Of a stretch of DNA of 64,000 nt, positions 1-64,000 are shown piece by piece. Position 1 is the stretch's first letter, and every line of letters begins with the position of its first letter. Origin of the DNA: an uncultured Bacteroidaceae bacterium. GTDB taxonomy: Bacteria; CAIWAD01. A program made the position numbers and the translations under genes. Below the pieces are notes generated by a model that made no database searches, was not told where the DNA came from, and worked only from the letters and a program-made list of their open reading frames with translations. The DNA lies in NCBI GenBank assembly GCA_964345075.1, contig CAYFPS010000015.1:561-64560 (forward strand). The letters run 5' to 3'.

Positions 1-1665
1 ATAGATATCAAGCTCGCCCAATAGATATCGCCCCAGCAATCTGGCCTGTACATCTAAAACGCGCCTGTAGCTGATGGTATAGCCAAAGAGTGGGTGCTCA
101 ATCAAGTGATCCATACGCCGCTCGTAAGCGGCAAGAACCTTTTTGCGTCCAGCAGGAGACAGCGAGACAGCATCACCAACAAATGTGAAATGGGAAGCCT
201 TCAGTTCGCCTCTGTTGACCATCGTCAAGAGCATGGAGTCCACAATCAATGGGCGAAACTCTTCCATCAAATCAAGTGCAAGTGCAGGTCGTCCTGATCT
301 TGGTTGATGATAGAATCCGAGTCTGGGCTCAAGACCTGCTCGCTCAAGAATGACAGTAAGCTCCTTCACAAGGATGCCGTATCCATATCCCAAAACGGCG
401 TTCACCGGATCACGCGGGGGCCTGCGATTACGATGCTCAAAATGGAAGACACTCACCGACTCTTCGTCGGGCGGGCGCAGCAGCAGGGGAAGACGCTCGA
501 ACCAGATTCGCGCAGCAGTGCCCTCTAGCCCCAGCAGCTCTGCCTGGCTATCTGCATGTTGAATTTTGTGCGTCAGCAAATTCAACTGACGCATTGCAGC
601 TGAATCAGATTCCTTCAGGTTTCGCCGAAGCAAGGTTCTGTGATTACGAACTTTCGCTAACACAAAGGCCTTCGCAAGTGTCAGACAACGCTCAGCATCA
701 TCCGACACACGAAACTGTGCGCGTCGCAAATCGACATTCGGGTGCCCGAGACCTGTAGTCATGCCGTTGAACCAGCCGCCATAGCTGAAATGACATACCG
801 GGATATTCTCGCGTAGAAGGGCTGCCTGTGCCTGCGCAGTCATCTGAACAGCCCCAAGCAGATTCAGTGATTCAATCTCCATCAAGCGCACTTTATGCGA
901 GCCGTCTTCCGGCGTCCAGATATCAAGGCATTCTTCCCTCTTCCCGATTTTTGCCCCTTGCGCCTGAACATAAACGGGATCCCGCTCGGTGCGTGCAGGA
1001 AGTAATCTTCGTACCTCACGATCTACACGTCCTGTTCTCAATGCATGTGTCTCATCTGGAAGGCAGATTCCAACCAATGAGCATCTGGGACATTTCGGGT
1101 CATCAACAAGTGGAGGTGGAAGAGTGCGCCGCCCAAGCATGGACAGTAGTTCATTGCGCGCTTGTAGTGTACGCTCAATCAGTTCCGCGCCAATCTCAAA
1201 ACGGACCCTGCTCTTGCTTCCGGCATAATAGACGACTGCCTCGTCAATGTGATAGCCATGCTCCCTTAGCAACAATGCCTGGGCACAGACTTGAACCTGA
1301 TCAGCCTCCCATGGCCGCTCATGAGGCGCATGACCCTTCTTGTACTCAACGACAACAGCATGCTTCCCATCCAGCTCACAAAGATCAATGACTGCAGTAA
1401 GTTGAAGCGCTTCACTGCTAAGATGTAGTGAGCGCAAAACCGCAGGGGGTTCTTCTTCCTGAGATTCGCCCTGATCTACCCCATTGTCGTCCTTTGCCAC
1501 CAGACCACTACGGCTAGCCTTATCCACTCGCTTATGGGCAAGTCGCCCTTCTTCAGTGTCTGGATTATGAACAAATTCGCCTTGCACCCACTCCAGATAG
1601 GCAAGTCTCGGACAGTAAACCACCTCATTCAGCATGCGTGCCGGCGCTAATACAACATCATCCAT
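1..1665 (-). CDS. cas4/cas1: CRISPR-associated Cas4-Cas1 fusion, type I-G (3' end runs off the window; absent from the ORF track)
   Basis: Manual translation of the minus strand from ATG at 1665 (immediately after the csb2 stop) is open for 555 codons to base 1. Cas4 motifs: MLNEVVYCPRLAYLEWVQGEF, VVVEYKKG, QVCAQALLLREHG, KCPRCSLVGICLPDE. Cas1 motifs: LLGLEGTAARIWF, RNRRPPRDPVNAVLGYGY, LGFYHQPRSGRPALALDLMEEFRPLIVDS. Confidence 0.96.
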   Translation of the reverse strand, partial: MDDVVLAPARMLNEVVYCPRLAYLEWVQGEFVHNPDTEEGRLAHKRVDKASRSGLVAKDDNGVDQGESQEEEPPAVLRSLHLSSEALQLTAVIDLCELDGKHAVVVEYKKGHAPHERPWEADQVQVCAQALLLREHGYHIDEAVVYYAGSKSRVRFEIGAELIERTLQARNELLSMLGRRTLPPPLVDDPKCPRCSLVGICLPDETHALRTGRVDREVRRLLPARTERDPVYVQAQGAKIGKREECLDIWTPEDGSHKVRLMEIESLNLLGAVQMTAQAQAALLRENIPVCHFSYGGWFNGMTTGLGHPNVDLRRAQFRVSDDAERCLTLAKAFVLAKVRNHRTLLRRNLKESDSAAMRQLNLLTHKIQHADSQAELLGLEGTAARIWFERLPLLLRPPDEESVSVFHFEHRNRRPPRDPVNAVLGYGYGILVKELTVILERAGLEPRLGFYHQPRSGRPALALDLMEEFRPLIVDSMLLTMVNRGELKASHFTFVGDAVSLSPAGRKKVLAAYERRMDHLIEHPLFGYTISYRRVLDVQARLLGRYLLGELDIY

Positions 1666-1668
1666 ACT

Positions 1669-6444
<4,776 letters not shown>

Positions 6445-6448
<4 letters not shown>

Positions 6449-9114
6449 GAGCAGTACCTCCCGGAAGTCAATTCAGGATCTGCTGAACCAAAGGTTGACT
6501 CTGAAGCTCGCTGGTCAGCTGCACGCAGGAGGGCCTCCAGCCAGGCGAGGTGAAAGGGGCCATAACGGTCAATCAGGCTGTCCACCCGTTCACGCCATGA
6601 GGGACCCGTTCTGGCACTAAGACCAAGGGTAGACAGTGAAAGGTCAACGACAAGCTCTGGCAGCTTGCAAGGATCTCCACTTGTATCACAGATCCTCAGC
6701 GCCGGGAGAATGTCACCATCTTCAATGCCGCGGAGCCGGGGCTTCTCAACCTGATTCTGCTGGTCAGCTGGACATGGATTCCAGGCTGCGCGCAGCTTGC
6801 CATGATGAGCACTAACGAGATAAGCCACCATATTGAAGTCTTCTTCGCCCAGGTCGAGTAGCTCCTGCTCCGCCGTGCATGGTTGGCTACTCGCCAAAGT
6901 GACTGGGGTAGCTTCCCCGCAGCTCGCAAGCAGATCGATCCATGGCCCAAGCAATGCGGGATGATCGGGTCTGTGTCTGTGCAGGACTTCGAACAGGGCC
7001 AGCACGCTAAGCAACTCGTGGCGGAATCCTGGTCGGTGCCCGCCATCAATCATTGGATAGAGCGCCCTGCCTCTCAGCCAGGCAGATGCTGGTGCCTTCG
7101 CCAAAAGGTGCCCTATGGGCCGGTCTGGATGGACCATGGAATCCTGAAATGCAGAAAAGGCTTTACCCGCATCATGCCACCGCCCGGCAATAGAGAGATT
7201 CATGGATTGCGCGGGTATCAGCTGATCGGCAATCTGGCTCGCCAGCTCGCCAACTTCCTTTCCATGAAAGGAAATCGTCTTCCAGCTACGCTCGCTAAGG
7301 CCTTCATCGTCCTGGAATCGATCGGATGTATACGGCTCTACTGGTCTTTCAGAAACAACCTGCACTGTATCACGGGATGTGGCCGTCCAGCCGGCATCTG
7401 TTTTGTAACCGCCACAGGAGGCATCCAGGCGAATGACTACGCCTGCGCGAATGTGGCGTCGTTGCAGCTTCTGCCATTTACCATCCAGCCAATCCCAATG
7501 CCAGGCAAGCATCTTGTCCTTCAAATGCGGTGAGCGCTTTGTGGAACTTTCCTTGCCACAGAGCCAGTCAGCCAGATGATGCACTGGAACCGTGCACAGC
7601 TCGCTACGCTGGACCATGTCTGGCTGATTCAGCTCCTCAGGGGGGCCGGACCGCCAGTAAATTTGCGCATCACGAGCATCCTGCTTTCGAATGAAGCGGG
7701 CGATATCAATGTCAGCCCCTGACAAGTCTGGCGTAGTATCGAAGAGTTCAACAATCTCATCCCTCGTGATCACCTGATCTGGCTCATAGGGATAGAGGCG
7801 TGATACAAGCTCTGGGTGATCCTGTTCAAGAGTTTCCAGCGAGGATGGATCTGCTGCAGAAAGTAGCCCCAGCGCTTCGCGGGAAGCAGCCAACGCTTCT
7901 GGTGTGTAGGGTGCCGAGAGTTTTTGTGTGTCAAAGCCCGGGTCAAGAACGAGAATCCGCCCGCGTCCACCCCAGCGAGCGCAGCGACCAAAGCGCTGCA
8001 CCAGGTTAGGCCATGGCGCAAGTTCGGTAACTAGTGTAGCGGCGGATAAGTCAACCCCTGCTTCCACAATCTGTGTGGATATCAGAATCCGGTCTGTACC
8101 TGCACTACAGGCCTTTTTATCAAACAGATCATCACGCCAGTGGTACCGTTCTGCGGGGCGAAAACGGCTATGAACCAGCTTGATCTCCGTTTGTTCAATG
8201 CGGGCATGCGAAAGCAGTGATGAGTAAAGAGCAACCGCACGATCAACACGATTGACAACTACCAGAGTCGGGCCAGATTTTCCACTTCCAGAATCCTTGT
8301 GAGCCTGTAAGACACGCTCGGCAAATTGAGCTTCGGGTGTCGCTTCTAACTGCAGCTCTTTTTGACAGGCTTGCCAAAGCGGGCTTGTACGGTCCCCCTC
8401 GGCAAGCCCCTTCGCCTTCAAACCAGAAAAGCACTTCCTGGCCTCTGGCGTGCCCTTCAACCATGCCTCTTGCAGTGTCGCGCTCATCCACCAGCTACGA
8501 ACTGGACGCCCGGCAGGCCATTCTTTACGAAATGATTGAAGTTGAGCACTGGTGGCCAGTCCAGCATCCATCAGCTGCACTTCATCCAGAACCCAGAGCG
8601 CGTCCTGATTCAACAGACCAAACTGCATGGGCCACCGAGCGCGAGAGGCTGCATAGCCGCGGTTAAGTGCCCGGGAAAGCAGCATATCCTGTGTGCCCAC
8701 AAGAACCGCAGGTCGCTCGGGAAATTGGTCCCACTGGCCCGCATCCTCACCACCCATTAAAATGTGTACCGAAGCACGGTTGGCCTCGTTGGAATCCGGA
8801 TTGCGTAACAGATTGGTTCTTGCAAGGGCGGATTCAATTTCAGCTGCTGTCTGCTCCACGAGAACACGCATGGGCAAGCACCAAACAAGTCTGTGCGGCC
8901 AGCGCTCGTCATTCCGTTTCAGGCGGTGCCAGGCCCATGCAGAAGCAACACCAAGCGTTTTACCAAAGCCTGTCGGAATTCGAAGTAGAAGATCTTCGCA
9001 AGCCTCTTCAGATATCAGGTCGGCTTGCCAGGGATGTGGAGTATGGCCGGAAAACGAAGTGAAAAATGACCGGGGATCATCCATGCTCAGTTCCTTTATA
9101 ATGTCTCGGCTCAA
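6445..9114 (-). CDS. cas3: Type I-G Cas3 helicase-nuclease with C-terminal HD domain
   Basis: SF2 motifs IPTGFGKT, VLDEVQL, MSAT, HSRF, STQIVEAGVD and QRFGRCAR, followed by HD motifs RWHDAGKA, RHE, AHHGK and AAD. A C-terminal HD is characteristic of I-G. An AAGGAA RBS suggests the start may be the ATG at 9084. Confidence 0.95.
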
Positions 9115-9247
9115 CCAATGTCAGCAAGATCAGAGAGGGGTGGGACAATCTTTGGCCACATTGCGAGCCCGCCATGGTGAAAAGCTTTGTTTCGCTGAAT
9201 ATACGGATAGTTGATCTACAAATATTCAGGATCTGATTAAGCACAGC

Positions 9248-9293
9248 TGCCAGGTTTTAACTCTTCACAGGTGCCAGGTTTTAACCTGGCACC
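9248..9293. promoter_or_regulatory. Perfect 11-bp inverted repeat plus a 14-bp direct repeat upstream of cas3
   Basis: GGTGCCAGGTT-TT-AACCTGGCACC at 9270-9293. TGCCAGGTTTTAAC occurs at 9248-9261 and 9272-9285. Function is inferred only. Confidence 0.45.
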
Positions 9294-9322
9294 GGCCCCG
9301 CTTCCCCCTCGCGCAAACTCCC

Positions 9323-9511
9323 TTAGCGCCAGAGAAGTGGAAGCGCGGCCAGTAGCAGTCCACCGCCAATTCCCACCAGAGGATTGGGAGCAAAATTAGC
9401 CCGCAGCAATAGACCAACGGCGCAGATCGTGGGTAGAATGGCCTGCTGTTTTCGACCGTAAATCAGATAGGCCGTGCCAAAGAGGCCAAGCAGGAATTTG
9501 ATCAGGATCAT
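9323..9511 (-). CDS. Small two-helix membrane protein (62 aa)
   Basis: MILIKFLLGLFGTAYLIYGRKQQ...ALPLLWR. ATG at 9511 overlaps the upstream TGA (ATGA). The ORF-track start at 9625 is probably too long. Confidence 0.6.
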   Translation of the reverse strand: MILIKFLLGLFGTAYLIYGRKQQAILPTICAVGLLLRANFAPNPLVGIGGGLLLAALPLLWR

Positions 9512-10440
9512 CCCCGCACCCCACGCTTCACCAGCGCTTTCAAATGCTCTTCTCCCGTGCCGCAGCAGCCACCGATAATCGGCAGCTCCAAAGCCTGATG
9601 CAGGGCGAAAAGCTCGCTGGCCCAAAGCTCCACATCTTCAGACAGAAGGGTCCTGGCATCATTCAGTGCTGCGTGGTCAAGTGAGCTGGCATTGGCCTGA
9701 AAGCCGATCAGGCGCTGCCGGGTGCTGGCGGGAATCTCTTCTGCTTTCAGAAAACCCGGCCAGGCGCAGTTGACCATGTAACCCAGCGGCTTCATCGTGC
9801 TGGCAATGTCGCAGGCATCCACGGCATCGGGCAGGGGGGTACCATCCAGCAGGCAGCCGTCGGATCCGATCACAAAACTCGTGATACACTCATGGCCTGT
9901 ATCACACATGGCCAGCGTCATGCCGATGGCTTCCGGCAATGCCGGCATGGTTTGTGCCACCAGAAGATCACATCCACCAGCACATAGTTCTTCCGCCTGC
10001 CAGTGGTGCACGCTTCGTGCATCATCGGTGGAGAGACCTTCTTCGGGCCGGTAGGCATCCTTCGCGCAGCCAAGCAGGCCGGCCAGCAGGACGGGTGGCT
10101 GCCCGGCAGGCAGTTCATCTAACTGTCTGCGCAAGATTCTGCAGAGCTGCCGGTTGATGTCCTCCGGCGCGCCGGCAGCCTTCACACGCTCCCGGGATAG
10201 CCGCCAGCTTGGCGTGAGCAGCATCATGGGAAGTGATGCCTGCCGCGCAACTTCCAGATACGCCTTCTGCAGCTACCAGATGGCTTCACGCCCGGTGGGA
10301 TCCAAAAGCAACAGGCCGTGCTCCAGCGTGGGATCAAGTGGCAGGTGAACTTCGCGGCGCAGGCGCTCCAGCACAGCGGCCTCAGTCAACACAAGGCGAT
10401 GTGCTTCAAGCAGTCTGCTGGCAGTAGCTGGAACAGTCAT
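9508..10440 (-). CDS. Homocysteine S-methyltransferase family protein with an in-frame TAG at codon 56 (10273-10275)
   Basis: Zn-ligand motifs GYMVNCAWP and IIGGCCGT, plus LLVAQTMP. The frame continues upstream of the track ORF through EAIW*LQKAYLEVARQASLPMMLLTPSWR to ATG 10440 (MTVPATASRLLEAHRLVLTEAAVLERLRR). Confidence 0.8.
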
Positions 10441-10476
10441 TCTGGTCAAGGCTCTGTTTTAGCTAGAGAACCACGC

Positions 10477-10668
10477 TCAGTCAGCACCGCCATCCTTGGA
10501 GGCGAAAGAGCCCAGTCCCAGGCCCATCACGGAAAGCGCGGCGACAATCCAGGCAGCCGTCGACAGGTGATCCTTGGCGAAAATGGCGACCACCGCCACA
10601 ATGCACAGTGATACACCGCCAATTACGCTGGCGATGCCCTTGGCCGGATGATCCTTGCGTTCGCTCAT
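10477..10668 (-). CDS. Small membrane protein (63 aa)
   Basis: Two hydrophobic stretches; G-rich RBS (AGGGGGGA) before the ATG. Confidence 0.55.
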   Translation of the reverse strand: MSERKDHPAKGIASVIGGVSLCIVAVVAIFAKDHLSTAAWIVAALSVMGLGLGSFASKDGGAD

Positions 10669-10695
10669 AATCCCCCCTTTGTATCACGCGAAGAC

Positions 10696-11787
10696 TCAAT
10701 GACTGATGTTTTCGGTCTTGAGAGCATCGCCAAAATGAATCGTCTGTGTCGGGAAGGCGAAGTCCACGCCAACCCGGCGAGCAATTTTCATGAATTCCAG
10801 ATTGATTCGCTGGCGCTCGGCCATGTATTCAGCCCAGTTGGTCGTCACCGTAAAGAAGTAGACGAGGATGTCCAGGCTGTGTGCGCCGAACTCCACAAAA
10901 TTCACCATGTGAAAACTCTGATCCACGGCGGGGTCGGTCGTCAGCAGTTCCTTCACGCCGCTGACAAAGGCCTCCATCTGCTCGGGCGTGGTACCGTAGG
11001 TCAGGCCCAGCGTCATCTTGATGCGGCGCTTGGGCATGGCGCTCCAGTTTTCCAGATGCCTGTCTGTCATCAGCTTGTTGGGGACGACAATCAAGCTCTT
11101 GGCAAAGGTGCGGATGCGTGTCGCGCGAAAGCCGATCTCCTCGACCGTGCCTTCAACATCGCCCATCTGAATCCAGTCACCCACCTTGAAGGGCCTGTCT
11201 GTCAGCATCACGACCGTGCCAAAGACATTTGCCAGCGTATCCTGCGCGGCAAGCGCAACGGCCAGTCCGCCAATACCCAGTCCCGTGATCAGGCTGCTCA
11301 CCTGATAGCCCAGGTTCTGCACGATCAGCACGCCGGCCAGCGCCAGCAGGACAAAGCGCAGCGAGGATCGAATGATCGGTGTAAACTGCTGACTGGTCAG
11401 CTCGTCTTCCTTTGACATCAGGTCGCCGGCAATGGCCACCACCACATCAATCAGGCGGTAGAGAGTCCAGATGATCAGCGCCAGCAGGGCAATCTCCCAG
11501 CCGTCCTTCAAAATGGCGCTGAGGTTCCAGGGTTCTTCCGGCAAGCCGATAGCGCCCAGCGCCAGAAAGATGCCCGTTGAGAAAATGGCTGCGGATATGG
11601 GGAGTTTGATCGCTTCCAGAAAAAGATCGTCATAGCGCAGGCGGGTTTTTTCCGCCAGCTTGATCAGTCGCCCAAAGAAAATCCGGTTGACCAGCCAGCG
11701 CAGCAGGTAGGCACCAAGAATAAAAAGGAAGGCCATCAGAAGGCGCTCGGCAAGCGCTCCATCCGTCAGTTCAAACAGTCGATTCAT
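10696..11787 (-). CDS. Mechanosensitive ion channel, MscS family
   Basis: GLGIGGLAVALAAQDTLAN, DRPFKVGDWI, GTVEEIGFRATRIRT and FAFPTQTIH. Likely start MNRLFEL at 11787. Confidence 0.9.
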   Translation of the reverse strand: MNRLFELTDGALAERLLMAFLFILGAYLLRWLVNRIFFGRLIKLAEKTRLRYDDLFLEAIKLPISAAIFSTGIFLALGAIGLPEEPWNLSAILKDGWEIALLALIIWTLYRLIDVVVAIAGDLMSKEDELTSQQFTPIIRSSLRFVLLALAGVLIVQNLGYQVSSLITGLGIGGLAVALAAQDTLANVFGTVVMLTDRPFKVGDWIQMGDVEGTVEEIGFRATRIRTFAKSLIVVPNKLMTDRHLENWSAMPKRRIKMTLGLTYGTTPEQMEAFVSGVKELLTTDPAVDQSFHMVNFVEFGAHSLDILVYFFTVTTNWAEYMAERQRINLEFMKIARRVGVDFAFPTQTIHFGDALKTENISH

Positions 11788-11931
11788 TATTAAACCCGTT
11801 GCTGTGAGATGATTCGGAATCATGACAAGATAGTGCTTGAGGCGTGAAAGCTGCCAGAGCGGGGCCATTCCACTTCAATTCACGAACTTGCATGAGCTTT
11901 TTCCAATCTGAGCGCGAAGAAGGATCCGCAG

Positions 11932-12723
11932 ATGAAGACTTTAACCGTCAATCACGACAAGCACCTTGCGCTGGTGACCCTGAACCGGCCCGCCCTGCGC
12001 AATGCACTGAATGATGAGCTGATTCGCGAACTGCGCGAACTGGCGGAGGCGCTTAACGCGGATGCTTCGGTTCGCGCCGTGATCCTGACCGGCTCGGGCA
12101 AGGCCTTCTGCTCCGGCATGGATCTGGCCTACATGGAAAGGCTGGCCAGTTTTGATGAAGCGGAAAACCGCCGTGACACAGAGAATCTGGTCGCGCTCTT
12201 CGAGGCGATCCGCTTCGGAAGACTGCCCTGGATTGCCGCCGTCAACGGACCGGCAATCGCCGGCGGCTGTGGTCTGGCCAGTGTCTGTGATCTGGTGCTG
12301 GCTGATCGCGTCAATGCGCGCTTCGGCTACCCGGAAGTCAAGATCGGCTTTCTTGCAGCTGTTGTATCACCGTTGCTATTGGCCCGCGTGGGCGAAACAC
12401 ACACGCGGGATCTGCTGCTTACCGGCCGCATCATCAAGGCCGAAAGCGCTCAGGCTATGGGTCTGATCAATGAGCTCTCGGAAGAAGGTCAGGTGCTGGC
12501 ACTGGCGGGCATGCGCGCCCGTGCGCTGATTCAGCAGTGCAGCCCGGACAGCATAGCCGCCACCAAGGAGCTTTTGGACACACTTCCCGGCATGAACCTG
12601 CGCGCGGCATTTCGCGCGGGGCTTGACCGCAATGTCGCCTCCAGGCTGTCGCCATCCTGTCGCCGTGGGCTGCGCGCCTTTCTGGACAAGGAAAGCGTGG
12701 ACTGGAGTCAGGACCCTGCCTGA
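11932..12723 (+). CDS. Enoyl-CoA hydratase/isomerase family (methylglutaconyl-CoA hydratase-like)
   Basis: LNRPALRNALN, GKAFCSGMDL, AIAGGCGLASVCD and GYPEVKIG crotonase motifs. Confidence 0.88.
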   Translation: MKTLTVNHDKHLALVTLNRPALRNALNDELIRELRELAEALNADASVRAVILTGSGKAFCSGMDLAYMERLASFDEAENRRDTENLVALFEAIRFGRLPWIAAVNGPAIAGGCGLASVCDLVLADRVNARFGYPEVKIGFLAAVVSPLLLARVGETHTRDLLLTGRIIKAESAQAMGLINELSEEGQVLALAGMRARALIQQCSPDSIAATKELLDTLPGMNLRAAFRAGLDRNVASRLSPSCRRGLRAFLDKESVDWSQDPA

Positions 12724-13054
12724 GCCATTCGGCAAGAACCAAAGACCAGTCGATAACACCCATCAACTGTCTGGAAAAGCACACAGACTCACCTGCTGTA
12801 TCATTTCTCATACAAGTGTATGGCTGTTGAGCGGCCGAGAGCTTGACAAGTCTGCCACCGAAACGCCCAACTAAAGCCTGATCAAAACAGAAGTTAAGGT
12901 CTGGCAGAGCTGGCACTATCCTTGCATTTCAGCTTGCAGCTTGAAGCACTGATTTCCCGTGATCGCATTGGATCTACCTGAATCGATGCAATTGATGTGT
13001 GCGCCCCACTGCTTCGTACACTTCGCTTCAATTCGTGTGTGAAAGGGCTAAATC

Positions 13055-15858
13055 ATGCGTGCATTTTCCTTGTTGATTACGGTTCTGCTCACAGCCTTAC
13101 AGCTTTCCGCCGGAACCATCCATCCCGGGATTGAAAAGCTCCTGCTTGAAACGTCAACCAATGACGAGATCGGGGTGATTGCCTTCCTCAAAGACAGGCC
13201 GGACATCGCCCGGCTGGACGAAGAGCTGCGCCACGGGAAAGCAAGGCTGGCCGACCGTCACACCCGCGTGATGACCGTGTTACAACAAGCCGCCAATCGC
13301 AGTCAGCCGGCCCTCGTGCAGGTCCTGGATGGCTGGCGGGCCAGCGGGCATATCACGGACTACAAAACTCACTGGCTCGTGAATGCAATCACCATCATCT
13401 GCCCGGCAAGTGAGGTCAATCAGCTCTCGCTGCTGCCGGAGATCGACGCGCTGGAGGCATTGCCGGAAATCGAGATCATTGAGTCTGAGAGCACAAATCG
13501 CGATGGGGAGAGAGATGTCTTTGAGGGCCTCTCGCCTGCCCTGCACTTCATACAGGCCGATCGTGTCTGGTATGAGCTGGAATTGCTGGGCGAAGGCGTG
13601 GTGCTGGCAAATCTCGGATCGGGAGCGAATTTTACCCATGAGTCCTTGTTTTCAAGCTGGCGCGGACATTATGCGCCAGTAGAAGAGTGTTGGCGGGACG
13701 CAGCAGGTTATGGACCCTTCCCTTATGACTGTGGCTATGGTCGAGGAACTCATGTCACGAGCCTGCTTGTGGGCGTCACAGAATCAGACACAACCGGCGT
13801 ATGCCCGGGCGCCCGCTGGATCTCTTCCCCGCTAAGTTTGGGCGATGGTCAATTGTTTATCGATGATGCCCTTGAATCTCTCGAATGGATAGCAGACCCG
13901 GATGGCAACCCCTGGACTCTGGATGATGTGCCGGATGTGGTGCTCAACGATTGGAATCTGAGCTCCTTTGACGCTGAAGAACAATGCAGCTCGCTCTGGT
14001 GGGAAGCCATCGACAACTGCGAGGCCATGGGCATTTGCATGATCTTCTCCGCGGGCAATGAAGGAGAAGCAGGCATCACCAATCCTGCCTCAAGGGCAAC
14101 GAGTCCCACGAGCTCTTTCTGTGTTGGCGCCTGTGATACAACGGGAACCGAGATGGCTTCCTTTAGCAGCAGGGGACCTGTGCCTGAAGCTTGCGGTCCT
14201 TACAGCATCAAACCGGAAATCACGGGGCCGGGAATTGATCTTCCCGGGGCTCACGTTTTTGTTGTAGATGCGTATCTCTGGCGCAGCGGAACCAACATGG
14301 CGGCCTCGCTGGTGGCTGGTGTTGCCGGCCTGATGCGGAATGCAGACCCGGATATTGATGTGACCAGCATCAAGGAAATCCTGATGGAAACGGCCCTTGA
14401 TCGTGGCGAGCCCGGCGAAGACAATGAGTGGGGACACGGCTTTGTAGACGCCTATGCAGCAGTACAGGCATGCATGGGTGGAAACGGCTTTGTTCAAGGA
14501 TACATGCTCGACGAGCAGACAGGCAACGGGATTGCCAATGTTCGTATCACGGCACCCGCCCTTGGCCGTATCACAGCGACCGATGCCGATGGAAGCTTCA
14601 GCCTTGTTCTGCCTTCCGGCAGCCATCAACTGCGCACTGATTCCTTTTTTCACCTGGATCACGAATGGACTGAAACAATCATTGGAAACCAGCAGAACAA
14701 TGTCCTGATAGGACTTAGTCCCCATGCAACAAGAGAGATCACGGGGCTGGTCACCATGCCGGATGGCACTCCCAGAGAGGGCGCGCGAATCAGTATTCCA
14801 GAATCACCACTGGACCCGATCGAAACCATGGTGGATGGTGAGTTCGCCTTTACTCTGCCCCTGGACAGGGACTACCAGCTAGTCGTTGAAAACATTGGTC
14901 CAGCTGGCCGGATGCCGCTCGGGCCCGACAACTATGGATATGCTGCGCTTGATCCTAACGATTGGGCAAGCCGCAGTATCGACTTCCTCTGGATGAAGAC
15001 ACGCCATCCATCCTTGTCAGCACCGGTCACACCATTCAATATGACTGGCAGACGATTGACCCTGATGTTGGTGGCCCGGGCACGGCGCTGGACTTCTCAT
15101 CAGGTGCCAATGTGACACAGCTGATTGATCTGCCCTTCCCCTTCATGTATTACGGTGAGACCTTTACACAGGCATCCATTTGCAGTAATGGCTGGGTGGC
15201 GCTGGGTGAGACAAGCATGACCACCATCGGAAACGGGGACATCCCGGATCCTGATTATGGCCCGCCCGCCATGCTTGCCGTGTTCTGGGATGGTCTCGCG
15301 CCTTACAACGAGGAAAGTGGAAACATCAGCATGTATCACGACGAAGCGAGTGGACGCTTCATCGTCGAGTACAATCACATTCGGCAACAGATTCCGACTT
15401 CGGCATTTGAAAGCTTCCAGCTGATTCTGCTGGATGAGTCCGTCCATCCCACATTCACGGGCGACGGAGCCATTATCATGCAGTACAGCGAGATCAGTGA
15501 TGCTTCCAGCTGCACGGTAGGAATTGAATCACCGAATGGATCTGATGGCCTGCAGTACTTCAGGACCGATGAGTACCCCTACTTCCCGGTCCCGCTTCCT
15601 GGCACTGTAATCCTCTACACCACAGGCCTGCTGGAAAGCAGTTATCTGCCAGCTATCAGCGACCTTCGTATCACGACTCTCACCGGGCAGCAAATCCGGC
15701 TGGATTGGTCGGCTGTTTTTGGTGTTACGGCTTACCGGGTTGAAGAGTCGGTTGATGGGCAGAGCTGGAGTACGCTTGGTTTTTACCAGGAGCCCGGCTG
15801 CATAAGGTCCACTACAGCTGGAACCCGCTTCTATCGCGTGCGACCTGTGATCGATTAG
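13055..15858 (+). CDS. Secreted S8 subtilase paralogue 1, catalytically degenerate; apparent 1-bp deletion at about 14986
   Basis: Signal peptide, propeptide, S8 fold, carboxypeptidase-regulatory-like repeats, LPFPFMYYG...CSNGW domain and FN3-like tail. The two track ORFs join if one C is added (TTC CCT CTG). Triad positions read NLGSG, GRGTH and SGTNM. Confidence 0.85.
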
Positions 15859-15885
15859 CCAGGCGTGTTTAGCCGTGGAGGAATC

Positions 15886-18718
15886 ATGTCTCGTCTATTA
15901 GCCCCTGTCAGCGGTGTTCTGCTTCTGCTTGCAACCGGACTGCTGGCAGCAAACATTGACGAAGCCGTTCTCGCCAGAATGGAAATGGCCAAACAGGATT
16001 CGGTGATCACTGTCTTGCTCGTACTGGAAGAGCAGGCAGACCTGAGGAGCCTTGATCAAAGCCTGACTGCGCGTAAGGCCAGCCGGGCGGAGCGTCACCG
16101 GGAAGTTATTCGCGTGTTACAAGGAGTTGCAGAACAAAGCCAGTCAGCCCTGCTGGACAATCTGACGCTTCATCGCGAATCAGGTCTGGTCAAGGCTTTC
16201 AAACAGCACTGGCTGATCAATGCTGTTGATGTTACCTGCCGGCCTGATCTGGTCTACCTGTTGGCGGATTTCCCCGGCATCGAGTCTGTTCAGGGCGAAC
16301 TGAATCCCGCACTTGTCAGGCATCCCTGTCAACCGGACAATATGCAGCGTGATACAAGCAGCACTCTGACAACTCCGGCTGCCTTGCAAACCATTGGCGT
16401 GGACCGCGTATGGCATGAACTGGGGATTACCGGCGAAGGAGCATTGCTTGGCTCGATCGATTCCGGTGTCAACATGAATCACGAGTCCATCGCCTCCAAG
16501 TGGCGCGGCTTGCAGGCCCCGGTTGATCAGTGTTGGCGCGACGCTACAGGATACTTGCCGATGCCTTGGGATTGGTTTGGCCGCGGAACGGCAGCGGTTA
16601 GCTTGATGATTGGGATCACACCCACGGATACCATCGGAGTCTGCCCTGATGCAAAGTGGATTGCTTCCAATGCCGACACACCCGGAGTGGCGATTAATGG
16701 TCCCTGGCAGATCGATGCGCTTGAGTGGCTGGCTGAGCCGGACAACAATCCCGAAACCATCGATGATGTCCCCGATGTCGTGCATAACGGCTGGGGTTTC
16801 ATTGGATTTGCAACTTTTGATGTCTGTGATACACGCTGGTGGGAAGCCATCGACAACATGGAGATGCTTGGTGTCTGCACAGTATGGCCGGTTGGCGACG
16901 AAGCAGAAAACCATGGCGACATCCTACTCCCTGCAAGCAGGGCTTCCTCTGAACTGAACGCCTTCTCCACCGGGAGCTGCAACTCGATTGGAAGCGCTGT
17001 GTCCCCCTTTTCCAGCCATGGCCAGGCACAGGAAGAGTGCGGAAGCTTTGCCGGCAAGCCCTGAAGTCATTGCCCCCGGCGAGCACCTCTACACCGCCAA
17101 CGCGGCAAGCGATCATGGCTACATCATGATGACGGGAACGTCTCTTGCCAACGCGCTTGTCGCCGGCGTCTTTGGTTTGATGCGCTCGGCTGACCCGGAT
17201 ATAGAAGTTTCAACCATGAAGCGAATCCTCATTGAAACCTGTCGGGATCTGGGTGATGAGGGTGAAGACGAACTCTGGGGCTGGGGTCTGATCGATGCGC
17301 ATGAAGCATTGGTTGCTGTCTCACAAGGCCTTGGTCATGTACAGGGCACTATTCTTGCCGTGGAGAGTGGACAAGCCCTATCCAATGTGCGAGTGAGTCA
17401 TCCCGCGAGCAATCGCATGACGAGTGCAAACCAGGATGGCTATTACACGCTCCGTCTTCCGGCGGGCCAACAGACCCTGCGCGCCGAGGTTGATGGGTTT
17501 TGCGCACACGAATGGGATGTTGACATAGGCGATCATCTGGTGAGTCCCTGCGACATTCAACTGGAGCGATTGCCCTCAAGAACAGTCGCCGGTCGTTTGT
17601 TGAAATCCAGCGGTGACCCCATAGCGCAGGCACTGGTGACGGCTCCTGGTATTCCTTTTGCCTGTGATACAACCGACAGGGATGGCGCATTTCACTTACT
17701 CCTGCCAATTGGTCAGACCATTCGTATTGTATCACAGACTGACTTTCGCCCGTTTAGTCGTTGTGCGGGACCGGATGAGTACGGCTACATGGCCTTTGAT
17801 CTTGCCGATCAGTCCTCGACAGTCGTTGACCTGGAAGTAACCGAACAGACCGACCAAATCGTTCTTCTGGTCAATCCGCCCTGGGATATAGATGCCCCGC
17901 TGCTTGATCCCGAGGAAGGGGGACCGGGCCTTGCCCTTGACTTTTCTGCCGGTCAGCCCCAGGTTCAGACCCTGCCACTGCCCTTTGACTTCATGTATTA
18001 CGGAAACCCCTATCAGGAGATCAGCATTTGCGCGAATGGGTGGATGGCCATGGGCCATACAAACAGCACGGATCCGACGAACAGTGCGATTCCAGATCCG
18101 GAGGATGGTCCAGCTGCCCTGATCGCCCCCTTCTGGGATGCACTTGCGCCATTTGTACCCGCTTCGGGCTCGATTTCCACGCTACATGACACGCAGTTCA
18201 ATCGCTTCATTATCGAGTTCAACCGGATTCGTCACCATTTGCCCGCCACAGCATTTGAAAGTTTCAGGTTGATCCTGCTTGATCCAGAGTCCTATCCCAC
18301 GCTTTCAGGAGATGGAGCCTTTGTAATGGAGTATCTGGAGATTGGTGATCCATCAAGCTGCACGATTGGAATTGAATCACCTGATGGCAGCATGGGAATT
18401 CAATACCACTTCGGTGACTCGGTGTCCGGCCAGGACGATGCAAACATGCCGCTGCAAAACGGACTTTCCGTCTTGTATACAACAGGGCTCCTTGCTCAGT
18501 CCTACCTGCCGGCACCGACAAATCTTCGTATCACAAATCTCGCCGGACAACGAATCCGGCTGGATTGGTCGGCAATTTTTGGAGCCACCGGTTACAGTGT
18601 GGAAGAGTTGCGGGAGGGCCAGTGGCAGAGGGTGGCGCAGGTGACTGAAAATAGTCATGAAATGCTGCCAAATGCGGGTGTTCATCTTTTCAGGGTGAGG
18701 ACTCTGATTGAGCACTGA
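15886..18718 (+). CDS. Secreted S8 subtilase paralogue 2, catalytic His replaced; apparent 1-bp insertion at about 17060
   Basis: GGAGG RBS then MSRLLAP. The two track ORFs join if AAGCCCTGAA is read as AAG CCT GAA (KPEVIAPG). Motifs read IDSG, GRGTA, VGDE and GTSL. Confidence 0.85.
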
Positions 18719-19071
18719 TCTCCGGGAACTCTTACAGTCCGCCAGAAAAATCGCTGGTATGGGCAACATACAGGGAACCCAAAAGCGGCGACAAAGTACC
18801 TCCCCGGGCGGGTGGGGAGGTGGTGGGTGGGCGAAACCTTCGACCACGGCACATTCTGTATCAACAAAGTGGTGGAGGGCCCGGCCCCTTCACCCTTCAT
18901 TTGTAAAGATTCCCGAACATCCTCGCCAGAGACGTCCATAGAATCGTCCTGGGTCAAGGAACTTATACCCTTGAACAGCAAGCACATTATTTCATACTGG
19001 CCCCATTTCGGAGCGGCCCGATTTTTGCACAATAATGCTGTTTGATCAAAAGGCGAGAAAAGGAGAACGCT

Positions 19072-21918
19072 GTGCGCTTTCGCCCCATTTTATCCCTTGC
19101 TGCAAGCTTGAGCCTTGCTGCACTTGCTTCGGCAGGAACAATTGGTTCCGGGCTTCGCGCCCAGCTGGACGCTCTTCACCCCGGTGACGAGCTGAAGGTC
19201 ATGGTTATTCTGGAAGCCCGGGCTGATGTCGAGCTGCTGGATCAGGCCCTGCGCGAAAAGCGCGCCTCCATGGCTGAGCGACATCTGACCGTCATGCGGG
19301 CGCTGCAAGATGTGGCCGCTGAAAGCCAGCCTGCCGTAACTAGCGAGCTGGACGGCCTGCAGCAGAAAGGCGTCGTCCTGGGCTACACGCCACACTGGCT
19401 GCTCAACGGCATTGTTGTGCGGACACTGGCCTCCGGGGTGCCCGAACTGGCCGCCATCCCCGGTGTGGACGTGGTCGAGGCTGATCTTGTCCCCGAGCTG
19501 ATCGAGCCTGTTCAGGTTGGTGATACAGGCGGCAGGGATAACAGTCGCGAGATCGGCATTACGCCCGGCATTCAGGCGCTGCAGGCCGACCGCGTCTGGT
19601 ATGAACTGGGTATCACGGGTGAAGGTGTGATCGTCGCCAACATGGACACGGGCGTCAACGTGAATCACGAGAGCTTGAGCGCTCGCTGGCGCGGAAACGT
19701 TGCCAATGCCGCTCACTGCTGGTGGGATGCCTGGGGCAGCAGTAGCACGCCCAATGACGGCAACGGACACGGTACCCATGTGATGGGCACGATTACGGGG
19801 CTGGCTTCAGGCGACTCCATCGGTGTCTGCCCGGGTGCGCAGTGGATTGCGACAAATGTGATCGATTCAGGCACGGGGTCGTCCTTTGACAATGCCGTGA
19901 TCGCCGGGTTGGAATGGCTTTCCGATCCCGACAACAATGCCTTTACGGTGGATGACATGCCGGATGTGGTCCAGCACAGCTGGGGTGTCAACGAGAGCTT
20001 CTCCGGTTACACGGACTGTGACAACCGCTGGTGGGAAGCCATTGACAACTGCGAAGCGCTGGGTGTGGTCAACACCTGGTCAGCGGGAAATGAAGGCCCT
20101 TCCGGCAGCACCATGCGCAGCCCGGCCGATCGCGCCATGAGTGCGACCAACTGCTTTTCGGTGGGCAGTTGTAACACAAGCGGTACAACCATCTCCAGTT
20201 TTTCCAGTCGCGGCCCGGCGGGCAACAGCTGCGGCTTTTACAACATCAAGCCGGAAGTTACCGCGCCCGGTGACAACATCTATTCCGCAAATGCCTCCAG
20301 CACCACGGGCTATGTCTACATGAGCGGAACCTCGATGGCCGGCCCTCATGTGGCGGGCGTGGTAGGTCTGATGCGTGGCGCCAATCCAGATCTGGATGTG
20401 CAGAGCATCAAGACCATCCTGATGGAAACCTGTGAGGATCGCGGAACAGCCGGTGAAGACAATATCTGGGGCTGGGGACTGGTCAATGCCTACGAGGCCG
20501 TGCTCGCCGCCTCCAGCGGTTTTGCCGAGATCAGTGGAACGATCACGGCGGAAGACACGGGTGAGGCGCTGGCGGGCATTCTGATTGAAGTGCCAGAAGC
20601 CAATCGCACAGCCACGACTGGAGCAAATGGCCAGTACAGCCTGACCATGCCGGCGGGCGAATTCGAATTCCAGGCCAGTGGTTATGGTTTTGAATCACAC
20701 GCATGGACGGTCTTGCTGGAAAGTCAGGATGTGCTGGTATCCGACCAGAGCCTGAATCGTCTGCCCTCTGCTCTGGTTATGGGGACTGTCCGCGCGCCGG
20801 ATGGATCACCGCTCTCCGAGGCGGTTGTCGAGGCTTTGGGTACGCCGCTTGCCTCCCAGACCACCGATCTGGACGGTCGTTTTCAGTTCCTGCTGCCGGT
20901 CAGTTACGAAGTCACGATCGTCAGCCGGGCCAATGAACTGCCCACCAGCGTGGCGCAGGGTCCTGATGCACATGGCTACTTTGCCTTCGACTCCAGCGAC
21001 TGGGCATCTGTATCACAGACTCTGACCGTCCCGGCAGAGGGCGCCGACCTTGACATGATGTCGACCAACAGCTTCAGCTATGACTGGCAGACGCTCGATC
21101 CCGACGAAGGTGGAATTGGCACTGCGCTTGATTTCAGCGCTGGCGATGACATCACCGTGTTGCAGGACCTGCCCTTCGACTTCATGTATTACGGCAACAG
21201 TTACAGTCAGGTCAGCATTTGCGGAAATGGCTGGGTGGCCTTTGGCAACACGGACGAAACCGATTACAGCAACAGCGCCATCCCGGATGGAACCGACGGC
21301 CCGGCAGCCATGGTGGCGGTCCTGTGGGAAGATTACAGCCCGCAGCAGGAAGTTAGCGGGAACATTTCCGTGTATCACGATCAGGCAGGTGGCCGCTTCA
21401 TCATCGAGTACAATCACATTCGCCAGTACACGCCGATCAGTGCCTTTGAGAGTTTTCAGTTGATCCTGCTGGATCCCGCAGTTCATGAAACCATCAGTGG
21501 TGACGGGGCAATGATCCTGCAGTACAGCGAGATTACAGATACAAGCAGCGCTACAGTCGGAATTGAAAGCCCGGATGCTTCAACAGGCCTGCAGTACTAC
21601 TTCGCAGACAGTGGCGACAATTACGCAGACGAGAATTTGCCGATTGAAGCCGGTGCTGCGATTCTGATTACCACCGGACTGACAGGCAGTTCGCTTCCGC
21701 TAATGCCGGTCACGGACCTTGTCATCGAGCTGCTACCCAACCTGAACCTGCAGCTTGGCTGGACGCCTGCAGCAGGCGCGGTTTCTTACCGCATTGAGGA
21801 AAAGCTTGGTGAAGGCTGGGTTCCGCTGGGTGAGACAACTTCAAGCGAATGGCTGATTGACTACCATCCCGGGGTCGGTCAGTATCGTGTGATCAGCCTG
21901 GCGCCGGACCAGAACTAG
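19072..21918 (+). CDS. Secreted S8 subtilase paralogue 3, intact triad
   Basis: AGGAGA RBS and GTG start. MDTG (Asp), GHGTHVMG (His), SAGNEG (oxyanion Asn) and SGTSMAGPHVAG (Ser). Same downstream domains as paralogues 1 and 2. Confidence 0.92.
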   Translation: MRFRPILSLAASLSLAALASAGTIGSGLRAQLDALHPGDELKVMVILEARADVELLDQALREKRASMAERHLTVMRALQDVAAESQPAVTSELDGLQQKGVVLGYTPHWLLNGIVVRTLASGVPELAAIPGVDVVEADLVPELIEPVQVGDTGGRDNSREIGITPGIQALQADRVWYELGITGEGVIVANMDTGVNVNHESLSARWRGNVANAAHCWWDAWGSSSTPNDGNGHGTHVMGTITGLASGDSIGVCPGAQWIATNVIDSGTGSSFDNAVIAGLEWLSDPDNNAFTVDDMPDVVQHSWGVNESFSGYTDCDNRWWEAIDNCEALGVVNTWSAGNEGPSGSTMRSPADRAMSATNCFSVGSCNTSGTTISSFSSRGPAGNSCGFYNIKPEVTAPGDNIYSANASSTTGYVYMSGTSMAGPHVAGVVGLMRGANPDLDVQSIKTILMETCEDRGTAGEDNIWGWGLVNAYEAVLAASSGFAEISGTITAEDTGEALAGILIEVPEANRTATTGANGQYSLTMPAGEFEFQASGYGFESHAWTVLLESQDVLVSDQSLNRLPSALVMGTVRAPDGSPLSEAVVEALGTPLASQTTDLDGRFQFLLPVSYEVTIVSRANELPTSVAQGPDAHGYFAFDSSDWASVSQTLTVPAEGADLDMMSTNSFSYDWQTLDPDEGGIGTALDFSAGDDITVLQDLPFDFMYYGNSYSQVSICGNGWVAFGNTDETDYSNSAIPDGTDGPAAMVAVLWEDYSPQQEVSGNISVYHDQAGGRFIIEYNHIRQYTPISAFESFQLILLDPAVHETISGDGAMILQYSEITDTSSATVGIESPDASTGLQYYFADSGDNYADENLPIEAGAAILITTGLTGSSLPLMPVTDLVIELLPNLNLQLGWTPAAGAVSYRIEEKLGEGWVPLGETTSSEWLIDYHPGVGQYRVISLAPDQN

Positions 21919-21926
21919 ACGCACCG

Positions 21927-23824
21927 TCAGATACTTTCCTGGGGAGGCTTGTCCTCCCCTTTTTCTTTATCAGCGGGAAAGATCACGGTCAGACAGGTGC
22001 CCACATTCGGCGCGCTGCGAATGGAAATCATTGCGCCATGGCTGCGAGCTATGCCCAGCACGGTGCTAAGTCCCAGTCCACGACCCGTGAACTTTGTAGT
22101 AAAGAAGGGGTCAAAGGCGCGCTTGAGGACTTCCTGCGACATGCCGCTGCCTGTATCACAGACTTCCAGATAAGAGTACTCAGACTGGCTGATGGCGAAT
22201 AGCTGTTCCACCAGGTTCAGTGAATGCGGACGGAAGTCCTTGCGACCGGCCTTGACCTCCACCTTGGGCTCTTCTCCGGCCCCAGTGCGTTTTGCAGCAA
22301 TTGCGCAAGCAGGCGTGTGACAAGATCACGATTTGCCCTGATGAGGGCTTCCGGTTGATTGCAAACCCATGCGACCTGACTTCCATTGCAGAGATGTTTG
22401 AGATCGCGCTTCGCATGACTCAGCAGTTCGCCTATTTCGTGGTTGACGAAACTCACATTGCTCTGGCCAACATAGAGCAGCATCAAACGACTGAGGTCAG
22501 CGAGCTTCATGGCCACTTCGCGAATGCTCTCCAGACCTTCACGTTGTCTCACAGGATCACGCAGTTCATGGCCCATCAATTCGATCTGCCCAAGCTGCAC
22601 GGTCAGCAGGTTGTTGAAGTGATGCGCAACGCTACCCGCCATGGTTTGCAGGCTATCCATGCGACGCCGTTCCTGCTGATCAAGCTCGGCCGCCAGCTTT
22701 TCTGTTTGGTGCTTCTGTGTCACATCGAAGATGATGCCGTCAAGCACGGTTCGGCCTTTGTCCTTCCGCTTGGACGCACGACCGATTTCCCGCACATGAT
22801 GCACGCCTTCTGCCGTGTGTAACACACGGTATTCAATATCCCAGTTCCGATTCTCGGCCATGGCGTGCTCGATGGAAAGGCGAACATAGTCCCGGTCCGC
22901 GGGATGTATCACACTGTTGTAATCCGTACTGCCGTCAAGAAAAGCCGACTGTTTCAGTCCCGTGATTCCTTCAATGGCATCGGAGATATGCAGCATGCTC
23001 CAGGCCTGATCGTCATGGCAGGAATAGATGACCACAGGGCTGCGGCTGGTAATCAGTTTGAGGCGATCGCGTTCCAGCGTCAGGTTGTTTAGAGCCTCGT
23101 GCACGGACTGGGCCAGCTGCCCGATCTCGTCTGGAGCAAAGGTGTAGTCGTGGCGCTCAATAATGCTTTGGCCGTGTTCGTGTAGGTGCTGAAGGGACTT
23201 TTTGAGCGGATGGATCACAATGAAGTGCATCATCGTTCCAAGGCCAACAAGAAGCAGAATGACCGTTACGCTACGGGCAATCAGAAAGACCCGCTTCAGC
23301 TCGCCCTTCTGGCTGTTCATGCGAGTCGGATCAGCAATCCAGACCATCCAGAGAATGTTCTGCGTGTGATCGCCGGAATCAAGTAGCGAGCTGCCAGCAT
23401 CCACCTTCATGGCAATCGGTGTGGTTGTGTGTTCGCGGCCGGCCTGAATGGTATGGATCACGAAGGGAGCCCACTCGTGCTTCAATTCATCCAGCTTGCA
23501 CCCAATCAGGTGCAGTTCATTGGCAGCCAGGATCTGCAGGTCATCCGGACTGACCAGTAGAAGCTGATCCAGAAAGGGACTGCCCCCTGCAACACTGATG
23601 TACTGCTGCACCTGGCTCATGTGATTCATCGCGCCTATTGCGTACACGGCCGAAAGCGCCGAGCTGCGATCACGCACTGAGACATTCTCGTTAATCCAGC
23701 GATCCAGGCTACCCTGCACCAGAAAAACGGCGATATGGGTGGCAACCAGCAGCAGAAGGATGGTTGGAAGGAAAATCTTGACGCGAATGCTGCCACGCAC
23801 GCGGCTGTAAATCGACCGGATCAC
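21927..23824 (-). CDS. PAS-domain sensor histidine kinase; apparent 1-bp deletion at about 22282
   Basis: Two TM segments, PAS (IHPADRDYV, EYRVLH), H-box VAHHFNNLL and N-box LLQNAL. The G1/F/G2 boxes (CDTGSGM, DPFFTTKFTGRGLGLS) lie in the adjacent frame. Confidence 0.85.
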
Positions 23825-24755
23825 TCAATGGCTCCCTTGATGGGATGTCGAAACTGGACATTGCCAAGTGGGTGGTCGCTCTCTTCAAGCTGCATCAGTC
23901 TGCTGCAATCAAGCATGTTCTGCCTCAGAGCACCCTCACTGAAGAAGGCTTCCTGCTCCTCCAGAGTGAAGAGCTTGATGGAGGCAAGCGAGCTGCGAAA
24001 CTCGTCGACTGTCACACGCTCCCGATTGGCCATCAGGGAATCCGCCACAGCAGGCTCATTGCTTCTGTATTTGATGGCTTCCTGCAGGCCACGAATCAGC
24101 AGGTCGACTTGCTGACCGTGTTCTTCCATCTCTTCAGAATCCACAACCAGCAAATCCAGGATCAGCTCGGGAGAATGCGAGGTATCGTATACCGTGTGTG
24201 CCCCGTCCATCTCAAGCAGCTCCTGGCTGTAGGGGTAATAGGTGACCACAGCGTCGACGTCACCTTCATCAAAGGCGTGAATCAACTCGTACTGATTTCC
24301 GTGATACAACTGGATCGAATCAGGATCCAGCTGAAAATGTTCAATCAGGTGATGGAGCAGCAAGGTGCTGACTGCACCATGTTCAACACCAACCCGCGCC
24401 CCTTCAAGACTTCCAACGTTCTCAATAGATGGTGCAGCCACGACAAGATCCGCACCGATGCTGGCATCCAGGACATATGCCACGGTCATGTCGTGTCCTT
24501 TCCTCGCAAGAATTTCAAGCTCTGCATTTGTGCACAAAAGAGCGCTTATTTGATGCAGCTCGAAGGCTCTGCGGCTGTCGCCCAGATCGAGATATCCACT
24601 AGCTTGATCTCATCTCTGGGCAGCAAATTCAGGTCATCAGAGAGATGCAGAAACTCGTAGGCTGGAAAAACGCTGATACCCACCCGAAATATGCTTTTCG
24701 GGTTTTGTCCGCAGCTTGATGCAAGCAGGAGCAAAACAAACAGCAGCCGGCGCAT
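23821..24755 (-). CDS. NMT1/SsuA-like solute-binding lipoprotein; apparent 1-bp deletion at about 24592
   Basis: Lipobox LASSC, RVGISVFPAYEFL, DASIGADLVV, LEGARVGVEHG and AVVTYYPY. Track ORFs 24546-24755 and 23821-24537 join with one added base (VDYLDLGDSRRAFE). Confidence 0.75.
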
Positions 24756-24888
24756 CGTTTGAATCCTTTCTGCTTTTCACACTGGAAGGGGGGACGCTTG
24801 ATTCATCGGAACTATTGTCATCAATCTTGACCTTCGCATGAGGGTGATTCAGTATTCACCCTGCTCTCATGATTTCAGCCATGGGCGT

Positions 24889-24912
24889 AAAAAAGGCCCC
24901 ATAAAGGGGCCC
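24889..24912 (-). terminator. Intrinsic terminator after rocD
   Basis: Minus strand reads GGGCCCC-TTTAT-GGGGCC followed by TTTTTT. Confidence 0.75.
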
Positions 24913-24933
24913 ATGATTTCGTTTTGAAAGCGG

Positions 24934-26166
24934 CTAAAACTGCTTGAAGGTCTTTTCGATGATCCCCACGCTTTCGGCGATCTGCTCTTCAGAAATGACC
25001 AGTGGCGGAGCAAAGCGGATGATGTGGTCGTGGGTGGGCTTGGCCAACAGACCATTGTCCTTCAGAGCCACACAAATGTCCCAGGCCGTTTTGCCTTCCT
25101 TGGGCGTGACGACAACGGCATTAAGCAGCCCCTTGCCGCGCACCTCGCCGATCATCTCATGCTTGATTGCGCGGACACCTTCGCGGAACTTCTGACCCAG
25201 CTCCTCGGCGCGCTCGGCCAGCTTTTCATCCAGCACAACCTGCAGGGCCGCCATCGCCACACGGCAGGCCAGCGGATTGCCGCCAAAGGTGCTGCCATGC
25301 TCGCCCGGCTTGATGCAGAGCATGATATCGCGATCGGCCAGAACGGCTGAAACGGGCATGACGCCACCGGAGAGTGCCTTGCCCAGAATCACGATGTCCG
25401 GGCGAACCTCCTCGTGCTCCACACAGAGCATGCGTCCGGTGCGCGCAATGCCGGTCTGCACTTCGTCGGCGATGAAGAGCACATTGTTTTCCGTGCAGAT
25501 CTCCCTTACGCCCTTCAAATAGCCTTCGTCGGGCACGAAGACACCCGCCTCGCCCTGAATCGGCTCCACCAGAAAGGCGCAGACATCGGGATCGCTGGCG
25601 GCCTGCCTCAAGGCTTCCAGATCGTTGTAGGGAATCTTCACGAAGCCCGGCAGGAAGGGGCCGAAGCCATCGGTGCAGTCCGGATCCGTGCTGGCGCTGA
25701 TAATGCCCATGGTGCGACCGTGGAAGTTGCCCTCGGCCACAATGATTTTCGCGCGGTCGGTGCCAATGCCCTTCTTCACATAGCCCCACTTGCGGGCCAG
25801 CTTGCAGGCGGTTTCGTCACCTTCAACGCCGCTGTTCATGGGCAGTACCATGTCGTAACCGAAGAGCTCGGTCACGAACTTCTCGTACTCGCCCAGCACA
25901 TTGTTGAAAAAGGCGCGGCTGGTCAGCGTCAGTGTGCGGGCCTGTTCGACCATGGCATCGATGATGGCCGGATGGCAGTGTCCCTGATTGACCGCACTGT
26001 AGGCGGAAAGAAAGTCGTAGTAGCGCTTGCCTTCGGGATCCCAGACATGAACGCCTTCGCCCCTGGCCAGCACGACGGGCAGCGGGTGATAATTGTGCGC
26101 ACCGTAGTGCTCCTCGAGCTCCATTGCCTTTGCGCTGGATACGCTTCCGAACGTGAGTTCCGCCAT
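24934..26166 (-). CDS. rocD: Ornithine-oxo-acid aminotransferase
   Basis: [50 protein letters not shown]-lysine ILGKALSGG and [11 protein letters not shown]. Confidence 0.95.
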
Positions 26167-26368
26167 CGGTCCGGTCTCCCTTTATGTTGAAACACTTGCG
26201 AGTCCGCTGAATTTCGGAATTGACTGCCGAATGGCCAATGGCCAAGCCCGGGAAGCGGAAATGGCAGGATGACTCAAGCACTTTGCCGATTGCCGTCGAT
26301 TGGCAAGGCAAGCTCTCTTAAGATAGATTGCAGGGTTACCACGCTCCGGAACAAAGTCTGGAATCAAG

Positions 26369-29359
26369 ATGCTCTCATTTCTCAAGAACGTCTTTGGCGG
26401 CAAGAAGGATCGCAGGGAATTCACCCTGGCCAAGTACGCCGAAGATATCAGCAAGATCAACTCCTTCTACGAAGGCCTGCAGCAGCTCGATGAAGAAGCG
26501 CTCAAGGCCAAGACTCAGGAGTTTCGTGCCCGCCTGAAGGCCGGCGAGACCGTAGACGATCTCATGCACGAGGCTTTTGCCGTCGTCAAGGAAGCCTGCC
26601 GCCGCTGTGTGGGCACCAGCTACCGTGTGACAGGGCGGGAAGTCACCTGGGACATGATCCCCTACGATGTGCAGCTGATTGGCGCCATCGCCCTGCATCG
26701 CGGCAGCATCGCTGAAATGGCCACGGGTGAAGGCAAGACCCTGGTTGCCACCATGCCCATGTACCTGAATGGTCTTTCGGGCAAGGGCGCGCACCTGATT
26801 ACGGTCAATGACTATCTGGCCCAGCGTGACTCGGAATGGATGGGCCTGATCTACCGCTATCTGGGCATGAGCGTCGGCGTGATCCTAAACGGACAGGCGC
26901 CGCAGGTGCGCAAGCAGATGTACGCGTGTGATATTGTATACGGCACCAACAACGAGTTCGGTTTCGACTACCTGCGTGACAACATGGTGCTGCATGCCGA
27001 GGACCGTGTACAGGGCGATTACAACTTCGCCATTGTCGACGAAGTGGACTCGGTCCTGATTGACGAAGCCCGTACGCCGCTGATTATTGCCGGCCCGGTG
27101 GACAAGTCCACACACAAGTTCGTCGAGCTGAAGGATCCGGTGAAGCGTCTGGTGGATGATCAGACGAAGCAGACCCGCGCGTGGATCAAGGAAGCCGAGA
27201 AGCTGTGGGCTACCGAAAAGGACGAAGACCGCTATCAGGCCGGTTACCTGTTGCTACTTGTATCACGCTCCACGCCGCGCCTTGAAGAGTACATGGAGGT
27301 CATCAAGGGCGAAGGCGTCAAGCGCATGATCACGCGGGTTGAAAACGATCACCTGCGTGAGAAGAAGCTGCATGTGGCCGACAACGAGCTTTTCTATTCG
27401 ATTGACGAGCGCAATCATCAGATCGACCTGCAGGAAAAGGGCCGCCAGAAACTGGCCATGTACATGAATGCCCATGAGGATGTCTTCGTCCTGCCTGACC
27501 TTTCCGAAGAGCTGGTCAAGATTGATGAGGACGCCACGCTGGATGAAGCGGGCCGCCTGAAGAAGAAGGACGAGCTCAACCGCACCTTTGGTGATCGCAG
27601 CGAACGCATTCACAACATCAGCCAGCTGCTCAGGGCTTACACGCTTTATGAAAAGGACAATGAGTACGTGGTGCAGGATGGCAAGGTGCAGATCGTGGAT
27701 GAGTTCACGGGCCGCATCATGCACGGACGCCGCTTCTCGGATGGTCTGCATCAGGCGCTGGAAGCCAAGGAAAATGTCAACATCGAGCGTGAGACACAGA
27801 CGGTTGCGAGTATCACGCTGCAGAACTTCTTCCGCATGTATGACAAGCTGGCCGGCATGACCGGTACGGCCGCCACGGAAGCCAATGAGTTCTGGGACAT
27901 CTACAAGCTGGATGTGGTGGAGATTCCCACCAACAAGCCGATTGCCCGTGGTGACTGGAACGACCTGATCTTCCGCACCAAGAAGGAAAAGTACAACGCG
28001 ATCACCGAGAAGATCGGCGAGCTGCACAAGGAAGGCAGGCCGGTCCTGGTCGGTACGGTCAGCGTCGAGGTTTCCGAGATCATTTCCGATCTGCTGCGCA
28101 AGGCGGGCGTGCCGCACAATGTGCTCAACGCCAAGCAGCACAGGAAGGAAGCGGAGATTGTCCTGAACGCCGGCCAGAAGGGTGCGGTCACGATTGCCAC
28201 CAACATGGCCGGTCGTGGAACGGACATCAAGCTGGGCGAAGGCGTGATCACCACCAATGAAAAGGGTGAGCGCACGGGCGGTCTGTTTATTCTGGGCACC
28301 GAGCGACACGAAAGCCGCCGCATCGACCTGCAGCTGCGTGGACGCTCCGGCCGTCAGGGCGATCCCGGTGACTCGATCTTCTACCTGAGTCTGGAAGACG
28401 ATCTGATGCGCCTCTTCGGCAGCGAAAGGCTGGCCGGCATCATGGATCGGCTGGGCCTGAAGGAGGGCGAAGTCATCTCCCACAAGATGGTGACCAACTC
28501 CATCGAAAAGGCGCAGAAGCGCGTGGAAGAGCAGAACTTCTCCATTCGAAAGCACCTGCTGGAATACGACGATGTGATGAACGCCCAGCGCAAGACCGTG
28601 TATACGCGCCGCATGAGTGCACTCAAGGGCGAAGATCAGGCCAACGCCATCGAAGAGATGATTCAGGATGTAGTGGACGCGCTGGTCGACAAGCACTGCC
28701 AGCCCATGGGTCAGCCTGATGAGTGGGCCTGGGCCGCGCTCAAGCAGGACCTTCTGCGCATTCTGCTGCTTAATCTCGACCTGAGCGAAGAAGAGCAGCT
28801 TTCGGCCACACAGACAAGCATGCTCGATCTGCTTGAAGAAAAAGCGCTGGAAATCTACAGCCGCAAGCGTGAGCTGATTGGCGACGAACTGATGCCCAGG
28901 CTCGAGCGCTTTGCCATGATCACGGCAACTGACAAGCGCTGGAAATCGCATCTGGCGGAAATGGACGAGCTGAAGGCCGGCATCGGATTCCAGGCTTATG
29001 CCCAGAAGAATCCGCTGATTGAATACAAGAAGCAGGGCCTCGAAATGTTCCATGACATGCTGATTGGAACTTACGAGGACTGTCTGGCCCTGATCATGCG
29101 CGCCAATGTCGAGATCAAAAAGGAAGACACCGAGTTTGCCGGCAGGGGCGATGAGGGCGTGCAGACCAGCCATCAGGAAGCGAACCTGATGCGCTCCGGT
29201 GGCAGCATGGCGCCCAAGACCACCAGCCGTGAAGAGCGTGAAGCGGCCATGAGCAAGCGCGAACCGATTCGTCGTGAAGGCCCGCGTGTTGGACGCAATG
29301 ATCCCTGCCCCTGCGGGAGCGGAAAGAAGTACAAGTCCTGTCATGGAAAGACGGACTGA
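26369..29359 (+). CDS. secA: Preprotein translocase subunit SecA
   Basis: [60 protein letters not shown] and the C-terminal SEC-C motif [17 protein letters not shown]. Confidence 0.99.
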
Positions 29360-29369
29360 AGCCGGCCAC

Positions 29370-29398
29370 TTGACTCGGAACAGTCCCGAGTGTACTTT
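29370..29398 (+). promoter_or_regulatory. Sigma70-like promoter for tRNA-Thr
   Basis: TTGACT (29370-29375), 17 bp, TACTTT (29393-29398), 11 bp before the tRNA. The region also forms ACTCGG/CCGAGT arms. Confidence 0.6.
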
Positions 29399-29409
29399 GG
29401 TCGGTCTGT

Positions 29410-29482
<73 letters not shown>

Positions 29483-29488
29483 TGCCCG

Positions 29489-29518
29489 AAGGCCCTTTTA
29501 GAAGGGCCTTTTTCTTTT
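29489..29518 (+). terminator. Intrinsic terminator after the tRNA
   Basis: AAGGCCCTT-TTAG-AAGGGCCTT followed by TTTCTTTT. Confidence 0.85.
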
Positions 29519-29579
29519 GCGGGCAGCCCCGCTCATCTTGCTACCTTGCTGCCTGTCACCTCTGCACCAGGAATCCTGC

Positions 29580-30464
29580 ATGAACTTTCAAGAGATCCTT
29601 GAACCGCTGGGTCACATGCTTGACCTGACGCTGTTCAAGCTGAACACCACACCGATCACAACGGGATCGATCCTGACGCTGATCGTCATCCTTTTTCTCT
29701 TTCACATTGGCTCACGTCTGCTGGAGCGGATGATTGACAAACTGGTCTTTCAGCGCGTGCAGATGGAAGAGGGAACGCGCTACACCTTACGGCGCGTGAT
29801 GCATTACATGTTCATGAGTCTGGGCGTGCTGGTCGGCTTTCAGGCGGTGGGCATTGATCTGACCGGTCTGGCGGTGGTCTTCGGCATGCTTTCGGTCGGA
29901 ATCGGATTTGGTCTGCAAAACCTGACGAGCAATTTCATCTCCGGCCTGATCCTGCTGATCGAGCAGCCGATCAAGGTGGGCGACCGTGTAACCGTTGGCG
30001 AAATTGAAGGTGATGTGCAGGATATTTCGATCCGCTCAACGACCGTCAACACGCTGGATAACCTGACGATTATCGTTCCCAACAGTGACTTCATTTCTGC
30101 CCGTGTCATCAACTGGTCCCATGGCGACCGCCGTGTGCGCACTGTGATTGAAGTGGGCGTATCCTATGGCTCCGATCTGGATCTGGTTCTGGAGACTCTG
30201 AAGGAAGCCGCTGTGACACATTCGAAAGTGCTGCAGGATCCTGCGCCGGACGTGCTGCTGGCCGGTTTTGGTGACAGCGCCTGGAACATGAAGCTGCGCG
30301 TCTGGCTGCCTGATGCTCATCGTCTTTATGTGATACGCAGCGAGATCAACTGCGCGATCGTGCGCCTCTTCCGCCAGCGCGGTATTGAGATCCCCTTCCC
30401 CCAGCAGGATCTGCATGTCAGAAGCTCGATTCCGCTTGTAACACGACAGGACGAGAATGCCTGA
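29580..30464 (+). CDS. Mechanosensitive ion channel, MscS family
   Basis: VGIGFGLQNLTSNFISGLILLIEQPIKVGDRV, VPNSDF, VGVSYGSD and IEIPFPQQDLH. ATG at 29580. Confidence 0.92.
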   Translation: MNFQEILEPLGHMLDLTLFKLNTTPITTGSILTLIVILFLFHIGSRLLERMIDKLVFQRVQMEEGTRYTLRRVMHYMFMSLGVLVGFQAVGIDLTGLAVVFGMLSVGIGFGLQNLTSNFISGLILLIEQPIKVGDRVTVGEIEGDVQDISIRSTTVNTLDNLTIIVPNSDFISARVINWSHGDRRVRTVIEVGVSYGSDLDLVLETLKEAAVTHSKVLQDPAPDVLLAGFGDSAWNMKLRVWLPDAHRLYVIRSEINCAIVRLFRQRGIEIPFPQQDLHVRSSIPLVTRQDENA

Positions 30465-31392
30465 GGCTGAACAGCGCAACTTGCTTGATTGCGGTCTGGT
30501 TCTTGAGGGTGGAGGCCTGCGGGGCGTCTACTCCAGTGGCGTGTTGCGAGCGCTGGCCGACCTGAATCTGGAATTCGACTATGTGATCGGCACCAGCATG
30601 GGCGCCTGCAACGGAGCGAACTTTGTATCACGGCAGTGGGATCGTAATCGCACCGTGAACATTCGCTTCGTGCGTGATTCTCGCTACACCAGCTACCTGC
30701 GCCTGCTTGGGACAGGTGAGCTTTTCGGCATGGACTTCATTTACAACACGATTCCCCATGAAATCGTGCTCTTTGACTACACGGCCTTTTATGCGAATCC
30801 TGCCCGCTTTGTGATCACCAGCACGGATGTTGAAAGCGGCGAATGTGTCTATTGGGAAAAATCGTCCTTGAGTGAAGAGGGCCTGATGAAAGTCATGCGC
30901 GCCTCCACCAGCCTGCCCTGGATCGGTCAGCCGGTTTCCCATGAGGGCCGCAAGTTGATGGATGGTGGCTTGAGTGACAGCATTCCCTTAGGCTATGCGC
31001 AAAAGGCCGGCAAAATGAAGAATCTGGTGGTGCTGACCCAGCCTGCTGGCTATCAGAAGTCAGCAGTTTCGGCAGGGCGGCTGCTACGCCTTAGGCATCC
31101 CGGCCTGCCGGGCCTTTATCGCTGCCTGGCAAAGCGCCACGAACAGTACAATCAGCAGCTGAAGGAGGTGGAAGCAGCCGAAAGGGCTGGAAGCTGCTTT
31201 GTCTTAAGACCCTCCGGTCCCCTTGATGTGGGAAGAATCGAGCGTAATCCCGCAAAGCTCCATTTGCTTTACGAACGCGGTTATCTCGAAACGCTTGCGG
31301 CCTGGCCCAAGCTGCTGGACTGGCTTCAGCTTTCGTGGCCAAATATGGCACAAAACTGTAATAGTTCAGTTAAAATTCCCACCAACTTGTAG
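30457..31392 (+). CDS. Patatin-like phospholipase
   Basis: LEGGGLRG, GTSMG (GxSxG) and DGG motifs. Confidence 0.9.
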   Translation: MPEAEQRNLLDCGLVLEGGGLRGVYSSGVLRALADLNLEFDYVIGTSMGACNGANFVSRQWDRNRTVNIRFVRDSRYTSYLRLLGTGELFGMDFIYNTIPHEIVLFDYTAFYANPARFVITSTDVESGECVYWEKSSLSEEGLMKVMRASTSLPWIGQPVSHEGRKLMDGGLSDSIPLGYAQKAGKMKNLVVLTQPAGYQKSAVSAGRLLRLRHPGLPGLYRCLAKRHEQYNQQLKEVEAAERAGSCFVLRPSGPLDVGRIERNPAKLHLLYERGYLETLAAWPKLLDWLQLSWPNMAQNCNSSVKIPTNL

Positions 31393-31465
31393 ATATTCAA
31401 ACATTTTTGCGACATTTCCCCTCAGTCACTGATCAACCAGTCAAAGAATTACAGGAGAGCTTCTC

Positions 31466-32788
31466 ATGAGGAAGATCGTCGCTTCCATGCTGATGCTGCT
31501 GACCGTCGCCTGCGCTTTTGCGGCTACGGATGCGGAAAGCGTCAAGGGCAAGTGCATGACCTGCCACAAGGAAAAGACAAAGGGACTCTACAAGCAGTGG
31601 TACAGTTCGGAGCACGCGCGCCACGATGTAACCTGTTTGGATTGTCACATGGCCGAGAAGAGTGATGCCGATGCTTTCATGCACGAAGGCGCGCTGATTG
31701 CCACGCTCGTGACTCCAAAGGACTGTGGTCGCTGCCACGAGAAGGAAGCCGCCGAGGTGGATGCTTCGCATCACGCGACCGCCGGTATGATCCTCGAATC
31801 CAATGACGCCTATCTGGCGCATGCCGCCGGTGGACAGCCTGTGGCCATCACCGGTTGTGAAAACTGCCATGGCGCCAAGGTGAAGATTGACCCCAACGCC
31901 CCCAACAAGCTGGATGCCAAGACCTGGCCGAATTCCGGCATTGGTCGCCTCAATCCAGATGGCAGCAAGGGCGCCTGCTCGGCCTGTCACACGCGCCATG
32001 CCTTTGACAAGGCGCAGGCCCGTCGCCCCGAAGCCTGTTCCAAGTGCCACCTGGGCCCCGACCATCCGCAGAAGGAAGTCTACGAAGAGTCCAAGCACGG
32101 CAACGCGTATTACACGCACATCGAGGACATGAATCTGGATTCCGACCGCTGGATTGTGGGTGAGGACTATTACGAGGCCCCGACCTGCGCCACGTGTCAC
32201 ATGTCGGCCACCCCGAATCAGGGTGTGACACACGATGTGGGTGCCCGCATCAGCTGGAACCTGCGTGCTCCCGTCTCCAAGAAGATGGAAGACTGGGAAG
32301 GCAAGCGTGAGAACATGAAGGAAGTCTGCAGCAACTGCCACAGTTCTTCTTTCTCCGAAGGCCACTATTACCAGCTGGACGCTCTGGTCAACCTCTACAA
32401 CGAGAAGTTCGCCATTCCGGCCAAGCAGGTGATGGACCTGATCAAGAAGAATGGTGCCCTGGAACATCCGGCCGCTTTCTCCAATGAGGTCGAGTGGGCC
32501 TACTGGGAGTTGTGGCATCACGAAGGTCGCCGCGCCCGTCACGGTGCCGCGATGATGGGACCGGACTACACCTGGTGGCACGGCGTATACGACATGGCTC
32601 ACAACTTCTACTTCAAGTTCATCCCGGAAGCCCGGAAACTTGAGGACGCGGAAGTCAACGCGATGATCGACAAGATTCTGAACGAGCCCATGCACCAGTG
32701 GTTCAACCGCCCGACCAAGGAGATCAAGGAAGACATCCGCAACGGCAAGATGCCCGCGATCTACCAAGACCTCTTCTCGCAGGAGTAA
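31466..32788 (+). CDS. Octaheme cytochrome c, hydroxylamine oxidoreductase (HAO)-like family
   Basis: Signal peptide and eight CxxCH (CMTCH, CLDCH, CGRCH, CENCH, CSACH, CSKCH, CATCH, CSNCH). Also HLGPDHPQKEVYEESKHG, WHHEGRRAR and GPDYTWWHG. Confidence 0.88.
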   Translation: MRKIVASMLMLLTVACAFAATDAESVKGKCMTCHKEKTKGLYKQWYSSEHARHDVTCLDCHMAEKSDADAFMHEGALIATLVTPKDCGRCHEKEAAEVDASHHATAGMILESNDAYLAHAAGGQPVAITGCENCHGAKVKIDPNAPNKLDAKTWPNSGIGRLNPDGSKGACSACHTRHAFDKAQARRPEACSKCHLGPDHPQKEVYEESKHGNAYYTHIEDMNLDSDRWIVGEDYYEAPTCATCHMSATPNQGVTHDVGARISWNLRAPVSKKMEDWEGKRENMKEVCSNCHSSSFSEGHYYQLDALVNLYNEKFAIPAKQVMDLIKKNGALEHPAAFSNEVEWAYWELWHHEGRRARHGAAMMGPDYTWWHGVYDMAHNFYFKFIPEARKLEDAEVNAMIDKILNEPMHQWFNRPTKEIKEDIRNGKMPAIYQDLFSQE

Positions 32789-32790
32789 TC

Positions 32791-34275
32791 ATGAGTCAGC
32801 GCTACATAGCCATGTTGCGCGGACTGTCGGCCCATATTCTGGGCAGGCTGGGAGTGGCCATGGTCACTTCCAGCTTCCTGCTCTTTCTGGTCTTTGAGTT
32901 TCTTCGTATCACGGGCGCATTGACCAACGCCTATATCGGCCTGATCACCTACATGCTCTTTCCGGCCATCTTCATTCTGGGCTTGCTGCTGATTCCGCTG
33001 GGATGGTGGTTTACCCTGAAGAAGACCGGCATGACAAGCCGTGAACTGCTCAACCGGCAGTTTCCGGAAGACGAGCTGAAGGGCAGCATCTGGGGTTCGG
33101 GTGTCTTCACCATGATTCTGGTGCTAACCGGGCTCAACCTGCTCTTTCTGGGTGGTGGATCGGCGCGTGTTGTCTCCTTCATGGATTCGGCCGAATTCTG
33201 CGGGACCGCGTGTCACGGTGTGATGAATCCCGAGTGGGTGACTTATCAGAGCTCGCCCCATGCCCATGTGGCCTGCGTGGATTGCCATGTGGGTGAAGGT
33301 GCTGGCGCTGCGCTCAATGCGAAACTCAACGGCCTGAGGCAGGTTGTCTCCGCAACCTTTGATCTTTACGAAAAGCCGGTGCCAACACCCGTGCACCAGC
33401 TGCGGCCGGCCCGCGAGACCTGTGAGAAGTGTCACTGGCCGGAAAAGACCTATGACGATCGCCTGCGTGTGATCCTCAATGTCGACTCCGACGAGGCGAA
33501 CAGCTACAGCTACACGACGCTGGGGCTGAAGGTGGGCGCCAAGCACGAAGCCGGCTCGATTCACTGGCACATTGCCGAAGAAAACGCGGTGCGATATGCC
33601 TCGGTTGACGACAGGCGTGAAGAAATGATCTGGGTGGAATGGCTGCAGAAGGATGGCAGCTGGAAGCGCTATGAGAACAAGGATCTCCAGCAGCCGGCCC
33701 ATTCTTCCGACATGCGGGTGATGGACTGCGTGGATTGTCACAACCGCGCAACCCACATCTACGAGGATCCGGAGGAAGGGCTGAACGCCCGCTTTGCATC
33801 TGGCGAGCTGGACCCGGAGCTGCCCTGGCTGAAGCGGGAGGCGCTGGGCGCAATTCTCAGCAACTGGCAAAGTGCCGAGGCGGCTCAGGAAGGCGTGGCC
33901 AAAGCCATCCGCTCCTTCTACCGTCACAACTATCCGGAGCTGCTGGCAGCCAAGGCCGAAAGCATCGAAAATGCCGTTGCTTCACTTCAGGCGATGGTTG
34001 CGCGCAATCTGCATCCTTCCATGAAGATCACATGGGGCAGCTATCCCAATCATTTGGGACATCGCCCCGATGAAGCGGGGTGTTTCCGCTGCCACAATGA
34101 CCGGATGGTGGATGAAGCCGGCGTGGCCATCAACAACGATTGCACGCTGTGCCATTCGATTCTGGCCGACGAAAGTCCGCTTCCCTATCAGTACCTGATG
34201 GAAATGGATCCCAATGACCCGCAGTATCATGAAGGCCAGTACTTGAAAAACGAGTACTTCAAGCGCTTCTACTAG
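32791..34275 (+). CDS. Membrane-anchored NapC/NirT-type multiheme cytochrome c
   Basis: Three N-terminal TM helices and six heme motifs (CGTACH, CVDCH, CEKCH, CVDCH, CFRCH, CTLCH). AGGAG RBS and ATG at 32791. Confidence 0.85.
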   Translation: MSQRYIAMLRGLSAHILGRLGVAMVTSSFLLFLVFEFLRITGALTNAYIGLITYMLFPAIFILGLLLIPLGWWFTLKKTGMTSRELLNRQFPEDELKGSIWGSGVFTMILVLTGLNLLFLGGGSARVVSFMDSAEFCGTACHGVMNPEWVTYQSSPHAHVACVDCHVGEGAGAALNAKLNGLRQVVSATFDLYEKPVPTPVHQLRPARETCEKCHWPEKTYDDRLRVILNVDSDEANSYSYTTLGLKVGAKHEAGSIHWHIAEENAVRYASVDDRREEMIWVEWLQKDGSWKRYENKDLQQPAHSSDMRVMDCVDCHNRATHIYEDPEEGLNARFASGELDPELPWLKREALGAILSNWQSAEAAQEGVAKAIRSFYRHNYPELLAAKAESIENAVASLQAMVARNLHPSMKITWGSYPNHLGHRPDEAGCFRCHNDRMVDEAGVAINNDCTLCHSILADESPLPYQYLMEMDPNDPQYHEGQYLKNEYFKRFY

Positions 34276-34296
34276 GCGCGGGAAATGCAGTGAATG

Positions 34297-34330
34297 AAAA
34301 GCCCCGGCACCGGAAGTGGCGGGGCTTTTT
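34297..34330 (+). terminator. Bidirectional-type intrinsic terminator after the cytochrome operon
   Basis: AAAAGCCCC...GGGGCTTTTT. Confidence 0.75.
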
Positions 34331-34333
34331 GTG

Positions 34334-34494
34334 GTCCGACCAGTAGTCCGACCAGTAGTCCAACCAGCGGTCCAACCAGTAGTCCGACCAGTAGTCCAAC
34401 CAGTAGTCCGACCAGTAGTCCGACCGGTAGTCCGACCGGTAGTCCGACCGGTAGTCCGACCAGTAGTCCGACCAGTGGTCCGACCGGTAGTCCG
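34334..34494. repeat. 12-bp tandem repeat, 13 full units, consensus GTCCGACCAGTA
   Basis: Units start at 34334+12n. Variants are GTCCAACC, CCGGTA, CAGCG and CAGTG. Intergenic between convergent genes. Confidence 0.95.
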
Positions 34495-34651
34495 GTCAAT
34501 TCCCCCAGAACGACAGCTCGCCTGAAAGGGATCCAGGGACTCTGGCTTCGATACTGTCTTCCGCAATGTCACTTCAGAAGCGCATTGGCGAAGGTTCTGC
34601 AGGAAATCGTTGACGGTTTTGGGAATTAAGGTTTTGCCGGAGGGGCCTTTC

Positions 34652-34683
34652 TTCCGACCAGTGGTCCGACCACTGGTCCGACC
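34652..34683. repeat. Satellite cluster of the same 12-bp unit (about 2.5 copies)
   Basis: TTCCGACCAGTG GTCCGACCACTG GTCCGACC, with cores at 34652, 34664 and 34676. Confidence 0.85.
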
Positions 34684-34716
34684 AAAATCCCCCCTTGCTT
34701 CGACCCAAACCCCTCT

Positions 34717-36918
34717 CTAGTCCGTACCACCCAACCTGAAAAGCAGATCCAATCGCCAGACTCTTCCCGGCATGCGGTAACGCTCCATCTCCTCGTAGGC
34801 CACGTCCGTCAGGTTTTCGACGCTTGCCGAAACTTCTACATGACCGAGATCGTAGCTGGCCTTCGCACCTAGCAGAGCATAAGCGGCGGGAGCATCGCTC
34901 TGGTAGAATCGCACGACCTCCGTCTCGCTGACATAGCGCAGACTACCCGAGAGTGTCCATTTCCCTGGCATCCAGCTCGCGCTGCCATTTAGATGATGCA
35001 CGGGCTGGTAGGGCAGGGCCAGGCCTGTGTCCTCATTCTTTGAGTCAACCATCGTGTAGCCAAGGCTTCCAGCGAAGCTCTGGCGCCTCACGCCGGCCTC
35101 GACCTCCCAGCCTTGAATGGTCGCGCGCTGCAAATTCACGATCTCGAAAATCGACGAGACACCGGTTTCCTGATAGTGGATCATGTCGCGATAGCGATAA
35201 TCGAATTGGGTCAGATCCAGACTCAGGCCATTGTTGGACCAGTTTAGACCTGCCTCCCAGCTCCGACTCTCCTCGGCATTCAAATCGGGATTGGCGGTGA
35301 AGGTATAATCGTTGCCCGGCACACTTTTGAGAAAGAGGTCTGCGATGGTCGGGCTGCGAAAAGCCGTTCCCCAGCTGGCCCGAAGAGTCCAGTCCTCAAG
35401 CGGACCTGCGCCGGGCAAGTTAAAACCGACCTTGGGCGATAGCAGGTCTTCTTCACTATTTCCAACCACTACATGGCGATCCGCGCGCAGACCAAGCTGC
35501 AGCAGCGGAACTCCCAGCCAGTCGCCAGGACTCCCTGCTAGCTGGATCTGATCCTGCACGAAGAGTGCGTAATTCAAATCCTGATGTTCGCCATAGAACA
35601 CGTCCGCAGGCTTACCGTCGACCACATTGGTCAGAAACTCGGCTCCCACAATCACCTCGTGTCGCTTGAAGCGCATCATGTCTGCCGTGGCACGCAGGCC
35701 CCAGACATCCGCGTCGGACCGTGTATCAGTCAGCTCATCATCGTGATACAAGGTCTCCGACAAGCCAAGATGACTCCAGGCCAGCAGCCGGCAGACGACC
35801 TTGTCGCCCACATATTTCCAGTTGATATCTGTCGAGAGATGACTCTTCTCCTGGCGGTCGTCGACATACTCGGGATGATGTGTATTCAAGTGCAGAGGGT
35901 GCGCGCGGCTTGCCCAGGTGTGTGGAAAGCCGCGATTCAGGTGTGACAGGTTGAAGTTTGCTTCAAACTGAGTGCGACCTGCAGGATCTCCAAAGCGGAA
36001 GCGACTGGCCAGCGCGTGATGGAGATAATCGCTGTTCTGCCGGTGACCATTGCTCTCGCGCTTGCTGTAAGACAGATAATAGCCAAGCTTCTCCATCTGA
36101 TTTGTATGTGTCACAGACAAATGATTTTCGGTAAAGGGTGTATCACGAAAGCGCTGTTCAGGAACTGGTAACTCACCCATGCCGTAACCAGCCTGCACCA
36201 AGGTCATGTGCTTTGGAAAACTTCGCATGGTAACAAGATGTATCACGCCACCCATCGCGGCACTTCCATAAAGGCTGGAGTAGCTACCCTTTGCCACTTC
36301 AACACGATCGATCACGGCCAGTGGAATCATACTCCAGTCCGGCCCGCCTGTATCACCGCTGATCATGGGACGCCCATCAACCAGCAGCATCACACGATTA
36401 CCCACACCGCCGCCCAAAAGGTTGGAGCTGCCTCGAATGGAAAGAGAGTTGGTCGTTGCGCCATCGCTGCGTTTTATGGAAATGCCGGGAATCACTTCGA
36501 GTACACGGCTGAGTTCCTGCGAACTGGTGCGCTCCAGTGTAGCACGGGGTACCACATCCACCTTGGTTGTAGCACTGCGGGTCGTCTGCTCCACCGCATC
36601 TGCCGTGTATACCATCTCACCCGCGTCTAACCAGGTGGCTCTCAGCGTGATGGTGCCCAGGTCCTGTCGACCGGCTGTCACACGAAAAGTGCGTGCATCA
36701 TAACCAAGGTGAGTGATCAGCAGCTGTCGTGTCTCGCTTTCAAGTAGATCGAGACGAAAGCGACCATCCAGATCGGTCGTTGTGCCCTGCGTTGTGTTCT
36801 TGAGCATGACATGCGCACCACCAATCGGCGAGCGGCTTTCGTCATCCACAACACGCCCAGTCAAGGAATAAGCTGCTGCCAGAGAGGCTGACAGCAGCAG
36901 AAGGAATACTCTCAGCAT
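34717..36918 (-). CDS. TonB-dependent receptor with N-terminal carboxypeptidase-regulatory-like domain
   Basis: Signal peptide, LTGRVVD...GTTTDLDGRF, plug RVMLLVDGRP / IDRVEVAKGSYSSLYGSAAMGGVI, NPDLNAEES and a C-terminal beta strand. Confidence 0.9.
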   Translation of the reverse strand: MLRVFLLLLSASLAAAYSLTGRVVDDESRSPIGGAHVMLKNTTQGTTTDLDGRFRLDLLESETRQLLITHLGYDARTFRVTAGRQDLGTITLRATWLDAGEMVYTADAVEQTTRSATTKVDVVPRATLERTSSQELSRVLEVIPGISIKRSDGATTNSLSIRGSSNLLGGGVGNRVMLLVDGRPMISGDTGGPDWSMIPLAVIDRVEVAKGSYSSLYGSAAMGGVIHLVTMRSFPKHMTLVQAGYGMGELPVPEQRFRDTPFTENHLSVTHTNQMEKLGYYLSYSKRESNGHRQNSDYLHHALASRFRFGDPAGRTQFEANFNLSHLNRGFPHTWASRAHPLHLNTHHPEYVDDRQEKSHLSTDINWKYVGDKVVCRLLAWSHLGLSETLYHDDELTDTRSDADVWGLRATADMMRFKRHEVIVGAEFLTNVVDGKPADVFYGEHQDLNYALFVQDQIQLAGSPGDWLGVPLLQLGLRADRHVVVGNSEEDLLSPKVGFNLPGAGPLEDWTLRASWGTAFRSPTIADLFLKSVPGNDYTFTANPDLNAEESRSWEAGLNWSNNGLSLDLTQFDYRYRDMIHYQETGVSSIFEIVNLQRATIQGWEVEAGVRRQSFAGSLGYTMVDSKNEDTGLALPYQPVHHLNGSASWMPGKWTLSGSLRYVSETEVVRFYQSDAPAAYALLGAKASYDLGHVEVSASVENLTDVAYEEMERYRMPGRVWRLDLLFRLGGTD

Positions 36919-36921
36919 GTT

Positions 36922-38123
36922 TTACTCGGCCTGGCAATCCAGCTGCAGATCCGTCAGCTCCGTCTGCTGAGCACTGATCGGCAGGGCCATGAGCTGAGGC
37001 GTGCCGGCGCTCCAGTCCCAGCCATAGCCACCATAGAAGGCATCGATGGGGTGGCATAGGGGTAGCCGTATACAGCCAGATAGATGTCACTGCCTTCCAT
37101 CGCCTGCATGTTCATGCTAAAGGTGCTGGCCGCCTGTGTTACAGGGCTCATTGCCAAAGGCATGCTGGGCTCTTCCGGATCAGCCGAACTCATGGCGATC
37201 ACATAAATGCCGGGATAGTCCATCGGCCAATCACCCGGGAAATTCACCTGACCACTGATACTCAGACCAAGCTCCTGCGGCTCGGGCGTGTGACACATGA
37301 TCTCAATGTTCTCGACAGATGGGCTTTCGATGCTCAGGGGGAGCATGGCAATAGCCGGATTCTCCGCAGCCCAGTCCCAGCCATAGCCACCGAAGAAGGC
37401 GTCCATCGCATCAGCATAGGGATAACCGTAAATGCCCAGATAGACTTCAGCACTCGCCAGCAGATTGGGGCTTAAGGAAAACTGCGGATCCGATTCGGTT
37501 ACCAGCTCCATGGTCAGCGGATTGCTGGGCAATGCGGGATCATCACTGCTCATAAGGACCGCGTAAATGGTAGAGTAGGTGGTGGGCCAGCCAGCGTCAA
37601 AGACAACCGTTCCCGTGATACTCGCCAGGTAGTTTTCTTCATCCGTGGACGGAATGCGGTTCAGCCAGCCATCGAAGTTCAGCTAAAGCAGATCACCAGC
37701 GTTCAGGTGAATCGCATCGGGCAGGCTGTCTCCCACCGCAAGATCACCACCGTATACGCCCAGCACCGGCTCATCCACGCCAAGAGTTCCGCCATTTCGC
37801 CAGCCCACAACAAGGCTGGGGTAATCGTCGGGATTCACGTCCTCGATCAGATAGCTGACCTGATGAACGGTATCCGCGGGCGTCGGGCTGCTCAGGCCTT
37901 CGGTGTGAAACTCCGGAGGTCCCTGGGGCGCGATGGACATGGCCATCTCTTCGTGCCACACGCTGAAAAGCGAGACCTGAATCTCGCCCTCGGCGGGCCA
38001 TTCCCCGTAAAGGGTGACCGTGCCCTGAATTGCGGCAAGGCTGTCGATTTGATCTTCGCTGGACTCACCACAGGACATGACCAGCATGCCTGCAAGACAA
38101 AGGCTAAGGGACAAGGCGCGCAT
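36922..38123 (-). CDS. Lipoprotein with three repeated beta-rich modules; in-frame TAG at 37683-37685 and apparent 1-bp deletion at about 37050
   Basis: Lipobox LVMSC. The frame continues DLL*LNFDGWLNRIP into track ORF 36954-37553. Modules begin (I)xGTV/QV..F..xWP. The repeated YGYPY...DAFxGGYGWDW motif is restored by one added C, ending at TAA 36922 just before the receptor ATG. Confidence 0.7.
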
Positions 38124-38268
38124 AACAGCTCCCGGATTGATGCGACGCTCCCTGCGTCGGCACATGTGAAGGCCCAAACATGCTGAAGAGCAAGTGCTGA
38201 GTTGTCAGAAAATGTTCAAAAGGGGGTCATGCATTTGCTGGATCTTCGTTGAGTGCCCGTCCGCTTCA

Positions 38269-38315
38269 TGCCGAAGTGTCGGCATCAAGCGGTAGCCGTG
38301 CCGATCGGTCGGCAC
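38269..38315. promoter_or_regulatory. Two tandem palindromes TGCCGA-N4-TCGGCA, candidate operators
   Basis: TGCCGA-AGTG-TCGGCA (38269-38284) and TGCCGA-TCGG-TCGGCA (38299-38314), upstream of the lipoprotein/TonB operon. Confidence 0.45.
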
Positions 38316-38439
38316 TATGCCAGGGGCCATTTGCCGACTGCGTCGACAACTGCCCCACTGGCCCTGGTGCCGAGGTCTACAAAGCCAAACGTCAACCAAA
38401 CTGGACAAGCAGCCCTAATGCCATTCGCCCTGCAGGCAT

Positions 38440-38465
38440 AAAAAAGCCCCGACGGTCATCGGGGC
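38440..38465 (-). terminator. Intrinsic terminator after the NYN-CSD gene
   Basis: Minus strand reads GCCCCGA-N6-TCGGGGC followed by TTTTTT. Confidence 0.8.
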
Positions 38466-38491
38466 TTCTTCGTGTGCTGAATTGCAGAGAC

Positions 38492-39517
38492 TTAGTCGTC
38501 CAGGCGAACCCGAGTTGCCGCGCCGGCCTTTTCGTCGGTGGGCTCGCGCACAATGTAGAAGCTGACCGGCTGACCGATCAGATCCTCGGTGAATTCAAGC
38601 CCTTCACCCAGATCCGAGAAATGGAAGAAGTAATCTACGCCCGCCTCGGAAGTGATGAAGCCAAAGCCCTTGTCCAGCTTCAGCGTTTTGATATGGCCGA
38701 AGTAGAGTTCGCTGCTTTCAAGAGCGCGCTCCCGTTCTTCATCAAAGGCGGCCATCTGCTGCTCTCGGGTTTCTTCGTACTTCTCACGGCAATCGTCACA
38801 GTAGAACTTCTGACCGGGACGCGGGTAGTAGGTCGTCCAGACCATCGGATCACCCTCATGGTCGGGGCCCATGCACTCCAGCATGTGCGGCTGGCGCACC
38901 AGCTGAATGCGCTGCACAATTTCGTCGAGCCAGATAGTGTCGAAGTCGGAAACCTGCGTGCGATCCTGCGGCGTGGCAAATTCGGGCGTGCAGGCATTCT
39001 GGATGCTGACGATGGCCGTGCGCCGGCCCATGCGGCGAATCGCACGAATCGACGGCTTGTAATCCCGGTCGCCAATCAGGAAGACGGCAATATCACAGGC
39101 ATCCACATAGGCGTGATGCATGGCGCCAACTGCCAGACTGATCGCCGCCTGACTCTCCCGCGGATGGAAGGGATCGCCGGGATCACGATCGCTGCGTCGA
39201 ATCCGCCGACCCTTGAAGTTCACCGGATAGGTTTCCACATGGTAGAAGAACTCCTCACGCAGGCGCATGTAGAAGTCGCGCTGCCTGAGCGAGAGGGCTT
39301 CATCAAGCGGATCGGCCTTCACGGGATAAGCACCGTACATGTAGCCGCGGACGAACTCGAAGTTCTGGCCCGGCGCCATGTTTGAAAGCTCTTCGATGAT
39401 GACTTCAGGAAGCTTGAGAAAGTCGATCTGGTAGTTTCGCTCATCAGAGAGTTCGATCAATCGACTCATGTTCTGATAAAGCCATGTACCGTCAATAAAC
39501 AGCATGACACGCGCCAT
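38492..39517 (-). CDS. NYN (LabA/DUF88-like) domain, Cys/His-rich linker and C-terminal cold-shock domain
   Basis: MLFIDGTWLY and LIGDRDYKP (NYN); C...H...YCDDC linker; GHIKTLKLDKGFGFI...DYFFHFSDL (RNP1/RNP2 of CSD). GGAGG RBS before ATG 39517. Confidence 0.85.
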   Translation of the reverse strand: MARVMLFIDGTWLYQNMSRLIELSDERNYQIDFLKLPEVIIEELSNMAPGQNFEFVRGYMYGAYPVKADPLDEALSLRQRDFYMRLREEFFYHVETYPVNFKGRRIRRSDRDPGDPFHPRESQAAISLAVGAMHHAYVDACDIAVFLIGDRDYKPSIRAIRRMGRRTAIVSIQNACTPEFATPQDRTQVSDFDTIWLDEIVQRIQLVRQPHMLECMGPDHEGDPMVWTTYYPRPGQKFYCDDCREKYEETREQQMAAFDEERERALESSELYFGHIKTLKLDKGFGFITSEAGVDYFFHFSDLGEGLEFTEDLIGQPVSFYIVREPTDEKAGAATRVRLDD

Positions 39518-39673
39518 GATGCCTCCGTACAATTGCAAAGCCCACATGCAGCCCTTGGTGAGGGGGGTAAAGCGTTTTGTGGCGGCCGCCCGGGGACAAT
39601 GGGTACCTAAATTCTAATCACCAAGATGTTCCAAACGTACTAACTTCAGGCCAAATCAACCACGGAGACCGGC

Positions 39674-40138
39674 ATGCCAGCAAATACACTGCTCTTCGGC
39701 CTGGACAAGCTTGCGATGATGTACCACATGTTCACGGACAGCTTTGAGGAAGCGGACTGGGTCTGGCGCGGTGGCGAACTCCATTCGGCCTGGTGGATTC
39801 TGGGACACCTTAGCCTGAGTCTGCAACAGGCCGCCGGAACACTGCCCGAGTCATCTATCCTGCTGAAGCATTTCGAGTTCGGCGCACCGTCTGAGGAAAA
39901 GACAGCGGAATGGCCTTCTATTGAAGAATTGAAAACCGATCTGGAAAAGGCCTTTGCGGATCTTGAAGCGCATTGGAAGAAGCGCAGCGACGCCGAATGG
40001 AACACGGAACTGAAGGAAAACAGCCTGAAGATGAAAACAGCAGCAGATGCGGCCATGTTCACGCTCGAACACGCTGTGTATCACGTTGGTCAGCTGGGGG
40101 CCATTCGCCGCCTGCGCGGACACAAGGGAATTGTCTGA
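39674..40138 (+). CDS. DinB-family protein
   Basis: SAWWILGHL and EHAVYHVGQL His motifs; about 154 aa. Confidence 0.8.
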   Translation: MPANTLLFGLDKLAMMYHMFTDSFEEADWVWRGGELHSAWWILGHLSLSLQQAAGTLPESSILLKHFEFGAPSEEKTAEWPSIEELKTDLEKAFADLEAHWKKRSDAEWNTELKENSLKMKTAADAAMFTLEHAVYHVGQLGAIRRLRGHKGIV

Positions 40139-43084
40139 TCAGGGTTCAACCGGCGGATCAAGGCAAATCCGGTGACGCGACTGCAACTGCAAGGACGTCG
40201 TAGCGGCTGGAATTCTCAATTGAACCCAGCGTCTTTCACCGGGAGCTGCGAGCGTCACTTCCGTTCCAGGCTGCAGCGCCTGCCAGTCATCCAGCCATTC
40301 TACCAGTGATACATCATCAAACCAGGCCATGGCCGCAGTATCACCGGCGACCAGTTCAAGCCTGACCTGACCAAAGCGCGAGGCCTCCGGTGTTACAAGG
40401 TCCTGCCAGATCAAGGTCCAGTCCTGATTTCCGCTGAGTGGCGGAAGGTCATCCGTCGAGAGTACACCGCTTGTCCGTGTCTCGTAATAGCGCATCTGCA
40501 GATTGGCGCTCGCCGCATCCTGACACTTCACCCAGCCAGCCAGCGTCCAGTCGTGATCGTTTTCGTGGGGCGCACGCGTGATGTAATACACGCGATTATC
40601 GGCGCCGGAGGACAGCTCCTGCTCGATGCTGCGTGTTCCACTGTGCGCCTGGCTTTCCGTGTAGCGTTCGGCGCTGGAATTGATATCCCAGATGTCAGCA
40701 CCCTCATCTTCCATACCGCCCCACCACAGCCGATTGCTGCCTGTGCGCAGCTCGGCTCCAGCCACCATATCAAGCAGCTCAAGCCCGGCCACAAAACCTG
40801 CATCACCCAGATTCACAGGCTGTGATACAAACCAGCCATCGCGCTCTTCCAGTGGAATGGTGTGGATGAAGTACTCGTCCTGCATGGTTAACTGTGCTGT
40901 GTCCATGGCCACCCAGGCCTTTTCACTTCCCGATTGACGAAGAACCCATGTGTCGAAAGGACGGGAGAGTTCGGCCATGTGATCCAGCAGGCGATTGGCC
41001 AGTGAACCGCGGCAGGGCACTGGCAGATCACGATTGATGAAGACCGGATGAATCCAGGCGGCCTTCAGGCCAGTATCATCGGCCTGCACATCCAGCAGGG
41101 CTGTCGGCATGGTTTCCAGATAGCTCAGATCCATCACGAAATTGCCCATGGAGTGGGCAATCAGGCCATCCTGATAGCGCTCGAAGCCCTGAAGAATGTG
41201 AGGATGATGTGTGATCACAAGATCCGCGCCCAGATCGATCGCCTCCTGCCTGATGTTCCGTTCGGCCTGATCCGGCAGCAGGTCACGCCAGCGAATCGGC
41301 TCGATATCAGGGTTAACCGGCCAAGCCTCTTCACTGGCCAGCTGCAGGCCATCAACAACAGGCAATCTGGCAGGTCTGTCTTCTCCGGTAGCCACTTCAG
41401 GCAAGGCGCGCGACTCCGTCGGCTGCGTGCTGTATTCGTTTCCCGAGTGCACCTGTAACACAAGCAGATCGACATTGTCACGAAGCTCGGGAATGGTCAC
41501 ACCCATCCAGGCGCGACTCCACAGTGCAAAGCCCGGCCGTGAAGGACCGGCATCCAGATAGGGCTGATAGTTATTGTAGTTGCCTGTGCGATCGCTTGAC
41601 GCCAGCACACCAACGCTCAGCCCATTCCAGGATTGAATCACCGGGCGTTCGGCCTCGATCGACGTCATTCCGCTGCCCAGCCAGGGGATGCCGCGCTCAT
41701 CCAGACCCTCAATGGTCTCAAGCATGCCCGCTTCCATCCAATCCAGAGTGTGATTGTTGGCCAGTGTTACAAGGTCGACGCCAGCATTCACCACACCGTC
41801 CAGATTCTGTGGAGCGCTCTTGAAGGTGATGCTCTTGGTGGGATGTTCGCTGGTTGCGGTTGTATACGCGCATTCGAGATTGGCCTGCATCAGGTCGACC
41901 GCATGAAACATGACACGCACAGAATCAAAGATGGCGTCAACGCCCTGGGTTTCGATGATTCCACCGGACTCTTCATAAGAGCGTGCTGTCATGATGTCAC
42001 CGGCAAAGCCCATGCGAACAGTGCGCGCAGCAGCGCCGCCATCGAGGAAGACGCTTTCCACACCCCAGAGGCCATTCTGGTCGGTCGTCAGAAGTGTAAT
42101 GGAGTGATCACGACCTGCCAGTAGCTGCAGATCCTGCTCGCGCAAACTGAGAAAGCGGCCATCGCCCGTTGACCACAAGTAGCTGGCACCGGGAATCTCG
42201 TCAGCACTTAGCTGACAGACAAGTGAATCGCCGGATTGTCCCAGAACGTGTATCACGGGGTTGGCCCTGGGTCGAATCGCCTGGAGCGCAGTCAAGTCAC
42301 GCAGTGCATCAAAGCGAACGCTGCCGTTTGTTGCATCACAGTCATTGGCCCAGAGAACTTCGCAGAGCTCAGGTTGATAGCCGAATTTTCCCCGCCAATC
42401 CGCAGCAACCGGCAGAAGCATGCTAACCCACTCGCCCGTGGGGAACCACCCCTGATAACTGCTGATTTCGATCTGGCCGGATTGTCCGGGTGTATCACCG
42501 TATCCACCACGCTCGCCCCAAATGACGTACCAAAGTGTATTCAGGCTGTCAGCGAAGCCGATCATCTGCCTGTCAGCAACCTCTTCGCAATAGGCAGAGA
42601 CCTCAAAGAGCGCCAGACTGTCCAGCAGGCCGCCGCCAAGAAGCTGTCGCTTGACAGTATTACCAAAGAGCCTGAGGCTTGTATCACCTTCTCCGGGGTC
42701 TTCCCTGAAAGCCGTCCAACCATCAGGATCCAGATCTTCACCCTCCACGCTCAGCAGAAGCGGCATGCGCTCAAAGTCTTCCAGCATGGGGCTTTCCGGT
42801 AGCGCGGGGCCATCTATTGCGCGTACACGAAAAAAGACTGGATCGATGTCTTCCGTACTAAGCAGGTAAGTCCATTCTGGACTTTGTGTCACGGCAAGAA
42901 TTTGCCAATCATCCGCCAGTGGATCGGCCGCCTTCTCCACTTGCCAGGCTGTCTGGTACCACGCCGCTTTCCAGGAAAGATGAATACGACCGTTTCCGGC
43001 AGAAGCATCTAGCAGGATCGTCGGCTCGCAGGCTGCCCACAAACTTGTAACAAAGGTGATGGTTGAGAGCAGCTTGATCAGCAT
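40139..43084 (-). CDS. Secreted multidomain CapA (PGA_cap) family metallophosphoesterase
   Basis: AGDIM, NLEC, LANNHTLDW, VHSGNEY, THHPHILQG and HSMGNF. N-terminal FN3-like and PKD-like segments and a C-terminal CBM-like domain. Confidence 0.8.
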   Translation of the reverse strand: MLIKLLSTITFVTSLWAACEPTILLDASAGNGRIHLSWKAAWYQTAWQVEKAADPLADDWQILAVTQSPEWTYLLSTEDIDPVFFRVRAIDGPALPESPMLEDFERMPLLLSVEGEDLDPDGWTAFREDPGEGDTSLRLFGNTVKRQLLGGGLLDSLALFEVSAYCEEVADRQMIGFADSLNTLWYVIWGERGGYGDTPGQSGQIEISSYQGWFPTGEWVSMLLPVAADWRGKFGYQPELCEVLWANDCDATNGSVRFDALRDLTALQAIRPRANPVIHVLGQSGDSLVCQLSADEIPGASYLWSTGDGRFLSLREQDLQLLAGRDHSITLLTTDQNGLWGVESVFLDGGAAARTVRMGFAGDIMTARSYEESGGIIETQGVDAIFDSVRVMFHAVDLMQANLECAYTTATSEHPTKSITFKSAPQNLDGVVNAGVDLVTLANNHTLDWMEAGMLETIEGLDERGIPWLGSGMTSIEAERPVIQSWNGLSVGVLASSDRTGNYNNYQPYLDAGPSRPGFALWSRAWMGVTIPELRDNVDLLVLQVHSGNEYSTQPTESRALPEVATGEDRPARLPVVDGLQLASEEAWPVNPDIEPIRWRDLLPDQAERNIRQEAIDLGADLVITHHPHILQGFERYQDGLIAHSMGNFVMDLSYLETMPTALLDVQADDTGLKAAWIHPVFINRDLPVPCRGSLANRLLDHMAELSRPFDTWVLRQSGSEKAWVAMDTAQLTMQDEYFIHTIPLEERDGWFVSQPVNLGDAGFVAGLELLDMVAGAELRTGSNRLWWGGMEDEGADIWDINSSAERYTESQAHSGTRSIEQELSSGADNRVYYITRAPHENDHDWTLAGWVKCQDAASANLQMRYYETRTSGVLSTDDLPPLSGNQDWTLIWQDLVTPEASRFGQVRLELVAGDTAAMAWFDDVSLVEWLDDWQALQPGTEVTLAAPGERRWVQLRIPAATTSLQLQSRHRICLDPPVEP

Positions 43085-43086
43085 GA

Positions 43087-44868
43087 CTATTTCCTTGTAG
43101 TGCTGGAGGCCGGGCGCCACAGGGGAAGGTCGCCGAAGTGCTTCTTCAGCGCGCGATCACATTTGCGCTCGATTTCTTCTGCATTGCACAGGGCAAGGAT
43201 CTTTGTGGCAAAAGCCCTGCATTCACTGATCTTCAGCGAGCGGATCAGCAGTTTGATTTCAGGGAGCATTACGGGGCTCACCGAAAGTTCGTCGAGCCCC
43301 ATGCCCAGTAGCAGCATGGTGGCCGCTGGATCACTGGCCAGCTCTCCACATAGACCCACCCATTTCCCTGCCTTTTGTCCGGCTTCGACTGTTTGCGCGA
43401 TACTGCGCAGTACTGCCGGATGCAGGCTCTGGTAGCGATTGGAAACTGCATTGTTGTTGCGATCAACTGCCAGCGTATACATGGTCAGGTCGTTCGTTCC
43501 AATCGAGAAGAAGTCAACCCGCTCCGCCAGCCGGTCGGACATGATCACGGCTGAGGGCACTTCGATCATGATGCCGACCTTGATCTTTTCATTGAATTCG
43601 ATCTTCTCCTCGCGCAGCTCCTGCTTGACCTGATCCAGCTGATCCAGCGCTTGTTCCAGCTCGGTCATGCCGGAAATCATGGGAAACATAAGCTGCACAT
43701 TATTGTCGAGCGAGGCTCGCAGAATGGCCCTCAGCTGTGTCTTGAACATGCGCGGTCGATCAAGGCTTACGCGAATCGCCCGCCAGCCAAGAAAGGGATT
43801 TGTCTCACGGGGAAAGACCATACCGCCCGGCTGCTTGTCACCACCAAGATCAAAGGTGCGAATGATCAGGCGCTTGGGTGATACAGCCTTGGCCGCCCGG
43901 CGATACTCGCGGAACTGCACATCTTCGTCCGGCATGGTTTCCGCTGCAAGGAAGAGGTATTCGGTGCGAAAGAGACCGATGCCATCGCCACCGATTCGCT
44001 CGACGTGCTCCAGCTCCATGGGAAGTTCAATATTGCTGGAAAGCTCAATACGATGGCCGTCTTCCGTAATCGCCTGCTCGTTTCGCAGGGGCTCGAGTTT
44101 TTCCATGAAGGCACTGAAGGCGCGGCGTCGACTGGAATACTCCAGCATGGTGGCGCTTTCAGGCTCAACCACCAGCAGACCTGTATTACCATCGAGAATG
44201 CAGGTCTCGCCTTCCTTCAGTTTGTCAAACAGACCCTCCACACCGACAATGGCCGGTACACCCAGGCTGCGACAGAGGATGGCCGTGTGACTGGTCTGAC
44301 TGCCCTTTTCCGTAACCAAACCGATCACGGTGCTCATGTCCAGGCAGGCGGCTTCTGACGGGCTCAGGTCATCGGCAATCAGAATGTGACGGCCTTCCGG
44401 CTGGACTTTACGGCTTTTCGGCCTCCCGCTTTGAATGTTCTCAATCAGGCGCCGACCCACATCTTCAAGATCACTCAGGCGCTGACGGAAGAATTCATCC
44501 TTGACGCTGGAAAAGGCTTTCTGGATTTCCGACATGGCGGTCAGCACCGCGAAGTCTGCATTGACCAGGTCCTGCCGAATGATCTCCCGCGAGCGTTCAG
44601 TCAGCATGGGATCATCCAGCATCAACAGATGGGCTTCAAAGATATTGGCCGAATCCGCTCCCAGCCTGCGGCGAACACGGGCACTCACGCGCTGGATGCC
44701 CTTGCGCGCTTTTTCAATGGCCGCATCGTGACGCTTGATCTCCGCCTCGACCTCGCTCTCCTTGAGGGGTCGGGGCCGCACTGTCAGCCGCTTGCGCGAA
44801 AAGCCGCGCAGCTCTCCGATCACAATGCCGGGGCTTACGCCAATCGCCTGTACCTGAAGCTCTCTCAT
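43087..44868 (-). CDS. ptsI: Phosphoenolpyruvate-protein phosphotransferase (PTS enzyme I)
   Basis: Phospho-His site TSHTAIL, GIGLFRTEYL, RTFDLGGDK, NPFLGWRAIR, FFSIGTNDL and GLCGELA. Confidence 0.96.
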   Translation of the reverse strand: MRELQVQAIGVSPGIVIGELRGFSRKRLTVRPRPLKESEVEAEIKRHDAAIEKARKGIQRVSARVRRRLGADSANIFEAHLLMLDDPMLTERSREIIRQDLVNADFAVLTAMSEIQKAFSSVKDEFFRQRLSDLEDVGRRLIENIQSGRPKSRKVQPEGRHILIADDLSPSEAACLDMSTVIGLVTEKGSQTSHTAILCRSLGVPAIVGVEGLFDKLKEGETCILDGNTGLLVVEPESATMLEYSSRRRAFSAFMEKLEPLRNEQAITEDGHRIELSSNIELPMELEHVERIGGDGIGLFRTEYLFLAAETMPDEDVQFREYRRAAKAVSPKRLIIRTFDLGGDKQPGGMVFPRETNPFLGWRAIRVSLDRPRMFKTQLRAILRASLDNNVQLMFPMISGMTELEQALDQLDQVKQELREEKIEFNEKIKVGIMIEVPSAVIMSDRLAERVDFFSIGTNDLTMYTLAVDRNNNAVSNRYQSLHPAVLRSIAQTVEAGQKAGKWVGLCGELASDPAATMLLLGMGLDELSVSPVMLPEIKLLIRSLKISECRAFATKILALCNAEEIERKCDRALKKHFGDLPLWRPASSTTRK

Positions 44869-44869
44869 G

Positions 44870-45136
44870 CTATTCCTCGTGAAAGCGATCCTTGAAGAGC
44901 TGTGTCAGCTCGGCCAGCATGTCCTCTGCTCCAGCGCCTTCCGCTTCCAGCTTGACCATCGAGCCCTGCTCGGCAGCCAGCATCAGAACGCCCAGAATGG
45001 ACTTGCCATTGATGCGCTGTCCGTCCTTCACAATAAAGAAGTCCGCCGCGTAGCGCGCAGCGATCTTGACGATATGCTGGGCAGGGCGCGCATGGATGCC
45101 CAGCTCGTTTTCGACTTTCAGTTCAATACTTGGCAT
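44870..45136 (-). CDS. ptsH: HPr phosphocarrier
   Basis: LGIHARPA (His15) and NGKSILGV (Ser46). Confidence 0.95.
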   Translation of the reverse strand: MPSIELKVENELGIHARPAQHIVKIAARYAADFFIVKDGQRINGKSILGVLMLAAEQGSMVKLEAEGAGAEDMLAELTQLFKDRFHEE

Positions 45137-45146
45137 GCTTTTCCTG

Positions 45147-45887
45147 TCATGTCATCAACCAGTAAACACATGTAATCAGCAGCAGCACCGGGAAGGCTGC
45201 CCGACGAGAGGGCAGCTGCCAGCTTAGCAGAAAGAGCAGGCAAAGTGCTGCAATCGTTCCAGAAGACTTTACTGCCGGCAGCACTCCGGCAGTCGGCAGC
45301 ATCAGAAGTGCGCCGCCGAACCCTGCCACAAAGGCCAGCAGACGCGGAATTCGCCTGAATGAGCGGCTTTCCGCAAGAAGACGAATGGCTTCGTGTACGC
45401 GCAGCCCCTGCTCGCAGCCTTGCCTGAGAGCGCGATGCCGAAAACGCAGGTGTATCACATTGTAGGCCACGCAAAGCAGAAGCGGCAACCAGACCAGCCA
45501 TCCGGAAGCAGCAAAGGCAGTGCCGCCAAAGGCCAGCGGTAGAAGTGTGATACAAGCCAGCGCTCCCATCAGCGGCTTCAGGCCTGCCCAGAAAATGCGA
45601 TCACCAGATGCGCCAATCGGTGAAATGGCTGCGCGTTTCAGGCGGCTTAGTTTTTCGCCTTCTCCTGTAGCCTCCAGCTCCTGACTGGCCCCCAGCAGAT
45701 ATCCGCAGAGATAGGGATGACCGTTGTAGAATTCAAAGCCGCGCAGCATGGCCGCTTTTCGTGCCTCTTTTTCATCCGGCAAAAGGGGCAGGAGAGACCA
45801 GAGAAAACCAATGTGCTGCATGCCCCGATAGTTCCAGACGGACTGGACAAAGAGGCTGCGCAGGAGGCTTTGGCTTCTGGCCTTCAC
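45147..45887 (-). CDS. PTS mannose/fructose/sorbose-family IID-like subunit
   Basis: QSVWNYRGMQHIGF, FYNGHPYL and PIGASGDRIFW. Probable GTG start overlapping the IIC stop. Confidence 0.8.
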   Translation of the reverse strand: MKARSQSLLRSLFVQSVWNYRGMQHIGFLWSLLPLLPDEKEARKAAMLRGFEFYNGHPYLCGYLLGASQELEATGEGEKLSRLKRAAISPIGASGDRIFWAGLKPLMGALACITLLPLAFGGTAFAASGWLVWLPLLLCVAYNVIHLRFRHRALRQGCEQGLRVHEAIRLLAESRSFRRIPRLLAFVAGFGGALLMLPTAGVLPAVKSSGTIAALCLLFLLSWQLPSRRAAFPVLLLITCVYWLMT

Positions 45888-46600
45888 AGTAGAGTCCCCG
45901 CGATTACCAGACACAGTCCCGCGCCGAATCCGGCCAGCAGGGCCTTTCCGCCCTTGCGGCCACCAGCGTGTCGCCACAGCCCCGCCCAGGCAAGCAGAAA
46001 CAGAACAAAAGGAAAGGCCGGCCTGCTATCCGCCTCGGGCGCGCTTGCTGCAAGGAAGTCAATCATTGCAGGCAAGGTCATTTGCCCAAGCAGGAGCACG
46101 ATCAGTGAGCACAAAAAGGCCAACAAGGCCGTCTGTATTACAGCAAGTGGAACCAGGCGGTTAAGCCGTGACACATCACCATCCAGCACGGCCCCTTCAG
46201 CACGTGGGTGCCAGAAGCGGCCATTGATGCGGCGCTGTAGCTCAGTAAGCCAGGGCGCGAGCCAGGAAAGTCCGAGACCGATCAGGACAAGCAGCGCCAG
46301 CCCTGAATCAAAACTCGATTGTGCAGCGTGATACAAGCCGGATTGCTGACAGAGCCAGGCACCGCCCAGCGCCCAGATTCCTCCCAGTGCAGGGTCAGGG
46401 GGAAGCGTGCTGCCCATGGGCAGCGTGCGAATCAGCGCAAGCTCCAGCACAAGACCAAGCCAGAGCCCTTCAAGCGGGAGGCCGACAAGCCAGCCCAGGA
46501 GCGGAAGCAAAATGACCGGTCTGCCCAGCATGAACTGACCGATCGGCCAGCTCTCCAGATAGACCAGCGTTCCCGCAAGGGCTGCCAGCAGCAAAGACAT
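45884..46600 (-). CDS. PTS mannose-family IIC-like subunit
   Basis: GQFMLGRPVILLPLLGWLVG...GLWLGLVLEL...MGSTLPPD resembles the EIIC-Man N-terminus. Confidence 0.72.
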   Translation of the reverse strand: MSLLLAALAGTLVYLESWPIGQFMLGRPVILLPLLGWLVGLPLEGLWLGLVLELALIRTLPMGSTLPPDPALGGIWALGGAWLCQQSGLYHAAQSSFDSGLALLVLIGLGLSWLAPWLTELQRRINGRFWHPRAEGAVLDGDVSRLNRLVPLAVIQTALLAFLCSLIVLLLGQMTLPAMIDFLAASAPEADSRPAFPFVLFLLAWAGLWRHAGGRKGGKALLAGFGAGLCLVIAGTLL

Positions 46601-46634
46601 CGCTACTCCCGTGCTGGATGCTGCGGTTTGTGAT

Positions 46635-47606
46635 TCAGAAGGTCCGGCGCAGAATCCAGTTGGCAAAGGTCAGAAGTTGTGACACACCTTCGGCAGAGGG
46701 CATGTCTGCCAGGGCGGCTTCTGCCTTGTGGACGAGTTCTTCCACCTGTCGCTCACCCTCAGCCAGCACGCCGCCATCAGTCAGCAGGCGCTGCAGTTCG
46801 CCCACCTGATCGGGCGAGCCACTGGCCAGAATGTCATTTAGCTGCACCAGTGAATCACCGGTGAGCATCTGCTTGGCCATCAGTGTGACAAACGTGCTCT
46901 TGTGCATGGCCAGATCGCTGCCCACGGCTTTGCCCAGAGTGTCGGTTGTTGACATGTAATCCAGCAGGTCGTCCTGAATCTGAAAGGCCTTGCCGAGGTA
47001 AGCGCCAAAGGCCTCCAATGCATCAACCTGCTGCGGGCTGCCCTGTGCGGCCAGTCCACCGATGCGCGCCGACATGCTGAGCAGTCTGCCGGTCTTGCGC
47101 GCGATCATATCTTCGTATTCAGCGAGCGTGACTGTATCACGGCCCTCAAATTCCTTGTCCAGCGCCTGTCCCTCGCAGACTTCAACCACGGCATCGGTGA
47201 AGGTGCGAATCAGCTCGCCCATTTCGCTGTGCTCAATCCGGCTCAGACAGCGGTAGGCCACACCAATCAGAGCGTCACCGGCAAGAATCGCCGTGCCTTC
47301 ATCCCACCTGGAATGGATGGTGGGATGCCCACGTCGCACATCGTCCCTGTCCATGATGTCGTCATGTACGAGCGTAAAATTGTGCAGCAGCTCCACGGCT
47401 ACAGCCACATCCAGCACGGCTGTATCACGCCTGCCCAGAGTACCAGCGGCCAGCATTACCAGCAGCGGACGAACACGTTTGCCCCCGATTCGCATCACAT
47501 AGCGAATGGGATCATAAAGCGATGTGGGATAGGGACAGGAATCGAGCACCTGCTCGATGTGTGCTTCTATCGCCTCGCGATGTTCGCGGAAGGGCGTCTG
47601 GCTCAC
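46635..47606 (-). CDS. Short-chain polyprenyl diphosphate synthase (GGPP synthase-like)
   Basis: GGKRVRP, FARM FTLVHDDIMD..DVRRG with an aromatic residue five before the FARM, KTG, and SARM FQIQDD. Confidence 0.9.
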   Translation of the reverse strand: MSQTPFREHREAIEAHIEQVLDSCPYPTSLYDPIRYVMRIGGKRVRPLLVMLAAGTLGRRDTAVLDVAVAVELLHNFTLVHDDIMDRDDVRRGHPTIHSRWDEGTAILAGDALIGVAYRCLSRIEHSEMGELIRTFTDAVVEVCEGQALDKEFEGRDTVTLAEYEDMIARKTGRLLSMSARIGGLAAQGSPQQVDALEAFGAYLGKAFQIQDDLLDYMSTTDTLGKAVGSDLAMHKSTFVTLMAKQMLTGDSLVQLNDILASGSPDQVGELQRLLTDGGVLAEGERQVEELVHKAEAALADMPSAEGVSQLLTFANWILRRTF

Positions 47607-47611
47607 GTGGC

Positions 47612-47992
47612 CTAACTCTCGCGCGGGTCGCTGAAAGCCTTCTCGATCAGCGCGGCCATGGAGTTGAGCTTGACGGGCTTGACCAGATAGGTGTAACCGT
47701 CATTTTCGATTGTGCGCAGGATGGTCTCGGAAGAAGGATAACCCGTCAGGACGATGACGCGAATGTCCGGATCGCACTGACGAATCTTCTCAAGAAGGGT
47801 CATGCCGTCCATCTGCGGCATCTGGATGTCCGTGATCACCAGGTCGATCTGCTGATCCTGAAACATCTGAAGCGCCAGCTCCCCGTTGGCGGCGGTACAG
47901 GCCGTATGGCCGATTTGCTTGACCAGCTGGGACAGCACATCGCACTGGGCGGGATTATCATCCACGATCAGGATGTTGCGCGCTTCACTCAC
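47612..47992 (-). CDS. Stand-alone response regulator receiver domain
   Basis: ILIVDDN, ITDIQMPQMDG, LTG and YLVKP. AGGAA RBS with GTG at 47992. Confidence 0.88.
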   Translation of the reverse strand: MSEARNILIVDDNPAQCDVLSQLVKQIGHTACTAANGELALQMFQDQQIDLVITDIQMPQMDGMTLLEKIRQCDPDIRVIVLTGYPSSETILRTIENDGYTYLVKPVKLNSMAALIEKAFSDPRES

Positions 47993-48076
47993 GATTTCCT
48001 CCTTGACAACCGGATTCCGTAAATAGCTGAACGAGACTCGAAGTTGCAAGCAGATCACCATTCACCCGGAGGCGGA

Positions 48077-49633
48077 ATGCAGGCCTTTCACCTGATTGGA
48101 TGTGGGGGAGTGGCAATGGGCGGACTGGCCATTGCGCTCAAGCAGATGGGCTATTTGGTCAGCGGTTCCGACGCTGGCGTTTACCCGCCCATGTCGGAAA
48201 TGCTGGCCGATGCGGGCATTGCATGGACCGAGGGTTTCGATGGGTCTACCATCGAGAAACTCCATGCCAGTCATGGGGATCTTCGAGTGATTGTCGGCAA
48301 CGCGATTCCCCGCGGCAATGCCGAACTGGAGACGGCGCTGGCTCTTGGCCTGCGGCTATCCTCCATGCCCGAGGTGATTGGCGAGATCTTCCTGAAGGGC
48401 GCGCACAGCGTGGTGATTGCCGGTACGCACGGCAAAACGACCACGAGCAACCTCTGCGCGTGGCTCCTGGAAAAATGTGGTGCCGGGCCGGGTTGGTTGA
48501 TTGGCGGCCGACCATTTGATCTGCCCGGCGGTCTGCGAGCAGCCTGTCCGCCGGATGGTCATGACGCGATTTTTGTTTCTGAGGGTGATGAATACGACAC
48601 CAGTTTCTGGGACAAACGATCGAAGTTCTTCCATTACTGGCCCCACACGCTTGTGATCAATCATGTTGAATTCGATCACGCCGACATCTTTCAATCGCTG
48701 GAACAGATCACGTCTGTATTCGCGCGATTGGCCATGCTGGTGCCGGCAGACGGCCTGATCTTTGCCAATGGTGATGCACCAGCTGCCCGCAAAGCTCTGG
48801 AGCAGTCGTGGGCGCCTGTGATCTTTTTTGGGGAAGGACCGAATGCGGCCTATCGCCTGCTGAAAGAAGAGGCGAGTGAAGCGGGCAGCCGCTTTCATGT
48901 GCGCGTTCCGCTTGAAGGCGCAATCATCCGTGATACATTCTCTGCTCTGGCTCCCGCGCAGGAAAATGCAGAAGCCTGCTGGCAACCGGAAGTGCAGGAA
49001 GACCTCATCATTGAGAGCCCCCTATCCGGTGAATACAATGGGCGAAACCTGCTGGTAGCCCTTGCTGTGATGGACAGACTGGGGCAACCTCGCAGGCGTG
49101 TGCTCGACTTGATGGCCCAATTCAAGGGGCCTGCACGCCGCATGGATTTGTATCACAATGATCAGGGGCTGGTTCTCTGCGATGATTTTGCGCATCACCC
49201 AACTGCTGTTCGCTCGGCCCTGGCGGCACTTGGAAAGCGTTTTCCCGAACGCAAGCTGATTGCTTTAGTAGAACCACGCTCCAACACAAGCGTGCGCAAT
49301 GTGATGCAAGCAGAATGGATTGACGCGCTTAAGGGTGCAAACGGAGTGCTCTTTGGCGCGCTGCATCGGCCCTGGAAGTATCGACCGGAGGAGCTTTTCT
49401 CATTTGAAGATACCCGCCGCGAGCTGGAAGCTAATGGTGTCGCCTTTCATCAAGCAGACTCAGCAGAAGCATTGATCGCACAACTGGATCCAGACAGCTT
49501 CCGTGATACAGCCGGATGGCAACAGCTGTTATCGCTTGACCCGAAGCAGATCTTACTGGTTGTCTTTTCCAATGGCGCATTCGACGGCCTGCTGGGCAAA
49601 CTGAAAGAACGTTACCAGCTGCAAGCAGTCTGA
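48077..49633 (+). CDS. mpl: Murein peptide ligase (UDP-MurNAc:L-Ala-gamma-D-Glu-mDAP ligase)
   Basis: HLIGCGGVAMGGLA, GTHGKTTT, EGDEYD, NHVEFDHADIF, DFAHHPTA, EPRSNT and FSNGAF. Confidence 0.85.
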   Translation: MQAFHLIGCGGVAMGGLAIALKQMGYLVSGSDAGVYPPMSEMLADAGIAWTEGFDGSTIEKLHASHGDLRVIVGNAIPRGNAELETALALGLRLSSMPEVIGEIFLKGAHSVVIAGTHGKTTTSNLCAWLLEKCGAGPGWLIGGRPFDLPGGLRAACPPDGHDAIFVSEGDEYDTSFWDKRSKFFHYWPHTLVINHVEFDHADIFQSLEQITSVFARLAMLVPADGLIFANGDAPAARKALEQSWAPVIFFGEGPNAAYRLLKEEASEAGSRFHVRVPLEGAIIRDTFSALAPAQENAEACWQPEVQEDLIIESPLSGEYNGRNLLVALAVMDRLGQPRRRVLDLMAQFKGPARRMDLYHNDQGLVLCDDFAHHPTAVRSALAALGKRFPERKLIALVEPRSNTSVRNVMQAEWIDALKGANGVLFGALHRPWKYRPEELFSFEDTRRELEANGVAFHQADSAEALIAQLDPDSFRDTAGWQQLLSLDPKQILLVVFSNGAFDGLLGKLKERYQLQAV

Positions 49634-51481
49634 TCAGTTGCGCAGATAGACTCGTGCTGTTCGGGCAGCGATCGATCTATTGGCGGGGGCTGATGCCTGC
49701 ATGCCGGGCGCCCGGCTGTCGATCAACAGCTGCCAGTCACCGCTTGGCAATTGCACCTTGTGATCGGTTCCGCTGTGATTGAACAGGACAAAGGCTTCCT
49801 TGCCTTCCAGCCTGCGCGAATAACCGAAAAGGGCCTGACCCGAGCTCTCCATCCACTGAATTTCGCCTTCAGAAAAGAGCCTGGCGTTTTCGCGCCTGAA
49901 CTGGGCGAGTGTTTTCAGGCCTTCCATTACTTCCAGATCGGGCCTCGTCTCAACAGGTGATACCAAACCGTGATACAGGTTCTCGTCCGACCAGGGTCGC
50001 CAGGACTCCCTTTCTGCCATGCGCTCCGGCCAGAGAATCGGCTTGCGGTTGTCCGGATCATCCGCCCCCCACATGCCGAATTCATCCCCATTCCAGATAT
50101 GCGGTGCGCCCGGCCAGGTAAACTGCTGCACACGGATCATGGCCATGACTGCCAGGTCCTCCTTGCTGGGCGGGCCAAGCCGGCAGGCGGTGTTCTCTCT
50201 GGGTGATACATGGAACCTGTAGCGACCGCGGTTGGCAATGGAGGTGGCAAAGCGCGGACTATCGTGGCTGGCCACAAGATTCATCAGACTCAGGCGACGA
50301 TCTTCCGGCAGGCGGGCCTGCATGCTGTCCAGTTCAGCGCTGAGCCCTGCTGGCGTATACCAGGGAGGCGTTTCTGCCATGAAACTGCGCACAGGCATGT
50401 ACCACTGGTAGTGCATCACGCTGTCAAAGACTTCCAGCCATGGCTTGGGGTCCATCATTTCCAGCGGCCAGCGTTCCCACCAGATCTCGCCCACGAGCAG
50501 GGCCTGCGGATTGATCCCTTTGACGAAGCTCCGGTACTCGCGCCAGAAGCCCACGGGGACTTGCTCGGCCACATCCAGCCGGTAACCGTCGATACCGTCA
50601 GAAGGGTCACCGTCCCCATTCGGATCCAGCCAGCGTTGTGTCACAGCAAAGACATGGTCACGCACTTCGGGATGCAATGTTCCCTCGTTCAGGCCACCCC
50701 GCACGACTTCGGGCTGATTAATTTGTGTCACAGCCGGGAGTTCACGGATTCCCGCCCAGCCCTCGTAATCAAACTCGTCGGCTTCCGTTGAAGGATCATT
50801 AAAGGAGTGTATCACAAACCAATCCTTGTAGCGGCTCCTTTCCTGGTGCTTTCTGATATCCTGAAATGCCCAGAAGGCCAGACCGGTGTGATTCCACGAA
50901 TAGTCAAGAATGATTCGCATCCCACGCGCGTGCACATTGGCCACCAGCTCCAGAAAAAGCCGATCGGCACTCGTCCACTGCCAGCTGGCTGGATCGGCTG
51001 GATTCTCCGCCGCAATTATTTGGCGATCGCCTTCCGGATCGGGCCCGAAATTCACATCTACGTGCCGCCAGTTGCGCGCGTCATATTTGTGCAGGCTGGG
51101 CGCATCGTTGATGGGATTCAGGTAGATGGCCGTGATCCCTAGCTCCTCAAGGTGGTCCAGCCGGTTGATCAGCCCCTGCAGGTCGCCCCCGTAGCGCCGG
51201 TGATGCACCCAGGTATAGAAGTCCCCGTCTTGGGTTCTCACCCACGAATCAGGTTTGTACCAATCGTGCTCCCAGCTGGTCACGGACCATGTCGGCGGCT
51301 TCTCGTGGGGCCAGGCCAAATGGGCGCTCTGCAGGGTTGGATCGTTGCTACGGTCACCGTTATCGAAGCGCTCGACAAAGACCTGATACCAGATGGCGTC
51401 TCGCGCCCAGGCCGGAGCCGGCCAGTCAGCCAGCAAGGGTGTGGCAGAGGCGAGGAGCAGAACAAGCAGGGTGGCGATCAT
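49634..51481 (-). CDS. Secreted glycoside hydrolase family 13 (alpha-amylase/neopullulanase-like)
   Basis: WYQVFVERF, YGGDLQG, GITAIYLNP and catalytic DGYRLDVA, GEIWW and SHDSPR. Signal peptide MIATLLVLLL from ATG 51481; the track's longer start reads through the repeat. Confidence 0.92.
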   Translation of the reverse strand: MIATLLVLLLASATPLLADWPAPAWARDAIWYQVFVERFDNGDRSNDPTLQSAHLAWPHEKPPTWSVTSWEHDWYKPDSWVRTQDGDFYTWVHHRRYGGDLQGLINRLDHLEELGITAIYLNPINDAPSLHKYDARNWRHVDVNFGPDPEGDRQIIAAENPADPASWQWTSADRLFLELVANVHARGMRIILDYSWNHTGLAFWAFQDIRKHQERSRYKDWFVIHSFNDPSTEADEFDYEGWAGIRELPAVTQINQPEVVRGGLNEGTLHPEVRDHVFAVTQRWLDPNGDGDPSDGIDGYRLDVAEQVPVGFWREYRSFVKGINPQALLVGEIWWERWPLEMMDPKPWLEVFDSVMHYQWYMPVRSFMAETPPWYTPAGLSAELDSMQARLPEDRRLSLMNLVASHDSPRFATSIANRGRYRFHVSPRENTACRLGPPSKEDLAVMAMIRVQQFTWPGAPHIWNGDEFGMWGADDPDNRKPILWPERMAERESWRPWSDENLYHGLVSPVETRPDLEVMEGLKTLAQFRRENARLFSEGEIQWMESSGQALFGYSRRLEGKEAFVLFNHSGTDHKVQLPSGDWQLLIDSRAPGMQASAPANRSIAARTARVYLRN

Positions 51482-51535
51482 GAGAGACTCCAGTTGTGTA
51501 CTGGAAAGTAAGAAGGAAGGGCGGATTGAGGGGGT

Positions 51536-51602
51536 GTCGGACGGGGTGTCCGACAAGGTGTCCGACGTCACGTCCGACGTGATGTCGGACGTGACGTCGG
51601 AC
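51536..51602. repeat. Six GTC(C/G)GAC cores at exact 12-bp spacing
   Basis: Cores at 51536, 51548, 51560, 51572, 51584 and 51596, with variable 5-nt linkers. Intergenic, upstream of the GH13 gene. Confidence 0.85.
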
Positions 51603-51672
51603 ACAGCTTTATTTATTCCGTACACCCTTGATCTTTGTCATGTTGAGGGCATTGCAGGGCAGTGGGTCACAA

Positions 51673-52089
51673 TCAGTCCGTGGACCTTGCCGCCATGGTC
51701 TCCATCGCCTTCAGGTAGCTTTCTTCCATGCGGGCTTCCAGCTCTTCCTGCCGCTCGCGATTTGCTCGGTTCAGCCTGACAGCCAGAAGCCAGCCAAGCC
51801 CCAGCATGCTAAAAACAAGGCCGAAGCCCAGCGCCGGCACGGCGTCTTCCACCATCAAGCCCAGCCCCAGGAGGCCTGAGCCTGACCCGGCAAAGACCAG
51901 CGGCCAGACATATGGATTACGGCGGCCACCAAGCCTTTCCGGCGGTAGTGGCTGATTCAGCTCGAGCGCGCGCAGCCGTTCTTCATGGATCATGCGCCGC
52001 ACCTGCGTACGCCAGCGAATCAACAGCCAGCCCAAGAGGACATACATCGTGAACATCGAAATCATCATCACCATTTCTGTGCCGGCCAT
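51673..52089 (-). CDS. Membrane protein, DUF6249-like
   Basis: TM, then RRMIHEERLRALELNQPLPPE, then two TMs. GGAG RBS; divergent from the ECF sigma gene. Confidence 0.65.
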   Translation of the reverse strand: MAGTEMVMMISMFTMYVLLGWLLIRWRTQVRRMIHEERLRALELNQPLPPERLGGRRNPYVWPLVFAGSGSGLLGLGLMVEDAVPALGFGLVFSMLGLGWLLAVRLNRANRERQEELEARMEESYLKAMETMAARSTD

Positions 52090-52115
52090 GTGAGGCTCCT
52101 TTCAGCTTTTCGATC

Positions 52116-52183
52116 TTAGGATGCAATCGAGCTGGATCCGGTTACACCCAACTGTAACCTTTTTGCTCATCTCTCCCTCCTAA
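52116..52183. promoter_or_regulatory. Back-to-back ECF-type promoters, each TGTAAC-N19-TCCTAA
   Basis: Plus strand: TGTAAC 52153-52158 and TCCTAA 52178-52183. Minus strand: TGTAAC 52146-52141 and TCCTAA 52121-52116. Confidence 0.7.
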
Positions 52184-52204
52184 AGACAAAGTGAAAGCGC
52201 TCCG

Positions 52205-52723
52205 TTGAATACACACGGCCCGGTTGATTTCGAGAAGCTGCTCGCGGAAAACAGAGACTCCATCTGGACACTCTGTCGCCGCATGCTCGGCCGTGATGAT
52301 CTGGCCCGTGATGCATTTCAGGATTGCTGCATCCGTGTCTGGCAAGGGCTGAAAGACTTTCGCGGTGAGGCTAAGCCGTCAAGCTGGATCTGGCGAATTG
52401 CTTACCGATCCTGTCTTGAACTGCTGCGGAAAGAAGGCAGACATCAGGCTGAAGATCTTGATGCGCTGTCTGATGGAATGGGCAGTCGTGGCCGCGATCA
52501 GAGCCGGAAACTGGAAGATGAGGACGCCAGAGATTTTCTCCTGGCAGTTCTTAACCCGCGGCAGCGGGCCCTGATTCATTTGTATTACACGGAAGAATTC
52601 AGCTGTGAAGAGATCGCCGAGCAGCTGGAAATCAGTCTTTCAAGCGTAAAGGTTGGTCTGCACCGCGCAAGGCAGGCAATGAGTCGACACTGGGATCAAG
52701 CGCATGGCAGCAGGAGAATCTGA
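52205..52723 (+). CDS. ECF RNA polymerase sigma factor
   Basis: DAFQD, FRGEAKPSSWIWRIAYR (region 2) and SCEEIAEQLEISLSSVKVGLHRAR (region 4.2). Confidence 0.92.
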   Translation: MNTHGPVDFEKLLAENRDSIWTLCRRMLGRDDLARDAFQDCCIRVWQGLKDFRGEAKPSSWIWRIAYRSCLELLRKEGRHQAEDLDALSDGMGSRGRDQSRKLEDEDARDFLLAVLNPRQRALIHLYYTEEFSCEEIAEQLEISLSSVKVGLHRARQAMSRHWDQAHGSRRI

Positions 52724-52725
52724 GC

Positions 52726-53088
52726 ATGATGCCACAAGCCTTTTCTGAAGCTAGCCTGGCCCGCCTTTTTGCCCCGGAAAGCAAGCTGAGCGTGCCCGAT
52801 GATCTGCTGGGTGAATTCAGGCAGCAGCTCGCCCTGCTGGAAGCACAGGAAGCTCGCGGCGCAGGAAGACTTTCACTCAGGCTGATTTTGACGAGTGCCG
52901 GAATCCTAGCCGCATGCATGGTGACAGCTGGCCTTTTGTATCACGGCCATGAAAGCCTGAAAAGCATGGAAACACTGATTCCCTTCATGCCCGCAGGTGG
53001 GCTGGCCCTGCTTGGCAAACTTCTGCCGGTTGCCCTCGCTCCAGTCTTCCTTCCCCTGCTCATGCATCTGGTTGATGGGGAAGAATGA
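52726..53088 (+). CDS. Putative membrane-bound anti-sigma factor
   Basis: Directly follows the ECF sigma gene; short soluble N-terminus plus two hydrophobic helices. Confidence 0.55.
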   Translation: MMPQAFSEASLARLFAPESKLSVPDDLLGEFRQQLALLEAQEARGAGRLSLRLILTSAGILAACMVTAGLLYHGHESLKSMETLIPFMPAGGLALLGKLLPVALAPVFLPLLMHLVDGEE

Positions 53089-53123
53089 GCGTTTGACTGG
53101 CCTTTTCAGGGGCTGACTGCGTG

Positions 53124-55373
53124 TTACAGCCAGCTTCGCCACGTAAGTTTAACTCCTCGACCCGCCTCTGGCATGATGCTGCGAATACGGCTCAGATGAT
53201 GGCGGTACTCGTGATCCAGCAGGTTTTCCGCGCGCAGATGTAGCTGATTCCAGCTACCGCCAAGCGAAAAACTCCACATCAGATCTGCATCCAGTCGGCC
53301 CCAACCAGCTGTCTCCAGCTCAGGAATGGCATCGGGATCTTCTGCCAGATAGACTCGATCCTGCCGATCGGCAAAACTGAAAGCAAGACCGGCCCGAAAG
53401 GCGGATAGCTGGCGATGCAGTGATACAAGTCCGCTGGCCGGGGGAATCTCCGGCAGGGCGCCGCCATTCACCAGCTCACCGCGCACGGCGCTCAGGCGAG
53501 CCTCCAGCTGCCACTGACCGGGCCTCCAGCTGGCCGTCCACTCAAAGCCCTCCATCTGTGCATCACGGCCCATCGTCCTGTACTCATAAAGATCCGCGCG
53601 ACGAGCGGAGAATTCTCCGGTGAATGAAGGAAAGATGAAGTTGCTGTAGCGGGAGGCGAACAGGGTCAGCGAGCTACGCAGATTATGCATCTGAATCACC
53701 AGCGGCAGCTCCACGCTTATTGCCTTCTCGGCTCCCAGTTCCGGATTACCGATCTCATAAGAGTAAGCGGCAAGATGCGGACCACCACTGAAGAGCTCTT
53801 CTACACTGGGCGGACGCCAACTGCGTGAAAGCCCCAGGCCTGTTTCGATTTTCGTCATGCCCAGCTGCAATCTGGGCGCATCCAGTTTGAGAGATGCGGC
53901 AAGCCCACTGAAACTGCGCTCACGAATGGAGCCGATAACCACACTCATTCGCTCTTCGTCTGGTATCACACGCTTGTGCTCAGCGCGCAAAGCGGCACTC
54001 AGATGCCAGTCGGCCCAGCGCGCGTGTTCCAGCCAGGCAAAAGCAAAACTCCATTCATCCGTGTCCGGCGCGTGACTTAGACCGCCTGTTGCAAAATCCC
54101 GAAAGGCTGTGCTTAAGCGAATACGGCCCTCGCTTAAACCATGATGCTCCTTAAGGCGCAGTTCAAGCTCCGGCTCGATGGACAAGGCTCCAAAGTCGAT
54201 CCCCAGCTGTCCACCAGCCTCGTATTCCGCATGGTAGTAGCGGCTGGCCATGGCAGCCAGTCGAAAGGATTCAATCCCGAAGGCATCAAGTGTCTTCTCT
54301 GCTTCCAGTTTGAGTCCGCGCTTCTCCAGGCTGATCGCGACGCCCTCAGGATGCCCGCCCACAAAGCCACCGGGAATGCCGTAGTCGCTGTCGTAAGTGG
54401 AAAGGCCCAGCCCGACTCGTCCGTGATCTCCCAGCCAGGCAATTCCAGTACCCAGCGTAACCGAAGAGATAGAGCTGTTATCAAGCGAGCCTGCTGGTGT
54501 TTCCATTTCCCCCGCATCACGGGCTGAGGCATCCAGCCGAAAGGACAGATTTCCCCGTGAGGCATCCAGCGCCAGACTGCCGCCTGCTCCAGGCTGAGCC
54601 GTGTCCGTATACACGGTACCGACAGCCCGGGGCCGGACCAGAAGTTCATCGGGAACAAGACCACGCTGCACATTAACTACACCACCCTGGGCTCCAGCTC
54701 CGTAAAGCAGGCTTTCGGGGCCACGCAGAAGTTCCAGGCCTTCTGCTCCCAGTGCTTCTATGGCCACAGCATGATCGGCGCTGGTGGCAGACAGGTCGCC
54801 ACTGGCCATGCCATCCTCCAGCAGGAGCAGCCTGTTGCCCGAAAGACCACGTAGCACAGGCCGCGCTGGGGCAGGGCCCATCGAGCGCCTTGCAATACCG
54901 GCCTCCTGCTCAAGCGTCTCGGCAATGGTCAGGCCCAGTTCCTGCTGCAACTGGCCACTCTCGCGGCGCAGCACCGGCTGATGCAGTTGGTTCAGTCGCA
55001 GATGATCATCAACGGCAATGCGTACTTCATCCAGTTGCCAGGCTGTTTCCTGCAGATGTATCACAAGTTCAAGTGTATCACCACAGCCAAGTGAGAAGTC
55101 CGTGCAGGTGGCTCCATAGCGGACATGGCTTGCCAGCAGACAGTAGTCTCCAGCGGGAATGTGCCTGAAGACAAAGCGTCCCCGGCTGTCGCTTACTGTG
55201 CCGCGATCAAGCTCTTCCAGCTGAAGATTGACCTGCGGTAGCGGCGCACCGGACACGGCGTCCACAACACGGCCTCCCAGCTCGCCGCAGTCGTGGACAC
55301 CTGCCGCCCCCGGCCTGCAGGGGCAGGCCAGGAGCAGCAGCACCAGAACAATTCGTCGAAAATCAGTCAACAT
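53124..55373 (-). CDS. TonB-dependent receptor, probably for metal uptake
   Basis: GRVVDAVSG N-terminal domain, plug RPVLRGLSGNRLLLLEDG..SATSADHAV, LRGPESLLYG, and C-terminal YRHHLSRI...PEAGRGVKLTWRSWL ending in an aromatic-rich strand. Confidence 0.9.
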   Translation of the reverse strand: MLTDFRRIVLVLLLLACPCRPGAAGVHDCGELGGRVVDAVSGAPLPQVNLQLEELDRGTVSDSRGRFVFRHIPAGDYCLLASHVRYGATCTDFSLGCGDTLELVIHLQETAWQLDEVRIAVDDHLRLNQLHQPVLRRESGQLQQELGLTIAETLEQEAGIARRSMGPAPARPVLRGLSGNRLLLLEDGMASGDLSATSADHAVAIEALGAEGLELLRGPESLLYGAGAQGGVVNVQRGLVPDELLVRPRAVGTVYTDTAQPGAGGSLALDASRGNLSFRLDASARDAGEMETPAGSLDNSSISSVTLGTGIAWLGDHGRVGLGLSTYDSDYGIPGGFVGGHPEGVAISLEKRGLKLEAEKTLDAFGIESFRLAAMASRYYHAEYEAGGQLGIDFGALSIEPELELRLKEHHGLSEGRIRLSTAFRDFATGGLSHAPDTDEWSFAFAWLEHARWADWHLSAALRAEHKRVIPDEERMSVVIGSIRERSFSGLAASLKLDAPRLQLGMTKIETGLGLSRSWRPPSVEELFSGGPHLAAYSYEIGNPELGAEKAISVELPLVIQMHNLRSSLTLFASRYSNFIFPSFTGEFSARRADLYEYRTMGRDAQMEGFEWTASWRPGQWQLEARLSAVRGELVNGGALPEIPPASGLVSLHRQLSAFRAGLAFSFADRQDRVYLAEDPDAIPELETAGWGRLDADLMWSFSLGGSWNQLHLRAENLLDHEYRHHLSRIRSIMPEAGRGVKLTWRSWL

Positions 55374-56181
55374 GAATGGCAATCTGGGGGCTCGTGTAGT
55401 GGCTGTGGCCTTCATGCAGAATGTCGATGATCAGGGCATCATCGCCCGCCGCCACAGGCGTCAGTGTCACATTCCAGCCATCCACCGAAGATTGAATCAG
55501 CTCAGCGCCCAGGCTCAGACCGAGATAGTGATCATCCTCCGGCTGAAAGACAACACCCTCATCGTCAACAAACCAGGTGCTGAAGCTCAAGGCTTCTTCC
55601 ATTGTCAGCTCAAGGCCGGAGGACACGGTTCCATTGGCAAAGCATTCAAGCAGTAGCGTATCGCCGTCAAGCAGGCGCATGCCAACTGGCGTGCCGTGAG
55701 CATCATCGCTGTGATACACGACAATGGGCAATTCAGGGCTGACATAATCTTCGTGACCCAGATGCAGAATCTTCACACGCATGGCTGTCTCGCCCTCGGC
55801 AAGTCCTGTGGCGGTAAAGGCCCATGCAGCCTGATCCAGCTCTACCGAAAGCATCAACTCGTTGGTGGCGATATCCAGCGTGTGATCACCATCGGGATCG
55901 GCCTCAGGACGGAACCAGTGGCCTTCGTCATCCAGAAAGTGCACGAGCACAGGCCCGGCACTCTCACCCTCATGCAGTTCCAGCTCGCCACTGACTTCAG
56001 TCGGATCAGCCGTGGCAGCCATTACCAGCGTATCAGCCCCCATGACCAGTGCCACGCCGATGGCATCCATGTGTGCGCTCTCATCGCTGGATGCCGGATT
56101 GTCATCATCACTGCAGCCACTTGCCAGAAATCCCGTGCTCACAAACAGGGCGAGCAGACCCTTGGTCAATATCTTCTTCAT
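55363..56181 (-). CDS. His-motif lipoprotein preceding the TonB receptor
   Basis: Lipobox LASGC. Internal duplication AHMDAIG...HLGHEDYVSP / AHGTPVG...HEGHSHYTSP. Confidence 0.7.
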   Translation of the reverse strand: MKKILTKGLLALFVSTGFLASGCSDDDNPASSDESAHMDAIGVALVMGADTLVMAATADPTEVSGELELHEGESAGPVLVHFLDDEGHWFRPEADPDGDHTLDIATNELMLSVELDQAAWAFTATGLAEGETAMRVKILHLGHEDYVSPELPIVVYHSDDAHGTPVGMRLLDGDTLLLECFANGTVSSGLELTMEEALSFSTWFVDDEGVVFQPEDDHYLGLSLGAELIQSSVDGWNVTLTPVAAGDDALIIDILHEGHSHYTSPQIAIHVD

Positions 56182-56264
56182 GCTTTTCTCCGTGATACAA
56201 ATAGCCACACAGCATTAACCGGTTGCTTAACCGGCAACTGTGCAATTGATGCTTCGTCAATCGA

Positions 56265-56579
56265 TCAACTGAAGAGGCAGGCAGGCGGGCCGCGACCAAC
56301 TGGCAGGCGGTATTCGCATGAAAGAAAAGCCTCAAGCCGGTAGGGAACTGGCTCGGGCTGAAGGGCTAACCATTCCGTGGCGGGAAGTGCAGGCGGTGCA
56401 TCTCCGTGAGCCAGCTGAAAGATGTCTACCGGGCAGGGGTCGTGTGCCGCTTCAAGCTGAGCGCCCGCATGCCCGCAACAGTCCATCCCATGATTGTGAT
56501 GGAGATCGGGACTGGCTGCCAGCATCAGATAAACCAACAGCACGAGGGAATGCATCAGACGAAGAGGCTTTCTGAACAT
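56265..56579 (-). CDS. Small His/Cys-rich protein, DUF2946-like
   Basis: LHHNHGMDCCGH, HDPCPV and C-terminal GRGPP, the pattern typical of small proteins upstream of metal TonB receptors. Confidence 0.6.
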   Translation of the reverse strand: MFRKPLRLMHSLVLLVYLMLAASPDLHHNHGMDCCGHAGAQLEAAHDPCPVDIFQLAHGDAPPALPATEWLALQPEPVPYRLEAFLSCEYRLPVGRGPPACLFS

Positions 56580-56589
56580 GAGCTTCTTA

Positions 56590-56605
56590 TGATAATTCGT
56601 TATCA
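56590..56605. promoter_or_regulatory. Fur-family-like palindrome TGATAA-TTCG-TTATCA
   Basis: Perfect 6-4-6 inverted repeat, 10 bp upstream of the DUF2946-like ATG and overlapping the antiporter stop. It is 1 bp longer than the classical 7-1-7 Fur box. Confidence 0.4.
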
Positions 56606-57685
56606 GGAGCGATAATATAGAAAAATGCAGTAGGCGAAGTAAGCAGCCAGAAAGGCAATCGATTCAAGCCGCTCGATTCTAAATCGGCTCGCACTGAAGC
56701 TGAAACCTTTGCGGTCTTCATTCAGGAACATGAAGAAGAATAGCAGGCCCGAACTTGCAATCACGAGCCCCAGGTCAACATTCAGCTGACCGTCATAAGC
56801 GAGGGGCGTCATCACCGATGTCAGACCAAGCACCAGGAAGATGTTGGCGATGTTGGAACCCAGCACATTACCCACGGCAATGCCCGGTTTGCCCTTACGC
56901 GCGGCAACCACGCTGGCTACCAGCTCCGGCAGGCTTGTTCCACCCGCCAGCAGAAGCAGGCCAATCAGTTTCTGACTGACGCCAGCCAGCTCAGCCAGTC
57001 GCACGCCGCCTTCAACCGTCATTTGCCCACCGGCAGCCAGCGCGCAAATACCCAGCAGCAGAAAGAGCGAGGCTTTGCCAGCACTTATCTCCTCGCCATT
57101 GTCCTCGCCGTAATCTTCCGGGTTGCCCTTGGCCACGGTTATCACATAGGCCGTGAAAATCAAAAAGAAGCTGAACAGAATCAGTCCGTCGTTGCGGCTG
57201 ACAACACCGACCACATGTTCGTTCCAGCCAGCGGGCAGGTTAATGCCAGCAAGCCCCTGGTCGATGGCTATCCGTGCGGCGCTCCAGACGCGGTCGGCAA
57301 ACCAGGCATCGTTGGCCAGAAAAAGCAGGGCAAGGCCGGCAAGCAGCGAAAAGGGAATCTCGCGCAGAACCGTGTTACGTGTAAAAGGCAAGCCGCCCTT
57401 TGCCACGAGCCCGGTCGCGCCCAGCACCAGCAGCGTGTTCATGATGTTGGAACCGATCACATTGCCCAGAACCAGCTCGCCCGCCTGACGCAAACCAGCG
57501 CTGATCGAAACGACCATTTCCGGCATGCTGGTTCCAAGGGAAACAATGGTCAGGCCGATGACAAGCTCACTGACCTTGAAAAGACGGGCCAGCGCGCTGC
57601 CGCCCTCAACGAGCCAGTCAGCACCCTTGACCAGAAGGAAAAATCCCAACAAGATGAGGCCGATGGCCAGAATCAGTTCAAGCAT
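56603..57685 (-). CDS. Calcium/sodium antiporter (CaCA family, YrbG-like)
   Basis: Alpha repeats GLTIVSLGTSMPE...GNVIGSNI and GTSLPE...GNVLGSNI. Confidence 0.92.
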   Translation of the reverse strand: MLELILAIGLILLGFFLLVKGADWLVEGGSALARLFKVSELVIGLTIVSLGTSMPEMVVSISAGLRQAGELVLGNVIGSNIMNTLLVLGATGLVAKGGLPFTRNTVLREIPFSLLAGLALLFLANDAWFADRVWSAARIAIDQGLAGINLPAGWNEHVVGVVSRNDGLILFSFFLIFTAYVITVAKGNPEDYGEDNGEEISAGKASLFLLLGICALAAGGQMTVEGGVRLAELAGVSQKLIGLLLLAGGTSLPELVASVVAARKGKPGIAVGNVLGSNIANIFLVLGLTSVMTPLAYDGQLNVDLGLVIASSGLLFFFMFLNEDRKGFSFSASRFRIERLESIAFLAAYFAYCIFLYYRS

Positions 57686-57719
57686 GGCTCAAGGTAGGAA
57701 AGAAAGGGGCAAGCCCGTA

Positions 57720-60632
57720 TCAGAGCCAGTAGAATGTCGCTTCAACCCGCCGAAGGGGCTCCGGATCGCCCTCCTGCCCAAGCGCATCACGCAGCTGGCG
57801 AACAAGTCGAATGAAGTGATGCTCGTGCCAGGCCCGCAATTCATCCAGCCACTTGGCGCGAAGGCTGGGATCCAGCGCTTGCGAGTGATCAACCACCCAC
57901 TGGATCGCCTCGTTTCGCCGTTCTGTGAAATCGACCTGGCTCTCATCGGTAAAATTGTTTTTTGAATAGCCATCCAGCGCATCCAGATCGACGACCAGAC
58001 TTAGATTAGGGGAAATCAGGTAGCCCCCGCTCGCACGCTCAATCGCATCGGGCAGACCAAGCTCTGTAAAAAGTCGCTTGGCATTGGACATGTACACATA
58101 GAAGCTATTGAGCACCTTGCCCGGGTCGCACGTTTCGTGCCAGATTCTGGCGACAAGATCCTCCGCCTGCCATGCCCGGCCTGGATGGCGCCAGCGTTCC
58201 ACCAGAAGAAAGCAGACCAGTTCACGCAGAATCCCCCGACCAAGACGCTTGCCGGTAATGGTTTCGCCCCTTGCGACAATTTTCAGGCGACCAACGAGCG
58301 AAAGCTCCAGGTCATGTCCTGACTGGACCAGGACCGGACGATCATCGGTGGCACCTCCACCAGCCAGCTGGTGAAGGAGACGGTCCACACCAGGACCTCG
58401 CAAGTCAAGCCCAAAATGGTTCACGGAAAGGCCTTCGGCACCAATGCTCTTCAGTGCCTCTTCCAATCGGGCCCTTTTATGTCCAGGCAGGCCGTCACGA
58501 CTCCTGCCCGAAATGAGGCCTTCAAGACGAAGCCGCGGAAACTGCCTGTGCATTTGTCGAATCCAGCCGGGGTATCCATGCTCAAGGGCAATAATTACTG
58601 CATCCAGGACCAGATGGCGAACGCCAATGCGATCCTCCAGCGCTCTGGCCTTACGTGCCGCGTGGCAGACAAGCACCATTGGGCCGGCAAGTGGATCTTC
58701 CAACAGAAGCTGACGTGCTGCAGTCTTCAGATTAGCCCAGGAATCATCGCCCGCCTCGACCAATTCCAGCAGAAAAGCGAGGAAAAGCGCGCGCAGGCAT
58801 ACGGGGAGCCGGTGAATGCCATCAAGAATCTCTTTCAGCTCATCCTGTCTGGGCAAACGGCCACAGCTACGAAACTCCACCAGAGCTTCCAGCAGGCGAA
58901 GGCAGGGGCAACGTCCATTCCGACCATGAATCCAGTTGTGTTCGAGCAGCAGTTTTCGCTGTTCCCCATGCATGCTGACGCTTTCCGTAGAGCGCGCCTC
59001 CAACAGCATGAAGCGGGCAATCAGCAGCTCCTTTTCAATGGCTTGAAGCGCTTTGTGCTGAAAGGCCGGAACTTCGAGCCAATGCGCGCCCTGCTCCCAT
59101 TCCCCAACAGCAAAGAGCAAGAGGGCCACCTCCACGCGGAACCAGGCCGTCAGCTGATCCAGAGGTCGTGCGTCCAGCACAACCAGCAATTCGCGCAGCA
59201 AATCTCCCACCGGGCAGGCCCGGGTACTGACAACGCAGGCTTGCAGATAGTAGACCAGCTCCACCAGAAAGCTTGTGATGGTGCCATTGCCAAGTGCCGC
59301 CTTCAGTCTATCGCCCAGATGGCCGGTGCTTTGATGTGATGGATCTGCCAGCATCGCAAGACAGGCATCGAGAACCACATCATCTGCAAAGTGCTGCGGA
59401 AGCATCGATGCAAGCTGAAGGTGCCCCGCGTCCTGCGCTTCAAGTTGCATGGCCCTGAGGCAGGCTTTCAGCAATGTTGCCTGTTGACCGGACGGAAGCC
59501 CCTTCAGCGCTGGCATGGCTGCAATGAGCAGTTTGAGCAATTCGCGGCGGTCCAGCGGAAGATCCAGTTCCAGAAAGTCCAGCACCAGGTGCGAAATCGC
59601 GTCCTTGCTTTCCGCAAGCCAGGCGCGGCCGCCAATCCGCTCCAGAAAAGCCGCAACGGGGGCTGGATCCACACGCAGGAGTCGCTCCAAAGCATAGTCG
59701 TGAAATAGACGCCGCCTGGCTGCGTCGTCCAGCAGGCCTTCGTAACGCTGCCACCACTCGACAAACCGACCGAGTTCATCGGCGGCAAGCAGCGCGGGAA
59801 GCAACTGTGGAATCAGCTTCGGAAGGCTTTTTCTCTTCGCTTCGTCTTCTGCCAGTCGGTCGATGAATTGCAAGCAGGCCCTGGCACTATCCGGGCAAAA
59901 GGGAATGCTGGGCAAGGCTGTCAGCAGTGTGGCAAGCAGGCCCTCATCGCAGTCGGCGCACAAAAGCAGGCGGGGCGCCAGATTACAGGCATCCTGATCC
60001 GCATTTCCAAGCCAGCGCACAACCCTGTCGCGCAGAACATTCTCGGTCGCCTCGCGATCAGGCAGGAGAGGCGAGGCAAGCAGGCCGCCTGCACTCAAGG
60101 GCGAGAGCGTGCCGCCCTTCACCAGCTTTTCGAGCAGCGCCGCCAGGCGATGCTGCTCCAGCCAGAAAATGCCTTTCTGATGAAGCAATGGGGATGCAAG
60201 CTTGATTCGACCATCCCTGATGGTGATCAGCCCGGATTTGCCCAGCCGCTTGAGCGACTCGTCAAGCTCTGACGGATCAACCCCGACGGCCCGCAACTCG
60301 GTGACTGTCAGCCCGGCAACGGCAAGGCAGAGCAGCCCAAGCAGCTCAGCATCAAGGGGATCCGACTTCAGTGCCTTGCGGAGTGTCTTTAGCTTGATTT
60401 CAGGCAGGCTGACCAAGGATTTGTCCTTCGTCAAAGCATGCTTGAAAAGGGCGGCGGCAATCTCCCCGTCGCCCCCGGACAGACGCTGCACGCGCATCAG
60501 CAGGGCATTGTCCTTGCGCGGATTCCAAGGGAGTCCAAAGGCAAGAAAGCAGGCCTGAGCAATGCCCAACAAGGCTTCTGGCCCGGCAGCAGTCGAGGCT
60601 GAATACGGGGGGACGGAAGAAGACATGTTCAA
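57720..60632 (-). CDS. 970-aa helical protein with C-terminal SARP/OmpR-type wHTH and BTAD-like tail
   Basis: C-terminus LSLVGRLKI...LRELVCFLL...DLVARIW...NSFYVYMSNAKRL...GYLI...VDL. An N-terminal winged-helix-like segment; no P-loop seen. Confidence 0.6.
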   Translation of the reverse strand: MNMSSSVPPYSASTAAGPEALLGIAQACFLAFGLPWNPRKDNALLMRVQRLSGGDGEIAAALFKHALTKDKSLVSLPEIKLKTLRKALKSDPLDAELLGLLCLAVAGLTVTELRAVGVDPSELDESLKRLGKSGLITIRDGRIKLASPLLHQKGIFWLEQHRLAALLEKLVKGGTLSPLSAGGLLASPLLPDREATENVLRDRVVRWLGNADQDACNLAPRLLLCADCDEGLLATLLTALPSIPFCPDSARACLQFIDRLAEDEAKRKSLPKLIPQLLPALLAADELGRFVEWWQRYEGLLDDAARRRLFHDYALERLLRVDPAPVAAFLERIGGRAWLAESKDAISHLVLDFLELDLPLDRRELLKLLIAAMPALKGLPSGQQATLLKACLRAMQLEAQDAGHLQLASMLPQHFADDVVLDACLAMLADPSHQSTGHLGDRLKAALGNGTITSFLVELVYYLQACVVSTRACPVGDLLRELLVVLDARPLDQLTAWFRVEVALLLFAVGEWEQGAHWLEVPAFQHKALQAIEKELLIARFMLLEARSTESVSMHGEQRKLLLEHNWIHGRNGRCPCLRLLEALVEFRSCGRLPRQDELKEILDGIHRLPVCLRALFLAFLLELVEAGDDSWANLKTAARQLLLEDPLAGPMVLVCHAARKARALEDRIGVRHLVLDAVIIALEHGYPGWIRQMHRQFPRLRLEGLISGRSRDGLPGHKRARLEEALKSIGAEGLSVNHFGLDLRGPGVDRLLHQLAGGGATDDRPVLVQSGHDLELSLVGRLKIVARGETITGKRLGRGILRELVCFLLVERWRHPGRAWQAEDLVARIWHETCDPGKVLNSFYVYMSNAKRLFTELGLPDAIERASGGYLISPNLSLVVDLDALDGYSKNNFTDESQVDFTERRNEAIQWVVDHSQALDPSLRAKWLDELRAWHEHHFIRLVRQLRDALGQEGDPEPLRRVEATFYWL

Positions 60633-61093
60633 AGGCCGCCTTCAAAGCGATCACAAAAGACCTTGTCACCGGATAACTGTCTGATTGAACCGATGGTATT
60701 CAAACAGCGGCGCCGCAGTTCCGCCACTTCGAGCACGGATTTCATGAAGGAGGACTCAACACCCAGCTGCTCGCCCAGCCCGGAAAGAAAGCGCAGATGT
60801 TTTTCATCCAGATCCGGATCCGCAAAGCAAAGCTCGGTCGCCAGAAAGAAGCTGCTGTTTGCGCCTTTTCGGCGCAGACTGACAATCGCCTTCCCTCTGG
60901 CTGCTTCGTCATCTGAATCCAGATGCCCCCTTGCCTGATTAATCAACTTCCGATCTTCCTCGATGCTGTTACCGGTAAAAATCGGGCTGACCATCATCAG
61001 GTGTTCAATCAGTTCCTGACTGCGATCATGGCGTCCAAGACCGCGCTCAAGCGTGTCCAGCAGCAGGATGACAGTAGCCAGCTGGTTCCGCAT
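60629..61093 (-). CDS. TerB-like helical protein (tentative)
   Basis: About 154 aa from ATG 61093. LCFADPDLDEKHLRFLSGLGEQLGV resembles the TerB-family C-terminal motif. ATGA overlap with the downstream gene. Confidence 0.4.
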   Translation of the reverse strand: MRNQLATVILLLDTLERGLGRHDRSQELIEHLMMVSPIFTGNSIEEDRKLINQARGHLDSDDEAARGKAIVSLRRKGANSSFFLATELCFADPDLDEKHLRFLSGLGEQLGVESSFMKSVLEVAELRRRCLNTIGSIRQLSGDKVFCDRFEGGL

Positions 61094-61124
61094 GCCGGCT
61101 GATTTGCCGTTGGATGAGTTTGCG

Positions 61125-61613
61125 TTAGCTACCATCAATAACCCCCAACAAATATATGGCGGGCATTCCTTGAAACAGGTTGAAGCCGCCATAGCGAATG
61201 GCATCACGATTAAAGCGGTGCAGCTGGTTAAGTGCCTGCTTAAGAATAGGATCCACCTCTTGCAGAAGGGCAAGCTCTCTGGCTACGCGGGCCAGAATTC
61301 GACATTCATCTTCGTTGAAGGCCCAGCCGACTGGCTGATTCAGCTTGAAGGCTGCAATATGTTTGCGGTTTCTGGAACGAATTGAGAGTAAGGGAGCCAG
61401 TTTGCGGCTGTCAGGCAGGGAGGCGCGTCCAAGTGAAGTCCTTGGTCTGGCCTGCTCGTCATCCAGTAGTTCCTGTTCACGCAAATATTTCTTGAGGAAT
61501 TCAAACAAGCAGGTACTGATTTGAAGCCAAACATGATTCTGCTTCATGACCGCCACATATGCCATAAAGGCCACCCCTAAACCCAATTGCAACACGAACA
61601 GAACAAGGAACAA
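61125..61613 (-). CDS. Hypothetical protein with N-terminal TM helix
   Basis: 162-codon ORF co-directional with its neighbours; hydrophobic first 23 residues; start uncertain. Confidence 0.4.
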   Translation of the reverse strand: MFLVLFVLQLGLGVAFMAYVAVMKQNHVWLQISTCLFEFLKKYLREQELLDDEQARPRTSLGRASLPDSRKLAPLLSIRSRNRKHIAAFKLNQPVGWAFNEDECRILARVARELALLQEVDPILKQALNQLHRFNRDAIRYGGFNLFQGMPAIYLLGVIDGS

Positions 61614-61785
61614 TGCAAACCTTAACAGACCGACGGCCAGTCAGGTGATTGTTCAAGAAAAATGACCACTCAGGGCAAATTGACCTGAAGGCCACGGAAA
61701 TCGTCTTTGTGCAAATGGATGTCTTGTGGTGATATCTAATACGGTTGCGCTAAATCACGCGCTTGAAACGAACATAATCCAGACA

Positions 61786-64000
61786 TCAATCAGGATAAAA
61801 GCCCAGTTCCAGCTTTGCAAGAACTTTTTTGGCATCAGGCGAATTGCATTGTTCAGACAGCCGCTCATGGAGCTCGAACCAGCGCTGCTCGTGCCAGGCC
61901 CTGAGCTCATCCAGCCAGCTGACGCTAAGCGATGGATCAATCGCGTGGGCAGAATTGGCAAGGACTGCCAGAAGACCTGCTTCGTCGCTGATCGGTCCCC
62001 TTTGACGGTACTCGCGAATGCCCTCATCAAATTCCTGAAGATCCAGCTCAACCGGGCAATCCACATGGATACGGTAGCCCTCACTGTCATGCTCAAGGCA
62101 ACCGGGAAAGCCCGTGGACTTAAGGAGTGCGCGCACGTGTGATACATAGACATAGAAACTGTTGAGAAGCTCCTCGCGATCGCGCCCCTTGACGCGCCAG
62201 ACCTTTTCGATCAGATCAAGCGGTGCCCAGGCCCTTCCGGGATGCCGCCAGCGCTCGACCACCAGAAAAGCAAAAAGCTCACGGAAAATGCCGTTACCAA
62301 GACGACTGGTTGCGAGCTCTTTCCCCGCAGCAATCAAACGCAGCGGTCCGATCAACTTGACTTGGAGGCCAATAGATTCTTTCTGCCAATTTGCTGGATC
62401 GGGCAAGTCTGGAAGAGTATGCTCAAGGCGTATCACGGCCTGCTCCAGACCGTTCATTTCATCAAGATCAGCCTTGTGGCGCCAGCGGGGAAGTTCCCGC
62501 TTGATGCGATCAAGTTGCTGCGCAAGAAGCTCGCGCGGGTTATCGTGTGACAAATTAATACCAAAGGCTCTCAGGCGAGGGCCTGGAGAACATTGTGATT
62601 CAAGCAGCGAAAGCCACAGTCCTCTTGCTCTGTGCGACATACGATCACGACTTGTATCACCGGCAAGCCCATCAAGCCTGACTTTCGGATAGAGTCGCTC
62701 AAGCTCGTGCATCCAGCCGCGCGACTGGCGAAGCCACGCAGCCAGCAAGGCCTCAAAGAGTCTTGCGCGATGCAGTATACGGTCATTGTCGAGCTTGGCC
62801 AGACGCGCCAATTGCAGGCGAAAGAGAATCTCGTCGTGGCCTGTATCACGCTGCATGCGCTCTTGGAGGCTTTGGCTGATTGAATGCCACACCCCACTCT
62901 GTCCGCTTGCCTTTTCAGCAAGGCAAGCACATTCCGCCAGCTGCGCAATGGCCTGTGCTCGCGGATTGATGTTGTGCTCTTCCAGATTACTGATCATGTG
63001 AGACAGCTCGTCCGCCGCCGGCCCTGGCTTTCCGGCACGCAGCTGGTTAACCCAGAGCGCGGCCTTGAGCTCTGCCGCGCGCTGACCGTCAGGCGGAGAA
63101 ATCTTCAGCTGCGACTCGGCGAGCTCCTCAAGACGCCTGAAGCTCTTTGCAGGCAAGCGACCGCCCATTGCCTTGCGATCCAGCACTTGAATCTCGGCGT
63201 ACTCGTGCGATGGCCGAATCTGGGGAAGCTTTTCCAGAACAGGTTCCAGACCTGCAAGCCAGCGCTCGGCGCTCTGCCAGTCACCATCGGCGAGAAATGG
63301 AGCTGTGGCGTTTATCCGGAAGGCCGCAGTCAGAAACTCAAGGGGCGCGTGAAGAACGAGAGCCTCCACCTCGCGTAGAATTTCACAGGCTTGTGATACA
63401 CGACCCTGCTTGAAATGGCTGGTGGCAGCGGCGTCAAGATCCGGCAAGGCCATGCGCAGGTTGCCGCGGGACAGATTCCAGTTGGCCGCTGCCAGCAGGT
63501 CCTCTATGCAATCACCCGATCGGCCGAAGTGCATTTTTCTCCTTGCGACACGCGCCCGACCGAAGATCTCCGGCTCGAAGCGGGCAACTTCCCGCGCACT
63601 CTGGATGGCAGGCTCCTGCCAGCGCTCCAGGGCCAGTCCGTCACGCGCCCGGCCTGCCGAATCCACGATGATGGTCACCAGACGGTCGTGGTTCCAAGGG
63701 TCAAGCTGCTGCCCCTGCTGCTGGTAGAAATCCTCCAGCACAGTCAGCCAGCCTGCGGGATCACCAACGATGTCGTGTGACAGAAATAGTTCCAGAAGCC
63801 TGATCTGCGCAAAGCGATTTTCACGAAACGAATCGTCCGCGGGAAAGGCCGCGCGCAGTGCATCTGCATCTACAAATCCGCGAATCGTCTTCTGGTCATT
63901 CTTTAGCAGACGATTCATCGCAAAGTCGATCTTTGCCGTGGCAAGCAGGTGCGGCTCACACTCTACCTCGAGTCGCTTAAGCCACGAACCGATCTGATTG
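61786..64000 (-). CDS. Large helical/TPR-like protein with C-terminal SARP-type wHTH; paralogue of 57720-60632; 5'-truncated by the window
   Basis: The frame is open from base 63999 to the track start at 63918. C-terminus VKLIGPLRL...FRELFAFLVVERWRHPGRAW...LNSFYVYVSHVRALL...WLDELRAWHE. Confidence 0.65.
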   Translation of the reverse strand, partial: NQIGSWLKRLEVECEPHLLATAKIDFAMNRLLKNDQKTIRGFVDADALRAAFPADDSFRENRFAQIRLLELFLSHDIVGDPAGWLTVLEDFYQQQGQQLDPWNHDRLVTIIVDSAGRARDGLALERWQEPAIQSAREVARFEPEIFGRARVARRKMHFGRSGDCIEDLLAAANWNLSRGNLRMALPDLDAAATSHFKQGRVSQACEILREVEALVLHAPLEFLTAAFRINATAPFLADGDWQSAERWLAGLEPVLEKLPQIRPSHEYAEIQVLDRKAMGGRLPAKSFRRLEELAESQLKISPPDGQRAAELKAALWVNQLRAGKPGPAADELSHMISNLEEHNINPRAQAIAQLAECACLAEKASGQSGVWHSISQSLQERMQRDTGHDEILFRLQLARLAKLDNDRILHRARLFEALLAAWLRQSRGWMHELERLYPKVRLDGLAGDTSRDRMSHRARGLWLSLLESQCSPGPRLRAFGINLSHDNPRELLAQQLDRIKRELPRWRHKADLDEMNGLEQAVIRLEHTLPDLPDPANWQKESIGLQVKLIGPLRLIAAGKELATSRLGNGIFRELFAFLVVERWRHPGRAWAPLDLIEKVWRVKGRDREELLNSFYVYVSHVRALLKSTGFPGCLEHDSEGYRIHVDCPVELDLQEFDEGIREYRQRGPISDEAGLLAVLANSAHAIDPSLSVSWLDELRAWHEQRWFELHERLSEQCNSPDAKKVLAKLELGFYPD

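Follow-up and report, generated by a model that had tools for sequence, protein, structure and literature searches.

The question that this locus raises is whether two protease genes that have lost catalytic residues and, in this assembly, their reading frames are pseudogenes or still encode useful proteins. The window, by which we mean the whole stretch of 64,000 nucleotides that was analysed, carries three tandem S8 subtilase genes on one strand between positions 13055 and 21918, here called P1, P2 and P3. We consider it likely that P1 and P2 are pseudoenzymes derived from P3 and not pseudogenes, under relaxed but real purifying selection, and that they make up an accessory array on which P3 does not obligately depend.

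P3 (19042-21918, forward strand, like all features below) is an intact subtilase of 958 amino acids with a complete Asp/His/Asn/Ser set (Pfam PF00082, E = 7e-48). P1 is split in two: its first segment (13055-14986; ORF plus Pfam PF00082/PF13620) is a pseudo-subtilase with signal peptide, I9-like prodomain, dead S8 domain and two CarboxypepD_reg domains, and its second (14989-15858) encodes a NIDO-like domain and an Fn3-like tail, with a translation collinear with P3 residues ~660-958. P2 is split within the S8 domain: the segment at 15865-17061 (ORF plus Pfam) holds the signal peptide, the prodomain and the greater part of the dead S8 domain, and that at 17063-18718 holds the remainder, the two CarboxypepD_reg domains, the NIDO-like domain and the Fn3-like tail. 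ORFs and Pfam thus bear out the single architecture that the initial annotation gave to all three paralogues, the signal peptides being called by eye only. P1 and P2 are 43-46% identical to P3 over the full length, and against a curated PF00082 cutoff of 21.8 bits P3 scores 164, P1 88, P2 39 and 48 in its two pieces, and the orthologues P0005 and P0002 82 and 100. The NIDO model PF06119 has no direct Pfam match to the P3-type C-termini even at E <= 5; hhalign aligns them with the PF06119-bearing region of a related class of about 1215 amino acids (P0027 residues 916-974) at a probability of 100% and E = 1.7e-52, and likewise links the second segment of P1 to the NIDO-annotated region. P2 starts 6 nt downstream of the P1 stop, and P2 and P3 are 323 nt apart. 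A consensus scan alone places a terminator-like hairpin with a T-rich tail in this gap (18871-18894), and another, GGGGAGGCTTGTCCTCCCC followed by a T run, 3' of P3 (21941-21959). P1 and P2 would form a transcription unit of their own, ended by the predicted hairpin ahead of P3.

Catalytic residues were assigned by alignment to solved subtilases and to 22 + 119 homologues; PDB subtilases match P3 at E = 1e-30, and their catalytic motifs line up with those of P3. In P3 the residues D202, H243, N350 and S431 are encoded by intact codons at 19645, 19768, 20089 and 20332. P1 has Gly (GGA, 13616), Arg (CGA, 13742) and Asn (AAC, 14294) in place of the triad and retains the oxyanion Asn (AAT, 14057), whereas P2 retains Asp (GAT, 16459) and Ser (TCT, 17141) and has Arg (CGC, 16582) for His and Asp (GAC, 16897) at the oxyanion position. 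The triad and oxyanion Asn that define an active S8 protease are thus present in P3 and incomplete in P1 (G/R/N/N), in P2 (D/R/D/S) and in the orthologues P0005 (GRNA) and P0002 (DRDS). The 22 + 119 homologues read DHNS without exception, and among these ~140 proteins no loss of a catalytic residue was found outside the P1/P2 group. The substitutions lie at exactly the codons given by the initial annotation, which also had P3 intact; its argument that multi-base codon changes exclude read errors is weak, because one non-synonymous and one silent change yield the same codons.

Losses at family-invariant positions concentrate in the four catalytic motifs. GTSMAGPH has been degraded to GTSLANAL, and G249 and T250, the neighbours in the His motif, are altered as well. 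The dead copies still have 66-72 of the 97 invariant positions in the S8 domain and 16-17 of the 17 outside it, the single exception being a prodomain position in P1. The paired cysteines, described earlier as kept, are kept only in part: the conserved 326/337 pair is broken in P2 by the loss of Cys337, and Cys371 is absent from both dead copies. The P1 Ser site is Asn in the window and Ala in the orthologue, which speaks for an unconstrained residue there.

P1 and P2 group together within the P3 orthologues in the tree, and appear to have arisen from the P3 gene by lineage-specific tandem duplication and to occur only within a narrow clade. P3 orthologues (52-67% identical) are single-copy in all other genera checked and in the relative L054; the free tree places the duplication before the split from L054, and the alternative is not rejected (AU test, p = 0.16). 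Five changes, T203S, H243R, G249S, T250L and H436L, are common to P1, P2 and both orthologues. Because the His to Arg change and the four others are shared, catalysis was lost before P1 and P2 separated, and the order of events is fixed: His was lost first, duplication followed, and the further losses came last. A duplicate of the active P3 gene would first have lost catalysis through His to Arg and the four neighbouring active-site changes; this dead ancestor would then have duplicated again, after which P1 lost Asp and Ser and P2 the oxyanion Asn. As the His to Arg change is shared and derived, both genes have stayed open for ~0.9-1.1 substitutions per site since catalysis was lost. Branch lengths after the duplication are ~1.4-1.6 substitutions per site for P1 and P2 compared with 0.47 for P3, so that the dead copies evolve about three times faster.

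Full-length intact orthologues of the pair, P0005 (934 aa) and P0002 (943 aa), stand in tandem on the metagenome contig L052, and the dead residues recur in the orthologues on contigs L050-L052. The initial annotation had singled out the conservation of the dead-plus-active arrangement as a check: the dead pair is found in tandem on L052, and the other genera checked and L054 carry only the single P3 orthologue. The dN/dS comparison proposed at the same time gives values far below 1, namely 0.35 for P1 (CI 0.28-0.43) and 0.25 for P2 (CI 0.19-0.33), about five times that of P3 (0.058). Omega >= 1 is rejected for both genes at p < 1e-17, with bootstrap confidence intervals below 0.45. A comparison of P1 with its counterpart in the close strain X1 yields 0.38, and the range of 0.25-0.38 holds at deep (dS ~0.25) and shallow (dS ~0.085) divergence alike. 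Between the window and L052 there are 368 substitutions in P1 and 259 in P2; if ~4% of random substitutions make a stop codon, ~15 and ~10 stops would be expected without constraint, and no allele has an in-frame stop over its ~940 codons. Three marks of a pseudoenzyme are found here: homology to an active enzyme, dead residues conserved in orthologues and purifying selection after the loss of catalysis. This supports the reading that P1 and P2 would be protein-coding pseudo-proteases that are maintained, or were until very recently, and are not decaying. None of the RNA runs searched for the locus holds it.

The frameshifts have to be set beside this. In P1 the -1 site, GAC TTC C^T CTG (14984-14990), separates the ORFs 13055-15115 and 14962-15858; it lacks an A after 14987 that is present in other strains (X1, X6 and X18) and in L052, where the sequence runs in frame through ...IDFHLDED.... 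In P2 the +1 site, CCC TGA (17059-17064), separates the ORFs 15865-17064 and 16988-18718; other metagenomes have CC, base 17059 being omitted in X5 (99.6% identical), X6 and X18, and the orthologues on L050-L052 are in frame as GKPEVVAPG. Because other metagenomes have in-frame sequence, both frameshifts are best read as consensus errors or very recent null alleles. Real frameshifts near 14986 and 17060 had been named at the outset as a sign of decaying duplicates; they are indeed present in the sequence, but they are private to this assembly, with in-frame alleles elsewhere. P1 has further private indels, a T inserted after 14507 in X1 and a 1-nt deletion in L050. A Pfam check of four more pairs of overlapping ORFs in the window identified them as separate genes and showed no further frameshift; a genome-wide count of overlapping frames gives no frameshift rate, as stop-to-stop frames overlap everywhere.

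The array also varies between strains. An identical 17-nt repeat, CCGGCTGGATTGGTCGG, lies in the tail of P1 (15696-15712) and in that of P2 (18556-18572) and is a point of recombination and of contig breaks. The X1 contig fuses 15715 to 18576, giving a P1::P2 recombinant that has lost one repeat unit, so that P3 is present there with a single hybrid dead copy. Contigs of X6, X15 and X18 break at 15693-15704 and at 18546-18553, and in these three metagenomes the P1/P2 contigs are covered at only about one third of the depth seen for P3 and for the core genes that flank the array (P3 at 2.5-3x). The P1/P2 array is thus an accessory, strain-variable feature that differs between co-occurring strains.

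These data could also be taken to mean that P1 and P2 are redundant duplicates on their way out, in which the loss of catalysis is now being followed by a build-up of frameshifts and deletions and the frames are open only for want of time. A frameshift in both genes of this genome, the independent P1 indels in X1 and L050, the recombinant with a deleted unit, the reduced depth of the pair in X6, X15 and X18, the threefold faster protein evolution with its loss of conserved cysteines, and relatives that get by with P3 alone all agree with such a course. We nevertheless regard it as rather unlikely: dN/dS is significantly below 1 at both depths of divergence, no allele has an in-frame stop despite ~1 substitution per site since the shared inactivation, intact alleles are known for both genes, and each disruption is private to one assembly, a pattern that errors or young deleterious alleles should give and fixed decay should not.

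A second alternative is that all three products form one secreted hetero-oligomeric protease complex in which the dead subunits serve P3 as scaffolds, inhibitor decoys or substrate-binding arms. The three genes are adjacent, on the same strand and identical in domain architecture, and there is a precedent in Clostridioides difficile, where CspC and CspA bind small molecules, heterodimerise into a tight complex and control the active CspB, with which they act (PMC12880746, PMC13434707, PMC7200643). Dimerisation occurs in some subtilases (PMC7200643). Against this, all other genera and L054 have a single P3 orthologue, P2 and P3 are separated by 323 nt and a terminator-like hairpin, P3 has 2.5-3 times the depth of P1 and P2 in three metagenomes, and X1 makes do with one hybrid dead copy. 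The depth excess and the hybrid mean that any interaction with P3 is therefore facultative; an obligate complex is unlikely because the P3 orthologues work alone in all other genera checked. We hold the complex as a whole to be doubtful.

It is very improbable that P2 or P1 still hydrolyses substrates through a non-canonical active site. P2 does retain Asp199 and the Ser of GTS, and its oxyanion residue is Asp, as at this position in the sedolisins (S53). Sedolisins, however, need Glu in the place of the general base, which is Arg in P1 and P2; the Ser motif and G249 and T250 of the His motif are altered, and P1 lacks all three triad residues. Programmed frameshifting, with P2 read by a +1 shift at CCC_UGA and P1 by -1 slippage, was rejected with near certainty: although CCC UGA, a shift-prone motif in which a slippery Pro codon followed by a stop allows +1 frameshifting, sits precisely at the P2 frame junction, the site is not conserved (in X5, X6, X18 and L050-L052 a single frame runs through AAG CCT GAA), an X XXY YYZ heptamer is missing from the P1 site, where four further data sets are in frame, and orthologues and other strains are thus single-frame at both sites.

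If P1 and P2 are maintained pseudoenzymes, as we favour, their signal peptides would direct their export, and each would fold with its own I9-like prodomain, which it would be unable to cleave off by itself; the prodomain would stay attached or be trimmed in trans by an active paralogue. They may act by binding, through the degenerate substrate cleft, through the CarboxypepD_reg, NIDO-like and Fn3 modules, or both, as a probably co-transcribed pair of non-catalytic binders or modulators at the cell surface or outside the cell. By analogy, we speculate that the two might form a non-catalytic heterodimer, an extracellular equivalent, in a Gram-negative bacterium of the FCB group, of CspC:CspA, that captures or senses a ligand via the dead cleft and NIDO-like modules, gates or targets P3 and is strain-polymorphic under fluctuating selection; in this specific form the idea is unlikely. 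Its ligand could be a protein, peptide or glycan, and the selection could come, for example, from substrate niche or from recognition by phages or grazers.

The Csp proteins are the closest parallel. There too three S8 paralogues are adjacent, one active and two with substituted triads, and the dead CspA and CspC derive from duplication, keep their prodomains, lack autoprocessing and form a functional pair. The origin of P1 and P2 is nonetheless independent, because P1 scores only 15.4 bits against NCBIfam NF040808 (CspC_non_triad), far under the cutoff of 675; P3 scores 37.6 against NF040809 (CspBA), with a cutoff of 1250. The affiliation of the host was deduced indirectly, from a same-family MAG that carries the NCBI label Candidatus Cloacimonetes. 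This host is an uncultured marine bacterium of Gram-negative type and not a spore former, the proteins are secreted and multidomain (CarboxypepD_reg, NIDO-like, Fn3) with ~940 amino acids instead of spore proteins of ~550, His has become Arg where the Csps have Thr, Gly and other changes, and the array is strain-variable. P1 and P2 thus add a new case, evolved independently, to a kind that is already known. Among the studied bacterial pseudoproteases that we found in the literature, which are few, almost all are clostridial Csp proteins.

By their modules all three proteins belong to a family of FCB-group subtilases with prodomain, S8, two CarboxypepD_reg and NIDO-like domains, to which they are 40-67% identical and in which D/H/N/S is intact in each of the 119 other members inspected. 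This family has one class of ~1215 amino acids with a FlgD_ig or Por_Secre_tail T9SS sorting domain, and the P3-type class of ~950, which ends in an Fn3-like domain and has no recognisable T9SS C-terminal domain. Dentilisin of Treponema denticola (PrtP with PrcA and PrcB) is likewise a surface S8 protease in a hetero-oligomer with non-catalytic partners, but PrcA and PrcB are unrelated lipoproteins and not dead subtilases; P3 and P1 match the PrtP model partially, over the conserved Ser-motif region only and far below cutoff. In the regulators c-FLIP (with caspase-8) and the iRhoms a dead paralogue, derived from its active relative and encoded or acting beside it, also works by binding and not by catalysis, c-FLIP being treated in PMC7200643; these folds are unrelated and eukaryotic, and regulation of P3 by P1 and P2 is hypothetical.

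The locus offers an independent, datable case of pseudoprotease evolution, with a single-copy P3 orthologue in relatives and measurable purifying selection on the dead copies. Intact, frameshifted and recombinant alleles are available in nature. The locus could serve to study how the fold of a protease is put to new use in binding, and whether genes of this kind turn into accessory ones. It also calls for caution in annotation: from this assembly alone P1 and P2 would be called pseudogenes, and from intact alleles 'S8 family serine peptidase', and both labels are wrong. One minor observation concerns synonymous divergence, which is 0.24-0.30 for P1 and P2 compared with 0.75 for P3. This had prompted the idea that the P1-P2 cassette had recently introgressed or undergone a sweep, which was not sustained, as the flanking genes themselves diverge by between 6% (SecA) and 18% (PAS kinase).

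The three tandem S8 subtilase genes on the plus strand at 13055-21918 consist of two catalytically dead copies, P1 and P2, followed by P3, which is of the active type. P3 is a single open frame (19042-21918, 958 aa) whose motifs MDTG, GHGTH, AGNEG and GTSMAGPH supply Asp, His, the oxyanion Asn and Ser, as seen by alignment to solved subtilases. In P1, Asp has become Gly (GGA, 13616), His Arg (CGA, 13742) and Ser Asn (AAC, 14294), with the oxyanion Asn kept (AAT, 14057); P2 keeps Asp (GAT, 16459) and Ser (TCT, 17141), and has lost His to Arg (CGC, 16582) and the oxyanion Asn to Asp (GAC, 16897). The initial annotation had described three subtilase paralogues, two of them with lost catalytic residues, and ORFs, Pfam and a codon check bear this out, its catalytic codons in P1 and P2 matching exactly in position and bases. 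P1 comprises two ORFs, 13055-15115 and 14962-15858, offset by a -1 shift at GAC TTC CTC (~14984-14990), and P2 likewise two, 15865-17064 and 16988-18718, offset by a +1 shift at GGC AAG CCC TGA (17059-17064). With these single-base shifts read through, they are 934 and 950 aa long and collinear with P3 from end to end, pairwise identity being 42-46%.

Pfam places a Peptidase_S8 and two CarboxypepD_reg domains in each protein. The ~240 residues C-terminal to the latter gave no match in the Pfam search; hhalign shows them to be homologues (probability 100%, E = 1.7e-52) of the segment bearing NIDO (PF06119) in a larger paralogue class of ~1215 aa with C-terminal FlgD_ig / Por_Secre_tail T9SS sorting domains, and the final ~80 residues look Fn3-like by eye. 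The NIDO-like module is also present in ~20 giant proteins (1200-1960 aa; contigs C1, C2, C5, C9, C11 and C13) of the 3.3-Mb genome assembly G000, to which the window belongs; these form a large family of probable surface proteins, with this region lacking Pfam annotation. A fourth subtilase paralogue (L002, open frame of 1083 aa, triad intact) lies at a contig edge (G000:C13:28-1788) and falls in the longer class (~1100-1200 aa), whose members have a T9SS sorting tail in other genomes.

All four residues, D/H/N/S, are present in 22/22 homologues taken from related genomes and in 119/119 others from a collection of 5.8 billion proteins, and the substitutions in P1 and P2 are highly unusual for the family. 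The dead copies retain 66-72 of the 97 S8 positions that are invariant among 22 aligned active sequences, the lost ones being concentrated around the SWG segment that binds substrate and the four catalytic motifs. Five changes (T203S, H243R, G249S, T250L and H436L) are common to both dead copies and the orthologues of each; P2 no longer has the conserved Cys326/Cys337 pair intact, and neither copy has Cys371.

Selection on P1 and P2 is relaxed but real, as follows from their dN/dS values and the absence of stops. L052, a JGI metagenome contig, carries intact orthologues of P1 (934 aa, 82% identity to the window protein) and P2 (943 aa, 89%) in tandem. Their dead sites agree with those in the window, apart from Ala in place of Asn at the Ser site of P1. 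By the Nei-Gojobori method with bootstrap 95% CI, dN/dS is 0.35 for P1 (CI 0.28-0.43; dS 0.30; p(omega >= 1) 1e-17), 0.25 for P2 (0.19-0.33; 0.24; 3e-23) and 0.058 for P3 (0.042-0.075; 0.75; 1e-119), and within the S8 domain 0.31, 0.24 and 0.02, respectively. The most constrained region of P2 is the NIDO/Fn3 part (0.18), and P1 compared with a much closer strain from metagenome run X1 (1.5 kb, dS 0.085) gives 0.38. Not one in-frame stop occurs in any P1 or P2 allele, where ~15 would be expected from 368 substitutions in P1 and ~10 from 259 in P2 if they were unconstrained. Selection is clearly about five-fold relaxed compared with P3, yet it is present and has persisted after the loss of catalysis. 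A dN/dS near 1 had been proposed as the sign of decay; the values found indicate no decay over evolutionary time, and together with the intact tandem orthologues they support the earlier reading of P1 and P2 as maintained pseudo-proteases. Among the same lineages (window against contigs L050, L052 and L053), dS is about three times as high in P3 as in P1 and P2, and nucleotide identity falls from 88-93% to ~79% on crossing either border of the P1-P2 block.

Both frameshifts are private to the window's assembly. One C of the CCC run at 17059 is missing in the X5 contig (99.6% identical), X6, X18 and L050-L052, and P2 then reads GKP-EVIAPG in a single frame; X1, X6, X18 and L052 have an extra A after 14987, with which P1 reads IDF-H-LDED. 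Programmed frameshifting is excluded, because other strains and orthologues are in frame at these sites. Either the consensus is wrong at these sites, or the null alleles are real and young. Error is favoured by other private gene-breaking differences in the window, such as the in-frame TAG (10273-10275) truncating the minus-strand homocysteine S-methyltransferase gene (ORF 9508-10227), where X1 has T, not A, at 10275, giving AAG (Lys) on the coding strand. Real variation is favoured by a different private insertion in P1 of X1 (+T after 14507) and a private 1-nt deletion in P1 of L050 relative to the near-identical L052. Real frameshifts had been expected to mark decaying duplicates; being private to one assembly, these leave maintenance unrefuted. 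Together with the strain variation, they show that P1 and P2 are dispensable in some backgrounds.

The array itself varies. In X1 one contig runs directly from 15715 to 18576. These two positions are homologous between the gene tails and lie beside a 17-mer that P1 and P2 share without a mismatch (CCGGCTGGATTGGTCGG, encoding RLDWS; 15696-15712 and 18556-18572). The P2 body is not assembled in X1, whereas P1 and P3 are; the X1 strain therefore carries a P1::P2 recombinant and one unit fewer. Contigs of X6, X15 and X18 break at the same repeat, with depths of ~6-15 for P1/P2 contigs against 24-48 for P3 and flanking core genes. The two tails are much more alike than the remaining parts of both genes, so gene conversion between them is possible. 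In the same three runs contig depth is unbalanced across the tail repeat (window 12700-22300), and their dominant strain probably has an additional, more divergent gene body 5' of P3 that is unalignable to the window at >=80%.

The best matches of P1 anywhere are P3 (44%) and then P3 orthologues from other genera (39-42%); a separate P1 or P2 orthologue was found in no other genus of the family. Maximum-likelihood trees place P1 and P2 as one clade beside P3, within the P3-orthologue group, with path lengths since duplication of ~1.4, ~1.6 and 0.47 substitutions per site for P1, P2 and P3. The shared substitutions show the order of events: the common ancestor of P1 and P2 had lost catalysis (His to Arg) ahead of its duplication, Asp and Ser being lost later in P1 and the oxyanion Asn in P2. 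A more distant relative, Logan contig L054 (P3 67% identical), has one subtilase gene, with the same neighbours as in the window (S-methyltransferase, MscS, enoyl-CoA hydratase, subtilase, class-III aminotransferase). The duplication precedes the L054 split in the free tree, but the opposite order is not rejected by an AU test (p = 0.16).

P1 and P2 look like one transcription unit apart from P3, since they are 6 nt apart, and a 323-nt spacer and a terminator-like hairpin (18871-18894) come between P2 and P3; a second such hairpin belongs to P3 itself. In subtilases the prodomain serves as an intramolecular chaperone that the enzyme cuts off by autoproteolysis, a step that catalytic mutants fail to carry out (PMC7200643). 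We infer that P1 and P2 are exported and fold on their own prodomains, which would stay on or be trimmed in trans, and that the two may serve together as non-catalytic binding proteins, on the surface or outside the cell. The hetero-oligomeric protease complex suggested in the initial annotation would be unlikely to be obligate, because P3 stands alone in every relative and outnumbers P1 and P2 in natural populations. The closest precedent is the Clostridioides difficile cspBA-cspC locus, with one active subtilase adjoining two pseudoproteases whose prodomains are retained; these associate tightly as CspC:CspA and control CspB (PMC7200643, PMC12880746, PMC13434707). Architecture, organism and substitutions all differ, and the window genes score 15 bits against the Csp family cutoff of 675: the arrangement is of the same kind but of independent origin. 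A facultative, Csp-like modulatory role of P1 and P2 is possible. As a natural case of how a pseudoprotease originates the locus is a clean one, with a putative function.

The bacterium occurs in seawater, estuary and marine-sediment metagenomes, and a MAG from the same family bears the NCBI label Candidatus Cloacimonetes. Just past the S-methyltransferase gene of the window lies a type I CRISPR-Cas module (4244-9114; Cas3-like helicase ORF 6445-9114), and L054 has a Cas9-like gene (HNH_4, RuvC_III; 1-1661) at the same position, so that the defence module is swapped at a conserved site.
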